IMG/VR virus record: IMGVR_UViG_3300028797_000101
Location: 64,001-128,000 of that record
Source of the DNA: a virus
Taxonomy: Duplodnaviria; Caudoviricetes
Reading direction: 5' to 3' (one strand)
Length of the DNA stretch: 64,000 bases
Positions 1-64,000 of the stretch are shown here, one piece after another. Every line of letters starts with the position of its first letter. Position 1 is the first letter of the stretch. Below the pieces are notes generated by a model that made no database searches, had not been told where the DNA came from, and worked only from the letters and a program-made list of their open reading frames with translations. The position numbers and the translations under genes were made by a program.

Positions 1-238
1 TGAAATGGGTGGTGAAGGATATTGAGTAAAGCTGATCACGAAGGCAGGTACTGTTGTGATTTCTGTGGTAATTTTCATAGACGATTACCTGGAAACATAT
101 ACAAGTTAGCTATAAAAGGGAAAACTTTTCATTTTTGTAGCTGGACATGCTACGAATCGGCAAAAAGAATAAAAGCCTCTACTTCTGGAGAAGACGCGAG
201 GCGGCGATTAGAAAAGAGAAGGGAGAAGTTTTCTAGCA

Positions 239-616
239 ATGAAGCGATATGTTAATTGTTCACAAGAAAAAACATTGGATATCAATCAGGACAATCATAT
301 AACTTTCTATCATGGCCGCAGGATGTTTGCTGCAAACATTCGGATGATTCAGCCATATCCATTGTTTGTAGGACATGTATATCAGCCACATCCATATGAT
401 GATGCTGAATACACAACCGCGTATATTGGTAGACGCGGAATTATGTACGTAGAATTTGTGCGGGATGGAAAAGTTATCAGCAGAATGCAGCTCCATGTTT
501 ACGACGAGGAAGACTACGAGAGACCAGAAGACTATGTGAATGATGTTCTAGATCAGATTGCAGTAGAAATATTGGATCTGGATAGAAATGTAGAACCTAG
601 GATGGTTCATAACTAG
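239..616 (+). CDS. hypothetical protein with shared N-terminal motif (MKRYVNCS)
   Basis: ORF track; N-terminus resembles those at 17582, 18538, 19048, 19516. Confidence 0.75.
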   Translation: MKRYVNCSQEKTLDINQDNHITFYHGRRMFAANIRMIQPYPLFVGHVYQPHPYDDAEYTTAYIGRRGIMYVEFVRDGKVISRMQLHVYDEEDYERPEDYVNDVLDQIAVEILDLDRNVEPRMVHN

Positions 617-628
617 GAGGGGAAGCAC

Positions 629-1606
629 ATGGCCTACAGTGCATATGATGCAGAAATGCTGAGCAAGCAGCAAGATGAAGGATATCAATATGAGTTACGT
701 CACGGATGGGGGCCTGGTACTCTTCCAAAGGATGTTGAAGTCTTTGAACATACTGTGGATGGCTACAAGGACTACGTGACGCTCAATCGGAAACTAACTC
801 CGGAAGAATTGAAGGAGTACGATATAAAAGAAAGGAGCAATACCGCAATGAATGATGATTTCAAGTCTGCATCCACAGGCGACCTTACGCTTGAGTACAT
901 AAATCACATTTATTATGTCATTGATGAGTTCGCTGATGACGAGGACAACACATTGTTCTACACGTCTAGACTAGAAGGAATTAAAGAAAACTACCCATCG
1001 CTTTATCAAGCGTTTGTCAACAAGTATGGAGTAATCGAAGATTATGACAACAACGATGATGTAGATTATGCTAGCGATGATGAAGACTACGACAACAACG
1101 ATGATGAAACTTATGAACTCATTGATCGTAAGGACGTTCTTGATTCAGATGGGTTCTACACAGAGTATTCGATGTATCGAGATCTTTCTACCGGTGAATA
1201 TGTTTTCGTGTTTGGCGACAGCGATATTTACAGACCTGAGGATGGCGATTTCGATCATGTAACTGACAGTGAAGACGAAGCCTGGGAGTGGTTCAACAGC
1301 TATGAAGGATTCGCAGAGGATGAGGACGAAGATATCTACAGCAGCGTAGAACTTGATGCAGCTGCTCAAGACAGGCTTGAAGATATCGAGTTCGTAATGA
1401 ACAATTATGTCAATGGAACATATGGCATGACTGTAGAGTCTCAAGGCAACGGCAAGTTCATTGTAGACTACGAGGGCTTGATTGCAGAAGTGCAGTTTAA
1501 TCCTGCCGCAGATGAATTTGTTTACACTATCAATGGAGCAGGACCTTTTGATCACAGCTCATATGAATACATTGCTAAAGACATCTACGATGTTCTGATG
1601 TTCTGA
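629..1606 (+). CDS. acidic multidomain protein with DarA_C-like domain; putative virion-internal protein
   Basis: AGGAGG RBS; segment YELRHGWGPGTLPKD...YVTLNRKLTPEELKEYDI resembles the DarA C-terminal domain pattern; very D/E-rich. Confidence 0.55.
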   Translation: MAYSAYDAEMLSKQQDEGYQYELRHGWGPGTLPKDVEVFEHTVDGYKDYVTLNRKLTPEELKEYDIKERSNTAMNDDFKSASTGDLTLEYINHIYYVIDEFADDEDNTLFYTSRLEGIKENYPSLYQAFVNKYGVIEDYDNNDDVDYASDDEDYDNNDDETYELIDRKDVLDSDGFYTEYSMYRDLSTGEYVFVFGDSDIYRPEDGDFDHVTDSEDEAWEWFNSYEGFAEDEDEDIYSSVELDAAAQDRLEDIEFVMNNYVNGTYGMTVESQGNGKFIVDYEGLIAEVQFNPAADEFVYTINGAGPFDHSSYEYIAKDIYDVLMF

Positions 1607-1629
1607 TGCAGGAGTAGGAGGACGTCTAA

Positions 1630-3531
1630 ATGGATTTTATGTTTGATCAAGATGCAGGATTCTTTACAAGAGATGATCTAAACGAGTTTTCAAGTGAACT
1701 GGAGGATGCGCTTTCCGGATATGGTGACTTTGGAGTTAGTGAAAGCTACATGGAGAAAGAAGGCAAATCATACATCTTTTACATCAGCATTGTCAACATG
1801 GACACGATGTCTGAGTTTGAGATCGACATTCCTATCGACATGAGGAAAATAAGAAAGCCTTCCGATCTTATTACTAAGTACATTCCTCAAGCTGTAGACG
1901 AAGTATTATCCACAGAACGTGAGCTAGGTGAAATAACTAGCTCGGAAGAGGTTACTTCCGGCACCTCATTAAAGCGAATTGTCAAAGAAGACAGTGCCGA
2001 TAACTATCATGTTCTTCGTAACTGGAAGCGCATGACGGACGACGAAGCAGAAGATGCAGCAAAGCAAGCTTCATTGGACGACCCAGAGGGCGTCTACTAC
2101 GTAGCGTATGATGACGTTATGAATCCATCATCTGAATACAGATGGAAGAATGGTGTGAAGAAAAGCATCTACGCGGATGAAGATGTAGATGAAGAAGAGG
2201 ATTACATCGACACACCAGAACAGGAATTCACTTCTGAGAAAACCTCTATCAATGCTGACAAGCTGCCCGCATTGTTTAAGATGGTTAAGTTCGCACCGAA
2301 TTCTCTGAACTTAGACTACGGCGGAGGAAAATTCGACAATGTTACAGATTTCTTAGCCGAGCAGAATGTAGAAAATCTTGTTTATGATCCTTACAACAGA
2401 AGCGCAGAGCACAATAAATCCGTTCTCGCTAAGGTTCGTAGCAACGGCGGTGCTGACACCATTACTTGTTCCAATGTTTTGAACGTAGTAAAAGAGCCTG
2501 AGGTTCGTCAGTCCATCTTAACCAACATCAAGAAGCTGCTCAAGCCTAACGGAACTGTTTACATCACAGTTTACGAAGGCCTGAAAGACAAACCTGAAGG
2601 GCCTACAAAATCCGGATATCAACTCAACAGAAAAACAGAAGATTATCTAGATGAGATCCGGCAGGTCTTCCCAGATGCAGAAAGGAGAGGTAAATTGATT
2701 ACAGCACACAACGGAGCTAGTGCAGTAAAGAGCGCAACCGCTATTACATCTGCTTCCGATGAACAAACACTCTTGTCCGAACTTCAATCAGCTTTAACAG
2801 AAATCATGAAGTCCTTCGGATTTGAAGATAAAGAAGTACCGCTGTACTCGAGAATCGACATTTCTGAAAATAAAGATGGCTACATAATAATCGAAGTAGG
2901 TGCGGAGTTGAGTTATGACGGAATGTCGGAACTGGGTGATGCACTTGATCCTATCGTTCAGAAGTATGATTCAGATGCTTATTTCGACATGGAAGATCCC
3001 GGATTGATGTCTGCATTCCTTGCACCTGGTTCAATCAAAATAAAGGCTAGCGAAGACATTGAGGATGGTGTAGATGTGATACAAGCTGTATACAATGTTC
3101 CTGATCACGATTTAGAACCCGATGAAGAAGAGCCTGTAGAGCTTGATGATGACGAAGCTGTAATTGACGTTTCACTCGATGCAGATGTGGAAATAGATGA
3201 GGATGGTAATTGGGATTTCACCGACACTCAATACCCCTGGGTAAGTGATCAAACATTCTACTTAGAGGATGGTGGAGCTCAAATCTATCTTGCAGATAAA
3301 CTCAGTGTAGTAGAAGATGTATGTGATATCATTGAGCCGCTGCTTCCTGCAGAGCCGGGTGTATATCATGTAAGCGGATTCCCGAATCTCATTTACAACA
3401 TAACAAACAAGATCAGCTACAAGGACAGTGATTACGAGTACGAACCAGAAGACGTAAAGGTTTCATTTGATCTGTCTAAGTCCTACGTAGAGCAGTTCAA
3501 GTGTTACAAGACTTCTGATAGCTCAAAGTAA
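1630..3531 (+). CDS. acidic multidomain protein with class I SAM-dependent methyltransferase domain
   Basis: LDYGGGK (motif I), VYDPYN, DTITCSNVLNV and LKPNGTVYI in the central part. Confidence 0.7.
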   Translation: MDFMFDQDAGFFTRDDLNEFSSELEDALSGYGDFGVSESYMEKEGKSYIFYISIVNMDTMSEFEIDIPIDMRKIRKPSDLITKYIPQAVDEVLSTERELGEITSSEEVTSGTSLKRIVKEDSADNYHVLRNWKRMTDDEAEDAAKQASLDDPEGVYYVAYDDVMNPSSEYRWKNGVKKSIYADEDVDEEEDYIDTPEQEFTSEKTSINADKLPALFKMVKFAPNSLNLDYGGGKFDNVTDFLAEQNVENLVYDPYNRSAEHNKSVLAKVRSNGGADTITCSNVLNVVKEPEVRQSILTNIKKLLKPNGTVYITVYEGLKDKPEGPTKSGYQLNRKTEDYLDEIRQVFPDAERRGKLITAHNGASAVKSATAITSASDEQTLLSELQSALTEIMKSFGFEDKEVPLYSRIDISENKDGYIIIEVGAELSYDGMSELGDALDPIVQKYDSDAYFDMEDPGLMSAFLAPGSIKIKASEDIEDGVDVIQAVYNVPDHDLEPDEEEPVELDDDEAVIDVSLDADVEIDEDGNWDFTDTQYPWVSDQTFYLEDGGAQIYLADKLSVVEDVCDIIEPLLPAEPGVYHVSGFPNLIYNITNKISYKDSDYEYEPEDVKVSFDLSKSYVEQFKCYKTSDSSK

Positions 3532-3551
3532 CACAAAATACCAAAATCGTT

Positions 3552-3588
3552 ATAGACTGTGATACAATATGTGTCACAGTCTATTTTT
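3552..3588 (+). terminator. intrinsic terminator overlapping a TCGTTA promoter-like motif
   Basis: ATAGACTGTGATAC / GTGTCACAGTCTAT inverted repeat followed by a T-run. Confidence 0.65.
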
Positions 3589-3601
3589 ATGGAGGTACAG
3601 G

Positions 3602-5266
3602 ATGTTAAATGAAGAACAGCAGGCCGTAGTTGATTCTACGGATAGTAAGATACTTGTTCTTGCAGGGGCAGGAACAGGAAAAACGCACTGTATGCTTGAA
3701 CGGATAAACCATCTCATTGACGACGGAGCGTCTGCAACATCTATGCTTGTTTTAACATTTACTAACGCAGCTGCATTAGAAATGAAAACAAGATTCATGA
3801 ATAATCAAAACAAGTTCAGATCTATTCCTCCTGAATTCAGAACATTCCACGCGTTCTGCTACAATCTACTCAGCCAAGATAAAGCTATCTTAAGAGAGCT
3901 CGGATACACTTCGCTTCCAAGTATAATCACGGACGTGGAATTAGATAAAATTCACAAAGAAATAATTTTACAGCTTAACTTACATCTGAGCATTAAGAAA
4001 CTGAAGTCTGGGTCCGCACTCAGTCGTCAAGATCAATATGAATTAACTATCTTCAACAAAGCAAAGGACAAAACACTTAAGAAGAAAAATCTAATTACAT
4101 TCGACCTTCTTTGCTCAACTGTATGTAACTTGTTCGAGACTAACTCACCGCTTATTCAAACATACAAAGAGCGATATAAATACATATTTGTAGATGAGTT
4201 TCAAGATACCGATCCCATTCAATGGAACTTTGTGAAGTCTTTCATACCGAATTCAAATATTTATGTTGTAGGCGACGCACTACAAGCTATCTACGCATTT
4301 AGAAACGCGGATTCTACAATAATAAAGAAACTTGCGCATACACCGGATTGGAAATGCTACAGGCTATCAAGAAACTACAGATCCACAGAGCCGATTTGCG
4401 ATTATGCAAACTCTTACAGCAAACTTCGAGAGGACAGCGTAGCACTTGTATCAGATAAAGAAGGCTGCGCTGTTGTAGAGAAGACTTATCTGTACGATGC
4501 ATTTGCTAAACCAAATGCTCCTCAGTTAAATCAACTGAAGGAATGGATAAAAACATTTGAAGGATCTTCTGCAATCCTTTGCCGTTCAAACAAAGAAGTA
4601 GACGATTTGCAGATGTGGTTGAGTTCAGAAAACATACCGTATTCTACAAAGAGAAAATCCGTAGACACATTATCTGTTCTCAACTCTATCATGGATAATG
4701 AATATCTCAAGAACTGGCTTGCTACTTTATTACCTGCAGAAGAGTACACAACCTTCTTGAAGACAGAAAAGATCCATCAGGTAGATGACGGGGAATATTC
4801 ATGCGAAACATTTATAAAAGATTTTGCAATGAACTCTCCTATTCTAACAGAGTCAGCACAAAAAGTATTTGAATGTCGAGAGATTCTAGCTACGTCCGAC
4901 TACGATGCAAGATTGAAGTTTATGAAGCTTTCAGAAAAGCTTCACATACCTCTGTCTCGTAATCATCTCCATTTCATAACTAACACAGAAACAAACAAAG
5001 AAATAGTAGCTTCGTTTATAACAATGTACATGAATATAGAATCTACTGCTTCCGCAGATTCTACAGATCTATATGTAGGCACAATACACTCTGTGAAGGG
5101 GCTTGAGTATGACAATGTCATTGTGCTGAACGTTGACGGAGATTCGTTTCCGGTTTACACAGGGGATAATCTTAACTTGTTCTACGTAGCAGTAACAAGA
5201 GCAAAATCACATCTGTATGTTATGTGGACGGAAGATGATGACGAGGAGGATGAAAATGAGACCTAA
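3602..5266 (+). CDS. uvrD: UvrD/PcrA-family SF1 helicase
   Basis: AGAGTGKT, LTFTN, VDEFQD, VGDxxQAIYxFR, NYRS, TIHSVKGLEY and YVAVTRA motifs; GGAGG RBS before ATG 3602. Confidence 0.93.
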   Translation: MLNEEQQAVVDSTDSKILVLAGAGTGKTHCMLERINHLIDDGASATSMLVLTFTNAAALEMKTRFMNNQNKFRSIPPEFRTFHAFCYNLLSQDKAILRELGYTSLPSIITDVELDKIHKEIILQLNLHLSIKKLKSGSALSRQDQYELTIFNKAKDKTLKKKNLITFDLLCSTVCNLFETNSPLIQTYKERYKYIFVDEFQDTDPIQWNFVKSFIPNSNIYVVGDALQAIYAFRNADSTIIKKLAHTPDWKCYRLSRNYRSTEPICDYANSYSKLREDSVALVSDKEGCAVVEKTYLYDAFAKPNAPQLNQLKEWIKTFEGSSAILCRSNKEVDDLQMWLSSENIPYSTKRKSVDTLSVLNSIMDNEYLKNWLATLLPAEEYTTFLKTEKIHQVDDGEYSCETFIKDFAMNSPILTESAQKVFECREILATSDYDARLKFMKLSEKLHIPLSRNHLHFITNTETNKEIVASFITMYMNIESTASADSTDLYVGTIHSVKGLEYDNVIVLNVDGDSFPVYTGDNLNLFYVAVTRAKSHLYVMWTEDDDEEDENET

Positions 5267-5627
5267 TAATCGTTATGTTAACACATCATTACTTCTAAGA
5301 GCTATGTCACGTAGGTTGTCTAGTCGAAAGGATTGTAAGCAACAGATCTACTGGGTGACTATTTCAATCACAGGAGAGATTGAATTCAAGCCTTATACAT
5401 ACGTCTTCCCAGATACGCACCATAGAGTGAGTCCGGCAAAGTTAGGTATTGTAGAATTTACTCTCACTAGACCGGAATTTGAACGTCTACATCCTAGGAA
5501 AAACAAAGATGGCAGGATGTTTGTTGATCATGATGCAGTAGTGCCTGGAGAATATGTATACGACTATGTCGGTGAGATCAAATCTAGAAGATGGATGACC
5601 GTCGAGTTACGAAACTCGTTGAAATAA
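5256..5627 (+). CDS. hypothetical protein
   Basis: GAGGAGG RBS; coupled to the helicase stop. Confidence 0.6.
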   Translation: MRPNNRYVNTSLLLRAMSRRLSSRKDCKQQIYWVTISITGEIEFKPYTYVFPDTHHRVSPAKLGIVEFTLTRPEFERLHPRKNKDGRMFVDHDAVVPGEYVYDYVGEIKSRRWMTVELRNSLK

Positions 5628-5641
5628 GGAGGATATTACAC

Positions 5642-7570
5642 ATGAAATTAAAGTCAGTTACTATCAAAGGATTTCACAACGTCAAGGATGTTACCTACAC
5701 GTTCGATGAATCGCCTGTAACATATTTTGCAGGCCACAACGGCGCTGGAAAGTCCACAGCGCTTCAAGCTATTCAGCTTGCATTGCTTGGATACATTCCG
5801 GGAACAAGTAAGAGCAGCAAAGAAGCTTTATTCAAGCATGCTAATGGAAACAGCATGGAAGTTGGGGTAAAGCTTGAGGACAATGGGACAGAAGTTACTG
5901 TCACTCGAGGATGGATGAGATCTTCATCTACTATTGTAAGCTCAATCAATGTGACTCCGTCTACTTACACTGTAGAAACAATCGCAGATGCTGTAAAGGA
6001 TCTTGAGCTTCCGGTATTCAACTTCACGGAGTTCTCGTCTATGACTGCAAACAAGTTGAAGGATTGGTTCATCAACTTTCTTCCGAAGCATGAGTTCGAG
6101 ATCGATTGGACGAAAGAGCTCAAGGATGCACTTAAGGGCTTGTATGATCGCGGAGAGGATGCACAGATGCTTGATAGCATTGTGAAACGCGAAGCTGATC
6201 AAATCAGTACAAATACTAAGAAGGGCGTAGAAGTTGTTAGAGACTTCAATGCGTACATCAAGAACATGCTGACCTTCACGAAGCAAGATCAGACAAGAAT
6301 TCAAAGTTCTATTCAGTCACTTGTTTATCATGAAGACGCAAGCGATGTGAACTTGACGATTCCAGAGATCGAGGCAGAGTACAACAAGCTGGATGGTCTT
6401 CGCAGAAGATTATGGGACTACAACAAAGCTGTTCAATTTAATGAGTCTGTAAATGCAAAGATTCAAGCAAACTGTCAGGGTCTGTATGAAGACCTTGCTT
6501 CTGATCCGAATCATGCTGCAAGCGTAAAGAGCATAGATGAGTATCAGAAGGAAGTTGAATCGCACAACGATAAACTAGACGATCTGGATACACAAGAAGA
6601 GGTGGTACTTGCAGACCTGAATAATTTCTACCAGGAGAGACAGTCTCTGTTGATGTCTGTAGAGTCAAAGAAATCTCTGATAGAATCTAACGGAGTGTGC
6701 CCTTACACAAAGTCTGCTTGTGATCCTATACTCAAGCAGATTGAGCAATATCGCAAAGAGGTTGCAGCAACTGAGAAAACTATCGAAGCTAAGACGAAGG
6801 AAGCTGCGAAGCTGGAAGAGAAGCTTCATAGTGTTAGAGCTGAGAAAGGAAGTATTTTGTCAGCGATTGAGATCCTCCGAGTAGCTATACAGCGAGAGTC
6901 TGCGAATATCTTAGATCTTACACGAAGATACGAAATGGCGAAGTCTTTAGCAGGTAGCAAGACTGAACTTCCGGATGTTTCAGACATCGACATCACTGTT
7001 GAGGAGATCGAAGCAAAGATGAAGCAGCTGCAGGACACCAAAGCCAACCTGATTGCAAATGAAAGATACAATGAGCTTCTGAATAAGCTAACTGCTGAAA
7101 AGTACAAAGTGGAGCTCGAGATTGAATGCTACAAGTTGTGGGAGAAGTTAACAGGTGTGAATGGGCTTCAAGCGAATGATTCCGCATCTGTACCGTTTGT
7201 TGATCTTAGCAACGACATGACCGGTTACATCAAGCAGCTGTTTGTGGACGACTACAAAGCGGTGTTTAATATCTCCGGAGGCGCGAACAGTTTCAGTTTT
7301 GGAGTTGTCAAGGGAGAAAAGTTCATTCCGTTTGATCTGCTTTCTTCTGGAGAAAGATGTTTGTTTACGCTTGTGTTGTTTGTCTCGCTGACAAAGTTAT
7401 CCAAGGATCAGCTTCAACTCATCATGATTGATGATCTATTTGATCACTTAGATGATAAAAATGTAGAATCGTTATTTACAATGCTAACAAACATAGAAGG
7501 AATTCAGATGGTGTTCGCCGGTATTGCTAAACTTCCTGAAGTGGCAAACATTCATATCATCAATGTATGA
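5642..7570 (+). CDS. Rad50/SbcC/SMC-like coiled-coil ABC ATPase
   Basis: Walker A GHNGAGKS, long coiled coil with central CPYTKSAC, signature LSSGER, Walker B IMIDD, D-loop FDHLD. Confidence 0.85.
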   Translation: MKLKSVTIKGFHNVKDVTYTFDESPVTYFAGHNGAGKSTALQAIQLALLGYIPGTSKSSKEALFKHANGNSMEVGVKLEDNGTEVTVTRGWMRSSSTIVSSINVTPSTYTVETIADAVKDLELPVFNFTEFSSMTANKLKDWFINFLPKHEFEIDWTKELKDALKGLYDRGEDAQMLDSIVKREADQISTNTKKGVEVVRDFNAYIKNMLTFTKQDQTRIQSSIQSLVYHEDASDVNLTIPEIEAEYNKLDGLRRRLWDYNKAVQFNESVNAKIQANCQGLYEDLASDPNHAASVKSIDEYQKEVESHNDKLDDLDTQEEVVLADLNNFYQERQSLLMSVESKKSLIESNGVCPYTKSACDPILKQIEQYRKEVAATEKTIEAKTKEAAKLEEKLHSVRAEKGSILSAIEILRVAIQRESANILDLTRRYEMAKSLAGSKTELPDVSDIDITVEEIEAKMKQLQDTKANLIANERYNELLNKLTAEKYKVELEIECYKLWEKLTGVNGLQANDSASVPFVDLSNDMTGYIKQLFVDDYKAVFNISGGANSFSFGVVKGEKFIPFDLLSSGERCLFTLVLFVSLTKLSKDQLQLIMIDDLFDHLDDKNVESLFTMLTNIEGIQMVFAGIAKLPEVANIHIINV

Positions 7571-7589
7571 TTGGTAGAAAGGAGATACA

Positions 7590-8009
7590 ATGAAACCTTA
7601 CAGAGTACTTATTAAGCCGTTGGCAGCGTCTTCAAATTTTTCAGAATGCACTGTAATGACTGCCATGTTATCTGTTAATGATAAGGGTCAGCGAAGCATC
7701 TACATTACACAGCGATCTTCTGAAATTCTGGGTCAATTGGTGATGAATTCTGTTAGAGAAGATATCGCCAAAATGATTGCGCATGAGGTGTGCACCAAGA
7801 AAAATTCTACCATTCTCGCTACATATAAGATCAAGAATTTCATTACAGAGGATCAGGAGTTCATGTATAAGATCTATGTAGCAGAAGGTAAAAACAATGT
7901 CCGGAGCATAGCTGATGCACCTCTGGAGTACACACAAGAGGATTGCTTGAAAGCATGTATGGAGCATTTCTGCAAAACTCATGGATTAGAAATAGAGAAA
8001 ACATTATAA
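7590..8009 (+). CDS. hypothetical protein
   Basis: AAAGGAG RBS, operon position. Confidence 0.65.
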   Translation: MKPYRVLIKPLAASSNFSECTVMTAMLSVNDKGQRSIYITQRSSEILGQLVMNSVREDIAKMIAHEVCTKKNSTILATYKIKNFITEDQEFMYKIYVAEGKNNVRSIADAPLEYTQEDCLKACMEHFCKTHGLEIEKTL

Positions 8010-8020
8010 GGAGAATAAAG

Positions 8021-8257
8021 ATGTCTAAAATCTTAGTCATTAAAACAGAAGATGGAGAAACAATGGAGGAAGTGTTAGCACAAGTTGCCGATGGATTGAC
8101 TCAGCAGTCTAATGCCAAGCTCATTCAGTTGATCGAGAACATGGATCATGTTAGAGCTCAGTATAACGCAAAGTTAGAAGAGCTTAGATCCATCTATGAA
8201 CCTATCTTGAATGATCTTGTTAATAAGATCAATGATGAGTTGCAGACACAGATGTAG
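8021..8257 (+). CDS. small coiled-coil hypothetical protein
   Basis: AAGGAG RBS before ATG 8021. Confidence 0.6.
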   Translation: MSKILVIKTEDGETMEEVLAQVADGLTQQSNAKLIQLIENMDHVRAQYNAKLEELRSIYEPILNDLVNKINDELQTQM

Positions 8258-8269
8258 GAGGGCGCAAAC

Positions 8270-10195
8270 ATGACAGAGCTTGAAACTAAGATCAAGAACG
8301 CAGCTCAAAAATACTATGAAGATGGGTCCTCTGATCTGACAGATGCAGAATTTGATGAACTTGTAGATCAGCTCAAGAAAGAGAATCCAGACTCACCTCT
8401 GCTCCATACACCAGGATGGGGCTACTCCGTGTCAGATGATTCTACAGCCGGAAAAAGAGTTAAACACAAGTATGGAATTGTCGGATCTTTAGACAAAGTA
8501 CACTCCTTAGAGGAAGCTACAAAATTGTCTAGTTTGAAGCGTGGAAGTACATTGTTCTGCGACGCATCCCTGAAGCTAGATGGTCTAAGTGTAGTCCTCT
8601 ATTTTAACTATGGCCGGTTCTATCAAGCGTTAACACGCGGTGAAAACGGGCTAGGTATTGACATCACGAACAAGATCTTGAAGATTTATCAAGACAAGGG
8701 TCTAGATGACATTGATCTCAAAGGCCCTCTGTTCCAAGCTACTTGCGCTATTCGAGGAGAAATTCTCATGTATCAAAGATCATTCGATCAATACAAGCGC
8801 GTGCATCCGGAAGCTAAGAATCCTAGAAACTCTGCTGCAGGTATCATAAATGGAAAGAATACTGATGACGACCTCAAGTATCTAGATGTTGTAGTTTATA
8901 CAATCATCGGAGGTACTCCAAACTTCGGTCAATTGACAATAGGAGACGTCCGCAACATACTGTCAAATGGAACATGTTTTTCAGTAGTCCCATACATGAA
9001 CCTAGAGCTGTCGAATGTAGACGAATCGGAATTCGTTTCTTCTATGTACGAACTACGAGATAAGTGGTACAACTTGTGCCCTGCAGATGGAATAGTTCTA
9101 ACAGCTCCAGAACTTAGATATGTAGAAAATGATGCAGCTGTTCTGTACGACGCTGTAGCGTTCAAATTCAAATCCGAAGAAAAGAAAGCAATCGTTGATC
9201 ACGTAGACTGGACTATGAGCAAGACACATTATGCAGTGCCCGTAGTGCACATCCAACCTGTAGAGCTTGCAGGTACTACTGTGAGAAAATGCACAGGCTT
9301 CAACGCACAGTTTATCGTCAACAATAACATTGGAAAAGGCAGCGAAGTACTTGTAGAGAAGAGGGGAGAAATCATTCCCGTCATAAATGAAGTAGTTAAA
9401 TCTACTTCCGCTGACATGATTACCTCTTGCCCTACTTGCGGAAGCACACTTGAATGGTCTGGTGTGCACTTAGTATGTAACAATCCTTGCTGCGGAAACG
9501 CAAAACTACAAGACTTGATTGTTTGGATAGACAATATTGCGCCTGTTGATGGATTGGGCGATTCTTTAAGAATCAAGTATTTATCCGATATGTTTAAGGA
9601 CTTGTCGGTGGAAACTGTTATGGATTATAAGAAGCAAGCTACGCTAATGTATGCACCGGGTGGACACATGGCGCTCGTGGCTGAGATGTTTAATAAACTC
9701 TATAACTTTGATAAATCTACCATATCTCTTCCAAAGGCTCTTCTCGCCTTAAATATTCCGAGAGTAGGTGGACTTACAGCTATCAAGATTGCAGAAGCAG
9801 CTTCTGAAGAAATCGCGCAGTGTTTGGTGTGTTCCATAAGTTTTGGTGATTTGTGCGAAAAGATATCCAAAGTAACAGGTCCCGCAACAGCTCTTTCTGT
9901 TTGTCAGAACCGAGAGAAGTTCTTTAGACTTCATTACATTTCGGATAGAATCACCTGGACGCAAAACACTGCTACTGTAAAAGGCAAAGTAGCTATAACA
10001 GGAAAGCTCAGTGTAAGACGTGCAGACTTTGAGGAACAGCTCAAAGGTGCTGGATTTTATGTAGGAAACATCACAAAAGATACTAACTATCTCATTACCG
10101 ATGATCCTACATCGTCATCTGAAAAGAACAAGAAAGCTGACCAGTGGGGCATCGTTAAACTAACAGAAGAAGAGTTCAGATCAAAATTCCTATAG
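8270..10195 (+). CDS. ligA: NAD-dependent DNA ligase
   Basis: YY..G...TDAEFDEL, KLDG adenylation motif, TRG, RGE, NPRN, AFKF, GEIIP, Cys4 zinc finger, C-terminal BRCT. Confidence 0.95.
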   Translation: MTELETKIKNAAQKYYEDGSSDLTDAEFDELVDQLKKENPDSPLLHTPGWGYSVSDDSTAGKRVKHKYGIVGSLDKVHSLEEATKLSSLKRGSTLFCDASLKLDGLSVVLYFNYGRFYQALTRGENGLGIDITNKILKIYQDKGLDDIDLKGPLFQATCAIRGEILMYQRSFDQYKRVHPEAKNPRNSAAGIINGKNTDDDLKYLDVVVYTIIGGTPNFGQLTIGDVRNILSNGTCFSVVPYMNLELSNVDESEFVSSMYELRDKWYNLCPADGIVLTAPELRYVENDAAVLYDAVAFKFKSEEKKAIVDHVDWTMSKTHYAVPVVHIQPVELAGTTVRKCTGFNAQFIVNNNIGKGSEVLVEKRGEIIPVINEVVKSTSADMITSCPTCGSTLEWSGVHLVCNNPCCGNAKLQDLIVWIDNIAPVDGLGDSLRIKYLSDMFKDLSVETVMDYKKQATLMYAPGGHMALVAEMFNKLYNFDKSTISLPKALLALNIPRVGGLTAIKIAEAASEEIAQCLVCSISFGDLCEKISKVTGPATALSVCQNREKFFRLHYISDRITWTQNTATVKGKVAITGKLSVRRADFEEQLKGAGFYVGNITKDTNYLITDDPTSSSEKNKKADQWGIVKLTEEEFRSKFL

Positions 10196-10198
10196 GAG

Positions 10199-10684
10199 GT
10201 GAACACAATGACTACGCAGAATCTTACACCGGCACAGAAGAAGGTCAAGAGACCTAGGCCGGTACGATATGATGGACCCAACAAGAATCTGAATGATTTT
10301 GTTGCTCGAGACATCATTACACTCTATCTTACATGCGGATTAGGATACAGTCCAATTCGTCATATTCTGGGTCTGGAGACTGACAAGAAGATTGAAGATG
10401 TAGTTCGTCAGCACATGCTTGGCAGAACTAAAGCAAATGGAGCAGAGGGCGAGCTTTACTGCCCGCCGCAGAAGAACCTGACTCAGCTTTCTCGAAGCAT
10501 TATCAATCAGCTGACTGTCATGTATGAAACATACTCAGATCCATACATCATTGAAATGTTAGATAAAGGTGTATGGAAAGACGATCCAGTTTACAACAGC
10601 ATCAAGTGTGTTTGCGGCGCAGACTTAGATCCTTCCTGGAAGCTCTGTCCGTTCTGCGGAGATACTAGCAAGCTTCACAAGTAA
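10199..10684 (+). CDS. hypothetical protein with C-terminal zinc ribbon
   Basis: CVCG...CPFCG; AGGAGG RBS. Confidence 0.65.
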   Translation: MNTMTTQNLTPAQKKVKRPRPVRYDGPNKNLNDFVARDIITLYLTCGLGYSPIRHILGLETDKKIEDVVRQHMLGRTKANGAEGELYCPPQKNLTQLSRSIINQLTVMYETYSDPYIIEMLDKGVWKDDPVYNSIKCVCGADLDPSWKLCPFCGDTSKLHK

Positions 10685-10690
10685 GATCAA

Positions 10691-10743
10691 AAGACCTCCT
10701 ATGAACCTTGTATACAGATGATACAAGAAGCATAGGAGGTTTT
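10691..10743 (+). promoter_or_regulatory. RBS-sequestering hairpin containing an AACCTT promoter-like motif
   Basis: AAGACCTCCTATG pairs with CATAGGAGGTTTT (includes the SD of ORF 10746); inner CTTGTAT/ATACAAG stem. Confidence 0.65.
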
Positions 10744-10745
10744 CT

Positions 10746-10985
10746 ATGGACACTATCCAAATCACATATGTAGATAACGACGGTGCTACACGTTCATTGC
10801 ATCCAGGAGCTCACATAAAACTAGGAAGATTTGAATCTGATGAATGGGTTCTTGCTTTCGGTTGGTATTCCTGGGGTGGAAATCGTCCGGTTTGCGGATG
10901 GTACATGGTTGATGTTAAAAATCCTTCCAATGTAAGACCTCTTCAATTACCCGATCTTGATGATATCTATTATGTAGAACAATAG
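10746..10985 (+). CDS. small putative virion protein
   Basis: W..FGWYSWGG...GWY motif, also present at the N-terminus of the next ORF. Confidence 0.6.
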   Translation: MDTIQITYVDNDGATRSLHPGAHIKLGRFESDEWVLAFGWYSWGGNRPVCGWYMVDVKNPSNVRPLQLPDLDDIYYVEQ

Positions 10986-10998
10986 GAGGTATTAAACT

Positions 10999-11724
10999 GT
11001 GACTAATGATATGATACAAGTGCCTGGTACGTCTACTTATCTTACAGACGGAAGTGTTGTTATGTTTCCGGATGGTTCGGAAACAAAGTGGTTGGTGAAA
11101 TACGGGTGGTACAGCTATTTAGGAACTACTGTGTTTGGTTGGTACTACAGGTCAATCTCTGCAGGAGTTGTTGAGCCGCTCACAGCGGCAAGCCTGAGTG
11201 ATATCATTATCATTTCCGGAGCGTTTGTTCCTGATTGTCCATGTCCTCCGCCACCAGTTCCACCTTGTCCGCCGTATCCTCCATTTCCACCCGGACCTGA
11301 ACCCACTCCAGAAAAACCTGCATTCATATCTGAAGAGGAAAAAGCGAGATATGATGCAGCGTTTATCACATTCGCTACAATAGAAGCAAGAGATGAGTTT
11401 ACACTCAACAATGATATTCCAGATGGTAAGATCATAAGGGTGAACAATGCAGGAGATGATGAGGTTGGATATTTCCAATGGAACAGCGATGCGCAGGAGT
11501 GGGATCCATGGGAAGCACCTTCAGTTACTTCTGTAAGTGCCGATGACAAGATATTAGGCATTGACAATAGCGGAGCACTTTATAGTACATTAGCAGCTTC
11601 TTTACAGATTGACGCAGAAGATCAAACAGCAGAGATAAACATCACTGGAAAAGATGGAGCACAAGTAACTTCTGTAGATGTAACTCCGCTGATACCTAAG
11701 TGGCGTGTTGTAACTACTGAATAA
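10999..11724 (+). CDS. putative virion/tail protein with Pro-rich linker
   Basis: W..KYGWYSYLG...GWYY, PPPPVPPCPPYPP linker; AGGAGG RBS. Confidence 0.6.
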   Translation: MTNDMIQVPGTSTYLTDGSVVMFPDGSETKWLVKYGWYSYLGTTVFGWYYRSISAGVVEPLTAASLSDIIIISGAFVPDCPCPPPPVPPCPPYPPFPPGPEPTPEKPAFISEEEKARYDAAFITFATIEARDEFTLNNDIPDGKIIRVNNAGDDEVGYFQWNSDAQEWDPWEAPSVTSVSADDKILGIDNSGALYSTLAASLQIDAEDQTAEINITGKDGAQVTSVDVTPLIPKWRVVTTE

Positions 11725-11736
11725 GGAGGTTTTACA

Positions 11737-13497
11737 ATGTCTCGTGAAATATGGAACGAGGGTAGAGTAGTAGGTAGCTCTGCCTATGAAGTATATGTTA
11801 AACAGCATCTAAGTGAATATCCCGAAGTGCCTCCCGCTACAGAGCGTCAATGGTTAGCTGCTAGTCTTGCGATGGGTTCGTCCATGATACTCAAGATGCC
11901 TAATGTGACGGGAGTTACGCCACAAACACCTGTAACAGTAGATGTTGTTTTGCCCAACAACTGTAGATTAGCTGCTGCAAACACTATTGTAGCATCTTTC
12001 TTCGATGGCGAAGTAACTCTTGATAGCACAGGAAAATGGGCAACCAACGTCACCAGCTACGGTAAGTTGATCGGCAACAATGCAACAGAAAATCCTGGAG
12101 ATGCTACCTACACTACACAGAACCTTTCGTCTATCCCGCAGAATACATCCGGTTACAATGAATCCGCAATGATTACAAAACTGAAAGATTACTGCAACAT
12201 TGTAGATGGTGTAATCATACAATCCGGTACCTGGTCTGATAGCGAAGCAGCAGCTCCTGAAAAAGATCTTGCTCCTAATTTAGGGGATGGAGCTTTATTG
12301 AGATTTATTGTGAGAAATCACAACATAACTAACAGTCCGCTTATCCTTTTAACAGGTTTCACATTAAGATATGTTCTGTCAGGCGTAGCAGGGCTAGACG
12401 GCTCTACAAGCACTCCTACTCCCGGTGATGGAGATTTCTTAGGACCTAGCGTATTCCCTTGGGCAAACAAAATTATACTCACCGTTCCTAATCAATACAT
12501 ATCCTACATCGCTTCTCAAGATTATTTGAGATCTGTTCCAGCTTCTGCAGCGGCACAGCTTGTGACAGATACTCCAGTAATCGACATGAAAGCTACTAGG
12601 CCTGAAACATATTACAACGGAAGTAGTGCGCGTGTTGAGATAAATGTCGATAGATTTTCAACGATGGGCGACGGAACGCCGGTTCTTACAGTATACCAGA
12701 AATCAAGCAGCTATCCGCCTGCATTGTACGGTACATACGTCACACAAGGATTAACTAACTACTTATGTCCGCTTGACAGTGTAGCACCAGGCACTGTTAA
12801 GATGTTCCAGAATGCTTCACAATCTACGCTTATAGATTATGAGAACACGTTCGATGGGACATTTGCAGTTAATAGAAACAATGACGGAACACTTCAGACT
12901 CTAGATTCTAACAACAACATGGTTTCTGTAGCTGATTCTAAACTTGTAGATGTCAACTACACGAGCCGAGACAACGCGCATGCAAAAGCTAAAGCAGTTG
13001 TAACTTCTACCGGAACTAAGCGATCTGCTAGCGTTTCTGTAAGCGATGCATTAGGAAGCAGCGTGGATCCTACACAGTACACATTCTCCTCGGCTCCATC
13101 AAACACGATAACACCTGATAGCAACGGTAACATTACATGGGCTATGCTGTTTGAAGCAATGGCGAATGATTTAGGTGTAGATTTGCTGGAAGCTGCATTG
13201 AAAGACTTCAAGTCGCACCTTCCGGATGTTCAGTCTGGTACCAATGGCGTACTGAACATATTAGGAACAGGTCAATCGGCTATTGGAGGTGGGCTGAACT
13301 TAGGTGGAAATCTTGCAGCAGCTGGAACAGGCACACATACCTTTGCAGGTAACGTTGAATTATCAAGCACCAAGACTCTTAAAGTAGGTAAGAACTACAT
13401 TGACTTCAACGGTTTGAGATTGTATATTTCTAGTACCGCACCTACAGATACAGATGTTCCGGTAGGATCAATAGGAATAGGTTGGGGCTTCATTTAA
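11737..13497 (+). CDS. putative tail/baseplate or fibre protein
   Basis: G/S/T/N-rich; G.SAYEVY N-terminus and LYISSTAPT...GSIGIG C-terminus typical of tail fibre modules. Confidence 0.55.
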   Translation: MSREIWNEGRVVGSSAYEVYVKQHLSEYPEVPPATERQWLAASLAMGSSMILKMPNVTGVTPQTPVTVDVVLPNNCRLAAANTIVASFFDGEVTLDSTGKWATNVTSYGKLIGNNATENPGDATYTTQNLSSIPQNTSGYNESAMITKLKDYCNIVDGVIIQSGTWSDSEAAAPEKDLAPNLGDGALLRFIVRNHNITNSPLILLTGFTLRYVLSGVAGLDGSTSTPTPGDGDFLGPSVFPWANKIILTVPNQYISYIASQDYLRSVPASAAAQLVTDTPVIDMKATRPETYYNGSSARVEINVDRFSTMGDGTPVLTVYQKSSSYPPALYGTYVTQGLTNYLCPLDSVAPGTVKMFQNASQSTLIDYENTFDGTFAVNRNNDGTLQTLDSNNNMVSVADSKLVDVNYTSRDNAHAKAKAVVTSTGTKRSASVSVSDALGSSVDPTQYTFSSAPSNTITPDSNGNITWAMLFEAMANDLGVDLLEAALKDFKSHLPDVQSGTNGVLNILGTGQSAIGGGLNLGGNLAAAGTGTHTFAGNVELSSTKTLKVGKNYIDFNGLRLYISSTAPTDTDVPVGSIGIGWGFI

Positions 13498-13510
13498 GGA
13501 GAGTGAATAA

Positions 13511-16261
13511 ATGGCACAATATGGCGTAACAGCACTGTATAACTCCACTTACATATCTGGTGTAGTGGGCGGCGGTCATTACAACGCAGGCGACACTGTG
13601 TATTTGACTGTGTACCCAAAACCGGGCTGCACATTCACACACTGGACAGGAGATGTTTCAGGTGGAAGCAATCCACTCATATTTACTATGCCAGAAGCAG
13701 ATGTTTATGCGTACGCTGAAGGAGAAGGAGTTCCATATGATTACACTATAACATACAATAACAACGGTGGTACTGGATCGCCCTCTCCTACGTACAAGTA
13801 TGCAGGTCAGCCAGTGAATCTATCTCTCACTAGACCCACATATACAGGCTATCAATTCATAGGTTGGGGCCTTTCTCCTAGCGATACAATTCCTACATAT
13901 CAACCTGGTGATGTTTACACAAATGATGCAAGCGTAACCTTGTACGCCTTATGGGAAGAGGAAGAAATATGCATCACATATCACAGTAATGAAGGATCCA
14001 GTTTAGTTGTGTATGATGAGAAGACTGCTGGTACGCCACTAACTATTCGAACTATTGAATCCACGAGTTGGTCTAAGTACTACACAGTTACTTTCAATGC
14101 TAACGGCGGATCTATATCACCTTCCACAAGAGAAGTGGATTGTATATTCAACGGATGGAATACAGCAAGCGATGGAACAGGTACGTACTATGAACCAGGC
14201 GATTCATATGCTACAGAAAGCTCTTTAGATCTGTATGCCATCTGGCTTCCAAATACCATTGGATTGCTTCCTACTCCTACTAGAACACATTGTCAATTTG
14301 AAGGATGGACAACTACACTTAATGGATCTACTTTCATAGATCAAAGCTATGTAGTTTCTGCAGATACTATAGTGTACGCCAAGTGGTTGTACAATGTTAT
14401 ACTTCGAGCCAACAGCGGTAAGATTGTAGATAGCAGTGGACAAGATCCTGTAGAAGTAGAAGAAGTGGTTATAAACAAAGACGTAGGAGATACTGTCAGC
14501 TTTGCAGACTACACCGCTTACAAGATTGACATTGCACAAAGTTCTGAAGTTCTCACAGGACTTGTGTTATCTGATCCTTATGACTCGTCAAGTGAGTCTG
14601 GTCAATGTCTTGCTAGCGTAGGAAATAACATCTTTGTATTCAGTAGTGCTTCTGATGATACTAAGATTCAGAAAGTTAACACAAGTGCTAGATCTGTTTC
14701 AACGCTTGTATCTCCTTCCGGAATGGTTGGCGTAGATAAATCTTCTGGATGCGCAGCTGTAGGTACTGACATCTACCTTTTAGGTTCCAAAGTAGATACA
14801 ACTCAGCTTGATTGGTCATCTTACAATGTCATTCAAAAATATAACACAACCACAGGCACAATACAAACACTTGCAGATACACTTGCAAGAATGGTTCACA
14901 AAGCTGCTTGTGTTACATGTGGTACTGACATATATATCATCGGCGGCGAGTACATGTCTCAGGCAACTACAGAAACCACAATTGCTTCTGACGTAAGTAA
15001 GACGCTTCTGAGTGAGCCATCATGGCCTTATGATTCTACAGGTCATGGCGATTCACCCGGACCGCGTGTAGTAGATCGCATCATATTAGATTTATCTGGA
15101 TATGATCTTACAGACTATGATTCGCTTGAGATTGAGTGGAAAACAGAATCCATTAGAGTCAGTGACGGCTACATGCCTCTTCATGAGTTGGAGTACTGGT
15201 CTAGTCTTGATAGTACACATACTGTATTGTTTAATGAAGTTATCTCACTTAGCCAGGTTCCTTATATATACACCGGAACCATTTCTATTGATTTGACGGG
15301 CGTTATATCTATGTCTAGTTTCACGATGCAAGGTGCTGTAGAAAGCAGATCTACTTACATGTACTACCGTGCACAGATGACTATGACGATTGAATCTGCT
15401 AAGCTGATTGGGCACACATCCACTCAAGAAATCAAAGCTCATAAAGGTATACAGAAGTACGACACTACACAAGGTACAGTCACAAATCTTTCGGTATCGC
15501 TCCCATATGACGTTACTTCTGGGAACAATGCAGCAGCACTTATTGGTGATAATATTTACATTGTAGCAGACAATCTAACAATATACAAGTTAGATACTAC
15601 AGACAATAGTTTGACCACCGTGAAATCTATAGGAACTGCAACAGATGTTGAAGTAACTTGCGGAGCTATCGGAGACGATATTTACATCTTTACAGCAGAC
15701 CACACATATAGATTTGATACTCAAAGAAATGCTATGTCTGTAGCTCATGCAGATCTTACGTATGATCCTACAGGGGCTGGATGTGCAGTAATTTTTGACT
15801 ACGCGTATCTCGTAGGTACTGCAAATGATACGGTAGACGATCATTTTGATAAATATGCAGAAATCTATCAAGCTTTCTTGAATCCTACTTCTGCTAAGAT
15901 ATGGGTAGGATGGTCAGAAGATCCTACTGCAACGGTTCCTACTTACACACAACAGTCCACTTATTCAACAGATGCGCCCATCGTGTTATACGCAGTGTAT
16001 GTAGATAATGCATATACCGTTACGTTCTACTTAGATAGTTCATTCACTACAGTACTTCAGACATACACGAATGTTCTTCCTGGAACTTCCTTGACACCTC
16101 CGCCTACTCCTACCAAACCTGGATATGCTTTCCAAGGATGGAGTACAAATGCTTATTTGAACGTAACACAAGACTTAAATGTATTCGGTATGTGGGGAAT
16201 GGCTTATGTGTGGTTCTACGCAAGTGGCCAGGGCTGGATACCTTATGAACCAGAGGAGTAA
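13511..16261 (+). CDS. InlB B-repeat (Flg_new) plus Kelch beta-propeller protein; putative receptor-binding/tail protein
   Basis: repeated YT(I/V)T(Y/F)..NGG...PT..GY.F.GW...LYA.W units; six Kelch-like blades (e.g. CAAVGTDIYLLG, CVTCGTDIYIIGG). Confidence 0.75.
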   Translation: MAQYGVTALYNSTYISGVVGGGHYNAGDTVYLTVYPKPGCTFTHWTGDVSGGSNPLIFTMPEADVYAYAEGEGVPYDYTITYNNNGGTGSPSPTYKYAGQPVNLSLTRPTYTGYQFIGWGLSPSDTIPTYQPGDVYTNDASVTLYALWEEEEICITYHSNEGSSLVVYDEKTAGTPLTIRTIESTSWSKYYTVTFNANGGSISPSTREVDCIFNGWNTASDGTGTYYEPGDSYATESSLDLYAIWLPNTIGLLPTPTRTHCQFEGWTTTLNGSTFIDQSYVVSADTIVYAKWLYNVILRANSGKIVDSSGQDPVEVEEVVINKDVGDTVSFADYTAYKIDIAQSSEVLTGLVLSDPYDSSSESGQCLASVGNNIFVFSSASDDTKIQKVNTSARSVSTLVSPSGMVGVDKSSGCAAVGTDIYLLGSKVDTTQLDWSSYNVIQKYNTTTGTIQTLADTLARMVHKAACVTCGTDIYIIGGEYMSQATTETTIASDVSKTLLSEPSWPYDSTGHGDSPGPRVVDRIILDLSGYDLTDYDSLEIEWKTESIRVSDGYMPLHELEYWSSLDSTHTVLFNEVISLSQVPYIYTGTISIDLTGVISMSSFTMQGAVESRSTYMYYRAQMTMTIESAKLIGHTSTQEIKAHKGIQKYDTTQGTVTNLSVSLPYDVTSGNNAAALIGDNIYIVADNLTIYKLDTTDNSLTTVKSIGTATDVEVTCGAIGDDIYIFTADHTYRFDTQRNAMSVAHADLTYDPTGAGCAVIFDYAYLVGTANDTVDDHFDKYAEIYQAFLNPTSAKIWVGWSEDPTATVPTYTQQSTYSTDAPIVLYAVYVDNAYTVTFYLDSSFTTVLQTYTNVLPGTSLTPPPTPTKPGYAFQGWSTNAYLNVTQDLNVFGMWGMAYVWFYASGQGWIPYEPEE

Positions 16262-16266
16262 AGATT

Positions 16267-17064
16267 ATGGGTTGGATAATGTCTACTAGAGATCCTAGCA
16301 AGAAAAGAATATACAACTTCTACAAAGGATCGAATTCTTATGTACTGTATACAGATGAGGGAGGTCCGGATAACACTCGGGACTCTTGGAGCTGGCAGGA
16401 CAAGGGTCTTTGGGAAGCTAGAGACGAATGTATACTATATTACAATGACGAGGGCAAAGCTAAGGTCATCAACACAGCAACACTTGGCACATTGTCATGT
16501 AATTCTGGCGGGTCTAGGTTCTGGTCGTCTACTGGTATGATAGGCCCTGCATATGGTCAAGGTGGAACCTATGTGTCCTGGGCACATGTATATCATCTGA
16601 GTGCAGCTGGTCAGACGTTTGATCAATCACAACTTCAGACAATTTTAGCTGCATGTGAACAAGCTGGTGCAGTAGAAGCTTCTAATGTGGGTGCAACAGT
16701 AAACATAGCTGATCAACCGCCTAACATGATATCTCCGGGATCGTCTACTAACAGTACTGCATTGTTTGGCCTTAATCGTATACCAGGAGAATTCGTTCGA
16801 ACAACTTACACCGTTCCAGATTGCCCTATCATTTATCCTGGAGACATCTGTTTCTTGCACATAAGGATTGTTTCGTTTTCATCTGCAAGCTATACAGTAG
16901 TTCTTTTCAATTTAGCTGCGGATGATGTTCCGGTAGAGGATGCAGCTAAGAAGTATATCTGGCAATATCAATCAGATCATAGATGGCATCTCGTTAGACC
17001 ATACATGATAAAGGCAAGCACAGGTTGGATGAATGTAGAAGATGTTCACCACTGGCCTATCTAG
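16267..17064 (+). CDS. putative tail-associated protein
   Basis: follows the tail cluster; G/S/T-rich. Confidence 0.5.
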   Translation: MGWIMSTRDPSKKRIYNFYKGSNSYVLYTDEGGPDNTRDSWSWQDKGLWEARDECILYYNDEGKAKVINTATLGTLSCNSGGSRFWSSTGMIGPAYGQGGTYVSWAHVYHLSAAGQTFDQSQLQTILAACEQAGAVEASNVGATVNIADQPPNMISPGSSTNSTALFGLNRIPGEFVRTTYTVPDCPIIYPGDICFLHIRIVSFSSASYTVVLFNLAADDVPVEDAAKKYIWQYQSDHRWHLVRPYMIKASTGWMNVEDVHHWPI

Positions 17065-17079
17065 TACAAAGGAGTAAAC

Positions 17080-17502
17080 ATGATAATAAATTCAGCAAAA
17101 TCAACTTCAAAAACAAAGAATTTGCAGCCAAATCAAATCATTCCAAAAGTTGCAAAATATCTTTATAAATCTATCGACAGTGCATATGATTTGAAAACTT
17201 CTGTTAACACAGCAGATGTTTTCATTTCAGTGTTGTATCAGCTTCCAGTTTACATCGGTGTTAGCAAAACCAGATCCTACGATTCAGATGTCAATGAAAT
17301 GAAGCTTAACATCAATCTTACAACCTATGCAAAGAAGATAAGGATGAATATCATAGAGATCAGCCCAGAAGAGAAGACACTCGGTTTTGATACTTTCAAT
17401 CCAGAAGACTTAGAAGATGTTGTAGAAGCTAGAAAGAAGATCATGAATAAAATAAAGAAGCGTATATCTAAAGAATTTGCGGATTACGAATTTATATTCT
17501 AA
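17080..17502 (+). CDS. hypothetical protein (MIINSA N-terminus)
   Basis: AAAGGAG RBS. Confidence 0.7.
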   Translation: MIINSAKSTSKTKNLQPNQIIPKVAKYLYKSIDSAYDLKTSVNTADVFISVLYQLPVYIGVSKTRSYDSDVNEMKLNINLTTYAKKIRMNIIEISPEEKTLGFDTFNPEDLEDVVEARKKIMNKIKKRISKEFADYEFIF

Positions 17503-17581
17503 ATTCGTTATTGAACGTATGATCTACCTATTTTGAACCTTATTTACAATTGAAAAACCTTAACACATGGAGGTTATAGAA

Positions 17582-18109
17582 ATGAAGAGATTGATAGTTG
17601 CATCTGTTTCAACAAATGATGATTCTATCAGTAAAGAAGTACTTAGAATCAGATCTGAATTAGATTCTACAGGCGAATCAAGCACCTGTTCAAAAGATGT
17701 AGCAGATATGTACAGAGCTAACAAGAATCTTTTTCGGAAGTTCGAGGTTACTGATCAGCCGGATGGCTGCTACTTAATACGCGTTACTGCTTCCACAGAT
17801 CCTAACGATGAAATTTTCATGCTTATGGAGTATGATCCCGGAAGTCCTGAGGATGGAATGGACGCAGACGACTTCTACTGTATCGGCAAATTCTTTGCAA
17901 GAAGCTTGCAAGATGCAAAAGATCGTCTCGCATCACTAGAATATGATCTTCAGTTTGCTTCAGGTGATTTCTACGTAGACGAATACAATGAAGCGTTTGA
18001 TGACGATGATGAAGTATACAGCAGCTTAGATGCGCTGATCCAGGACAAGTTTGATTTCGAACACATTGGAATGGATTCTGCAGATGACGACACTTTACCA
18101 TTTGAATAA
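17582..18109 (+). CDS. acidic putative virion-internal protein (MKRLIVAS)
   Basis: GGAGG RBS supports start 17582; shared N-terminal motif. Confidence 0.65.
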   Translation: MKRLIVASVSTNDDSISKEVLRIRSELDSTGESSTCSKDVADMYRANKNLFRKFEVTDQPDGCYLIRVTASTDPNDEIFMLMEYDPGSPEDGMDADDFYCIGKFFARSLQDAKDRLASLEYDLQFASGDFYVDEYNEAFDDDDEVYSSLDALIQDKFDFEHIGMDSADDDTLPFE

Positions 18110-18138
18110 GACGTTCATCTCAACGATAACAAAGGAGT

Positions 18139-18480
18139 ATGAAGAACATGAAGGTAGATAGTTACGAAGATTGGCGTGAAGACGATGATATTATCCTGGA
18201 TGTCGTTTTTGACATCGAGAACGATGTATTATCAGAAAGAGGTCTGTTCTTAGACACTTCTGCTGTTAGAGGAGACACAGGACCTGTATTCCTGGGAGAA
18301 GATAACGGTACAGACATGATAGATGATCCTGCTGAAGCGTTCTATACTGCAGAGATCAGAGAATACGAAGATATGGAACGCAACATGTACGAACAGGCTT
18401 GCGATGAAGATGGGTTCTTCGATGCACAGAAATATCGAAACCTGTTTGCACAGTGGATAGATAGTGTAGTGGAACAATGA
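18139..18480 (+). CDS. acidic hypothetical protein
   Basis: AAAGGAG RBS. Confidence 0.7.
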   Translation: MKNMKVDSYEDWREDDDIILDVVFDIENDVLSERGLFLDTSAVRGDTGPVFLGEDNGTDMIDDPAEAFYTAEIREYEDMERNMYEQACDEDGFFDAQKYRNLFAQWIDSVVEQ

Positions 18481-18537
18481 CATTTCGTTTAATATTGTGA
18501 AACTGTAGATTCACTGTAGTTGATCGAGGATGTAGAA

Positions 18538-19029
18538 ATGAAACGACATATCATGGCAGAAGAAGATTGGGAGCCCAACGATAACGACGAACTGAACAGC
18601 CTGAAAGAGCTCATGCAGGATAACATATCGAAACAAGATGATATCCAAGTAGGTATCTTCTGGTATGATCCTGAAGAAGCCGAGCTATTCGGTGTAGTAA
18701 CCGCCGATATAGAGGATGTGCAATTCTACAAGTCGAATCTATTCAATACCGAAGTAAAGACCTGCAGGCCGCTGCATTACAAAGTATGGGAGAGAAACTT
18801 CGTCAAAGGTAAGGATAAAAGGTTCCAGGGTGACTATACACTAGTTCCTAGAGGTCGTGTATTTTATGTCAAGAACAAAGGCCCAGTAGTTATCGTAGGC
18901 GATTGGATTGACGAATATCCCTCTGCAAAAGAGCAGATACTCTTAGAATTCAATCTACCACAATCAACAGAGTTCAGGAAAGACGTCCATTGGAATATTG
19001 GACATGAATGGTCAGATAAATTTATGTAA
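18538..19029 (+). CDS. hypothetical protein (MKRHIMAE)
   Basis: GAGG RBS; VGIFWY...PRGRVFY...DVHW. Confidence 0.7.
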   Translation: MKRHIMAEEDWEPNDNDELNSLKELMQDNISKQDDIQVGIFWYDPEEAELFGVVTADIEDVQFYKSNLFNTEVKTCRPLHYKVWERNFVKGKDKRFQGDYTLVPRGRVFYVKNKGPVVIVGDWIDEYPSAKEQILLEFNLPQSTEFRKDVHWNIGHEWSDKFM

Positions 19030-19047
19030 TTCCGGAGGGATCAACAC

Positions 19048-19206
19048 ATGAAGAAATATGTAAAAGCTGCATCGGAAGAGAAAATGTCTTTTAGAGAGTG
19101 GTTAGATTTCACATACTATCCAGGATTCTATGAAGCTGCTTCTGGATTGTCCGATGAAGAATACTACGAATTGGAAGATGCTTATCAAGAGTACTTGAGA
19201 GAATAA
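19048..19206 (+). CDS. 52-aa acidic protein (MKKYVKAASEE), absent from the ORF track
   Basis: GGAGG RBS, open frame to TAA 19204-19206, shared N-terminal motif. Confidence 0.7.
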   Translation: MKKYVKAASEEKMSFREWLDFTYYPGFYEAASGLSDEEYYELEDAYQEYLRE

Positions 19207-19256
19207 GCTATGTACTAGAGACGAGAACATGAAATAGTTCAAGGAGGAAATTAAAC

Positions 19257-19475
19257 ATGATTGTAGTACAACAGGTTATTATGGACATCGCTTGCGATTC
19301 AGAAGTAGATGCTGCAGAACAGGTCAAGATCGCACTCTCTAAGAGCGCAGTGTTTACAAAAGATGATTATCTCCAGGGTGGCTGCTACATAGCAGGTGAA
19401 CCCACTTGTGAAACATCCTGGACACCTGCAGAGTATGAAAGGATAACAGGTGTTGATGTAATGAGTTTAGATTAG
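19257..19475 (+). CDS. hypothetical protein
   Basis: AGGAGG RBS. Confidence 0.65.
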   Translation: MIVVQQVIMDIACDSEVDAAEQVKIALSKSAVFTKDDYLQGGCYIAGEPTCETSWTPAEYERITGVDVMSLD

Positions 19476-19515
19476 ACTCCGAAAATCAATGTCAAAACTG
19501 AGAGGAGATTGATTC

Positions 19516-19857
19516 ATGAAACTGCATATTAGTTCCGCATCAAACAGTGATGCACCATATACAGCCAAGCTGTTCTACAATACAGCTTGTGCTGAGCGTA
19601 GACCCTATCGCAATCGGGAAGAATTCAGAGAGGATTTTTCGATAGTAAACGTCCCTGGAGCTAATGACCTTGAAGCTTTTGAAAATCTCCAGGATTTTTT
19701 AGACGAGTACCAGGACTTCAAGACTCCTCAAGAATACATAGACTTCTGGGATTCTCAAGACCTTGGAGATGGTTCTACTATTGTCCTTTGGGTCAAAAGA
19801 GGCTCTAAGTATGTTTACAACTCCGGGTTGACTATGAAGGATCTTTGGGAGAGTTAA
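19516..19857 (+). CDS. hypothetical protein (MKLHISSAS)
   Basis: GAGGAG RBS; shared N-terminal motif. Confidence 0.7.
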   Translation: MKLHISSASNSDAPYTAKLFYNTACAERRPYRNREEFREDFSIVNVPGANDLEAFENLQDFLDEYQDFKTPQEYIDFWDSQDLGDGSTIVLWVKRGSKYVYNSGLTMKDLWES

Positions 19858-20073
19858 CTACTAAATAACTTCATTCGCAGTTTTGTACAAAACCTGACAT
19901 CCTGCGAAACATAAATGAAAAATAACGGATACATATTGAAACAAAAGTAAGGTCCGTTCATGTATCTCTATACACATGCACGGACTTATTTTATGGTAAT
20001 ATCCGCAGTTTGGTTTTACTTTCCCAGTCCTGCGGTTTACAAATAAAAACACTACTAAAGGAGGACATGAATA

Positions 20074-20607
20074 ATGTCAGAAACAAAAAGCAACATTGCA
20101 CAGAGAAGTAAAGAGGAGTTGAGGGCAGATGGTGTGACTTTGCTTGGTGCAGGCCATACTGAGTACCCTAACACCTACAATCCAGGAGTGCTTCAGTCAT
20201 TTGAGAACAAGAACAAAGATGTCGATTATGTAATTACTTTCGACATTACAGAAGGCACAAGCCTTTGCCCTGTTACGCATCAGCCAGATTTCTTTAAGAT
20301 GGTTGTTACGTACATTCCTGCAGATAGATGCCTCGAATCAAAATCTGCAAAGTTATACAATTTTGGTTGGAGAGAGACTCCTTCCTACCATGAGGATATT
20401 GTCAATACTACTATGAAGGATATCAGAGATCTTATCCACCCGAAACTGATCGTAGTCAAAGGTATATTCTCGGTTCGTGGTGGCATCGCCTTGTTCCCTG
20501 TAGCTACATATGCTGATCCTAAGTATCCTGAGTATGTTGAGATGGAGAAGCAGATCAAGATGCAGTCCATGTGCGATGCAATCAATCGTACTGTCAAGTA
20601 TGACTAA
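20074..20607 (+). CDS. queF: preQ0 reductase (unimodular QueF)
   Basis: GVTLLG, TSLCPVTHQPDF (catalytic Cys/Asp), ESKSAKLY QueF motif, HED, RGGI. Confidence 0.9.
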   Translation: MSETKSNIAQRSKEELRADGVTLLGAGHTEYPNTYNPGVLQSFENKNKDVDYVITFDITEGTSLCPVTHQPDFFKMVVTYIPADRCLESKSAKLYNFGWRETPSYHEDIVNTTMKDIRDLIHPKLIVVKGIFSVRGGIALFPVATYADPKYPEYVEMEKQIKMQSMCDAINRTVKYD

Positions 20608-20631
20608 GTAACTACGGAAGGTGGAACGCAA

Positions 20632-21372
20632 ATGAAAGCGATAGTATTGAATTCAGGCGGTATGGACAGCTCAACGCTAGTCGGCGTGGCTGTTGAAAAA
20701 TATGGCAAAGAAAATGTAGTAACTGCAAGCTTGTTTTACGGACAGAAGCATTTCAAGGAGTTAGAGTGTGCTAAAAAGATTGCAGAATACTACGGAGTAC
20801 GTCACATTGAGGAGGATGTGTCATGCGTAATGAAGTATGCAGGCGATGTTTGCTCTCTCATTCAGGGCTCTAAAGACGAAATCATAGACAAAAGTTATGC
20901 TGATCAGATCGCAGAGAACGGAGAAGGCAGAGTCAACAGTTATGTACCCTTCCGGAATGGTCTCTTTTTATCAATCGCTGCGGCTTATGCAGATAGCTTG
21001 TTTCCAGGAGAGCCTTCCGAAGTATGGTACGGGGCTCACACGGACGACGCCGCAGGAAATGCGTATGCAGATTGCTCCTCAGAATTTGCAGAAGCTATGA
21101 ACAAAGCAATAAATATCGGCACATACGGAAACATAAATGTAGTGAGACCTCTCATCAACATGAACAAGGCCGATGTGTGTAGAGAAGGACTTAAGTTAAA
21201 TGTTCCTTATCACCTCACCACATCTTGCTATCATGGTAGAGAGAAGGCTTGTGGAAAGTGTGGAACATGTTTAGATCGCATTGAAGCATTTCGTGCAAAC
21301 GGTGTGATTGACCCTGTTGAGTATGAATCTGCTGTCGATTGGACAGGATGCAAGCCGGTTGAGATTCAGTAA
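20632..21372 (+). CDS. queC: 7-cyano-7-deazaguanine synthase
   Basis: SGGMDS PP-loop, YGQKH, YVPFRN, SCY...CGKCGTC. Confidence 0.95.
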   Translation: MKAIVLNSGGMDSSTLVGVAVEKYGKENVVTASLFYGQKHFKELECAKKIAEYYGVRHIEEDVSCVMKYAGDVCSLIQGSKDEIIDKSYADQIAENGEGRVNSYVPFRNGLFLSIAAAYADSLFPGEPSEVWYGAHTDDAAGNAYADCSSEFAEAMNKAINIGTYGNINVVRPLINMNKADVCREGLKLNVPYHLTTSCYHGREKACGKCGTCLDRIEAFRANGVIDPVEYESAVDWTGCKPVEIQ

Positions 21373-21385
21373 AGGAGAACATAGT

Positions 21386-21817
21386 ATGGCTACAGAAGTA
21401 GAAACTTATTTTTCATTCGAGGCAGCTCATAGGCTGTATGATGTTGACACGTATTCTGAGGAGTGCCGAAATAATCTTCATGGGCACTCTTATGTAGTTA
21501 AAGTAGTAGTGTCTAGTCGGAGCCTCAACAATGCGGGAATGGTGATTGACTTCAAGCTTCTTAAGAAGATTCTCAAGGAGACTATTGAGGACAAGTATGA
21601 TCATTCTTGTATTCTTCGTTCCTGTGATCCACTTGCAGAGGTTGTAAAGGCTAATTGTAAGAAGGTTCACATTGTAGAAGATAATCCTACTGCCGAGTGG
21701 ATGGCTAAGAAATTTTTCATGGATATCTTGTTTGCTCTTTCTTCCATGGAGTATATTACTGTTGAAAAAGTTTCTGTTCAGGAGACAGAACATAACATTG
21801 CTACGTTCATGGGGTGA
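21386..21817 (+). CDS. queD: 6-carboxytetrahydropterin synthase
   Basis: FEAAHRL, C..LHGHSY, GMVIDF, DH, NPTAE, ET. Confidence 0.93.
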   Translation: MATEVETYFSFEAAHRLYDVDTYSEECRNNLHGHSYVVKVVVSSRSLNNAGMVIDFKLLKKILKETIEDKYDHSCILRSCDPLAEVVKANCKKVHIVEDNPTAEWMAKKFFMDILFALSSMEYITVEKVSVQETEHNIATFMG

Positions 21818-21821
21818 TAAG

Positions 21822-22457
21822 ATGAAAATAACAGAAATTTTCAAAAGTATTTCAGGTGAATCTATACAGGCCGGATATCCGGCAACATTCATAAGAACAC
21901 ATGGATGTTTGCTAAGATGCAGCTATTGCGATTCGATGTATGCTGTAGAAGGCGATGGCTACGGGAACATGTCAATCGCTGAGATATTAGAGACAGTGCT
22001 GAAGCTAAACTGCAAGCGAATTGTGTTAACTGGTGGTGAGCCGCTCATTCAGCATGATGCATTTGATCTTGTTCAAGAACTTCTTGCTTATGGATGTTCT
22101 GTAGAGATTGAAACATGCGGCGCAGTAGATATTTCAAAGTATATTTTACCTGGCGTAATTGTTACCATGGACTGGAAATCTATAAGCAGCGGAATGAATG
22201 GCAGAATGCTGCCAAGCAACTTGAGTAAGCTTCGAGATACAGATGTACTTAAGTTTGTAGTTTCTACCGAGGATGATCTAGAAGACATGGCTAAAGTATC
22301 AACACAAACTAAAGCACAGTGCTTCGTCAGTCCGATATTTGGGAAAATTGACCCGCAGGAGATTGTCATGTATCTTATCCAGAATGATCTCAACAACATT
22401 CGGATTCAATTACAGCTACATAAAATAATTTGGGATCCAAACAGAAAAGGAGTGTAA
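21822..22457 (+). CDS. queE: 7-carboxy-7-deazaguanine synthase (radical SAM)
   Basis: [37 protein letters not shown]. Confidence 0.93.
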
Positions 22458-22458
22458 C

Positions 22459-23034
22459 ATGAAGAATATAGACAGCAAGAAGATCGAAGAGCTTACAAGA
22501 GAGTTTCTCATAGCTCTCGGAGATGATCCAGATCGCGAAGGGTTGAAGAAAACACCCTACAGAGTAGGTAAGATGTGTCAAGAGATTTTTGAAGGAATGC
22601 AGTATACTAATGAAAATATTGCGAAGATGTTCAACACCTGTTTTGAAGATGTAGCGACTGGCGATTTAGTTGTAGAGTGTCACATTCCTATTCACAGCTT
22701 CTGCGAGCATCATTTGATGCTAATGTACGAAGTAGATGTAGCTATCGGCTACATTCCTAATGGCCGTGTCATTGGTCTCAGTAAACTCGCAAGGATTGCA
22801 GACATGGTAGGCAAAAGACTTCAGCTTCAGGAGAGAATTGGTTCTGACATTGCCGATATTTTACAAATGGTTCTGAATACAGAAGACATCATTGTAGTTA
22901 TCGAGGGTAAACACGGCTGCATGACAGCAAGGGGCATCAAAGCTAGAGAAGCTGTAACGCGTACCGCTACACTTAGAGGTAGATTTAACACAGATTCTGA
23001 TCTGAGGGCGGAGTTCTATTCTTTAATAAAGTAG
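22459..23034 (+). CDS. folE: GTP cyclohydrolase I
   Basis: [32 protein letters not shown]. Confidence 0.96.
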
Positions 23035-23058
23035 TGCTTCGTTATAGCATATGATACT

Positions 23059-23122
23059 AGTCATGGTTCAGTGAACCTCACCTAATCCCATGACTCAAAA
23101 TAATGAAAAACCAAAAAGGAGG
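23059..23122 (+). promoter_or_regulatory. candidate preQ1 class I-like riboswitch
   Basis: stem AGTCATGG/CCATGACT; loop starts TTCA, ends ATC and holds CCTC; A-rich tail runs into AGGAGG; directly upstream of the queuosine precursor transporter. Confidence 0.5.
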
Positions 23123-23132
23123 AACTTAGAAC

Positions 23133-23855
23133 ATGAATTCTAAGAAAACAAGTCTTGTAGCGGACTATAAAATGCTACTCAGAAACGTACCTGCCCTTGT
23201 AACTGTCACATTTGTTGTCGGTACGCTTGCGATGAACTTAGCTGCCGCTAAGGTGATCTTCAATTTCGGCATCGTTGCCGGAACAGGCGGAATAATTCTG
23301 TCATGGCTTCCTTTCTTATGCATGGACACAGTGTCTAAGCATTTCGGAGCTAGGGCATCAATACTTCTTAACATCTTATCGTCGGCATTCAACATCTTAG
23401 TAACTATCTTTCTTGCAATCGTCGCAGCAATTCCTACTGAGCAAGATTATTCTGCGTTCAATACTTCATTTAGCGCAGTATGGTTTATTGTAGTAGCATC
23501 TAATGTCGCATTCATTCTTTCGGGAGTAGTAAACTCACTTCTTAATGTATCTGTTGGCAAATTGTTTAAAAATAAAACCAGCGGAGCTGAGTTCTTTACA
23601 AGGAGTGCGATTTCGACATTTGTCGGACAGGTAGTTGATAATTTCTTATTCATGTGGCTTCTTTATACTGTCTTCGCACCTATTTTCTGGGGCATGGAGC
23701 CTATGTCTGCTTTAACCTGTCTTGGAACTGGAATTCTTGGCGGCTTGCTAGAACTTGTATGTGAATTGATTCTTACACCCTTCGGCTACAAGATCATCAA
23801 GAACTGGGAACGCGATGGCGTAGGTCAAGAGTACATTGATGCACATAATGCGTAA
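23133..23855 (+). CDS. VUT/YhhQ (QueT-like) queuosine precursor transporter
   Basis: multi-TM; MNLAAAK, D.VS..FG, RS.IST.VGQ.VDN..F; follows the que operon. Confidence 0.8.
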   Translation: MNSKKTSLVADYKMLLRNVPALVTVTFVVGTLAMNLAAAKVIFNFGIVAGTGGIILSWLPFLCMDTVSKHFGARASILLNILSSAFNILVTIFLAIVAAIPTEQDYSAFNTSFSAVWFIVVASNVAFILSGVVNSLLNVSVGKLFKNKTSGAEFFTRSAISTFVGQVVDNFLFMWLLYTVFAPIFWGMEPMSALTCLGTGILGGLLELVCELILTPFGYKIIKNWERDGVGQEYIDAHNA

Positions 23856-23881
23856 GATTTTGAGATAATATAGACACGATT

Positions 23882-23918
23882 ACAACCCAGGAGCAACTAA
23901 AAGCTTCTGGGTTGTTTA
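23882..23918 (+). terminator. intrinsic terminator
   Basis: ACAACCCAGGAGC / GCTTCTGGGTTGT then TT. Confidence 0.7.
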
Positions 23919-23990
23919 CTGGTTCGTTATAGTTATCACAACCTTAAATACTATCAGTAGTAACACAATATCTGAATAAAGGAGGTTTAT

Positions 23991-24380
23991 GTGATGATAG
24001 AAATTGACTTCAGTCAGCCCTGTCCTAAGAAGTATGTCGACATCGTTCAGTATGGTGATGGCGATATGATAGACGATGAGGACATCGGCCTGATCGATGT
24101 AACCGGAGTAGATCCTGAAGAATATGCTCTGGAAGACGAAGGTGATCTGTATTATTTTCTTGTATCCAAGTTTGATGACGCATCTTGGAAGCAGCTTATC
24201 GATGCTATCATAGCAGCTACAGATTATTATGATCTGTATGCAAACATTGGTATCGACAATAACATACGAGAAGCTTTGAACCTTGGTCACACAGGCGCAG
24301 TAGTTATCACAGCAGTAGGTGATAACAGAGAAACCGGTGAAACGGAAGATTTCCAGATTGCATACTTCGCGTTAGAGTAA
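23991..24380 (+). CDS. acidic hypothetical protein
   Basis: AAGGAGG RBS. Confidence 0.7.
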   Translation: MMIEIDFSQPCPKKYVDIVQYGDGDMIDDEDIGLIDVTGVDPEEYALEDEGDLYYFLVSKFDDASWKQLIDAIIAATDYYDLYANIGIDNNIREALNLGHTGAVVITAVGDNRETGETEDFQIAYFALE

Positions 24381-24388
24381 ATTATCAA

Positions 24389-24427
24389 ATAGAGCATATC
24401 TCAGTACATAGGTATGCTCTATCTTTA
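24389..24427 (+). terminator. intrinsic terminator
   Basis: ATAGAGCATATCT / AGGTATGCTCTAT then CTTT. Confidence 0.6.
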
Positions 24428-24466
24428 TGGTTGAATCGTTATATACTACAGTAAGGAGGTATTCAG

Positions 24467-25993
24467 ATGAATATAAACAACTATAAGGGTCTAGAAACAC
24501 TATCTGCTCTAGAGTTAGGCGAAAAGGTAAATTTCAAAGAAATTTCACCTGTAGAGGTAATCGAATATTTTAGAGCACGAGTAGAATCTAGAAACCCCTC
24601 TATCAATGCATTTGTGTATACAAAGTTTGATGAAGCACTGAAAGAAGCCGAAGAACTAGAGAAGATGATACTCGCAGGAGATCATTTCAAGCCTCTGGCA
24701 GGTGTACCAATTGGGTTGAAAGACTTCTTGCCCACCAAGAAAGGATGGACAGCGTCACATGGCGGAGTGCCAAGTTTAATAACTGTCGATGATTGCGATT
24801 CTGAGTTCTACAAAGCTGCAAAGAGCTTAGGTGCAATCGCCATTGGGAAGACTAATGCACCTTCTTTCGGATTCCGCGGTGTATGCGATAACAAGATGTA
24901 TGGACCTACCTCAACTCCATTCAATGTAAAATACAATTCTGGCGGGTCGTCTGGTGGTTCTGCATCAGCAGTAGGTGATGGACTTGCACTTGCGTGTGAA
25001 GGAGGAGATGCTGGCGGATCTACTAGAATTCCGTCTGCTTGGTGTGGATGCTTTGGGTTCAAACCGTCTGCCGGAATTGTTCCAAGTGTATGTAGGCCTG
25101 ATGCTTGGGCCGCAACACACCCGTATTGCTGTTCTGGCCCAATCACGAAAACTGTATCAGATGCCGCAGCTATTCTCAGAAAGATGATAAGATTCGATTT
25201 ACGCGACCCTCTCAGTGTTCCAGTACCCGCAAATCTTCTGAGTATATGCGCCGACCTTGTAACACACCTGAACAAGCCGCTAGAAGGCGTTAGGATCGGT
25301 GTAACTAAGACATTCGATATTTTTCCTAATCCGGATGATCCTGTTTCATCTGCCATTGATGAAGCTGCAAAACTGCTTAAAGATCTGGGCGCAGAAATCG
25401 TTGAGACGAAATTCGATTTCGGATGTGATCGGGAATACATAGAAAACATGTGGTTACGAAGCATCAGTATCGATACTGCACTTGATTTTGAATGCAACAG
25501 AATTGCTACAGGAGAAGACATGCTTGAGAAGTTGCAAGATGAGCTTCCGATTAAGATGATGGTATGGACTAGAATAGCATTCTCATCGACTATGATGGAT
25601 TACAGGAAGTTTCATGAAATCCGAACAAAGATACTGGATGAGCATTTCAAGAACTTTGAAAAATGCGATATCTTACTAGCTCCGGTTACCGGTTGTTTAC
25701 CAGTTCTGAATAAAAATACAGATGCTGAGGGCCTTGTTGCAGGACCTTCTTTCATAGGCGGAGAGAAAGTTGATCCCTTCATCGGTTTTGGATACACCTA
25801 TCTTGAAAACTTGACTGGATTTCCGGCTGCATCTGTACCATTCAAGATAGATTCAGCTAACAATCTTCCTGTAGGTATCCAGTTAATCGGCAGAAGATAC
25901 ATGGACGATGAAGTTATCAATGTGGCCAGATGTATTGAATACGTTCACCCTTGGAGAGATTTCTACAAGATTCCTTTTGGTAGATCGTTATAA
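24467..25993 (+). CDS. amidase signature family protein (GatA-like fold)
   Basis: PLAGVPIGLKD, GKTN, GGSSGGSA, DAGGSTRIPSAWCG..GFKPS, LPVGIQLIG; Lys-cisSer-Ser triad present. Confidence 0.9.
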   Translation: MNINNYKGLETLSALELGEKVNFKEISPVEVIEYFRARVESRNPSINAFVYTKFDEALKEAEELEKMILAGDHFKPLAGVPIGLKDFLPTKKGWTASHGGVPSLITVDDCDSEFYKAAKSLGAIAIGKTNAPSFGFRGVCDNKMYGPTSTPFNVKYNSGGSSGGSASAVGDGLALACEGGDAGGSTRIPSAWCGCFGFKPSAGIVPSVCRPDAWAATHPYCCSGPITKTVSDAAAILRKMIRFDLRDPLSVPVPANLLSICADLVTHLNKPLEGVRIGVTKTFDIFPNPDDPVSSAIDEAAKLLKDLGAEIVETKFDFGCDREYIENMWLRSISIDTALDFECNRIATGEDMLEKLQDELPIKMMVWTRIAFSSTMMDYRKFHEIRTKILDEHFKNFEKCDILLAPVTGCLPVLNKNTDAEGLVAGPSFIGGEKVDPFIGFGYTYLENLTGFPAASVPFKIDSANNLPVGIQLIGRRYMDDEVINVARCIEYVHPWRDFYKIPFGRSL

Positions 25994-26058
25994 GTAGTGT
26001 AAACAACCTTACATACAAGAGAAGTAACAGTTGAAAAGTTTTAAGAAAGCGTGATAAT

Positions 26059-26376
26059 ATGATAATAACAGCATCGTTCAACAAATCTCAGTTTCAGAAA
26101 AACTTAATACGTGTTAAATCTTCTAACATGTGGGGATACGCAGCGGATGTGAAAGATCCTAAGTCCAAGGTGTGTGATGTTTACATCCAATTCAAAGGAA
26201 GAAATGGTGGACCTGATGATGTCTACATCTACTATGACGTACCTTTGATCGTTTATAGACGTATGCACACAGCTCCATCAAAGGGCCATTACTTCTATCA
26301 GTACATTCGTAATAATTACATGTACCGGAAACTGACGGGTGATAAGAGGACGAAACTTAAAAATGGAATAAATTGA
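26059..26376 (+). CDS. KTSC domain protein
   Basis: VKSSN...Y...IQF...YIYYDVP...APSKGHYFYQYIR. Confidence 0.8.
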   Translation: MIITASFNKSQFQKNLIRVKSSNMWGYAADVKDPKSKVCDVYIQFKGRNGGPDDVYIYYDVPLIVYRRMHTAPSKGHYFYQYIRNNYMYRKLTGDKRTKLKNGIN

Positions 26377-26537
26377 GATCGTTATATACATTAGAAATGA
26401 AACATACGGCGAGGCACAGAAGGTTTCACAGAGATGCAAAGAGAAGCTGCTACTGAGATCAGGGCGGAGATAATGACGAGGAAGTTAAGTCTTTGTAGAA
26501 CAATCTTTTCTTCAGTGCCGGAACTCCTTTCTTTAAT

Positions 26538-26672
26538 GTAGATGTAAGGTGACGGAACTCATGGTAAACGTGGCGATGGAGGTAATTGGCTAACTACCAT
26601 CCCTGAACAGGTTCGAAACCGCTTACCTTTTAGTAAAAGGATTGTAGGTTCAAGTCCTACTCTTACATCTAC
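26538..26672 (+). ncRNA. tRNA-like RNA with the anticodon domain replaced by a 72-nt insert
   Basis: acceptor TGTAAGG/TCTTACA extended by GTAGA/TCTAC; D arm ACG..GGTAAA..CGT; T arm GTAGG-TTCAAGT-CCTAC. Confidence 0.65.
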
Positions 26673-26675
26673 TAC

Positions 26676-26748
26676 GCTCTTGTAGCACAATTGGCAGTGC
26701 AGCTGATTTGTAATCAGCAGGTTGGGGGTTCGAGTCCCTCCAGGAGCT
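26676..26748 (+). tRNA. tRNA-Thr(TGT)
   Basis: cloverleaf; anticodon arm GCTGA-TTTGTAA-TCAGC; TTCGAGT T loop; no encoded CCA. Confidence 0.92.
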
Positions 26749-26869
26749 TTGAAAGCTGATATATCCTATCGGACTCAACAATGGGGATGGCGTAGATAAC
26801 TCCGCAGAACCGCGCTTCAGCTTTCTCCCCTCTAAACTCCGCATCATCTATACAAAGGAGGTTGAACTC

Positions 26870-27064
26870 ATGCAAGTTAAGATCGCCTGGAAAACACTCG
26901 ACAATGTACAGCTTAAAACATTCAAGGACGAGTTCGCTTGTATTGAGTGGTGCCGTAGGAACGCAACAAACATCATGAGCATCAACGGTGTGCTTACAGG
27001 CAGGAACAACTTATCACATTTTGATGTTAAAGATTGTTTAGAGAGCAAGTTTTTCGACTATTAG
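26870..27064 (+). CDS. small hypothetical protein
   Basis: AAGGAGG RBS. Confidence 0.65.
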   Translation: MQVKIAWKTLDNVQLKTFKDEFACIEWCRRNATNIMSINGVLTGRNNLSHFDVKDCLESKFFDY

Positions 27065-27079
27065 ATTTTAATATATTTT

Positions 27080-27152
27080 CGGGATGTGGTGCAGTTGGTA
27101 GCATGCGTGATTTGGGATCACGAGGTCGTGGGTTCGAGTCCCGTCATTCCGA
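27080..27152 (+). tRNA. tRNA-Pro(TGG)
   Basis: CGGGATG/CATTCCG acceptor; CGTGA-TTTGGGA-TCACG. Confidence 0.92.
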
Positions 27153-27583
27153 TTTACAAACCAGAGAAGGAGATGGTATACATGAAATACGCAAGAAAAT
27201 GTATTTGTCATGGGGCAGCAACCAAGAGAATTGGCAAACTTGATCTCTGCAATGATTGCGCAAAACGTGTCCATAGAAAGAAAAGTAAATATGTGTTGAC
27301 TGATGTTCATGTATTCACTATTCCTCCCAGTCTGAAAATATACAGAGATATCATCATCAATGTGTACTGATATCAATGTGCCAATTATTCTGCAGAAGTG
27401 AGGTAGAATCATGAAAGGATCTAAAAGACATCGTTGGTTCAAAGAAGGTGTTCATGCAAGCAGAAAATACATGAAGCATGTCATGAATCGCAGAGTTAGA
27501 CACATGAATAACATCTCTAGCGGATGCAGTTACAAGCGAATACTTAAGGAAGGAGAGTTCTGCAGAGTGGATTAAATGTATAC

Positions 27584-27656
27584 TGGAGGCTACCCAAGCG
27601 GTTATGGGGCGGGCCTTATAAGCCCGTTGCGTCGAGTTCGACTCTCGAGCCTCCAA
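27584..27656 (+). tRNA. tRNA-Ile(TAT)
   Basis: TGGAGGC/GCCTCCA acceptor; CGGGC-CTTATAA-GCCCG; TCGAG-TTCGACT-CTCGA. Confidence 0.85.
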
Positions 27657-27694
27657 TTTTCTACTAGGTTGTTGAATTAAGGAGGAAACAAAAC

Positions 27695-27946
27695 ATGATG
27701 AATGATCTCAAGGACACTATTGAGTTGATGCAGAGCGAGGATTACAAAGATCGCTTCAGGGCTGAGTATTATCAGACTAAGATCCGGTACAACAAGCTGC
27801 ATACACTTCTTCTTCAGTTGGACGCCGGAACTGCAAAAATTACACCGAAGTGTCCCAAAGATCTGCTTAAAAGACAATGTGCTGACATGGGTTCGTATCT
27901 GTGTGCTCTGGAAGTTAGAGCTGAAATCGAAGAAATCGATCTGTAG
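27695..27946 (+). CDS. small phage protein (crAss001_48-like)
   Basis: DYKDRFRAEYYQTKIRY.KL...LL..Q...M..YL..LE.RA pattern. Confidence 0.6.
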   Translation: MMNDLKDTIELMQSEDYKDRFRAEYYQTKIRYNKLHTLLLQLDAGTAKITPKCPKDLLKRQCADMGSYLCALEVRAEIEEIDL

Positions 27947-27963
27947 AAATGAGAGGCGATTTG

Positions 27964-28863
27964 ATGAAAGTCAAAACGTGGCGTGATCCTTATAATTCCG
28001 GATTTTCTGTAACACGCCCTAGAGAAATAGAATTTCATGAAGGATTGACCGTGCTTGTAGGATGCAATGGCGCAGGAAAATCTACATTACTACAAAATAT
28101 AAAAGAGCATTGCAAACATCAAAATTTACCTTGCTTCTTTTATGATAATTTACATTCTGGGGGCAGCCATGCACTACAAGAAGCAATGTATTCTGACTTA
28201 ACATCATTTGTTTCACTTTTATCATCTTCTGAAGGAGAAGCTATCAGAGAAAATCTTGCAGAGAAAAGCAGCTACTTTCTGCATTTTATTCAAACAGGCC
28301 TAATAAATGACCGACATAATAACTTCTTAAGAGCTATGAAGGCATTATCAGGTGAACCTAATACTGAAGTAGATAGCGATGTACGAGTATTTCTGTTTGA
28401 TGCTATAGATAGCGGAATGTCGGTAGACGCTGTTGTAGAAGTAAAAGAGATGTTCAAGCAGATTGAAGAGGATTGCAAGAAAGAAAACAAAAAAGTCTAC
28501 ATTCTGATTTCTGCAAATGAATACGAATTGGCTAGAGAGTGTGATTGCTTCGATGTAAACACCGGCAAGTATCTTAGATTTTCTGACTACATGGATTACA
28601 GAGAGTTTATCTGCAAGTCTAGAGTACGAAAAGAGAAACGATACGCTGATCAAAAGATATGGATCGAGAAGCAGAAAGAAAAAGAGCTAGCAAAGTATCG
28701 TAAGCTTCTACAAGCTACTAAAGAGAAAAGAGATAAGCTCTTAGCTTCCAAACATCCTGATCGTTGGGAGCTTAGAGACCTCGAAGACGAACCTAAAGAA
28801 TTCTTACGGTCAGCTAGATTCATATCTGAAGAAGACGTAGCATTCATAGAAAATTCCACATGA
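27964..28863 (+). CDS. stand-alone ABC-type ATPase
   Basis: GLTVLVGCNGAGKSTLL, SSSEGE signature, FLFDAIDSGMS Walker B/D-loop. Confidence 0.8.
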   Translation: MKVKTWRDPYNSGFSVTRPREIEFHEGLTVLVGCNGAGKSTLLQNIKEHCKHQNLPCFFYDNLHSGGSHALQEAMYSDLTSFVSLLSSSEGEAIRENLAEKSSYFLHFIQTGLINDRHNNFLRAMKALSGEPNTEVDSDVRVFLFDAIDSGMSVDAVVEVKEMFKQIEEDCKKENKKVYILISANEYELARECDCFDVNTGKYLRFSDYMDYREFICKSRVRKEKRYADQKIWIEKQKEKELAKYRKLLQATKEKRDKLLASKHPDRWELRDLEDEPKEFLRSARFISEEDVAFIENST

Positions 28864-29131
28864 ATACACAGGAGTAGAAATCTCCTTGTAAAACTCGTTA
28901 GCATAGACGATAGGTGTGATACGGTAAATGCTTTGACAGACAAGATTCTGGTGACTTTGGTAGTGGGAAAAGAAAACTACCACATGTCTCTTGTAAGCGT
29001 AGACATTAAATAAAACTTTCTGATCATCTAATGATGAGGGCATGGCATCCTATGAGTGCACACCTGAAAAGGTTTAGGATGGGAAAAGAGAGTCCATGTA
29101 GAGCGGTGGTATCGTCTCATTAGATTTATTG

Positions 29132-29250
29132 TAAGCAGAATCTCGACTACGAGAAACTGTGTAATGGGCTGTTGGCGAGCCCTCAAAGAATAAGGCTCTC
29201 GTAGCAACCTTCTTTGGAATCCCAGTGGCTTTAGCCGCTGGGAGTGTCAA
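29132..29250 (+). mobile_element. IS200/IS605-type right end / tnpB 3' remnant (omegaRNA scaffold)
   Basis: GAATCCCAGTGGCTTTAGCCGCTGGGAGTGTCAA terminal hairpin ending TCAA; upstream frame KQNLDYEKLCNGLLASPQRIRLS* resembles a TnpB C-terminal tail. Confidence 0.65.
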
Positions 29251-29254
29251 ATAC

Positions 29255-29330
29255 TCCTCAATAGCTCAATCGGTTAGTTAGCGCTCGCTTGTTAACCGAG
29301 TTGTTGCAGGTTCGAGTCCTACCTGGGGAG
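29255..29330 (+). tRNA. tRNA-Asn(GTT), degenerate or pseudo
   Basis: cloverleaf recognisable, with mismatches in the acceptor (A-C), anticodon (C-C), T (C-A) and D stems. Confidence 0.6.
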
Positions 29331-29332
29331 TT

Positions 29333-29640
29333 CCTGTCAAATCAGGCGTGTAGAAAGATCGCGTAAGTATCTTTCGGTTGATATCTTCTTCTAATGAAGA
29401 AGCGAAGCTTTTACTGCTGAGGGTAAATCAGCGGCGCAAAACGGGTGAAGCGTCATTCACCCGTCGTTTACTTAGTAGTGGGAAAAGGGAAATCGTTCAA
29501 ATCGTGGAGGATATCTATTGTATATCTGTTGAAACGGTGATGATAAGACTAGATTGGTTGAGAATCTAGATGATGGTGCAGCCCTCGGTCAAGGTGAAGC
29601 AGTTCATTCCAGAAACTGATAGTCTTGTGGTTAAACTACT
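29333..29640 (+). ncRNA. unidentified multi-hairpin structured RNA
   Basis: at least 5 stems of 7-9 bp between two tRNA genes; no credible ORF. Confidence 0.45.
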
Positions 29641-29643
29641 AAT

Positions 29644-29727
29644 GCTATTGTGGTGGAATAGGCAGACACAAGGGACTTAAAATCCCTCGATGGAAACATC
29701 ATACGAGTTCAAGTCTCGTCAATAGCA
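29644..29727 (+). tRNA. tRNA-Leu(TAA)
   Basis: GCTATTG/CAATAGC; AGGGA-CTTAAAA-TCCCT; long variable arm GATG-GAAA-CATC. Confidence 0.92.
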
Positions 29728-29730
29728 TTT

Positions 29731-29880
29731 GTCTCGGTGGCGGAATAAGTAGACGCTAAAGTAGACGGTCGAAAGATGTTGTGAGGAAACAGTTCGAGTC
29801 TGTGAGTCTCCTGGTTCGACTCCTGGGGGCGCATGGTGCAATATCAACATCATGTAAGGTGCAAATCCTTACCCGAGATA
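29731..29880 (+). ncRNA. tRNA-like RNA with a 97-nt insert carrying extra T-loop hairpins
   Basis: acceptor GTCTCGG/CCGAGAT; Leu-type D arm GCG-GAATAAGTAGA-CGC; T arm GTAAGG-TGCAAAT-CCTTAC. Confidence 0.65.
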
Positions 29881-30005
29881 TACACCGCACGGATGGCCTT
29901 GGGTGCAACCGACGGGTGGAGACAGTTAATGCAACTTCGGTGCGGTATACAAATGAATATGGGCCTCAAGCAGAAAGTGGTACACCCTTCATGAGTATGC
30001 AATAT

Positions 30006-30078
30006 AGCCCTTTCGCCAAGCGGTGAAGGCACAGCACTTTGACTGCTGTATTCGATGGTTCAAATCCATCAAGGGCTG
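30006..30078 (+). tRNA. tRNA-Gln(TTG)
   Basis: AGCCCTT/AAGGGCT; GCCAAGCGGTGAAGGC D arm; CAGCA-CTTTGAC-TGCTG. Confidence 0.92.
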
Positions 30079-30116
30079 CGCATTATCTTTTCTTGTTTTC
30101 CATTTTTGTTGTTTGA

Positions 30117-30270
30117 TGGAGACGCCACGACAGCTGACTTCGTCTCCACGACACGTGTTCCCTAGCACATGTTCCATACAGGAGTCAGCAAGAAGAAATG
30201 ATACATCCTCTGTAGTGAGAAATCACCTTCGTCTACTGGTTAGGGGTGAAAGATGTCAGACCAGTATCCT
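30117..30270 (+). ncRNA. candidate pseudoknotted RNA
   Basis: TGGAGACG/CGTCTCCA stem; its loop GCTGACTT pairs with downstream GAGTCAGC. Confidence 0.4.
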
Positions 30271-30281
30271 AGCATATTTCC

Positions 30282-30310
30282 AGGTTAGATCTAATGATCT
30301 AACCTTTTTC
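30282..30310 (+). terminator. intrinsic terminator closing the RNA island
   Basis: AGGTTAGATC/GATCTAACCT then TTTT. Confidence 0.75.
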
Positions 30311-30790
30311 TGTGATTCGTTATAAAATATGCAGATAAAATTATGTGGCGTGCGAAATTGGAGGTGTACTAATAAATGGTAGAGGCGTATTTATTTCTGT
30401 GTTTTGCATCCTTTGGAGTCATCGTGCTCTTGTGTTTTCTCGAAATGCTGTGGTGCAAATTTGTATCAGACCGAGAGGAAGAAGATGAAACATGAGTTGA
30501 AATATCCAGAAAATGATGAAATGATGTTGAGACGTCTTGACGAAAAGATTGAAGAAATAAAGGAATGGTATGAGAAAATGCTTCCTTATTCTCCATCAAA
30601 AGAAGAATATGATTGTTTCAACCGTTCTTACTGTGACACAATTCATCCGTATCTTGCACAAAAAGCTAGAATCATTGAAAACAGTTGTCCTAAGATGATA
30701 ATAACCGCTGAAACAACAGAGGAGATGCAAGAAATACTGAAAAGATTGAAGTAACAGAGTGGAGCATACAAGAAATAGTGGGGTAGAAGA

Positions 30791-31033
30791 ATGAGCGATA
30801 CTGAATTGAAACCTTGTCCGTTTTGTGGAGGAGAAGCATATCTTAAATCTGTTTTGTCTGATATAGTAGTTGCATATACCATCCCAGTTAATGAATACAA
30901 GGTGGTATGCAAGAAATGCAGATGCAACAGCGGAGTATGGATGCAGAAATCAAAAGCTATCGAAACATGGAATAGGAGGACGCAGAATGAGTGTGATAGT
31001 GACGGGAATGGAAATGCCGAAGAATTGTGTTGA
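30791..31033 (+). CDS. Lar family restriction alleviation protein
   Basis: ELKPCPFCGG...C..C...AIETWNRR. Confidence 0.75.
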   Translation: MSDTELKPCPFCGGEAYLKSVLSDIVVAYTIPVNEYKVVCKKCRCNSGVWMQKSKAIETWNRRTQNECDSDGNGNAEELC

Positions 31034-31616
31034 ATGTAATGAAAATGGCATACGGAATCTACTTGACTGCGATCTTATATTAAGTGGCTGTGCGAATTGC
31101 GGTAGGCATCCGAAGTGTCCGTTAAAAAGTGTAGACGGATTGATTGAGAAGTTAAAACATTGTGCAGATCGGAAATTAGGTATTGCATTAGGTTGTAATA
31201 ACTTAAATGAGAGACAAAAGCACATTGAAGCAGTTAATACTTATCAGCATTGTATATCAATCATCAAAGAATACTGTGGAATGGAGGACGCAGAATGATT
31301 ACAACAGAAAAACTGATTAAAATTTTGTCACAGGAATTGGCGTATCATCAGATAATGGCTGATTGTTGGTTTTATTTAAGTAAAGACAGCAATATGTCAT
31401 CTAAGCACCTCGACGATGTTACGGAGTTGAAAAATGTTATTTCATTGCTTGATTTGCCAATTGACAAGGTATATGAAGAGGCAAAGAAAATTTATGATTT
31501 TACTGATAGCGGGAAAAAGGATTTTGTTCCAGACTTAGATAATCTTAGAAGGTTGAGAACGGAGTTTTGTGAAAAATTCCAAAAGGAACGTTTGATTTAA
31601 TGAGGAGGGAACAAAA

Positions 31617-31904
31617 ATGATCGATATTGAATTAAAACCTTGTCCGTTTTGTGGATACACAAAAAGCAGAGTAATGGAAAAGAAAATTAGAGGAAGTTAT
31701 AGGTCTAGTTATTTAAGCAATTTTGTCCAAGTTAGATATTATGTCATGTGCAATAAATGTCATGCAAAAGGTGGTAGTGTTGTATCAGCCTGTATGTCAC
31801 ATGACGAGGTTTCGATATACACACCGGTTAAATACTCAAAAGAGGTAACAGCTATGTATAAACAACAAGCAATCGAATCATGGAATAGGAGGATATCTGA
31901 ATGA
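31617..31904 (+). CDS. Lar family restriction alleviation protein (paralog)
   Basis: ELKPCPFCG...CNKC...AIESWNRR. Confidence 0.75.
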   Translation: MIDIELKPCPFCGYTKSRVMEKKIRGSYRSSYLSNFVQVRYYVMCNKCHAKGGSVVSACMSHDEVSIYTPVKYSKEVTAMYKQQAIESWNRRISE

Positions 31905-32428
31905 GTTTAGAAACAATGAATCGGGGAACGGAAGGAATGAAAGAGCAAGCTCAGAAACTTATTGAGCAGGCTTACAATCGTGGATTCAAAACAGGATATG
32001 ATAAAGCCTTTTCAACACTAAACGAAAATTGGCAATTAGTAACATCCGAAGCAGCGGAAAAAGGAAGAAACGAATCTTGGGAACTTGCATATAGACTTGT
32101 GTTCAATCAGGGCAATATACGAGATGTATTCGATACTGAATCACTGGGAAGGATTTTTGAAACATATTCAGCATCCGAAGCTATCGAGAGAATCAAAGCT
32201 CATGAGGAGAAGAAGCAGGAAGAGGACGAAGAACTCAAGGTTGGAGATGAGGTTGTAACCGTAGCAGGAGACAAAGGAGTTGTTACAGGAATTATCAACA
32301 ATGATGTATATCTTTTCATATCCGGATGGGAAACATCGCAAGTTAAACACAAACTCTGCTGTAAAAAGACAGGCCGCCACTTCCCAGAAATCGTGGAAGT
32401 GCTGAAGAGCTTAAAGGAGGAAAAGTGA
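31901..32428 (+). CDS. hypothetical protein, tandem paralog 1
   Basis: shares LIEQ.Y.RG...GY, ASEAIE.I, VGDEV and TG..FPEIVE with the next ORF. Confidence 0.75.
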   Translation: MSLETMNRGTEGMKEQAQKLIEQAYNRGFKTGYDKAFSTLNENWQLVTSEAAEKGRNESWELAYRLVFNQGNIRDVFDTESLGRIFETYSASEAIERIKAHEEKKQEEDEELKVGDEVVTVAGDKGVVTGIINNDVYLFISGWETSQVKHKLCCKKTGRHFPEIVEVLKSLKEEK

Positions 32429-32997
32429 TGGGTTTAGGAAGCATGGAACAGAGAACTGCAGGCATGAAGCGGCAAGCTAAAGAACTTATAGAGCAATCGT
32501 ACCTGCGTGGGTATAAAGCGGGATATTCTAAGGCAGAAACCGATTATCACGCTAACACAGAAGATGATCGGCAATCGTCTTATGAGTTAGGTTCAAATAT
32601 GGCTTGGGAAGCGGCGCGTAAACTGGTGTCAATGAATTACATTGAGTGTAACAAAGTCCTTAGCGACGGTGTTTTGACGGTTGAAACTGTAGATGATATT
32701 TTTATCAAATACACTGCATCCGAAGCAATTGAGAAAATCCAGGCTTATGCGGAGCAGAAGAAACAGAAAGAAGACGAAGAAATCTGCGTTGGTGATGAAG
32801 TCATATTGAATGCAAATTCATCTTATGACGCAAACACAAAAGCAATCGTTATTGTAAACGACAACAGTACAAGATATCCATACAATGTGCTAGGTCCTGA
32901 TGGTGAAACCGAATGGGTCGACCTAGATGCTATTGACGGTAAGACGGGCCACACATTTCCAGAAATCGTGGAAGCTTTAGAGAAGTTAAGGAGTTGA
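32425..32997 (+). CDS. hypothetical protein, tandem paralog 2
   Basis: same shared motifs as 31901-32428. Confidence 0.75.
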   Translation: MMGLGSMEQRTAGMKRQAKELIEQSYLRGYKAGYSKAETDYHANTEDDRQSSYELGSNMAWEAARKLVSMNYIECNKVLSDGVLTVETVDDIFIKYTASEAIEKIQAYAEQKKQKEDEEICVGDEVILNANSSYDANTKAIVIVNDNSTRYPYNVLGPDGETEWVDLDAIDGKTGHTFPEIVEALEKLRS

Positions 32998-34252
32998 AGG
33001 AGAACGGGTGAATGGAGAATAAATGTAAATATTGGGATGAAGAAAAAGACGGAGTTTCAGATGATAAGTTAAAGGATTTCGCACTTAATTTCCAAGCCAG
33101 AATAAACAATGAACTCCTGTGGGAAAATGAACAATTGAAGCTAAGAATCGAAGCATTGCAGCCGGATCATTACGGAGATTGTATCAGCCGTAAAACTGTG
33201 CTCAAAGTAATTGAAACAGTATGTTTCAGCGATGCTTGGAGGCAGTTTAGGGCAGATTATGGAAGTAACGGAGAGAGGGACTATATAATCAACTACATAA
33301 AACAGATGCCATCTACTCGGCCCGACCAGACGATTATTATGTGCAAGGACTGCGATGAATGGGACAGAGGCAAGAACTACAGTGGTTATGATGTGCGCAG
33401 CGATATGGGATATTGTTCCGTTATGCACACTGTTGTAGGCGAGAACTACTATTGTGGTGATGCAGTAAGAAAGTGAGGATAAGGAAGATGAAAGTAATAT
33501 TTGATCTAATTATTTTTGTCGGAGTTGCATCCGGAGTTTCCACATATTTTGGAATGAAACTTGTGGAGTGGTTGGAATAAGGAATCTTACTGGACAAGAA
33601 GGAAAATGATAGAAAGATGAGTGCATGGAGCAGGAGGGCAAGTGAATGAAGATTGACGAAGCAATCAAAAGGTTCATTGACAACGCAGAATATGAGCGTT
33701 CTCATGGAAATCTGCAAGGGTGTTTAGAGTTTAGACAACTTGCGGAATGGCTTGCAGAGCTTAAACATTTGAGAGAACAGACGGATCCTTGCGAGGACAC
33801 TATCAGCAGACGGGCTGCTGTATCCGTTGCGAATGATTTTGATGCAACCATGGTGGTAAGGGGATTGGAGAGGTTGCCCTCTGTTCATCCGGAACAGAAG
33901 ATCGGGAAATGGATAACCTTAAAAGATGAGTATGGGGATGTAGTAGAAGCTGTTTGCTCTAACTGCGGAAGGAATGGAAGTCCCAATTGGAAGTATTGCC
34001 CGGACTGCGGAAAACTGAAAGAGGTGAGTGATGGAAATCAAGGAAATAAAACCAACAGATAAGGACTATCCTATCATCATGGGCTTAGTTGACAAACCCG
34101 AACAATATACGTTGTTTCGTTTAGACGGATTGACAGTAGTTCCTTTGTATCAAGTCATTGATGCTCTTTTAACAATCAAGCCCGATGTGAATGTAAGAAA
34201 TGGCATAAAATATTGTGCTAATTGTGGCAAGAAGATGGAGGAAGATAGGTAA

Positions 34253-34564
34253 ATGACACATGAAGAAATGATAGAGCAACTTGAGAATACTATTTTGCTT
34301 ATTAAGCAAAACGGCAAAGATTGGTGGGATGAGAGAGACATTCCTGTTTTGGAGGAATCAATCAAAGCCATGCAGACGGAGCAGGAATGGATTCCGGTTA
34401 GTGAAAGGTTGCCGGAGAAATATGGAAAATACATTTGCACCATTGATGTCTATGACAGAGATAGAACTGTTGATTTTGTTACATATGACCCAAATTTGGG
34501 ATGGTATGTGCATAATGTGACAGCCTGGATGCCGCAGCTAGAGCCGTGGAAGGAGGAAGAGTAA
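34253..34564 (+). CDS. DUF551-like protein
   Basis: WIPVSERLPE...VTAWMP. Confidence 0.7.
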   Translation: MTHEEMIEQLENTILLIKQNGKDWWDERDIPVLEESIKAMQTEQEWIPVSERLPEKYGKYICTIDVYDRDRTVDFVTYDPNLGWYVHNVTAWMPQLEPWKEEE

Positions 34565-36928
34565 TGAGAGAAGAAATCACAGAAAGACAGCTAGAAGATG
34601 TACGTTGGGTTCCGGCAGAATCCATCGAGTATCATGTGACATTATTCGGAAGAATAATGGGAAGAATCATTACTTTTTTGATCCCTAAAAAAGCATTTGA
34701 TAAATTTTTGGACTATTTGTGGAAGTGGGACGAATAATGGCTTAAACAGGAGGGCGAGTGATGAATCATCCTATTGAAAACAGATACAGATATGGACTTT
34801 GCTATAACTTAAATGGGCAGATTGTTGGATTTAATCTTTCACCGGATGTTTGTATAGTGCTTACGGACGAGGAGATTGAAAGGGTGTTGGGGGCGTACGC
34901 AAAGCGAAAATATGAGCAGGATGGATTATTTGCATACAGATGGCGAGATTGCAAAAATATAAATAACCTTGCCGGAAAGACTAATGAACAAAATGAGGAG
35001 ATGGATGATGAATAATTCTTATTGGAATGAAGAAGATGATGAAAACATTATCTGTCCATACTGCGGGAAATCATATGAGCCATCTTATGAGGACACATAC
35101 ATTGGTGATGACATCGCTGATTGCTATACAGAAGATGAGCATGAATATGTTTGTGATAGATGCAAAAAGAAATTTACAATGTATGGGTATCAAGCAGGAT
35201 GGAAGTATCATACGGAAACTGTTGACGGGGAAATGACCGAAGAAGAATATGAAAATATGCCGGAGGTAGATTATTGAGCATGACAACAGAATTGATTGAG
35301 AGATTGCGTCAGCATGCAGACACATTTGAGAAAAGTGGATTTGCTGTTGATGGACTTATAAAGGATTACAGAGAGGCCGCAGACACGATTCAACTCTTGT
35401 CTGAAAAACTACACGCTTCGCAGACAGAACCCTGCGAGGATTGTATCAGCAGACATGTGGTGAAAGAGCAAATGATTAAGTATGGATTTCATGCTCCGGA
35501 TATGACGGTAACAGAATTTGTCGAAGATTTACCGCAGAAAGAAATCACGATAGAAGATGTAAAAGACTATTGTGAATCCAGAAACCTTGTTGTTATTTCA
35601 AAAGACTTATTTGTCAGAATGAACCGCACCGCTGATGAAATTTATACTTATTTGAAAGATAGAGAAAGAAGGTGAGTGTAGATGGTAAAAGAAGGCGATA
35701 TATGTATTCTTGATGAAAGTGTTGAATATTCCATATTAAGCGAAAAACCTTTTGAGGTATTAGTTCTATGGAATGGCGTTAATGGTCAACCACTAGTCAC
35801 AAGAACGAACGAGTACAGACCTTTTTGGACTACCTATTCACAGCTTGTGGAGGTTGCTGGCCATATTGATTTAGCAGAAGCCTTAAGCAGTCCAGCGATG
35901 GGAATGTTTGCAGATGCGATAGACTATCTTGAACGTGCTAATGGAAATTGCGATAGTGATTGTAGCTATTGCAAATACAACAATGATTGCTGGAGTTATA
36001 AATGCAGACAAATGGCAATCTGTTCCCTCGAAGCGTGGTATAAGGTTAGGACGGAGATGCAAGATATCATGATAGTAAGTCAGGACGAGGAGCGCATATA
36101 TCAGCAGATAAAGGCGATTATCGACAAGCACATGAATGAAAGCGAGGTAAAGAATGAAAATTAAAGAGTTTCGCTGTAAATGCGGACATGATAATTTTTT
36201 CTTTGCGGATAAAGGAAATCAGATAGGCATCTATTGCTCTTACTGCGGTAAATGGTTCAAGTGGGCAGACAAAGACGAGCAGAATCTGAGAATGAAACAA
36301 GTTTCTGTACTTGACAAGATAAGAGCTGAGATAGAACAAGCTTCATTTGAGGATGTCAATGGTTCGAGATACATATTCGTTAATAAAATCAATCAGATCA
36401 TTGACAAGCATATGGCAGAAAGCGAGAAATAACATGACAGATAAAGAAAAATTTATTCAACTCTTAACAGAACTTGGAGTTGAATTTGAAGTGACTGGAG
36501 GCACAATCTACATCAGTAAGGGGTATTGTGATGGTGCGGAAGAATTCGGAATATCTTTTTGGGATGGCGAAGACTACCCTGCAGGATCATTTCATGAATT
36601 TTGGGTAGTGCCGGAGAGATGATACATACAGGAAAGAAAGTGAGGGCGCATATGAAAGATCCAATATGTAACTGGGAATATACTGGCGAATACGACACTA
36701 ACAAACAAGGCCAGATTAAAATGGCCATGTATAAGACGGATTGCGGAAGGGAAGTCAAATGGACAAGAGATAACAAGATAGGGCAGTTATTTAAGGACTA
36801 TAAGAATCAAGTTGTATCACAATACATGGATTTTTATGTGAAATGTCCATACTGCGGTAAAGTCTTGAACCTCTATAATCCTTACGATGATGGGGAAACA
36901 TGGAGATACGGAATAGGAGGGTTGTAAT

Positions 36929-37339
36929 ATGTCAATCGTAATTGAAGAAATGGATATGCCGAAGTGTTGTAGCTCGTGCGAGTTCAACAACGGGTATCGC
37001 TGCACACGGACGGAAACCGTGATTGATAGAGATTATGAATATCAGGAGCGGTTGTCAGATTGCCCATTACATGAAGAATCAAAAGAATGGATTCCAGTTT
37101 GCTATCCACCAAAAGAAAAAGGCAAGTATCTTGTAACATTAAGTCTGGCAGGAGTAGCAAGCCAAATAGCTATACGAAGGTATGCTCCAAATTTGCAGGA
37201 AGTCGATCCGCATGATTTTTATGGAGAAAATAAAGCGGGATGGTATTCATATGATTCGGAATGTGGGTACAGTGAAACAACAGCGGTCGTAGCATGGATG
37301 CCCCTTCCTGAGACATACAAGGCAGAAAGTGAAGGATGA
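36929..37339 (+). CDS. DUF551-like mosaic protein
   Basis: MDMPKCC..C N-module plus WIPV...VVAWMPLPETYKAESEG. Confidence 0.65.
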   Translation: MSIVIEEMDMPKCCSSCEFNNGYRCTRTETVIDRDYEYQERLSDCPLHEESKEWIPVCYPPKEKGKYLVTLSLAGVASQIAIRRYAPNLQEVDPHDFYGENKAGWYSYDSECGYSETTAVVAWMPLPETYKAESEG

Positions 37340-37342
37340 AGC

Positions 37343-37622
37343 ATGAAAAATTTAAAATATCCTAAAGAATTCTATACTTATTCTGGACTCTTCGGTGGAG
37401 ATATGGATTGCGAATACACGAACGAATCTGAAAAGCTGGTCAAATGCAGAAAATCACATGAATGTGTAAATTGCCAAAAAATTGATAAACATAGGTGACT
37501 ATGCTGTAGAAGATAAAGCTTTATTCCGCGGAGAAGGATGGAAATCGTGTTACATTTGTGTTCAGTGTATTGAAGAATGGTTAGAAGAATCGGGACGGGC
37601 AGAAAGTGAGGATGAGGGATGA
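37343..37622 (+). pseudogene. frameshifted zinc-finger protein gene
   Basis: KCRKSHECVNCQK continues as LINIGDY...CYICVQCIEEWLEESGRAESEDEG* if one A is removed from the A6 run at 37476-37481. Confidence 0.6.
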
Positions 37623-40600
37623 AAGAGATTAAATGTCCATATGACTTAAACCAATTTCTTTTAAGAGAGCCCACATTTGAAAATACCTTCCCAGAAGAAG
37701 AATGTGAAGCACGAAAATGTTATGGAGATTGTTTTCATTGTTTTTCGACATCAATAGCAGGTCGTGACCATCAACTAAAAGCATCGGCTGCTGTAATGAA
37801 CAAGATAAAGTCAATCGTTGCAGAGTGGAAAGCTGACACATGGACGGACAATGTTTCTTATGATTGCATGTCTAAAATTGCAGATGTATTGGCAGAAAGC
37901 GAGGATGGAGAATGACAGCGGAAAGAGAAGAAGCAATCAATGAGTGGCTAGGAGTACATTGCCAGACTTGCATGGAAAATCTTGACAGAGGCACCGGATT
38001 TGTAAACTGTCAAGCCGAATGTGAGGTACAGAAAGACATTGGAATTGCTTGTATTCATTATGAGGAATATATGGCAGAAAGCGAGGATACGGAATGAAAA
38101 ATGTTTCTTTTGATTTATCTACACTAAAGATACTTCTTGCAGAGAGTGAAGATAATCACAAGCCTTGGGAGAGATATTCAGTCATAGACGAGGCGAACGG
38201 AGTAGTATATCAAGGTACATGGGGTACAGTATTCAAAGTTTTGAAAACAGCTATAGAAAGCTTTGGAAAGTGAGGATGAAGGATGAAACTAAAACCAGTA
38301 TATGTTGTGCATAGGGAGAGTGATGGGTACGACTACTCATATATCTTTGGATACGACAGGTTATTTTCGCTTTTTGGCAAAGTTTATGTCAAAACAAATC
38401 GTTCTTTGATTTACGCACTCACTCATTTTGGAAACATTTTGCATTTTGACAGCAAAGATTGTTTTGATACCGTAGCGGAAGCAAAGAAAGCGATTGAATA
38501 AAGCAATGTGGGGGCAATAGATCATTGTCGCAAGGCAGGAAGCGAGGATAAGAAATGATAAAGAAATTAGCGACACTAACAGTACGAAAAAGCGCAGATT
38601 GGTCAAATACCGTTGTTAAGGCATTGAAAGAAGCAGGATTCACCGTAGTTCTGGAGCAGGACGGATTGATTGAAGATACATACATCATCGCCGAAAGTGA
38701 GGAGAAGAAATGACGAGAGATGAATTAGTAGCACATTGTAGACGGAAGATAGCACACTGCGAGAGATGGGCAGCAATCAAAGGAGAAGAAATCTCGAACG
38801 ATAAAGTGTATGATGAGCACAGATTCGTTTTAACATTGCTAACTCAACCTCGCGAAGATGAGGTCAACGTGGCAGATGCAATAAGACTTGCAGAGCAAGG
38901 ACATGTGAGAAGACATAAACCCTTTAATGAGATTGCTAAGCAAGCTTGTCACGAGGACAAGATGAAGGTGCTGGAGAAGATTAAGAAAGAGATAGAAGAG
39001 TACAAGTCAACTATCGATAGAGCTATATCGGAAGATGAGTTAAAAATTGAAGGAATGAAAGTAGCTTATACTGATTGCCTTGAAATCATCAACAAATACA
39101 TGGCAGAAAGTGAGGATGAGACATGAAAGTATTCATAGCAGTAAAATTCAAGCCATTTGAAGCAGAGAGAATTGTAGGAGTTGGCAAGTCTGAAAAAGCA
39201 GCTCTTGCTATTCTCAGAAGGGAGTTTCCTTACATGCGAGGAACTGGGAACAGCATGTCGTCCGATAAGAATAATACATATCTACTCGCAATTCGGGCAG
39301 TAGAAGTAGAAGAATAAACAAAAGGTTTTACCATTACACGAAGGAAAGCGAGGACAAGTAATGTGGTTGCTACTACCGATAGGAACAATCATGTGCGCAG
39401 TAGTATGTATAATATGTGATCTGTTTTTGACGAACGATAAACCGAGTCCGTGTGACAATTGTGTTTATCGTTTTTGTGTTTCTAACCAGCATCTTACGAT
39501 ATGCGATGAGTGCAATGATGGGAGCAATCATAAGGTGGAAAGTGAGTGCGCAGAATGACAGAAATCATATCAAAGCCATTTGACTGGAATGACAATTTAT
39601 CAGAAATAGCACAAGAGGATTTTTCTTTGATACAGAAAAACCTGCCATACGGAACAGCTACAACGATAGGGATGGCTTTGGCAAAGTTGGCGTTATTAGA
39701 AACGCAAGGATGCAAGGTTGAGTTGCAGGAAAGCGAGGACGCAGAATGACAAATGAAGAAGCAATTAAAGAAGCAATTACAAAATTAAAACAACAACAAG
39801 CTGAATATAATGATACGTATGTTGATTTTGCTGGTGTAAATGATGCATATAATTTAGCAATCCGTTCCCTTGAAGCGTGGGATAAGGTGAAAGCAGCGAT
39901 TACTGAAACCATCTTGTATTACAAAGATTGGGGTCTGGTTGAACTCAAGGCACAATACAAAGAAGAAGCACTTAAAGAGGTATTAGAGTGTATTAACAGG
40001 CACCTAAAGGAAGGTAACGAAAAATAATGGAATTCGTTATTGTAATTGAAACCCAGTATTCATAAATGAGGCGAACGAAGAATGACACGGAAGGATATTC
40101 GGAGAATCAAAGAAGGTGACACCATATATGATTCAACAGGTTGGGCTCAGGATGTTTTTGAAGTCCAAAAAGATGGAGTTGTTACTATTTGTTGTCGGGA
40201 GAATTATGCAGGGTACTTTTCAGAGAACAAATTCTATACATTCGATGATTTATTGGGTGACGAGTACATGTTGATTCAAGAGTGATGAGTACACGTTGAT
40301 TCAATGAAGGGCGCGAAGATGGAAGAAAGTGAGGATAAGGAATGAATTATACAGGCATATTAAGTCCAGATGGTAGTTTAATAGAATGTGAAAGCTACGA
40401 ACATCTTGATTTAGCAAAAGAAATTGCTGAAAAACTTAGTAGTGAATATTCAAACAAGAATGGTGTTGCATGCGAAGAATATCTACAGAAGCTAGGCTAT
40501 ATCATTGTAAGAGCACGTGATGTGTACGGACTTGTCGGCTATTTAGATGATAATGGCAAAGTTATATACCTTTCGAGTGAACAGAAGAAATGGTTGGAAG

Positions 40601-41093
40601 ACAATTATGAAGACTTTCCAACCGATAAACAAAGGTCTGTTGATGATCTTATAGACCATAATTGCTGGTATGATGCAGAATGAAAGAGAGGAGGACGAAT
40701 CTGATGACACTTAGTGAAGAAAAAGATGATTTACTGGCGGCTTTAAGAATTGCACAGGCCGATCGGGATAAGTGGAAAGCAAGAGCGCAGAAACTTGCTG
40801 AGATAGCTGGAATCAAGACCAGTGACATAGATGTGATAGATTCTACTTATAAAATCTATGACGAATGTATGACTTGCGAGAATAAAGATGACGTCTGTAC
40901 CTGTTCCAGAATGTTTGAGAGAATGGAGTGAACCTGATGAAGAACAAGGCAAGTAGCAAGCCATGCAACAGAAAGAACTGTCTGTATTACGGAATGACAT
41001 TGTGTCCATACAGAATGGTATGTGAATACTCCGTTCTAAGTACATGGGCGGATAGACATCTTAAGGAGTTTGATGAGAAAGGAGATAGACGAA

Positions 41094-41456
41094 ATGCAGA
41101 TAGTGATCGATATTGACGAGGATGTAAAGACTAGATTTTGTTCTGGTCTAGGAATACCTTCGGATACTTCCGCAGTTGCTGATGCATTATATAAAGGCAC
41201 ACCTCCACCAAGCTGGGTTCCAGTGAGTGAGAGATTGCCTTTATTAGGTCTACATAAGATATCTGAGGATGTGTTGATCACCAATGGCTTTGAATTCTTT
41301 ATGGGGTATCTTGTGGAAAGGAAGGGTAAGCTCTCTTGGCGTTATTATGACTCTGGTAGTGAAGTTGAGGTAGGTAGTGTGGACGATGATGTAACTGCAT
41401 GGATGCCATTGTCATTGCCCAAGCCGTATAGAACAGAAAGCGAGGATGAAGAATGA
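41094..41456 (+). CDS. DUF551-like mosaic protein
   Basis: MQIVIDI...KGTP N-module fused to WVPVSERLP...VTAWMPL. Confidence 0.7.
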   Translation: MQIVIDIDEDVKTRFCSGLGIPSDTSAVADALYKGTPPPSWVPVSERLPLLGLHKISEDVLITNGFEFFMGYLVERKGKLSWRYYDSGSEVEVGSVDDDVTAWMPLSLPKPYRTESEDEE

Positions 41457-44400
41457 GGTGGGTAACATTTCACTACAACGAGTTAACCGAAAAAGTATCG
41501 AAATTAAAGGTACACGAAAATAAAGAAACGGCATTAAAGTATTTTAATAGCAATATGAGAGATTTCTTTGAAATTAACATCAATTTTAAAGCCCAGGAAC
41601 TTCCCGCTACTTATGGATACGCCTTAAGAAAGTATTGCGGAATATCCGCAAGGGCATTCAAGAAAGAGTTTGGTATTAGTGTAGATGAAGCGTTAGAAAC
41701 AGCACAAGGTAGAAAGTGAGGGCGCAGAATGACGAGAAGTGAACACAAGTATCAAAAAGCAATCAAGATGCTCGCAGATGAATACCGGAAGTCGCAAGCG
41801 ATGGTATTTGTTTACAAGCCAATGGCATACGCATTGTATCAAGTTTGGAAATGGTTTGACGAACATGAAACGCCGAGAATTGCAGAAAGTGAGGACAAGG
41901 AATGACAACAGTTTATTGCGATTGTTACGATTGCTACAACAATGATGACGGCAAATGCGAACTTGATGCTATATCAATGAGTGGAAGAATGACAGGCGGT
42001 GGATGGCTTACGTTGTGTGACGATTATCAAGAAATAAATAGAGAAGATTTTGAGACACAGGAAGGAGTGACACAAATGACTAGAGATGAAATGATTGAAA
42101 CATTGATTGTGTTTTGCAACTATAAGCGTCTGGGCTGTCACTACCCTGACGATTGTGCATTGTACGAGGTATGCCGTAGAAGAAACTTCCATACTATGGA
42201 AGACGAAGAACTACAAGCAATGTATTCCATCATAAAAGCTAAGTCGGAATCTACAAGTATACAAATTGAAATTCCGGCAGGAGCAACAAATGGAGATATG
42301 ATTAAGTTGCTTTTTCCTAATTGTCATTATGCTCTTGGAAGCAATCGTAGAATTGAACTTGCCGTAAACAACGGAATTTGCAGTTTCGATTATGATTGGT
42401 GGAATGCGCCGTATGTGAAATGAAGGGAGCGAATCGGATGCAGATTGTTATTGATATTCCTGATGTACCGATACAGGACTACCAAGATTTGTACTACAAA
42501 ATACACGGGATAGCAGCAAGCGAAGGGTTATTTGATGACAAAGAAAAATCCCAACGCGCACTTGCCTTGAAAGCTGTATTGGATGTCTTGAATGGGGTCG
42601 TGAATGGCACGCCGCTCCCTAAAGGACATGGGGATTTAATTGACCGTGATGAATTGATAAAAGACAGAGTATCAAATGATAATACTGTAATTCTTGCAAA
42701 TACAGCAAAGACAATCATTCCTGCGGAGAAGGGAGAGTAACTGATGCAGATTGTTATTGATATTTCAAGTTACGACAAAGAATGGATAACTAATGGTCAT
42801 TACACTCCAGAAGAGATAAATATGAGAATTTCGGAAGCAATAGCAAAAGGCACACCTATTGATGAAACAGATAATTCAGTATTAGAACAGTTGAAAGATG
42901 AAATCGAAGAAAAGGGATTCAATAGTCCTTTAATGAATCCTGTATTCACAATGACTGAGATACTAGAAATGATTGACAAGCATATAGTAAGCAATCATAG
43001 GAAAGGATAATAAAAGTGAGGAATGAATATGGCAGATATAGAATTGGCTATTAAGATACCTGCGGCAATATATGAAGCATCACAGATCTTAGACGTTAAA
43101 CATGAAGATACTATTCAGATTCCGCTGGAAGTTATTTCAAACGGCACACCGTTCACTAAGTGGCATGAGGACAAGGTGAAAGTTCTGGAGAAGATAAGAT
43201 CCGAACTCTGGATGGAAGGAATGAACCTGACGGGAGAGTATCAAGGTATTTGGGTGCGATTTAGAGACATTGAACGCATCATCAACAAGCACATAGCAGA
43301 AAGCGAGAAATAATGATGATGTTTGAATTAGGAAATCAGTACATAGTAGATGTAACCGAAAAGGGAATAATTCCGGTTGCAAAGTTTGACTGTGAGAGAT
43401 ACTTCGACAGAGATACCGATGACCTAGAGTTTCTCACAGATGAGGAAAAGTCTGTAGTAATCAAGCAAGTTCTAGTTGCGATTCGTGAAGAATTGACGAG
43501 CGAAACGAAGTATCGTCCTGAATTTGCCTTCAGCAGCGCACTATCTCGTGCGCTTGACATCATTGATAAATACATTGCAGAAAGCGAGATGAATTCATGA
43601 AAGTACAAGAAATACCTGTAAATATAAGATGTTTAGAGTATACCCAGGACAAATCAGACAGCGATTATGGTTCATGTTTATATGCAAGATTCTATTTCAA
43701 TCTTGAAAAGTATGAACTGAATATCATATCTGATTGCGGAGACTATTCATATAAGTGGATGGCTACACCTGAGCATGAATCATTCCTTGAACTTCTAGCA
43801 AGGATAAACAGCGATTACCTTATCCGGAAGCTATGCGGAAGTCCTCGTACATTCAATTATGAAAAGACAAAGGAGAATTTCTACAAATACGCAGATGAGG
43901 AAGAAAAGAACAAGTTAGACACAATCTTTGAATATATGAATACGCCCAGCAGCGGAGATGCTTTCCTTGAAATGCTTGAAAATTATTCACTTGACTTTAG
44001 CGAACCTTGGGAGTGCCTTGAATATGAATACAACTTCCAGCAAAGACGGATCGTTAATATATTTGAGCAACATATTCAACCGGCAATAAAAGAGATGCTT
44101 AAGTCACAAGGCAAACAGTAGTGGTGAAATACACAGAAAGGATAAACAATGAATAAGATCATCTGTCCCAAATGCGGAGAAAGAGAAATGTATGGAATTC
44201 TTGAAAGATGCCATCAAACTTTAGTGTTTGACGCAGATGGAAATCCTTGTGGTGCAACAGAACTCATAGGTGATGGATGTGGAATCCCTAGATGTTTGAA
44301 GTGTAACAGCAAAATAAAAATAGTAGATGGGAGTCAAGACACATGAACGAAGAGGAAGCGATTGAAATATTCCGAAAATTCTGCGAGTTAGGCAAAGATA

Positions 44401-46587
44401 TATCATATATTGAGGATGTTGTGCCATGGGCTCTGGAACAAACGCTTGCTCTAAGCAGAAAAGGGACAGTCAATAGACGAAACGAAAACCATTCTGAGAT
44501 GGTCAGAGAATGGAAACAAAAACATCCAAAGGGTAGGAAGATCGAATGTTCACGAGACCTCAGAATATCAAGACCCACAATTGATAAATATTGGGATCTG
44601 TATGATGTGTACCAGAACATGTGACAGAGGAGGAAGGGTCTAATGGATGACGAAATCAAAGTAACTATCTACATACCTAGGAAGACAATCAGAGAGCGCG
44701 GCATGGATGGTTGCACTGTTGATTTAAGTTTTTGCGACGGAAAATTATGTCAAGCTATTAAGGTGGACGGAACAAGCGAAAAATCGTTGTATTTTGATGA
44801 TGGTGAAGAGGAAGATGTCAAATGAATAAGTGACCAGTAGATAGAACTAAGAAATCTAACATCAAATGCGAGCATTGTTTTTACGCAGATGCAAACAAAT
44901 GTTCAAGGTACTGGTGTGTACTGCACCAGAAAGAGAAGAACTATTGGAACAGGTGTAAGGATTTCATGTGGGGAGAAGAGGAGATCGAGAAGCAATGACA
45001 ATACCTAAAGAGATAGTCGATAAGATGAAACAGGTCAATTCTCTTATGGGAGAGATAGACAAGTGGCTAGACGAAAACATTGAGCTTGAGGGCTCCAAAC
45101 ATGACTACAGACAGTGGATGGCAGGAGATTATGCGCATTCAGATTGGTATCAGTTTACGGACGAGGCGCGTGGTGACGAACAGAATGACGGCGAGTATTG
45201 CAACCAGTGGTCTGTAGACGACAGCGGCGACAGTTTTGAAGGATATTACTACTATCCCACAGAGACTGGCGAATATTTCTACTTCCAATATTGGTTGTGA
45301 TCTGCAGAAAAGTGAGGTATGGACGATGGCAGAAATAACAGTTGATAAGGCAGGGCTCTTAGAAGAACCTTGCCTATCTTGCAATAAAGCATATGTTGAA
45401 GACATCTGGTATGAATGGTGTTGTGATGAAAAAGAATGCCCATACAAGATAGAAAACAAGCCACAAGAATGGAGAGGAAGCATGAGTAAAGTATCTTTTG
45501 AGATTGAGGATGATGCTGTGATCAAGCATACGCCTATGCCAGAAATAGGAGAAGGCATCTATAAAAGTGAAGTTGTAATCACTAAGGAGATCTTTCAGAA
45601 GTGCTACAAGCAGTGGATTGCGCCACAGGAGGAGAGAGTAAGGAAGGAGAGACTGTGGAATGCAGATAAATAAAGCGATGCTTGAAAGAGAAGCATATAG
45701 ACTCATAAGAATAGAAGCCAGAAGATTTGACAGAACCACAACGGATAGTGAGTTAGGTAATTACGTTCGTGGTGTAGTCGATTTACAGACACAACTGTAT
45801 GGCGAACTTAACAAAGTAGAAAGTGAGGAAGCAGTGCGAGAGGATAAGAAATGATGCACTGACGTATGCAACAACAAATTATATAGAAGGAGAATAAGCA
45901 TGGGAGTTACTTTGTATTATGGCTACTATTCAAAGGAATGTAATCACCCAAAGGTGTTACCTTATCTTAGCAGAGAAGATTGTGATGATTGTAGCGGAAA
46001 ACTTGACATTAGCTTCTATGATATGTGTAGAACATTTGCAGAGTATCATGAAGATGCAGCGTGTTGGGTGTTTTCTGATGTGCTAGATCTATTCAACTTT
46101 GCAAGCAACGAAGCAGTTCCTGCGTGTCTCGCTACTTATATAACAGAACATCATGAGGACGACTTGATATTTATAATTTGGAAGCGATAGGAGGAAACAA
46201 GTAATGAGAGTTGAAGAAATGGCGTTAAGAAGTGAAATACGGCAGATGCTCAATGAAGCCGGTTTCAATAAAAATACTTTGAAAGATCTCGTAAAGGCTG
46301 TGCTGAAAGAAGAGTTAAACAAGGCCATAAAACAAGCAATCGCAGAAACTAATTGCGATATAATGGAATACACGAAGAAGAATATCGACTATATTATAAA
46401 CAAGGCTGCGGAAAAAGTGGTTAGAGAAAAGATCACTGATACTATAGTAGGTAACTACTTCAAGCGAATGAAAGTAGATGTAAATATCGATCCCATAATG
46501 TCATACAAGGGCGACAGTACGGACAAGGAATGACAGATCCTATATGACAGGGAAATATTTAGCATATAAAGGCGAGGTTGATGTAGA

Positions 46588-46902
46588 ATGTTGATACTGC
46601 CAATCAAGAAAAAGTGGTTTGACATGATCTTATCAGGTGAGAAGAAAGAGGAGTATCGGGAGATCAAGCCATACTACGACACTCGGTTCAAAAACATTTG
46701 GAGTTATCCTGCATATTTTAGCGAGACACACATGATAAGATTCCGCAATGGATATGATCACACTTCACCATCGTTTGTTGCGAAAGTAAGTCTTAGAATA
46801 GGAACAGGCAAAACTGAATGGGGTGCAGAATCCGGAAAGCAGTATTACGTGTTGTGCATACACAATGTATGCAAGGAGGATAAGAATGCAAGTAGTGATT
46901 GA
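46588..46902 (+). CDS. ASCH/PUA-like domain protein
   Basis: LPIKKKWFDMILSGEKKEEYRE...FRNGY. Confidence 0.8.
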   Translation: MLILPIKKKWFDMILSGEKKEEYREIKPYYDTRFKNIWSYPAYFSETHMIRFRNGYDHTSPSFVAKVSLRIGTGKTEWGAESGKQYYVLCIHNVCKEDKNASSD

Positions 46903-49716
46903 GATTGACGACTATCTATACAATCAGATCTTTTCTGACGCAGAAATCATGATATACACAGGCAGAGGATGCGGGAAAACCTTGCTAGCCACACTACTAA
47001 GAAGCACACGAACAGGCACGACGCTCCCTAAAGGGCACGGAAGATTGATTGATGCGGATGCTTACAGAAAAGAAATGTTAGATAGTAGAGAGTTTGATTT
47101 CTTCAAACGACTTGATATGCAACCAACAATCATTCCGGCAGATAAGGAAGGAGAAGACTAAGAATGGCAGATATAGAATTAGTAATTAAAATACCTGAGG
47201 ATTCTTACAAAGCTACTTGTAACGGGTTCATGTTACCTCCCGATGTTGAGAACGTAGTGCAAGGGATCAAGCATGGTACACCACTACCGAGATGGCATGG
47301 TGATCTGATTGACCGGGACTATCTAGCTGTAACACCTATCGATGCTACCGATTTACCTGCGGACAAATGCTTGATGGTTTATTGTTCGGAAGAAGTAGAC
47401 GATGCTCCAGTAATCCTTCCGGCAGAAAGGAGAGTGATTGTAAATGACTGAGAAAGAAGCAATAGAATATCTTAAACGTGCTGATATAACAGTGGGGCAA
47501 AAGATAAAAACAAAGACAGCAGAAGCACTTGAAATGGCGATCCATGCTGTGGAAACAATTGAAAAATTGAAGAGGATGATTGATATGTACTCGCAGCAGG
47601 GTCATGCGCCAACCCGAACAATATCAATGGAGAATTTGAAGGATATGCTTGAATGAACGCCAGACAAAAGTGCAAGAAACTAAAGCAAAGAAACCAATTG
47701 CTCATGAATGTTGTAACTGCAAATCCTGACTTCCTTAAAGTTTTTAATTACTGGGTCAATAAATCGTTTAAGGGTGTAAACTCACAGGTACGTTTACACA
47801 CATACGCAGCTACTTATCCTATTGATTCTATATATGGCAATAAAGCAAAAGAATTTGCTGAAGACCAAATAGTTGAAGAATTGTCTTACGCTATTAGAGA
47901 TAACATAGAATGGAGAGTTGAGGATCATGACCCGTATCATATAGAACTTGAAGGCAGGATAATGATTGTAGAGAAAGCGACGGTGATCAAATGACGGACA
48001 GCGGTTATGTACTGAAGACAAAAGATGGGCTGTATTACTGCGGCATGAACATATTTGACAAGCAACTTAGGATGGCAAAGATTTATCATAGCAAGAGATA
48101 TGCGGAAGATGCCAAGGAAACGATGGAACAAATGAAAGGCTATCACATTTGTCTTGTTCATGTTGAGATTATGGAGAAGGAAGGTTGAGTGAATTATGAA
48201 AGAGAAAATAATTGCTTGGCTTGACAGAAGATTTGAAAACATGAAAGATTCGACATTGTATGATGATGATGGAAATCGAATTTGCTGGGATATATCCGCT
48301 AGAGAAGAACTTCATGTGTCACATATTGAGAAGATTGTGGAGATTCTAAACGCTGACGTAACAGTCGTGCCTTTTCGTGGCGGGAGTTATGCGAATAAGA
48401 CATATTACATGTATACGGCGTATTTCAGGTATCGCGGTTTTAAGGTTTTTGAAATTGACAACGGTGCTATGGTGACGAAGTTAAAGAGTTTGGAATCTGA
48501 TGGCAAAATAACATTAACATTTAAGGAGAGTGAATACGAAGATGCAGATTGTGATTGAGATTGATGATAACCTTTATACACGACTTTTTGATAATGGCGT
48601 AGATAACTATGATGACGCTGTGGACATGGCAAAAGCGATCCGCAAAGGCACGCCACTCCCGAAGGGGCATGGGCGGTTAGTAGACATCAAAGAGATATTG
48701 GACGCATATGAAAATGCGTACAAAGGTACACGATTAGGTGATTTGGAGGCATTTCTGAGTGACTACGTGCAGACCGTTGTTCCTGCGGATTTAGTCAACG
48801 ATTGTCTTGTTCATGTTGAGATTATGGAGAAGGAGGACGCAGAATGAAGGTATCAACCGTAATTATAAGAATCAAAGAGAATGAAAAGTTTATTGAGAAA
48901 TATAGAATTTTTTACAATAAGAAGATTCAGCCAGCTATCAGTGAATTTGATGATTATATGAAAGCACATGATGAGAAATTGGATTGTGTATCTATTAAAT
49001 TTACTAGGAATGATTTAAGCGACTTGTATGATATGCTTTCAAAAATGGCGTCATTATGTAATGATGAAAACGAAAGATTTGAAGAAATGGAAGTTAATTA
49101 AAGTGTTCATAAAAGTGCGCGTTGAGATTTCTGAGAAGGGTGGTGATTGAGATGCAAAGAACCCTTGAACATTGTGGACTAATCACAAAAATAGGTGACA
49201 AAGATTTTCCACCAAATCAACATGATGGTAAATGTGATGGATATGCAGTAAGTGAACACGATGATGAGCCTTGTTATATTTGCAAGGAATGCAAACTTAA
49301 TACTTTTTATGAGGAAAATAACTAATGTTAAAAACTATAAGATAAGGAGTGTAATTAAATGAAAAAGACTGATTTTAGACGTAATCTGGAATCAATCATC
49401 ATATCTAAAGTATATGCTTGTTCAGATGTAAAACTGGCACAAGCTGCCGCATTGATGATTGACTGCCAAGATTGTCCTATTAAACGCGAATGTTGGGAAT
49501 TAGGATTAGGATGCGAAAGTGCGTACTATAATCAGATCATTCCAGTAAAGGAGAGTGATTGAATGAGTATTTGGAGTGACCACGATTGTGGAGCATTGTC
49601 TGACGAAGATTTTGAACGGGAATGTATCCGCATGAATAATCGTGACAAGATCGAGAAAGAAGCCGAATGGGAAAGATTGTACCATGACGATGATGAGGAC
49701 AGCGAAGGAGGCTTGA

Positions 49717-50001
49717 TTGATGAAGATTAGAATTTGTGGAGTACCTTACACAGTTACGGAATGCGAAGATAAATTTACGGCAGATGCTACGCATTACGGG
49801 CAGATCGAATATGGCAAGGCAGAAATATTGATTAACAAAAATATGCCTACGGAAGTGCAAGAAGAAACTCTCTACCATGAGGTGCTGCATGGAATGCTTC
49901 ACCATCTAGGATTCTATGAGCAATCCAACAATGAGCAGTTTGTTCAGGCGCTCTCTAACGCCATTTATCAGACGTTTGAGATTAAGAAAGGATCTGAATA
50001 A
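49717..50001 (+). CDS. small HExxH metallopeptidase-like protein
   Basis: YGQI...I.IN...ETLYHEVLHG...E. Confidence 0.7.
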   Translation: MMKIRICGVPYTVTECEDKFTADATHYGQIEYGKAEILINKNMPTEVQEETLYHEVLHGMLHHLGFYEQSNNEQFVQALSNAIYQTFEIKKGSE

Positions 50002-50840
50002 TGAAACTTGAGTATACGTCACCAAACGGCTATCGAGGTGTTCTACATACAACCTCTGACATGAGCATCTATGATTCAAATGGAAAGGAAGTTTTACATA
50101 CACGTTCCAGTGTAGTAAATAATCTAGAAGAGCTGAAAGTAGTAGTCGAACAAATGCCGGAACTAAGTAAGCAATTAGACAAACTGTTAAGTATTGATGA
50201 GTCCGACAGATATGCATTTTCTGTGATTCGTTAATAGATGTGAAGTTAACAAAACCTTAGATGATACAAAAGTATGGAGGAGGTTTGCACATGTTTAAGA
50301 ATTTAATCATTTCACTTATGGGCAGTTGGATCATATCTAACATGAGCTTCTGGATGTATGATGATGTCTTCGATGAAGTTCTGATATTTATTGGGTTCAC
50401 AATAGTTCTGTTTGTAACTGTTGCCGCTGTAGAAGATGCAATTAAATCTTACATGAGAAAACGTTACATGAAGAAGTGGCGTGTAAATAGATTCAAAGAT
50501 GTAGTAAAACAGAATACTACACATGCTGCACGTGTTCAAGAATGTGATGAGATCATTTGCATGTTAGAAGACACAAAAAGAAAGCGTAGATAACTTATAG
50601 GAGGGCAAAACAGTTATGTTGACAATGGGACAAGGAATAGGTATATGTTTACTTCTATTTGGATCATTCCTATTTGGATACATGCGGGGAAGGGCAGCAG
50701 AACGACAAAGATTTCGAGAATTTGTACTGAAAGACATATTGAAAGAGATTCAGGACATTTCCGATGCAAAGAAACCTTTTGATAAACTAGATCAAACAGA
50801 AAAGAATAGAAATTAGACAACATATCTCGATAGCATCATT

Positions 50841-51608
50841 TCAGATGTTATCGAGATTTTTATGTAACTTTTGATACAACATCTTTTCCGCCTTAGGTAA
50901 CTTTAGGGCTAATATATCATAATCTATCTGATAAATTTCTGACATTTTCTTCAATTTACTAGTGGTCAATTTAGACTCAGATTCAAGCATCTCGTGGATG
51001 AGTAATTCTTCAATAGTGTTGTAATTATCAGACATACTGATATCTTTATGTGAGTGATCAACGGAAGGTACAAATGGTTCATGATCTTCCCAATTTGCTT
51101 CATATAGCGACCCGAATATTGCTTGAAGTGTTACCATCTTTTCCGGAGACAGCTTCAATCTAGGATCTGAGAGATCTTCATATTTAACTTGACCCCAATG
51201 CTTGCCGAGTTGCGCTCCAACTTCCATGCAAAGTGTTCGTCGAATAGAATACTTGACCTCGTTCAATTCTCTCTCAATCATCTCTCCAATCCTAGGCTTG
51301 AAGAATACAGAAAAGGAAAGATCTGTGCGATAACCTTTGTGAGTTTCATCACCTTGCCATTTATACCACCACCAGCACTCCATAAAATGTGTACAAGCGG
51401 ATTGATACTTATCTTCATATGTAACAGAGGAATTGTTGATGAATGTTTTTGATGCTATGTAGCCGAAGAACGCTTGATTCAATAGAAATATCTGGTCTCT
51501 AATATCAGTCTGTTGCATTCTCAGTATTTTATTCTGAGGCAATCTGTCATATAATGCAAGTGTTTGTTGTTTGATTGCTTCTGATTTCGATACAGATGAA
51601 TCTATCAC
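50841..51608 (-). CDS. phage sigma factor-like protein
   Basis: RDQIFLLNQAFFGYIASK...EDKYQSA...SFSVFFKPRIGEMIEREL aligns by eye with sigma70 region 2; C-terminal helical HTH-like segment. Confidence 0.6.
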   Translation of the reverse strand: MIDSSVSKSEAIKQQTLALYDRLPQNKILRMQQTDIRDQIFLLNQAFFGYIASKTFINNSSVTYEDKYQSACTHFMECWWWYKWQGDETHKGYRTDLSFSVFFKPRIGEMIERELNEVKYSIRRTLCMEVGAQLGKHWGQVKYEDLSDPRLKLSPEKMVTLQAIFGSLYEANWEDHEPFVPSVDHSHKDISMSDNYNTIEELLIHEMLESESKLTTSKLKKMSEIYQIDYDILALKLPKAEKMLYQKLHKNLDNI

Positions 51609-51627
51609 TTCTGAACCCCCTACAAAG

Positions 51628-52143
51628 TTAAATAAATTCGTAGATCTTTCCTTTGATCATTTCATGATTTCGTAGCTTTTTAGTGATGGTACCTCTAGAT
51701 AAACCAGTTACATTGCAAACTTGCTGTATAGATGCAAATTGCTCATTTGAATCTACACATCGTATCTTAAGACCTCCATAAGGCGCAGGAGGTTTACGTC
51801 TGCCATCTTTTATGTTCTGCTTTGCAATCTCAGAAATAGTCTTCCATTCTAAGTTATCCACACAACAGTTAGATTTATCCCCATCTCTGAAAACAATCCA
51901 ACTAGGTTCAGAAGGTTCTGTAAGAAACGCGTTAGCTACTAGCTGATGAATAGCAAAGCTCTTAGAACTAAAGTTCACATACAAAAATCCTTTTGCATCG
52001 GCTCTTGGTTGAATAAGCTTCGATTCAACATGCTGTTCAGATCCATCATCAAAACACATCTTGTATCCAGATTTCTTTACATTACCTTTATCAGAAATCA
52101 GATATCCAACGCATCCATCAATAGGTCGCCAAATCTCATTCAT
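51628..52143 (-). CDS. NUMOD4-HNH family protein, degenerate nuclease site
   Basis: EIWRPI.G..GYLISDKGNVK, IHQLVANAF, DGDKSN..VDNLEW, NUMOD1-like C-terminal HTH. Confidence 0.8.
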   Translation of the reverse strand: MNEIWRPIDGCVGYLISDKGNVKKSGYKMCFDDGSEQHVESKLIQPRADAKGFLYVNFSSKSFAIHQLVANAFLTEPSEPSWIVFRDGDKSNCCVDNLEWKTISEIAKQNIKDGRRKPPAPYGGLKIRCVDSNEQFASIQQVCNVTGLSRGTITKKLRNHEMIKGKIYEFI

Positions 52144-52167
52144 AAATTATTGCCCTCCTACATATTT

Positions 52168-52196
52168 ATTATAAGATAGACATAGCGAGAAGTCAA
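52168..52196 (-). promoter_or_regulatory. sigma70/sigmaA-type promoter for the HNH-sigma pair
   Basis: TTGACT-N17-TATAAT on the minus strand. Confidence 0.75.
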
Positions 52197-52265
52197 GTAA
52201 AAATCACCAAATTTCTTACAATCTTGAACGATTTAAGTTGATTACAAATTTGGAATAAGATCGTC

Positions 52266-52371
52266 TAAAATCAAAAATGTAGAAATTTGGACATTTTGTA
52301 AATAAAATCAAAAATGTAGAAAATTGGACATTTTCCAGCTAAATATCAAAATGTAGAAATTTGGACATTTT
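52266..52371. repeat. three ~32-bp direct repeats (37-bp period), iteron/operator-like; candidate origin
   Basis: TAAAATCAAAAATGTAGAAATTTGGACATTTT-like units at 52266, 52303, 52340, followed by a very A-rich tract. Confidence 0.8.
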
Positions 52372-52562
52372 TGCATAGTGCTACGAAATCACTTTTGTCC
52401 AAATTTAACGGTTTTTGCGAACATAATTTAAAAGAAAGTTAATCTTTTTAAATTTAAAAAAATAAATAAAAAAATAACTCCTCACTCAACTCAAAAAAAA
52501 ATAAAAGGCAAAAGGCAGTAAAAGGCAATCGTTAAAAATTTTAGCAAAAATAAAAATAGGGC

Positions 52563-52591
52563 TTGACTTTTCGCAATTTATCGCATACAAT
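52563..52591 (+). promoter_or_regulatory. sigma70/sigmaA-type promoter
   Basis: TTGACT-N17-TACAAT with A-rich upstream sequence. Confidence 0.7.
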
Positions 52592-52613
52592 AAGTCCATT
52601 AACACATATCATC

Positions 52614-52801
52614 GAATGCGGCGTTGATATGAGTTGCCTGGTAGACTTGTGTCAGCCGCATCTGACATATCTACACAGTTCAACGTTAGGACTAATTGTA
52701 TATGGCGCCGGTTCGTTCAATTTTATTGAGCGGAAGACCGAGGTCGCAGCTATACAACGAGGTCTGCTGGAGAGAGGGCAATTCATATCAACGCCGCATT
52801 C
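52614..52801 (+). ncRNA. 188-nt structured RNA/leader closed by a 25-bp stem
   Basis: GAATGCGGCGTTGATATGAGTTGCC / GGCAATTCATATCAACGCCGCATTC plus internal hairpins. Confidence 0.6.
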
Positions 52802-52835
52802 ATGTTGTACTGAAGTAAGGAGGTGAACTTTACTA

Positions 52836-53735
52836 TTGGATATTCACAGTGCAGAAGCTCATATGGAGAAGGTACTGCAGTATTTAGAGCAGATGCATGA
52901 CAACAATTCATCTCTTTATTCTAAAACACGAGAAAAACTGAAAAATATTAGCAATGATCTTTTTAGAGGATTGAAGCTAGTATCAGAAATCCTTGAGGAA
53001 GATTCACTTGTCGTTGAAGCAGAGTTTGAAGGAACAGATGAATCTATCATATCGTCTGTGAAGTCTATGAAAGAGCAATCTGAAGAGATCTCACAAGTCA
53101 TTGACCGAGTAGATAGTTTTGTTTATTCTCCTCATCCAGAGCCGAAGTTGACATACTCACCCAACAAGCTCAGTGCTAAGAAGAGAAAGCACATTGTTTA
53201 CACCTACGGGCAAGTTTTGAAGAAAGTAGCCGGTGCATCAACACCTTACAAGTCTGTCCGAGATTGTGCAGCACTCATCTGGAGATGGTACGACACGAGA
53301 TTTTTCTTATCATCACAATCATGTCCTAAGTTTCACTACAATATTCATAACATTCCCGAATGTATCAAATGGATAGTTTTAGCTTACAGCAAACACTTAT
53401 CTGACCATACACTAGATTCCTTCCTTTCTGACTTTGATACTTGGCTGAGCTCGTTATTATATCCGAAATCTGGTAATAATTATGTTTTACCTTACGCAAT
53501 ATTCAAGATCGGGCGAGAAACAAAGATCTCAGACGTTTCTCAAGCTTCAATCATGATATGGGACATTTTATTCGATCTAGGATATTCTGAACTATCAACT
53601 GATGACCTCGCAGATGTTAAGCTTCAGTCAGAAACACTCTACAATCTGGCAGTTAAGATTGCACCAGATATTGCTGACAATTACGTGTATTATGAAGAAG
53701 ATGATTCACTTCTCAGATCTTTGGAGGTAAATTAA
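52836..53735 (+). CDS. hypothetical protein (first gene of the replication operon)
   Basis: AAGGAGGTG RBS, 299-aa ORF. Confidence 0.7.
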   Translation: MDIHSAEAHMEKVLQYLEQMHDNNSSLYSKTREKLKNISNDLFRGLKLVSEILEEDSLVVEAEFEGTDESIISSVKSMKEQSEEISQVIDRVDSFVYSPHPEPKLTYSPNKLSAKKRKHIVYTYGQVLKKVAGASTPYKSVRDCAALIWRWYDTRFFLSSQSCPKFHYNIHNIPECIKWIVLAYSKHLSDHTLDSFLSDFDTWLSSLLYPKSGNNYVLPYAIFKIGRETKISDVSQASIMIWDILFDLGYSELSTDDLADVKLQSETLYNLAVKIAPDIADNYVYYEEDDSLLRSLEVN

Positions 53736-53738
53736 CTC

Positions 53739-55037
53739 ATGAGTCGCATAACAAAGTTCTCTCAAATAACTTCATCCCTTCCTTATCCTGCACAAAGTAG
53801 AGGTCTGTTGCAATCTATTCATTCTTCTATTGTCACTGCTGTATGTGAGAAAGGTGAATTGACCAGAAAGGAAAGCAGAAATGTAATCAAGCTGATCAAC
53901 ACGATCACTTATCAGTGTGTTCAGCAAGAAAGCATATCTTGGAAGAAGGAAGATCCACTGAACTTCACAAATTTAACTGTAGACGAAGATACCTTGCAGC
54001 AAGTACTTGGAAACATGTATCTAGTTTACCGAAACATAAATTGGAAAGCTGATGAGATAGACATTGTAGCCGAAACACAACCAGAGATAGCTAATCTAGT
54101 AGAGAAAAAGTTATCAGGTAGCGAGCCTATTGGTGAAAAGTTATCAGGCAGTGAACCTAGTGAGAAGAATCTATCAGGCAGTGAACCTGTTGATGAAAAG
54201 TTATCAGGTAGCGAGCCTATTGAGAATAAATCTGCTAAATCGGATATAGAGAACGCTAATGTAGTTACTCAGCAGGTGCCAGTTTATGTTGATGCTACAT
54301 CAAACATTGCTGCTGAGCTCACGCCAAAAGAGGATCTTTACATACAACCACCATTAGTTCCTAGGTTCAATCCTCTACATATGGTAGCTTCTAAGGCTAT
54401 TGGTGATTGTCAGTACGAAATATATGAATCTTATCCTATCATACCAAAGAAGCAGAATGAGATCTCTATGACAACGGATGTCAACAGAATGACTTCTAAG
54501 GATCTACGAAATCTGTTCCCCAATAGAAGAATCTGCACAAGGGCTTCTGTCATGTATGAAGAACAAGATCATTTAGAGATGCATCCTATCTTAGGATTGA
54601 TCATCCCAATTGAAGGTTTCACTAGAGATCAACTCATTGACAATCTTATCAAGTATCCTCACATATTCCGTCTGACTAAGATCGTCAATAATGATATCGT
54701 GAGTTTCTATACTACTGTTGAAATCGATGGAGAGCTTCAGAAAATAACAGAAATTTGGAACACACTTCCTGAGTCTAAATACATTCCTTACAATAGAGAT
54801 TTCGTTAAAGAGTATGTAGTTAGACGATATCTTTTGGAGAGAGATGTAAAAGGTATTCATCATAAGTATCCACTGTTTGGTACACTTGATCCCTATTTGA
54901 CCTTGTTTACCACACCCAATGAATACATACAACTCGGAATAGATGATATAGATTCTCTTGCTAGATCTTGTGTGAGAGCTAGAGTTTCTTATAAACAAAG
55001 CAGAAATCCTGTAATCCGGAGGTTGCAAAATGCGTAA
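53739..55037 (+). CDS. hypothetical protein with four internal 10-aa repeats; possible replication initiator
   Basis: (E/K)(K/N)LSGSEP x4; located before the loader-like gene and DnaB. Confidence 0.55.
   Translation: MSRITKFSQITSSLPYPAQSRGLLQSIHSSIVTAVCEKGELTRKESRNVIKLINTITYQCVQQESISWKKEDPLNFTNLTVDEDTLQQVLGNMYLVYRNINWKADEIDIVAETQPEIANLVEKKLSGSEPIGEKLSGSEPSEKNLSGSEPVDEKLSGSEPIENKSAKSDIENANVVTQQVPVYVDATSNIAAELTPKEDLYIQPPLVPRFNPLHMVASKAIGDCQYEIYESYPIIPKKQNEISMTTDVNRMTSKDLRNLFPNRRICTRASVMYEEQDHLEMHPILGLIIPIEGFTRDQLIDNLIKYPHIFRLTKIVNNDIVSFYTTVEIDGELQKITEIWNTLPESKYIPYNRDFVKEYVVRRYLLERDVKGIHHKYPLFGTLDPYLTLFTTPNEYIQLGIDDIDSLARSCVRARVSYKQSRNPVIRRLQNA
54102..54221 (+). repeat. four 30-bp tandem coding repeats
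   Basis: core TATCAGG(T/C)AG(C/T)GA(G/A)CCT. Confidence 0.85.
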
Positions 55038-55650
55038 TTGTATCTTTACTGCGCATTGCACAGAACTATTTTGTGATCGGTCTTGTCCTACATTTGTAGA
55101 AACAACATATCTTCTTGAAAGGAACGGAATAGGTCTAAACAATTCCGTCTTTCAGGCTGAAGATGCATCTGTCTTGAAATCATTGAATGTTCTCGCTAAG
55201 TTCCAGGGATCATTCGGTGCATTTAAGTGTGAAGATACACTTAAGTGGGCAGACCTACTCACATATTGTGCAATATGCCAAAATTGGAAAGGTAGTCAAC
55301 TTCATTGCACTGTATTCAATTTGAAGTATGCGAAATATCTAGACGACCTCAAGAAGAGCTGGTCAGGTCCTGCTCCAGAAAGCTTAGAGCTGACGCAAAT
55401 CTGGATGCAAACTGCAAAGATACTGATTGTGTCTAATTTAGATTATGTAAACTTTGGAGATTTTGAAAGCCAAACTCTTCTGAATACTATACAACTTCGA
55501 GCAGCGGAGAATTTAACTACTATTGTCGTTGTACCTTCGCTAGGAATTGTGACAAAGCCGGGAGGGCTCAATTCATTCCCTATACTCCTCAAAAAGAAGA
55601 TTGATTCATCGCTCTACAAAGAATCAAAGATTGGGGGTGTACAGCGGTGA
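55030..55650 (+). CDS. degenerate DnaC/IstB-like helicase loader
   Basis: N-terminal Cys cluster; KILIVSNLD and QLRAAENLTTIV resemble DnaC LLIIDDL and R....LPTI; directly before DnaB. Confidence 0.5.
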   Translation: MRNCIFTAHCTELFCDRSCPTFVETTYLLERNGIGLNNSVFQAEDASVLKSLNVLAKFQGSFGAFKCEDTLKWADLLTYCAICQNWKGSQLHCTVFNLKYAKYLDDLKKSWSGPAPESLELTQIWMQTAKILIVSNLDYVNFGDFESQTLLNTIQLRAAENLTTIVVVPSLGIVTKPGGLNSFPILLKKKIDSSLYKESKIGGVQR

Positions 55651-57014
55651 GTGTTACTTCCATAGAGCTTCAAGTAATTTCAAGAATCTTAACCTCCAAA
55701 GATCCGAAAGACGTGGACACACTTTGTGCCTACGATTTATCATATTTTTCTGTATTCAAACAGCATATGGAATTTATTCTCAACCATAGACAAAGGTATG
55801 GAGATGTTCCAGATGTTTTTACATTTCAAGCTCAGTTCCCTGACGTCACGTTAGTAAGCGTAACAGAACCTATTCAGTATCTCATAGATGGTCTTAAAGA
55901 ATACAAAAGACAGCTTATCTTGATTGAGACCTTCAACAAGATAAAGGATCTGGGTTCTGGGGACATAAATGATGCATGGGCCTACTTGGAATCACAATGC
56001 GAACGAGCTGCACAACTTGATTCTACAAAGCCGATGGACATTGTTCATGATTCCAAACAAAGAGCAGATCAAGTTATCGCGTTTAACAAGCAAGCCAGGA
56101 TACCAACAGGATTTGCAGAAATTGACAAACTGATGTATGGTGGATTGTCAACAGTAGAAGAATTACTTCTTTTAGTAGCAAGAACTAACACCGGTAAATC
56201 TTGGATCTGTACAAAGATGATGGAGTCTGCACAAAAACATGGATTCGCAGTGCTTTACTACTCACCAGAAATGCAAGCATCATTTCTTGGTACTCGTTTT
56301 GATACTTGGAGAACACATACACCAAATAGTCAGATCTTCCGAGGTAACTACACTGAAGAGTATGTAGAATATCTTGATAAACTCAGTCAAGAAGAAACAA
56401 GCGCATTTATTCTCGAAGATAAAGATGTAGAGGGAGGAGCTGTAAACGTAAAGGCACTTGATAATCTCGTTAAAAAGTACAACGTAAAACTTCTCATCAT
56501 TGACGGTTTGTCTTACATGGATGATCCGCAGAAAGCGCCCACGGATTATCTGAAATACAAAAATATCTGTAATGGTCTATTCAAATTAAGTAAGACTAGA
56601 GGATGCGCAGTAGTAGTTGCGATGCAGGCAAACAGAGAGACGCAGAACTGCAAGGATGATAAAGGGGAACCTTTTCCAGGTCTGATGCAGGTTGAAGGAA
56701 GCGACCATCCTGCTAGAATCGCAACTCAGGCTTTCGCTATTCGTCAGATATTTGACAAACATGTGCTTGACATAAGACTTGAGAAATCAAGAAACGCAAA
56801 CAATCAGAAACCAGTTCTTAGTTACGCCTGGGATATCAACACAGGAAACATGCAGTATCTTCCGAATGGTGATGACGGATCCATTACTCCGGCTACTTCA
56901 ACTCCTGGCTCTGTTGTCCCTGTAGTTAGCGGAGTTACTACTAATATTAAAAGTTCTGATGATTTCAGTGCTTTGATCGATATGGACGATTCAGATGATG
57001 ATGTAGAATTCTAA
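55647..57014 (+). CDS. dnaB: DnaB-like replicative helicase
   Basis: IPTGF..ID...GGL, ARTNTGKS, YSPEM, LLIIDGL, QANR, LEKSRN. Confidence 0.9.
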   Translation: MSVTSIELQVISRILTSKDPKDVDTLCAYDLSYFSVFKQHMEFILNHRQRYGDVPDVFTFQAQFPDVTLVSVTEPIQYLIDGLKEYKRQLILIETFNKIKDLGSGDINDAWAYLESQCERAAQLDSTKPMDIVHDSKQRADQVIAFNKQARIPTGFAEIDKLMYGGLSTVEELLLLVARTNTGKSWICTKMMESAQKHGFAVLYYSPEMQASFLGTRFDTWRTHTPNSQIFRGNYTEEYVEYLDKLSQEETSAFILEDKDVEGGAVNVKALDNLVKKYNVKLLIIDGLSYMDDPQKAPTDYLKYKNICNGLFKLSKTRGCAVVVAMQANRETQNCKDDKGEPFPGLMQVEGSDHPARIATQAFAIRQIFDKHVLDIRLEKSRNANNQKPVLSYAWDINTGNMQYLPNGDDGSITPATSTPGSVVPVVSGVTTNIKSSDDFSALIDMDDSDDDVEF

Positions 57015-57270
57015 GCAATAGGTTCAGCGAAAGGAGAAAACATGAAGTTCATAGAAGTACACACAGAAACCGGAAATTCAATATTCGTAAATGTTAACAA
57101 CATCGACTACATTTTGTTTAATGATACATATACACGTATTCGTTTTAATAATGGTAATGTGCTAGATATATCTGAAAACTCGGAAAAGATTTCAACTATG
57201 CTTTGTGCTTTTACGTATTAAACAACCATGATTCAGTTAATGTAGAATAACAATGATGAGGTGATTTCAT

Positions 57271-57786
57271 ATGGAATTTAGCGTAGACGAGTTCATTGCA
57301 TATCACAACAGCAAATACAGAAACTATTGCGAAGCAATTATTCTTCCAGATGGTCAAATAACTTATTCCGAACCCTCTCATGTTTACAAGCTTCAGATGA
57401 TATGGGGTGTACCTAAAGAAGAACTATATTGCGGCGGTGAAAAGAGAGATGAACTTTGGAGTATCATTCCACAATTTGCGTCTCCTATTCATTGGTTGAG
57501 TGAAGCGCTGAATTGCGTAGTCCTTTGGTATGATGCGATTATCTTTCCGCCTAACTATACAGAAGCTCAGATGTATTCTGTCAAGCAGCTCATGAAAAAC
57601 AAGTGTATTGACGCATATCCTCTGATTCAGGTTACTACAGAAAAAGATATTTGCGATCTTGCTAATCGAGATACCAATCGCATACAAGACATAATTAAGA
57701 TGGAAAACAATGTGAAAACTAAGATCCGTTCAGAACTATTTCCCGAAAATTTTATAAATTTGGAAAAAGGGCTTGACTTTTCCTAG
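57271..57786 (+). CDS. hypothetical protein
   Basis: GAGGTG RBS. Confidence 0.7.
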   Translation: MEFSVDEFIAYHNSKYRNYCEAIILPDGQITYSEPSHVYKLQMIWGVPKEELYCGGEKRDELWSIIPQFASPIHWLSEALNCVVLWYDAIIFPPNYTEAQMYSVKQLMKNKCIDAYPLIQVTTEKDICDLANRDTNRIQDIIKMENNVKTKIRSELFPENFINLEKGLDFS

Positions 57787-57801
57787 TGTTCCGTCTATAA
57801 T
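57773..57801 (+). promoter_or_regulatory. strong sigma70-type early promoter
   Basis: TTGACT-N17-TATAAT; shares GTTCCGTCTATAATAA(C/T)ACTTGTA with the 60967 promoter. Confidence 0.8.
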
Positions 57802-57879
57802 AACACTTGTAACAGATAAATAAACAGTTGAATCGTTACTGTTTCATACAAAAATATCAAAGGTACAGGAGGTACGCGT

Positions 57880-58824
57880 ATGGCAGCATTAGTTGAGAAC
57901 ATGTTTTATGTAGGTAGAGAAGTTCCTTGGCACGGATTAGGAGTTCAGCTTAACAATCCACCCACCAGTAAGGAAGCGATCGTAGCAGCTGGTCTTGATT
58001 GGGAAGTTATCCCGAAGCCTATCTTCAATGAGAAGGGTGTTCAGATTCCTAACTACGTAGCTAACGTCAGATCGTCTGATGATTCCGTTCTCGGTATCGT
58101 GACCAACAGATACACGATCGTCCAGAACGCAGAAGCATTTGATTTCACCGACAGCTTGGTGAACGTAGAAGGTGGTATGAAGTTTGAGACGGCCGGCAGC
58201 TTGAGAGACGGCAAGCAGATCTGGCTTCTGGGCAAGATGCCTAAGACAAAGATTCTTGGTGATGACGTAGAGCCTTACATCTGTTTCACCAATACGCATG
58301 ACGGCACCGGAGCTGTTAGAGTCTGCATGACTCCTATCAGAGTTGTTTGCAACAACACTCTTAACTTAGCTCTTGACACCGCTAAGAGATCTTGGTCAAC
58401 TCGTCATATCGGCGACATCAACGGAAAGGTTCAGGAAGCTCAGGCCACTCTCGGACTTGTAGACGCTTATATGTCTTCGCTCAAGACGGAGTGCGAGAAG
58501 CTCGCAGATGCAAAAGTATCTGATGCAGAAGTGGAGGCCCTTTTCGACATGCTTTATCCGGTGAATGAAATGACTTCTGACATCACCAGAAAGCGCATCG
58601 AGGTAACCAAGGAAGCCTTCTTCAAGTGCTTGCAGGCGGAGGACATGAAGAAGTTCAAGGGCACCGGTTACGGAGCAATCATGGCCATCACGGATCATGC
58701 AGATCATAGTGCTCCTATGAGAAAGACTCAGAACTTCGAGCAGAACAGATGGGGATCTATCATCGTCGGCCATCCTTTCGTAGACGCGATGTACAAAGGC
58801 ATCAAGAAGATCATCGCAGCATAA
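57880..58824 (+). CDS. DUF932 family protein
   Basis: PWHGLG, AGLDWEV, VQN.EAFDF, ETAGSL, NTHDG, TPIRVVCNNTL. Confidence 0.88.
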   Translation: MAALVENMFYVGREVPWHGLGVQLNNPPTSKEAIVAAGLDWEVIPKPIFNEKGVQIPNYVANVRSSDDSVLGIVTNRYTIVQNAEAFDFTDSLVNVEGGMKFETAGSLRDGKQIWLLGKMPKTKILGDDVEPYICFTNTHDGTGAVRVCMTPIRVVCNNTLNLALDTAKRSWSTRHIGDINGKVQEAQATLGLVDAYMSSLKTECEKLADAKVSDAEVEALFDMLYPVNEMTSDITRKRIEVTKEAFFKCLQAEDMKKFKGTGYGAIMAITDHADHSAPMRKTQNFEQNRWGSIIVGHPFVDAMYKGIKKIIAA

Positions 58825-58840
58825 TCTTTCGTATCTTCAG

Positions 58841-58866
58841 GAGGGCGTAGAAATACGCCCTCTTAT
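58841..58866 (+). terminator. intrinsic terminator
   Basis: GAGGGCGT/ACGCCCTC then TTAT. Confidence 0.7.
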
Positions 58867-58911
58867 GCGTTATCGAATTCTATCAAAAATATTAAACAGA
58901 GGTGACTAGCT

Positions 58912-59901
58912 GTGGATGTTGAAAAAGTAATTGATAAGCTCTCGGAGTTACAGCTTATTCGTCCAAGTAGAAGAATTGGAAACTACATGCAGATCTATTG
59001 TCCGTTTCATAACAATGGCGAAGAGAAGAAACCTTCGTGTGGAATACTGCTTCATGAAGAGTTCAGAAATGGTCAAAGATATCCTGCCGGGTGGTTACAT
59101 TGTTTTACTTGTGGTGCAGCAAAAACACTTCCGGAAGCTATCACCGACATACTGAAGCTACGATCCATAACAAGGTCTGGAGAAGATTGGCTGAAAGAGA
59201 ACATAGAGGGCTATGAATCAGACACAGAATTTGATAGTTTGATACCGTCTAGTTTATCAGAAGCTATACTCAGTAAGTTCGCGGTAAATCAGCTACAGAC
59301 ACTCACCAATCCGGTGACGTATGTTTCAGAAGAAGAACTTGCGTCTTATAGATTTACGGTTCCATACATGTATCAGAGAAAGCTAACTGACCCAATCATA
59401 GAAGAATATGACATCGGAGTAGACATGAAATGGACTCCTCCAGGAAGAACAAAAGTCACTCCATGTATAACATTCCCTGTAAGAGATAAGGCCGGTAGAA
59501 CCTTATTTATTTGTAGAAGATCAATAGAAGGTAAGCTATACAATTATCCTGAAGGCGTGTCTAAACCTGTGTATGGGCTAGACAGAGTTCCGCCAAATTG
59601 CAAGTCTGTTATCATATGCGAAAGCTGCATCAATGCTCTAACTGCAAGGGTTTATGGTTACAATGCTGTAGCTCTTTTGGGCACAGGAAATCAGTTGCAA
59701 GTACAGCAGTTAAGGGAGTTAGGTGTTCGAGAATTTGTTCTTTGCATGGATGGAGACGAAGCAGGAAGAAAAGCTACAAATAAGCTATACAGGGCTCTGT
59801 CCTCTTGCAGTATTGTTTGGAGAATTCATATGCCTGATGGGAAAGATCTCAATGATTGTACAAAAGAAGAATTTGACAAACTATATTCTATGAAAGAATA
59901 G
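58912..59901 (+). CDS. dnaG: DNA primase (zinc finger + TOPRIM)
   Basis: CPFH..EKKPS...HCFTCG; ICES; MDGDEAG; KDLND. Confidence 0.9.
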   Translation: MDVEKVIDKLSELQLIRPSRRIGNYMQIYCPFHNNGEEKKPSCGILLHEEFRNGQRYPAGWLHCFTCGAAKTLPEAITDILKLRSITRSGEDWLKENIEGYESDTEFDSLIPSSLSEAILSKFAVNQLQTLTNPVTYVSEEELASYRFTVPYMYQRKLTDPIIEEYDIGVDMKWTPPGRTKVTPCITFPVRDKAGRTLFICRRSIEGKLYNYPEGVSKPVYGLDRVPPNCKSVIICESCINALTARVYGYNAVALLGTGNQLQVQQLRELGVREFVLCMDGDEAGRKATNKLYRALSSCSIVWRIHMPDGKDLNDCTKEEFDKLYSMKE

Positions 59902-59923
59902 CTTTCATTGCCTGGAGGATATT

Positions 59924-60916
59924 ATGGGTGAAATAAAATTAACAGATACAGAGAATTATGAAAACATTGCTCAAGCTATTCGAGAACAATCTGAAACTGA
60001 AGATACTTATTTGCCTAGTGAGATGCCAGCTGCCATTCGATCGGTAGGTAACGGCAAAATGGATAAAGTAAATCCTACAGGTACCGGATCTTTTAGTTTG
60101 AATAGAAAAGCTTCAACAACAATAGGTCAGAATTCATTTGCTGAAGGAGAAAATACTACAGCTTCCGGATATGCGTCTCATGCAGAAGGTTTTAACACGA
60201 CGGCGAATCAACCATACTCACATGTTTCTGGAAAGAACAACAAAACCTTAGATGCAGATGTTATCTTTGTAGTGGGTAATGGTGAGCTCTGCATAAGTTC
60301 GAGCGATCTAGAAACAGAAAATCTCATACCTTCTGATGCTTTCGCTGTTAACAAAGAAGGATATGTAAGTGCAATGCAGTCGTTTTCAACTTCTTGTACC
60401 ACTGGATATTGTGAATATTTTAAGTGGAAATCTACTCCGGTATCTGATCCTGTAGGTTTATTTGTAACACTAGACGGAGATGAGCTTGTAGTTGCAGACA
60501 ATACATCGGATTATGTATTGGGTGTAGTTAGCGCGGCTCCTGCATTTGTAGCTAACGGTGATTGTGAAATAAGTGGTGAAAGATTTGTAAGGAATGATTT
60601 CAATGTTCTTAGCACTGTTCAAGGACACGGACAGTGGGATACATATCGAGTGTACGACGCCACTTATGATCCTACCGTATATATTAAGAAACGATTTGAT
60701 CCTGATTGGAGTGCTATTTGTTTACAAGGCAGAGTACGGGTGAAACAAGATGGCACTCTTGTAGTAAACGGTTATGCAGATGTAGATAGTTCAGGGGAAG
60801 CAACTAGTGCATCATATGGATATCGTGTAACTAAGATTATTTCGTCTTCTGTTGCTGAGATAATTCTTCTTGACAGAGGACCTTCTTGGGGAGTTGTTCC
60901 TGAAATAGTGCCTTAA
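59924..60916 (+). CDS. protein with peptidase G2-like intramolecular chaperone domain
   Basis: SFAEG..TTASG..SHAEG repeats; YCEYFKW...VGLFVTLDG...LGVVS...W...LQGRV.V.QDGT. Confidence 0.65.
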   Translation: MGEIKLTDTENYENIAQAIREQSETEDTYLPSEMPAAIRSVGNGKMDKVNPTGTGSFSLNRKASTTIGQNSFAEGENTTASGYASHAEGFNTTANQPYSHVSGKNNKTLDADVIFVVGNGELCISSSDLETENLIPSDAFAVNKEGYVSAMQSFSTSCTTGYCEYFKWKSTPVSDPVGLFVTLDGDELVVADNTSDYVLGVVSAAPAFVANGDCEISGERFVRNDFNVLSTVQGHGQWDTYRVYDATYDPTVYIKKRFDPDWSAICLQGRVRVKQDGTLVVNGYADVDSSGEATSASYGYRVTKIISSSVAEIILLDRGPSWGVVPEIVP

Positions 60917-60966
60917 ATTTCAGCAAAAAAAAATTCTGGAAATTCTAATAAAATTGGAAAAAGTTA

Positions 60967-60995
60967 TTGACTTTTTTGCCAGTTCCGTCTATAAT
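60967..60995 (+). promoter_or_regulatory. strong sigma70-type early promoter
   Basis: TTGACT-N17-TATAAT with an AAATTGGAAAAA UP-like element. Confidence 0.8.
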
Positions 60996-61085
60996 AATAC
61001 TTGTAGGGACATATAATTTCTAACTTCATATAGTATATCAAAAGCCGAACATCTCAAAGGATATCAAAATCGGAGGGCAAATAAT

Positions 61086-61724
61086 ATGATGAATCTTAGT
61101 AATGAATTTTTCGTAACGCGCAACATGCTCAGAGACGCTGTCTCTGCTGAGAAGTCGCTGTCTTATGAATCTTGGTTAGCTATCGCTGACGAGTATAAGG
61201 CAGCGGCTTTGTATTTGATCTTTTTTGATCAGATCTTACTTGCTTGGTATCGTCTTAGAACTCCCGCCGCAATCGAAGAGGAATGTGTTTCCGAAGTTCT
61301 CTTGTATCTCAACAAGAACGTTGATAAGATCAAAGAGGACAAGAAACGATTCTCTCCTGCATACATCTATAGAGTATGCTATAATTGCATCTATTGCAAA
61401 TCTGTAGATCCTTATTCCGGTCAAACTTCAAAAACCTCCTGGTTCAATAACACTTGCAGCAACATCGTTCATGTTGGAGAAGATGTTTTAGATCTTTTCG
61501 ATACTATTGTTGTTGAAACTGACATAATTGAAGAGCGCGTCAAAGCTGCAAACAGAGAACTCTTCTGGAGGCTCATTGAAGATTCTGACAAAGATACTGC
61601 TACCGTTATCAATGAGATCTTAGAGAACAAGAAGCCCTCTAAGAGATTATCTCCTGATAAGCGTGCAGCTATCATGGAAGGCCTCAGGAGAAAGTTCGCT
61701 AGCTTTGAAAGCGCATCATTCTAA
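61086..61724 (+). CDS. ECF-like sigma factor-related protein
   Basis: ALYLIFFDQILLAWYRL...EECVSEVLLYLNKNVDKI.....FSPAYIYRVCYN resembles ECF region 2. Confidence 0.5.
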   Translation: MMNLSNEFFVTRNMLRDAVSAEKSLSYESWLAIADEYKAAALYLIFFDQILLAWYRLRTPAAIEEECVSEVLLYLNKNVDKIKEDKKRFSPAYIYRVCYNCIYCKSVDPYSGQTSKTSWFNNTCSNIVHVGEDVLDLFDTIVVETDIIEERVKAANRELFWRLIEDSDKDTATVINEILENKKPSKRLSPDKRAAIMEGLRRKFASFESASF

Positions 61725-61746
61725 TATAGAAAGCGAGGGAAGAATA

Positions 61747-62139
61747 ATGAAGACTGAGAATATCAAAGTAAGTGGCCACAGAGGAACCTGGTACGTGATC
61801 GACACGAAGACTTATTTCGGCAGCATGCTTTATCTGCTAGAGCATGAAACATACGGTGATGAAACTAGCGGAGTCATCATTGATGCCGGAAACAATTTGA
61901 TCCTGGACGATGTCTGGAACGGATTTTTAGACTATGAGGAGTCTCCTATCTACGAAGTAAGCAAAGTTCTAGATATGGTCATTACGCAGGACGAATACGA
62001 ACAGGTGTGCGAGGATTGGCAGGCATTTTCACAAGATCCTTCTTCCTACACTGTAGTAGTTGCATCCATGGTCAAGTATGATATTGAAGAAGGGAGGGCG
62101 GAAAATGCTAAACAGTGTTCAAGTAACACAGAGAATTGA
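61747..62139 (+). CDS. conserved mobile-element domain protein (LPD-like)
   Basis: GHRGTWYVID...LLEHETYGDE...DVWNGF; GAAAGCGAGG RBS. Confidence 0.55.
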   Translation: MKTENIKVSGHRGTWYVIDTKTYFGSMLYLLEHETYGDETSGVIIDAGNNLILDDVWNGFLDYEESPIYEVSKVLDMVITQDEYEQVCEDWQAFSQDPSSYTVVVASMVKYDIEEGRAENAKQCSSNTEN

Positions 62140-62545
62140 ATTTAGCTGCTGCTATATTGAGAGTATGCGGTTCAATATTCATCGCTATCGCATGGAAGCT
62201 ACTGTAGTTTCCAAGAATCCGGAGAATGGTATTGTCATCGCTTTTGAAACACTTAAGCAGCTTATGAAGTCTGTTGTACCTGAGGACAATTCGTTCTTAT
62301 TCAGTAGAATAAAGACGGGCGAACAGGCAGCTCTTAAGAATTCGCTAGAGATGAATAAGATTGCTGTAGCAGTACTGCCAATCGAGATTTTAACTGCAGA
62401 AACGCTATGTAGTTATCTTGCAGGTCGATTGCAAAATGCACTTGATGCGTCTAAACAAGATGCATCTGTCATCAACTTGAAACTCAGAGAAACTAATGAT
62501 TCTTATGCAAGCTGGACTCGTCCAGAAACAGATGAATCGTTATGA
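62105..62545 (+). CDS. degenerate QueD/PTPS-fold protein
   Basis: IEFSCCY, HRYRMEATV, GIVIAFETLK, TAETL and LRETNDSYASW are collinear with QueD motifs. Confidence 0.65.
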   Translation: MLNSVQVTQRIEFSCCYIESMRFNIHRYRMEATVVSKNPENGIVIAFETLKQLMKSVVPEDNSFLFSRIKTGEQAALKNSLEMNKIAVAVLPIEILTAETLCSYLAGRLQNALDASKQDASVINLKLRETNDSYASWTRPETDESL

Positions 62546-62597
62546 TATGTGTAGAACATTCATGTTCTATAAATAAACAGAAAAGGAGAATAAAACA

Positions 62598-63332
62598 ATG
62601 GCTTTTAAGACACTCACTGACTACAATCAAGAGAGATATGGCGGATTGTTTCGCCTGGTCAACAACAACGACTTTGCAGATGTGATTTTCCTCTACAGGA
62701 AGATTGAAGATGTTCTCATTGCTGACACGCATTACATCAAGTCTGCTGATTACTCCGGATACGTTCACTGCTGCGGAAGAGGCTGTCCTGCATGTGGGAA
62801 GGGCCTCAAGGTTCAGAACAAGTTGTTCATTCCGCTGTATAACATCCAGGCAGGGGAGATCCAGTTCTTCGACAGAAACACGAGGTTCGAGAATCAGCTT
62901 GTAACAGATGTATTCCAGAAGTTTCCGAATCCTAGCGATTATGTTTTCCGGATCACTCGTAAGGGCGAGGCGAACGATATCAACACCACTTACACCATCC
63001 AGGCGGTAGGTAACAACACTGTTATGAGCTATGATGCGATCTGCCAGAAGTTCAACGCTTCCTTCCCTGCATACTACTCCAACATCTGCCGTGAAGTTTC
63101 TCCTGCAGAGCTCAGCAGCATGCTCAATGCTAGCAATGAATCCTCTTCCGAGAACTTTACCATGCCGGATTATCAGGTGACTCCTAGAGTATCCTCTAGC
63201 GCAGTACCTCCTGTAGTTACTCCTATTGAAGCTCTTGCGTTTGTAGATGTTCCTAACATGGAGCCTTCTGAGATCGATGTTCCTACTGCCGAATCTATTC
63301 CTACTTTGGACTCTGACGAAGTAAGTTTCTAA
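62598..63332 (+). CDS. single-stranded DNA-binding protein (gp32-like)
   Basis: HCCGRGCPAC, FIPLYN, RITRKG...TTYTI, acidic tail DSDEVSF; precedes the polymerase. Confidence 0.7.
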   Translation: MAFKTLTDYNQERYGGLFRLVNNNDFADVIFLYRKIEDVLIADTHYIKSADYSGYVHCCGRGCPACGKGLKVQNKLFIPLYNIQAGEIQFFDRNTRFENQLVTDVFQKFPNPSDYVFRITRKGEANDINTTYTIQAVGNNTVMSYDAICQKFNASFPAYYSNICREVSPAELSSMLNASNESSSENFTMPDYQVTPRVSSSAVPPVVTPIEALAFVDVPNMEPSEIDVPTAESIPTLDSDEVSF

Positions 63333-63350
63333 CAAAGGAGCAAAAATTCA

Positions 63351-64000
63351 ATGGGCTTATTTACGCTATCTCAGATTGATACTATCAATCAGGTAGCTGC
63401 TAAGAGCAAAGAAGTGCTTGAGCCTCCAAAGTCTACTAAGACAAAAAGTATAAATGATGAGTTAACATCTATATCTCAGAAAGTCATAGATTACTTCAAA
63501 GATTCGCCGGCAAAACTCATAACCACGGTAGATGAGCTCCATGATTATATCACTAAAGCTATTGAATCCGGATACGCCGGTATTGATACCGAGACGACAG
63601 GACTTGACAGGATAAAGGATACAATCGTTGGAGCTTCGCTATATTATCCTGGTGGAGTCGAAGTCTACATCCCGATGAAGCATCTTGTCCCAATATTTGA
63701 TACTCCTTATAAGAATCAGCTTACTTATGAGGAGGTGGGTCGAGAGTTTCAAAGACTTGCCGACAGCAACATCAAGCTCATATTTGCAAATGCCGATTTC
63801 GACTTGGCGATGATACACAAAGATCTCAAAGTAGATTTATGCGGTGTTTGCTTCTATGATGTTATACTCGCTTGGAGATGCCTCAAGGAGAATGAGCCAG
63901 ACAACAAACTGAAAATTCTTTACAACAAATATGTGCTGAAAGGGAAGGGTCATGCGATGAAGTTCCAAGATTTCTTTCCCGTTGATCTGTTTCCTTACTG
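63351..64000 (+). CDS. polA: family A DNA polymerase, N-terminal 3'-5' exonuclease (runs off the window)
   Basis: frame from ATG 63351 reads ...GIDTETTGLD...NADFDL...D; AAAGGAG RBS; not in the ORF track because truncated. Confidence 0.8.
   Translation, partial: MGLFTLSQIDTINQVAAKSKEVLEPPKSTKTKSINDELTSISQKVIDYFKDSPAKLITTVDELHDYITKAIESGYAGIDTETTGLDRIKDTIVGASLYYPGGVEVYIPMKHLVPIFDTPYKNQLTYEEVGREFQRLADSNIKLIFANADFDLAMIHKDLKVDLCGVCFYDVILAWRCLKENEPDNKLKILYNKYVLKGKGHAMKFQDFFPVDLFPY

What the first reader, a model, noticed from the sequence alone, without database searches (positions are those of the whole stretch)
26538..26672. tRNA-shell RNA 1: intact acceptor, D and T arms around a 72-nt non-anticodon insert
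Seen: 7-bp acceptor extended by 5 bp, U8-G9, a Leu/Ser-type D arm and a perfect T arm. The interior holds GATGG/CCATC, GGT-TCGAA-ACC and CCTTTT/AAAAGG helices but no canonical 5-bp/7-nt anticodon arm. It is too short for a group I intron. Inference: a tRNA elbow mimic carrying a different functional domain.
Basis: partly seen in the sequence, partly recalled or inferred. Interest (0 to 1): 0.7.

Follow-up and report, generated by a model that had tools for sequence, protein, structure and literature searches.

The report
Anticodon-less tRNA-shaped phage RNA gene
This 135-base stretch at the head of a cattle-gut phage's tRNA cluster is a tRNA-shaped RNA gene that cannot read codons; it is of the same kind as the long-known but still unexplained 'tRNA-like stable RNA' RNA1 of phage T5, and sister phages have deleted most of it.

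Summary
Window 26538-26672 has a 12-bp closing stem, U8-G9, a leucine-type (class II) D arm, a perfect T arm and 72 nt between them with no anticodon arm. ARAGORN and Rfam call nothing.

I built a covariance model from 50 unrelated IMG/VR phage RNAs: Leu-type D arm, a 58-82-nt insert, T arm, none called as tRNA. It matches exactly 26543-26668 (45.2 bits, E 4e-10). That is the best hit in the 159-kb genome. It is comparable to phage T5 RNA1 (48.3 bits), annotated 'tRNA-like stable RNA with unknown functions'.

Four close homologues keep the shell, with compensatory changes in the D stem and at the innermost stem pair. The window's T-loop-like GGTTCGAAACC is not conserved. Sister phages carry 83-nt and 44-45-nt internal-deletion forms that keep only the 12-bp hairpin, always 3 nt before tRNA-Thr.

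No consistent spliced tRNA can be derived, and the phage has no RNA ligase, Ro or CCA enzyme.

Verdict: a divergent, dispensable member of a known but unexplained kind, the phage anticodon-less tRNA-like stable RNAs. Expression and function are untested. Earlier notes of this scan describe the same family in other phages.

The parts
26538..26549 (+). 5' strand of the 12-bp closing stem. 26543-26549 is the 7-bp acceptor equivalent; 26538-26542 is the 5-bp extension.
   Evidence: Sequence and fold. Kept in all relatives. The five variable stem positions are all A/G opposite U, so pairing is preserved.
26550..26571 (+). U8-G9 and a class II (Leu-type) D arm: a 3-bp stem plus G.A, with loop AA...GG...A.
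   Evidence: Aligned to D-arm positions of model R1. C-G to U-A compensatory change in L142 and L148.
26575..26601 (+). Hairpin H1. The stem in the register shared by the homologues is 26579-26584 / 26595-26601, with loop ATTGGCTAAC.
   Evidence: 2 of 23 columns vary among the A-type homologues. The GATGG/CCATC register read by the first stage is specific to the window.
26608..26621 (+). Weak hairpin H2 holding the T-loop-like GGTTCGAAACC. It is also the only anticodon-loop-like site (UU-CGA-AA), but only 3 of 5 stem pairs form.
   Evidence: 5 of 14 columns vary. It reads GGTTTGATGCT or GGTTTGATATC in the homologues. ARAGORN uses it as Ser(cga) only after artificial deletions that cut the D arm.
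26626..26640 (+). Hairpin H3, CCTTTT-AGT-AAAAGG, in the position of a class II variable arm.
   Evidence: 1 of 22 columns varies across 26622-26643.
26644..26660 (+). Canonical T arm, GTAGG-TTCAAGT-CCTAC.
   Evidence: The stem is invariant; two loop positions vary. Aligned to the T arm of R1.
26661..26672 (+). 3' strand of the closing stem. The discriminator-equivalent U at 26668 is paired.
26673..26748 (+). Invariant 3-nt spacer TAC, then tRNA-Thr(UGU), the first true tRNA of the island.
   Evidence: ARAGORN and Rfam. The spacer is identical in all relatives.

Best explanation
It is a non-decoding, tRNA-derived RNA gene. It keeps the top half of a class II (leucine-type) tRNA, namely the acceptor helix, D arm, T arm and their elbow. 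A 72-nt insert of three hairpins replaces the anticodon and variable arms.

It is a divergent member of the phage family that includes T5 RNA1.

Proposed working (inferred):
- It is transcribed with the tRNA island.
- The tRNA-like core folds. RNase P cleavage at the 5' end of tRNA-Thr, 3 nt downstream, frees its 3' end.
- The closed 12-bp helix stacked on the T arm, together with the elbow, makes a nuclease-resistant RNA of about 125-138 nt.
- The discriminator position is a paired U and no single-stranded NCCA end is encoded. It therefore most likely stays uncharged and acts, if at all, as a stable tRNA-shaped RNA rather than in translation.

It is an accessory. Sister phages have lost the interior and keep only the terminal hairpin.
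For: Shown:
- Model R1 was built from 50 IMG/VR Leu-type shells of other phages, whose acceptor covaries at 7 of 7 pairs. It matches 26543-26668 end to end at 45.2 bits, E 4e-10. This is the top hit of the genome and lies above the phage's real tRNA-Leu at 40 bits.
- T5 RNA1, annotated 'tRNA-like stable RNA with unknown functions', scores 48.3 bits and also has U at the discriminator position.
- Four A-type homologues (window, L136, L142/L145, L148) keep the shell. There is a C-G to U-A change in the D stem, and pair 12-124 occurs as G.U, A-U and G-C. GG in the D loop and TTC..A in the T loop are invariant.
- The element differs by 13% between the window and L136, against 34.5% at fourfold-degenerate sites of the adjacent amidase gene. 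Variation is concentrated in the D loop, the linkers and H2.
- No anticodon arm is found.
- The second shell in the same island (29731-29879) has homologues whose acceptor stems covary at 6 of 7 pairs. Such shells are therefore maintained genes in this clade.
Against:
- R1 also scores true tRNA-Leu genes at 32-42 bits, so it shows a Leu-type shell, not descent from the family.
- Only four A-type sequences exist, and the covariation is not significant on its own (93 of 500 shuffles reach it).
- L142, L132, L134 and L138 give no full-length R1 match at this site: the L142 D arm has drifted, and the deleted B and C forms give none (L148, cut off by the contig end, gave no match either).
- Sister phages with the same flanks carry 83-nt and 44-45-nt deletion forms.
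- The upstream spacer is even better conserved (96.9%). Low divergence may therefore be regional rather than specific to the element.
- The 5-bp extension and the paired U73 are atypical. In the family 69 of 84 have A73, and the extension is 0-1 bp in 78 of 84.
Confidence: 0.55

Rival explanations
1. Relic plus hairpin. The tRNA-like interior is a decaying class II tRNA paralogue (Ser- or Leu-type) with no function of its own. What selection keeps is only the 12-bp hairpin placed 3 nt before tRNA-Thr. After RNase P cuts at tRNA-Thr, this hairpin would be a 3'-terminal stem-loop protecting the upstream 7-deazaguanine/amidase/KTSC mRNA from 3' exonucleases. Alternatively it is a leader structure for processing of tRNA-Thr.
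For: - The stem and the TAC spacer are kept in every relative, while the interior ranges from about 20 to 111 nt (forms of 135, 133, 83 and 44-45 nt).
- All five variable stem positions preserve pairing.
- The deleted forms are clean, very stable hairpins (z -5.0 to -6.4).
- H2 looks like a decayed anticodon arm (UU-CGA-AA or UU-UGA-U with 3 of 5 stem pairs).
- The island is full of marginal or duplicated tRNAs and changes its tRNA content between relatives.
- No promoter or terminator is predicted between KTSC and the element.
Against: - Among A-type phages the D stem shows a compensatory change.
- The elbow nucleotides, T arm, H1 and H3 are far better conserved than fourfold-degenerate sites.
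- T5 RNA1, equally similar to the family model, is annotated as a stable RNA rather than a pseudogene.
Confidence: 0.3
2. An intron-bearing tRNA. The insert, or part of it, is removed to give an ordinary class II tRNA such as tRNA-Ser(CGA/UGA). H2 would be the anticodon arm and H3 the long variable arm. This would resemble the 'enigmatic' tRNA introns reported in Lak megaphages (PMC6784885).
For: - After some artificial deletions of 39-45 nt, ARAGORN calls tRNA-Ser(cga) in the window. A few deletions in L136 and L142 give Ser(tga).
- H3 sits where a class II variable arm would.
- Devoto et al. report phage tRNAs with introns, one of which may itself encode a tRNA.
Against: - The deletions that work cut through the D arm.
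- The calls differ between homologues: Ser cga; Gly acc, Ser gct or tga, Gln; undefined.
- The putative anticodon stem has only 3 of 5 pairs, and position 37 is U in three of the four homologues.
- H2 is the least conserved helix.
- ARAGORN's intron mode finds nothing at normal thresholds.
- The insert is too short for a group I intron, and Rfam finds no intron or ribozyme.
- The phage encodes no RtcB or Rnl2-type ligase.
Confidence: 0.05
3. A member of another described tRNA-mimic class: a tmRNA tRNA-like domain, a YrlA/Y RNA partner of Ro, or a self-cleaving ribozyme that trims the tRNA-Thr leader.
For: - Weak Rfam YrlA alignments overlap the T arm and tRNA-Thr (18.2 and 21.5 bits).
Against: - The YrlA gathering score is 69 bits, and the match mostly uses the neighbouring real tRNA.
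- The genome has no TROVE/Ro gene.
- ARAGORN's tmRNA mode finds nothing. There is no G3.U70 and no tag reading frame.
- No ribozyme family matches at E<=10.
- The CUGA..GAAA letters of the window are not conserved in the homologues.
Confidence: 0.03

Closest known systems
Phage T5 RNA1 (AY543070 30501-30644, 'tRNA-like stable RNA with unknown functions') and RNA2 (32959-33083)
   Same: - Encoded in the phage tRNA gene region.
- Acceptor-like closing stem, Leu-type D arm (CCGGAAUUGGUAGACGG in RNA1), canonical T arm, and an insert of about 80 nt with no anticodon arm.
- RNA1 scores 48.3 bits on model R1, against 45.2 for this element, and also has U at the discriminator position.
- RNA2 has an inner T-arm-like hairpin as well as the outer T arm, like the window's copy.
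   Different: - No direct sequence homology of the inserts.
- The T5 RNAs lack a 12-bp perfect closure: RNA1 has a 7-bp stem with a mismatch, and RNA2 has 8 bp.
- The T5 RNAs are annotated as stable RNA species. This element has no expression data.
Phage T4 species 1 RNA (rnaC, 139 nt) and species 2 RNA (rnaD), AF158101 70908-71171
   Same: - Small stable RNAs of unknown function encoded beside the phage tRNAs.
- rnaC has a canonical T arm (CCGGG-UUCGAAU-CCCGG), an acceptor-like stem and a long non-anticodon interior.
   Different: - rnaC has no Leu-type D arm.
- Its acceptor has two U.U mismatches.
- It matches R1 only weakly and partially (22.9 bits).
- No sequence relationship is shown.
Unannotated Leu-type anticodon-less shells of IMG/VR phages
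   Same: A 7-bp acceptor, U8-G9, a class II D arm, 58-82 nt of hypervariable insert, a canonical T arm, and no ARAGORN call. This element has a 72-nt insert and matches end to end.
   Different: - The family usually has an unpaired A73 (69 of 84) and at most 3 extra closing pairs. This element has a paired U and 5 extra pairs.
- Its D arm (ACGG..ACGT, or ATGA..CAT in relatives) has drifted from GCGG..CGC.
Minimal tRNA-Leu substrates lacking anticodon and variable arms (Larkin et al. 2002, as summarised in PMC9976931)
   Same: The same architecture: acceptor plus the D/T core without an anticodon arm. E. coli LeuRS charges such molecules if A73 and the D/T-loop tertiary pairs are intact.
   Different: Those need A73 and a free 3' end. 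Here the discriminator equivalent is U and is base-paired, so leucylation is not expected.
tRNA genes with 'enigmatic introns' in Lak megaphages (Devoto et al. 2019, PMC6784885)
   Same: Oversized phage tRNA genes that bacterial tRNA finders miss. One insert may itself look like a tRNA.
   Different: In Lak phages, removing the insert leaves a complete tRNA with an anticodon. Here no consistent spliced tRNA exists.

Membership tests
Canonical tRNA (Rfam RF00005 / ARAGORN) | Cloverleaf with a 5-bp, 7-nt anticodon arm between the D and T arms | tested here: not met
   No RF00005 match even at E<=10. ARAGORN gives none at default, with or without introns. The best anticodon-like site has 3 of 5 stem pairs.
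Canonical tRNA (Rfam RF00005 / ARAGORN) | 7-bp acceptor, U8, D arm with GG, T arm with TTCRA | tested here: met
   Sequence; alignment to R1.
Phage Leu-type anticodon-less tRNA-like RNAs (T5 RNA1 kind; model R1) | End-to-end match to the shell model (acceptor, class II D arm, T arm) with a long insert in place of the anticodon and variable arms | tested here: met
   45.2 bits, E 4e-10, model positions 1-121, 72-nt insert. T5 RNA1 scores 48.3 bits. Caveat: real tRNA-Leu genes score 32-42 bits, so the absence of an anticodon arm is the separating feature.
Phage Leu-type anticodon-less tRNA-like RNAs (T5 RNA1 kind; model R1) | Unpaired discriminator, usually A73, and no long extension of the acceptor helix | tested here: not met
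   The discriminator equivalent is U26668, paired with A26542, and there are 5 extra pairs. In the family, A is found in 69 of 84 and the extension is 0-1 bp in 78 of 84, with a maximum of 3. T5 RNA1 also has U.
Phage Leu-type anticodon-less tRNA-like RNAs (T5 RNA1 kind; model R1) | Accumulates as a discrete stable RNA | not testable with these tools
Intron-containing tRNA | Removing one segment yields the same canonical tRNA in all homologues | tested here: not met
   Exhaustive virtual deletions were run through ARAGORN. The window gives Ser(cga) only when the D arm is cut. L136 and L142 give other, inconsistent calls. The genome has no RtcB or Rnl2 ligase.
tmRNA tRNA-like domain | tmRNA model match, G3.U70 and a tag reading frame | tested here: not met
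   ARAGORN's tmRNA mode finds none even at a lowered threshold. Rfam tmRNA gives no match at this locus. Pair 3-70 is U-A.
YrlA / Y RNA | Rfam RF02553 at the gathering score, and a Ro (TROVE) protein partner | tested here: not met
   18.2 bits against a gathering score of 69. The phage has no TROVE gene.
Self-cleaving ribozymes (hammerhead, twister and others) | Match to a ribozyme covariance model, and a conserved catalytic core | tested here: not met
   None at E<=10. The CUGA and GAAA letters vary among homologues.

The most novel reading that the evidence does not exclude
The shell is a natural 'tRNA scaffold'. The conserved top half recruits tRNA-processing enzymes and gives stability. 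The phage-specific insert, here the conserved hairpins with loop AUUGGYUAAC and CCUUYU/AAAAGG, is the working part: for example a binding site or decoy for a host factor or a tRNA-targeting defence nuclease. The wider family, with its hypervariable inserts, would then be a general phage device for expressing small functional RNAs.
Probability: 0.2. Interest if true: 0.7.

Novelty: new member of a known kind. Interest (0 to 1): 0.35.

Why it matters
tRNA-like stable RNAs in the tRNA gene regions of phages T4 and T5 are still annotated as having unknown function. This locus shows that the same kind of gene occurs in an uncultured rumen phage.

A model built here from more than 80 unannotated IMG/VR copies also recognises T5 RNA1. 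That links a large silent family to a species annotated as a stable RNA.

The locus also offers a natural deletion series: 135, 133, 83 and 44-45 nt in otherwise syntenic phages. The series separates two layers of constraint. The terminal hairpin before tRNA-Thr is always kept. The tRNA-like core is kept only in some lineages. This gives ready-made constructs for testing what such RNAs do.

For annotation, it is a reminder that tRNA finders and Rfam miss these genes.

Tried and rejected
- Megablast of the island against GenBank phages: no match.
- IMG/VR relatives found through the amidase (50-57% identity) have no tRNAs nearby and no homologue of the element.
- The AAA ATPase of the island has no IMG/VR relative.
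- Exact-pattern scans for the interior, and for the 3' stem plus tRNA-Thr, found nothing in IMG/VR and only two JGI contigs.
- Several ENA and Logan contigs could not be read.
- A scan for two T loops 10-40 nt apart mostly returned complete tRNAs followed by an orphan T arm (63 of 107). It was not a homologue set.
- Rejected classes: tmRNA, YrlA, hammerhead and other ribozymes, group I intron.
- Rejected idea, spliceable tRNA.
- A search for antisense targets of the H1 loop found nothing above chance.
- No sigma-70-like promoter or intrinsic terminator flanks the element on its strand.
- Folding the conserved upstream spacer together with the element gave no significant larger structure (z -0.9).
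- A small reading frame running into the stem is not conserved in frame among relatives (read).
- The likeness of H1 to the variable arm of the phage's tRNA-Leu (CGATGG..CATC) is too short to count.

Full report
**1. The observation**

The window is bases 64001-128000 of a 159,304-bp IMG/VR phage genome with direct terminal repeats.

The stretch 26538-26672 reads as the first stage said:
- Twelve contiguous pairs close it, 26538-26549 with 26661-26672. Eleven are Watson-Crick and one is G.U.
- U-G follows the stem.
- Next is a D arm with a 3-bp stem, a G.A apposition and an AA...GG...A loop, as in class II tRNAs.
- The T arm is perfect: GTAGG-TTCAAGT-CCTAC.
- Seventy-two bases lie between the D and T arms. 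They can form GATGG/CCATC, GGT-TCGAA-ACC and CCTTTT/AAAAGG.
- tRNA-Thr(UGU) starts 3 nt after the stem.

No tRNA is called. ARAGORN finds none, with or without introns. At a 50% threshold it forces a poor tRNA-Arg with an intron inside the anticodon stem. Rfam gives no tRNA, tmRNA, ribozyme or intron match at E<=10. The only overlapping alignments are a YrlA alignment at 18 bits (gathering score 69), which mostly uses the neighbouring tRNA-Thr, and a 19-bit CRISPR-repeat alignment on the opposite strand (gathering score 39).

A 12-bp stem alone is not remarkable. There are 8 in the window and 1-7 in shuffles.

**2. Relatives**

Public phage records and IMG/VR hold no close relative. Protein look-ups with the adjacent amidase and KTSC genes found contigs of sister phages.

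Between a conserved upstream spacer and tRNA-Thr, the element occurs in several sizes:
- A-type, four variants: the window (135 nt; L137 is a 99.5% identical fragment); L135/L136 (133 nt); L142/L145 (133 nt); and L148 (contig ends inside the element).
- B, 83 nt: L132/L133. The T arm has been lost by a deletion between the two AGGT(T)C motifs.
- C, 44-45 nt: L134, L138, L139, L143, L144. Only the 12-bp stem and a loop of about 20 nt, beginning TGACGG, remain.

The stem and the TAC spacer are present in all. The five variable stem positions (5, 9, 10, 12, 128) are all A/G opposite U, so pairing is always kept. L142 additionally turns G12.U124 into G-C. The deleted forms are very stable plain hairpins (z -5 to -6.4).

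**3. Constraint within the full-length forms**

On the three-sequence alignment the tRNA-like structure is 97% paired. Two pairs change on both sides: C16-G33 to U-A in the D stem, and pair 12-124. The interior helices show only single disruptions. With three sequences this is not significant: 93 of 500 shuffles reach it.

Variable columns are unevenly spread:

| Region | Variable columns |
|---|---|
| D loop | 8 of 14 |
| Linker, element positions 35-41 | 3 of 7 |
| Linker, element positions 65-70 | 3 of 6 |
| H2 | 5 of 14 |
| H1 | 2 of 23 |
| Segment with H3 | 1 of 22 |
| T arm | 2 of 17 (loop only) |
| 12-bp stem | 3 of 24 |

The GG of the D loop and T54-T55-C56-A58 never change.

The window and L136 differ at 34.5% of fourfold-degenerate sites in the amidase gene, but at 13% of the element. 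tRNA-Thr differs at 0% and the upstream spacer at 3%.

The window's T-loop-like GGTTCGAAACC reads GGTTTGATGCT or GGTTTGATATC elsewhere. The GATGG/CCATC register is also specific to the window. The shared hairpin is GATG-TA / TA-C-CATC with loop ATTGGYTAAC.

**4. What kind of thing it is**

The D arm resembles that of tRNA-Leu. A second 'shell' lies in the island at 29731-29879. It has homologues in L138 and L139, and a look-alike in an unrelated phage (L098). Their acceptor stems covary at 6 of 7 pairs, and no shuffle of 500 reaches the score.

I then scanned IMG/VR for a Leu-type D arm followed, 58-82 nt later, by a T loop. This spacing is too far for a real tRNA-Leu.
- Of 103 distinct sequences, 84 have at least 6 of 7 acceptor pairs and a T stem. 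Chance would give about 1% (my calculation).
- ARAGORN calls none of them.
- 69 of 84 have A at the discriminator position.
- The inserts are unalignable.

On 50 of them the acceptor covaries at all seven pairs. Note that the sequences were selected for pairing, so the percentage paired is circular. The diversity of pair types is not.

The covariance model R1 built from these 50 gives the following matches:

| Target | Score |
|---|---|
| Window 26543-26668, end to end | 45.2 bits, E 4e-10; best hit of the whole genome |
| L136 copy | 42.8 bits |
| The shell-2 homologues | 34-36 bits |
| T5 RNA1, annotated 'tRNA-like stable RNA with unknown functions' | 48.3 bits |
| T4 rnaC | 22.9 bits, partial |
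| Real tRNA-Leu genes | 32-42 bits |

Because real tRNA-Leu genes also score, the model demonstrates a Leu-type shell. The missing anticodon arm is the separating feature. L142, L132, L134 and L138 give no full-length match at this site: the L142 D arm has drifted, and the deleted B and C forms give none. L148, whose contig ends inside the element, gave no match either.

T5 RNA2 also carries an inner T-arm-like hairpin, like the window's copy.

**5. Where this element departs from the family**

Its discriminator equivalent is U and is paired. The acceptor helix runs on for 5 more pairs. In the family the extension is 0-1 bp in 78 of 84 and never more than 3.

E. coli LeuRS charges tRNA-Leu variants that lack the anticodon and variable arms, provided A73 and the D/T tertiary pairs are intact (PMC9976931). 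That makes leucylation plausible for the A73 majority of the family. It is unlikely here.

**6. Rivals tested**

*Splicing.* Every possible single deletion was made in three homologues and passed to ARAGORN.
- The window gives only tRNA-Ser(cga). This uses GGTTCGAAACC as the anticodon arm and requires the D arm to be cut.
- The other homologues give different and mutually inconsistent calls.
- The putative anticodon stem has 3 of 5 pairs.
- The phage has no RtcB, Rnl2-type ligase, CCA-adding enzyme or Ro protein.
- Lak-phage 'enigmatic introns' (PMC6784885) leave a complete tRNA when removed. This insert does not.

*Relic plus hairpin.* This fits the deletion series and the invariant stem and spacer, and I cannot exclude it. 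The stem would then serve as the 3'-terminal protective hairpin of the upstream mRNA after RNase P cuts at tRNA-Thr, or as a leader element for that tRNA. No promoter or terminator is predicted between KTSC and the element.

**7. Most likely working**

*Shown:*
- A tRNA-like top half that is conserved in the nearest relatives.
- No decoding arm.
- Membership by model in the T5 RNA1 kind.
- Dispensability of the interior in sister phages.
- Constant placement 3 nt before tRNA-Thr.

*Inferred:*
- Co-transcription with the island.
- 3' end formation by RNase P cleavage at tRNA-Thr.
- Accumulation as a stable, uncharged RNA of about 125-138 nt.
- Any trans-acting role.

I put 0.55 on a maintained, non-decoding tRNA-like RNA. 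I put 0.30 on a relic inside a selected hairpin, 0.05 on a spliced tRNA and 0.03 on other mimic classes.

**8. Novelty**

The kind is known: T5 RNA1 and RNA2, and T4 species 1 RNA. Its function is unknown. Earlier notes of this scan describe the same Leu-type shell family in other phages. I re-derived it independently here and tied it to T5 RNA1.

This copy is a divergent member. Its main added value is the natural deletion series. I found no paper describing the family in the searches I could run, but many older papers are not in that library.

Noticed in passing
window 29731-29879; L139:1003-1134; L138:6024-6134; L098:291-399: A second anticodon-less shell follows tRNA-Leu by 3 nt (it follows tRNA-Met in L138 and L139). 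It has a Leu-type D arm, a non-canonical T loop (UGCAAAU) and A at the discriminator in 3 of 4 copies. The interiors of 58-97 nt differ between phages. The acceptor stems covary at 6 of 7 pairs (0 of 500 shuffles reach the score).
   Followed up: partly
L149-L262 (IMG/VR loci): More than 80 distinct unannotated Leu-type tRNA shells lie in unrelated phage contigs. Model R1 also recognises T5 RNA1.
   Followed up: partly
L015-L131 (IMG/VR loci): In 63 of 107 distinct cases where two T loops lie 10-40 nt apart, a complete tRNA is followed directly by an orphan T-arm hairpin with no matching 5' acceptor. In 10 cases only the distal T arm closes onto a far 5' acceptor (for example L017, L098, L109).
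   Followed up: no
window 26377-26537: The non-coding spacer between the KTSC gene and the element is better conserved than the coding DNA. It is 96.9% identical to L136, against about 92% for the genes and 65% at fourfold-degenerate sites. It has no significant fold (z -0.9), and no reading frame is conserved in it.
   Followed up: partly
window 26676-30079 compared with L132, L138, L139: The tRNA content of the island differs between close relatives.
- Window: Thr, Pro, Ile, Asn, Leu, Gln.
- L132: Thr, Pro, Met, Gln.
- L138: Thr, Met, Leu, Pro, plus two marginal tRNA-like hits.
- L139: Thr, Met, Leu, and a diverged duplicate of tRNA-Thr read as Cys(ACA). The duplicate keeps the same CTACTAC leader and trailer.

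Five relatives' contigs (L133-L136 from Logan assemblies, and one JGI contig) stop within 350 nt after KTSC; four of them break inside tRNA-Thr.
   Followed up: no
window 20074-25993: Upstream on the same strand lies a 7-deazaguanine/queuosine-type gene set: QueC and GTP cyclohydrolase I matched here, with PTPS and a radical-SAM enzyme listed between them in a near-identical contig, and QueF in L132. A Vut_1/YhhQ-type transporter and a 508-aa amidase follow.
   Followed up: no
L263:2660-2784 (-) = T5 RNA2: T5 RNA2 folds with an 8-bp closing stem, an outer canonical T arm and an inner T-arm-like hairpin (CUCG-UUCGAUU-CGAG). This is the same 'double T-arm' layout as the window's shells. R1 matches only its T arm.
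   Followed up: partly

Follow-up and report, generated by a model that had tools for sequence, protein, structure and literature searches.

A structured RNA family with a covarying alternative pairing at the head of the replication operon of uncultured phages

In phage lambda, the constitutive 194-nt '6S' transcript that runs from pR′ to tR′ is read through by Q antitermination. In terminator/antiterminator leaders, such as those of the pT181 and pIP501 rep genes, the T-box RNAs and the protein-dependent attenuators, the 5′ half of a G+C-rich stem standing before a U tract has an alternative partner. A further arrangement is found in hok mRNA, whose 5′ tac element has three alternative partners: the 3′ fbi element, an internal box and, for a short time only, a region not far downstream (PMC9841398). 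Alternative pairings that are conserved mark out RNA switches and programmed folding pathways, and they are seldom visible from sequence alone. The present analysis concerns an element of uncultured phages in which known principles (fold-back closure, metastable alternative pairing and a terminator-like end) are found in a new architecture. Evidence for a phage non-coding RNA is rarely so clean: it consists of 15 lineages, dozens of compensatory changes and a second pairing that covaries and is exclusive of the first. The element also stands at the meeting point of early transcription by the host polymerase, replication genes and a putative origin, and it offers in this way a handle on replication timing.

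Setting and anatomy of the element

The virus record is a complete 159-kb genome with direct terminal repeats, and 'the window' denotes the whole 64,000-nt stretch analysed, namely bases 64001-128000 of that genome; positions given without a contig handle are those of the window. The element occupies 52614-52801 on the + strand, beside the putative origin and the replication genes, and BLAST, motif search and covariance model agree on one copy of it in the 159-kb genome. To its left, a NUMOD4/HNH-like gene and a ~255-aa gene (50841-52143, − strand) precede three iteron-like direct repeats of ~30 bp read in the sequence (52267-52372, + strand; core AAAATGTAGAAATTTGGACATTTT), which are followed by a very A+T-rich tract (52420 to ~52560; GC 0.23-0.26). 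The repeats and the tract together form a putative origin. In all lineages discussed below, iteron-like repeats and an A+T-rich tract sit between divergent gene blocks (as in L018 8530-8660, L006 4470-4670 and L008 2840-3050), and the repeat sequence at this position differs from lineage to lineage, as expected for co-evolving initiator/origin pairs. The leftward position of the NUMOD4/HNH-like and ~255-aa genes beside the repeats is likewise kept in distant lineages (L006 3125-4392; L008 1351-2707; L103 1-842; L105 1-968); a mobile homing endonuclease would not usually be so constant in position, which suggests that the role at this locus is a fixed one.

A sigma-A-type promoter (TTGACT-17-TACAAT, 52563-52591, + strand, consensus score 10/12) precedes the element, and an equivalent TTGAC(T/A)-17-TATAAT is found upstream of it in most lineages. 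The first paired base of the element lies 22 nt past the −10 hexamer, and the ribosome-binding site AAGGAGG (52817-52823, + strand) begins 15 nt past the last paired base, close to the ~20 and ~15 nt given in the first-pass annotation, a model's reading of the sequence without database searches. The GC-rich character that it ascribed to the element relative to its flanks was also confirmed, with a GC content of 0.47 as against 0.23-0.26 just upstream and 0.35 downstream; genomes of the element-bearing clade have ~40% G+C. The ribosome-binding site is followed by the first gene of the replication operon (TTG start at 52836, end at 53735, + strand), and the genes downstream, all on the + strand, encode three proteins of unknown family and, after them, a DnaB-type helicase, a DUF932 protein and a Toprim primase. 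The product of the first gene (299 aa) has a confident all-alpha structure prediction (pLDDT 86) with no fold match in the PDB and no Pfam family, and therefore offers no clue to a protein partner. The second operon protein (432 aa, gene 53739-55037) contains, at ~54075-54200, four tandem copies of (E/N)KLSGSEP plus a few variable residues. As a further side observation, the DnaB-type helicase of L008 (7758-9977) has 739 aa and a Hom_end domain, and probably contains an intein, the window helicase having 455 aa and no such domain.

The element is closed by a helix, P1, of 25 bp with a single G-U, whose 5′ strand (52614-52638) pairs with its 3′ strand (52777-52801). Within it come the hairpin P2 (52641-52674), formed by the segments GUAGA..UGUCAG and CUGACA..UCUAC around the apical loop CCGCAU (52656-52661); the junction motif CACAGUUC (52674-52681); the long irregular hairpin P3, UUGUAUA...UAUACAA (52696-52757); and the purine-rich junction motif GCUGGAGAGAG (52766-52776). 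All these segments are on the + strand, and the closing stem and both inner hairpins are exactly as had been described at first pass. The tail 3′ of P1 (52802-52816, + strand) is moderately U-rich. The minimum free energy of the fold is −87.7 kcal/mol, compared with −50.7 +/- 4.2 kcal/mol for 200 dinucleotide shuffles (z = −8.84), none of which folds as well. P3 is the expandable part of the family. Its 3′ half (52716-52755) is a hot spot of substitutions and indels relative to L001 and L009, which are otherwise 91-94% identical to the window in this region; P1, P2 and the junctions are identical among the three.

Two candidate coding readings of the region were rejected. An 87-aa open frame spans it, and 1-2-nt indels in its interior, seen between relatives whose neighbouring protein is 91-93% identical, break the frame, so that it is not coding. 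A mini-ORF in the 5′ strand (AUG-CGG-CGU-UGA) lacks a Shine-Dalgarno sequence and is not preserved in L018, L100 or L103.

Resemblance to known RNA families was assessed with Rfam 15. At the gathering threshold the window gives tRNAs only (it holds six tRNA genes), and at E <= 10 the interval 52400-53000 gives two chance snoRNA matches, both outside the element; relatives L018 and L064 give nothing. The check for 6S, retron and cis-regulator models thus returned no match. This bears on the suggestion, made in the first-pass annotation, of a 6S-like sink that would sequester host sigma-A RNA polymerase. A size of ~190 nt and presumed early expression from a host promoter are indeed shared with 6S RNA. 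However, no 6S model matches at E <= 10, the fold is a three- or four-way junction and not a rod with the large central bubble that mimics an open promoter, and family members go down to 100 nt. A polymerase decoy is hardly credible.

Relatives, covariation and the strand under selection

Relatives were sought in the DNA upstream of homologues of the 299-aa protein and by scans of sequence collections for the arm motifs. The protein has 425 representative relatives in metagenome assemblies (clusters at 50% identity), and the element was found in 15 independent lineages of uncultured phages: the window with L001 and L009; L006/L007; L008; L018; L064; L086; L088/L099; L091; L092; L093-L097; L100/L101; L103; L106; L109/L110; and L111; to these is added L087, cut off by the end of its contig. 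The neighbouring proteins of the relatives are 25-42% identical to those of the window. The family anatomy consists of the closing helix P1 (25-44 bp), hairpin P2 and a P3 of variable length, to which the larger forms add the two junction motifs (conserved there by alignment A5 and motif scan); sizes range from 100 nt (L018 and L064, made of P1, P2 and a short P3) to 194 nt. The element is missing from L105, L108, L096, L098 and L090, though the operon is kept.

In some lineages genes have been inserted between the promoter-adjacent element and the replication genes, namely in L008 (3472-4965, an Amidase_2 plus ChW endolysin-like gene and a 119-aa gene) and in L109/L110 (230-240 aa; L109 765-1457). 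The element stays by the promoter and the repeats despite these insertions, and is thus promoter-proximal rather than gene-specific. In addition, the ribosome-binding site of the next gene lies outside the structure in all cases, which speaks against the element being a translational operator of the first replication protein. The clade, one of large phages, has been seen only in metagenomes, from the gut and elsewhere (pig gut is the source of one contig), and carries Gram-positive-type signals; the ChW domain of the L008 endolysin-like gene hints at clostridial-type hosts. Against 50,697 cultured phage records, neither blastn with the element and its surroundings nor tblastn with the downstream protein family gave a match. 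A literature search with the motif returned primers only. With no Rfam model and a clade without cultured members, the element is a new RNA family, and a catalogue of ~8,500 candidate structured RNAs from IMG/VR (PMC10690425) may contain the motif.

The motif scans gave few members. In a first viral pattern scan, two of 54 matches were genuine, the other 52 being G+C-rich coding sequence. A metagenome scan requiring both arms gave 16 matches, among which the only members were L064 and L077 (on the same contig as L018); the sole match in genome_contigs, L084, falls inside a coding region of a Victivallaceae MAG and is attributed to chance. Three contigs (L065 7093-7234; L071 1398-1538; L072 314-454, − strand) carry a ~141-nt structured element of ~67% G+C that has in common with the window element the exact 12-nt arms GAATGCGGCGTT and AACGCCGCATT and has no P2-type loop; it is missed by the covariance model and is therefore treated as unrelated. 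In L071, a group II intron domain lies ~1 kb upstream of this G+C-rich element. The arm motif also led to a metagenome contig, L070, with a 138-nt near-perfect hairpin (794-931) made of tandem GCGGCGTTT units around an A+T-rich centre.

Covariation was measured on alignment A5, in which the 25 pairs of P1 in 17 sequences give 425 cells. Pairs are standard in 97.9% of the cells, and 19 of the 25 pairs have changed on both sides. None of 500 shuffles attains any of the five P1 covariation measures, and sliding the partner by 1-3 columns lowers pairing to 29-49%. The same helix is returned by unguided RNAalifold, with 27 pairs, 21 of them compensatory. Whatever the total size, P1 has at least 25 bp, with at most one or two non-pairs per lineage. 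The non-Watson-Crick cells of P1, read on the + strand, comprise 32 G-U or U-G and two A-C or C-A, and since the former would be mismatches on the other strand, this asymmetry argues for selection on the + strand RNA. A covariance model built from seven short members finds + strand matches in nine of ten other sequences (E from 1e-16 to 2.5e-6), missing the most diverged, L100; in every member the + strand has the higher score of the two. Selection at the RNA level had been proposed at first pass from the G-U pairs of one sequence, with covariation in related phages as its test; covariation was found in 15 lineages, and the wobble asymmetry agrees with it. It is therefore strongly supported, on comparative grounds, that the element is a genuine structured RNA, selected as RNA on a promoter-driven transcript. 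The sequence UGCGGCGUUGA in P1 is conserved beyond the needs of either of its pairings, which hints at a protein or a nuclease reading the helix.

The same observations weigh on readings of the locus as mobile, reverse-transcribed or coding DNA. A terminal inverted repeat recalls the a1/a2 arms of retron msr-msd RNA or the ends of a transposon, and the 87-aa frame is open across the region. The first-pass annotation had noted the retron-like layout together with the lack of a reverse transcriptase in the window, and had offered a retron decoy as one reading. The a1/a2-type terminal helix of 25 bp is present and is not retron-specific, while the complete 159-kb genome, beyond the window, gives no RVT_1 match at E <= 1 (control genomes do match) and the downstream proteins have no reverse transcriptase match in Pfam or PHROG. 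The retron part of that proposal therefore falls. Furthermore, phages with as little as 25-40% identity in the neighbouring protein still have the element in synteny and as a single copy, the wobble asymmetry speaks against a double-stranded DNA repeat, and the small indels would break any frame. That the element is a retron RNA, a miniature inverted-repeat DNA element or a small coding region has accordingly a probability close to negligible.

A role linked to the origin has more to be said for it. The element lies next to the iteron-like repeats and the A+T-rich tract and heads a helicase/primase operon, so its transcript could prime or activate replication at that origin, or a hairpin of the + strand DNA could load the primosome or helicase; G-T wobbles in single-stranded + strand DNA would yield the same asymmetry as that observed. 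On the other side, the element always follows a sigma-A promoter of the same orientation, whose direction is away from the repeats, and a persistent RNA-DNA hybrid would call for just the contrary of a G+C-rich, self-paired transcript. Moreover, the iterons vary by lineage and the core of the element is conserved, and some lineages with the same replication genes do without the element. Such a role is very improbable.

A second partner for the closing strand

The key feature of the element, overlooked in the first-pass annotation, is that the P2 loop and the 5′ strand of P1 are complementary and covary. The apical loop can pair without mismatch, by Watson-Crick pairs only, with the basal 6-9 nt of that strand in 14 of the 15 lineages, the exception being L088 (loop CCGCAA), with five matches and one mismatch. 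In the window, the loop CCGCAU is complementary to 52616-52621, and the segment 52616-52622 (AUGCGGC) is thus a partner both of the loop and of the P1 3′ strand. The combination of 5′ strand AUGCGG with loop CCGCAU occurs in six lineages, and GUGCGG with CCGCAC in five, to which L088 is joined with its imperfect loop; GUGAGG faces CCUCAC in L092, GUGUGG faces CCACAC in L106, and GGUCGUAGC (GUCGUAG) faces GCUACGACC (CUACGAC) in L100. The six core loop pairs are 96% paired on the raw alignment, in which two members are misaligned at this place, versus 21-51% when slid.

The loop follows the 5′ strand and not the 3′ strand: in L100, L109, L103, L093, L018 and L064, the 3′ strand has drifted to G-U pairs or mismatches and the loop remains a perfect complement. 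The loop duplex is worth −9 to −20 kcal/mol, as against −12.5 to −24 kcal/mol for the outer 12 bp of P1, and it is the stronger of the two in L100, L093 and L109. The P2 loop lies 37-44 nt from the first P1 base in every lineage. The 5′ strand can thus meet two partners, first the P2 loop and then, 60-150 nt later, the P1 3′ strand, and when transcripts that end before the 3′ strand are folded (window, L018 and L064), the 5′ strand is found on the loop sequence. Since the same nucleotides are unable to pair twice, two mutually exclusive RNA states are defined, and the covarying contact between loop and 5′ strand points to a possible RNA switch. No other complement of the loop or of the arm was found in the host phage genome that could serve as a target in trans.

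The 3′ side of P1 is terminator-like in part. The base of the helix is G+C-rich, with a U-rich tail directly after it, and when the 15 lineages are summed, U accounts for 100 of the 180 bases (56%) in the first 12 nt after P1. The runs are strong in L106, L100, L088, L091 and L093; most relatives are more U-rich than the window, whose tail (AUGUUGUACU) is the weakest with 5 U in 12 nt. In L106, L092 and L100, P1 is lengthened to 31-44 bp by pairs between A-rich sequence on its 5′ side and U-rich sequence on its 3′ side, and ends in runs such as UUUUUGU. No terminator is called in 52100-58000 by a simple consensus scan, and P1 encloses 50-140 nt of branched structure, as against the 3-8 nt loop of a simple terminator hairpin.

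A second signal belongs to this picture. The motif TCGTTATA, or (A/T)TCGTTAT(A/T), looks like a phage-specific promoter element, perhaps read by a sigma-like protein encoded nearby. Thirteen of its 14 copies in the genome are on the + strand, mostly 20-60 nt before start codons (for example at 3547, 23039, 23924, 24436, 25985, 26379 and 30317), and it recurs in relatives. At several sites of the genome it sits ~10-12 nt past an ordinary terminator hairpin with a T run. In eight of the 15 lineages a copy is found 3′ of P1, starting 11-14 nt after the helix in six of them, 17 nt after it in L086 and 6 nt after it in L103. In the remaining lineages the motif lies 29-135 nt upstream of the element, the window having its copy AATCGTTAAAAAT at 52528-52540 (+ strand); L006 and L008 have no copy within the flanks searched. 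The spacing after P1 is close to that after terminator hairpins, which indicates that P1 holds the place of the terminator in the apparent terminator-promoter punctuation of the clade.

This arrangement would also suit a stand-alone early small RNA that acts in trans on a host or phage factor, with P1 and the U tail as its own terminator and the loop contact as a folding guide or as a site of pairing in trans. With a phage-type promoter-like motif just after the element in eight of 15 lineages, the sigma-A promoter and the element look like a separate unit, and the fold is very stable, the junction motifs and the helix sequence are conserved, and the element is evolutionarily dispensable, as its absence from five relatives shows. 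Yet the only conserved sequence to which the loop is complementary belongs to the RNA itself, namely its 5′ strand, the element necessarily lies in the operon leader in the window lineage, and no Rfam family resembles it. A trans-acting RNA is thus possible, if on the doubtful side.

The length of P1 raises a different prospect. Bacterial RNase III cuts duplexes of ~20 bp or more, and a near-perfect duplex of at least 25 bp is present in every lineage, whatever the total size, with a strong AAGGAGG close downstream. The element may therefore be a processing or mRNA-stability module in which the 25-44-bp helix would be cut, setting the 5′ end and the half-life of the replication mRNA, and in which the loop contact would shorten the helix below the required size; an RNase III-processed leader was among the first-pass proposals, as was a replication-control RNA, and the element may be either. 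The complete phage genome has no RNase III gene, so this reading would rely on the host enzyme. The conservation of sequence in the outer helix is not needed by RNase III, however, and P2, P3 and the junction motifs are left unexplained. Taken as the main function, such processing appears rather unlikely; it is compatible with the attenuator-like role considered next and not exclusive of it.

Possible roles and comparison with known systems

The explanation that best accommodates these features is a bistable early leader, or attenuator, which would gate host-polymerase transcription into the replication genes, and to which we assign a probability of roughly 0.4, judging from sequence comparison. 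In such a scheme, host sigma-A RNA polymerase would make the RNA at the start of infection from the near-consensus promoter next to the putative origin. Before synthesis is complete, the 5′ strand would be captured by the P2 loop, giving a metastable, anti-terminator-like state. Once the 3′ strand has emerged, P1 would zip from the junction outward, displace the loop and close its G+C-rich base at the U tract. Full closure would terminate the early transcript, or commit it to processing by exposing a duplex of at least 25 bp to RNase III; if closure were delayed, the polymerase would continue into the replication genes, so that the balance between the states would set the level of read-through. 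This balance could be shifted by a protein at the loop or junction, by the speed of the polymerase or by the RNA itself.

The strongest argument for an attenuator-like role is that the loop contact involves precisely the stretch of the stem on whose pairing termination would depend. We infer that transcription may terminate at P1. In the window phage, the tail is weak and no phage-type motif lies between element and operon, which means that read-through must be the rule in this phage. Besides this weak tail, other considerations go against the attenuator. A terminator stem built around a branched insert of 50-140 nt is unusual, and the loop contact could be undone by branch migration starting in inner P1 before the polymerase leaves the U tract, in which case the contact would be a folding aid and not a regulator. 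The conservation of UGCGGCGUUGA, greater than either pairing calls for, also weighs against it. A variant can also be envisaged in which the RNA times itself: the P2 loops of finished RNAs would pair in trans with nascent 5′ strands and block the terminator-like closure, so that read-through into the helicase/primase operon would set in once the RNA has accumulated. This would amount to an antisense-style copy-control circuit in which regulator and target are the same RNA species, but it is distinctly improbable. Should the element be merely an ordinary terminator with a folding aid, it would still be a new RNA family meriting a database entry. The minimal forms, of 100 nt, are small enough for structure probing, single-molecule folding and in vitro transcription.

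Among described systems, the phi29 packaging RNA (pRNA) resembles the element in size, in the long helix formed by its 5′ and 3′ ends, in its three-way junction with two hairpins and in a loop complementarity that covaries and is important to function. Nevertheless, no Rfam pRNA match is obtained, the P2 loop is complementary to the molecule's own closing helix, whereas in pRNA two loops pair between molecules, and the phage is one of 159 kb, with the element in its replication module. The likeness to lambda pR′-tR′ lies in a strong host-type promoter and an RNA of ~200 nt that ends before a gene block dependent on read-through. In contrast to lambda, neither a Q-like factor nor a qut site was found, the RNA fold seems to make the decision, and the downstream genes are replication and not late genes.

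With the terminator/antiterminator leaders the element shares the alternative partner for the 5′ half of a G+C-rich stem before a U tract, and a promoter-proximal position ahead of an operon that needs timing. It differs from them in that the competing segment is inside the terminator 'loop' and not upstream, in its 25-44-bp stem around a branched domain and in the absence of any Rfam leader match. As in hok mRNA, a 5′ element closes the RNA with a far 3′ end, an alternative internal partner is met first during transcription, and coupled covariation backs both pairings. Unlike hok, the element has no toxin ORF, antisense partner or sequestered translation signals, its alternative pairing involves a hairpin loop where hok has a linear box, and it forms an early phage leader in a genome of Gram-positive type, so that the likeness is one of working principle and not of sequence or family relation.
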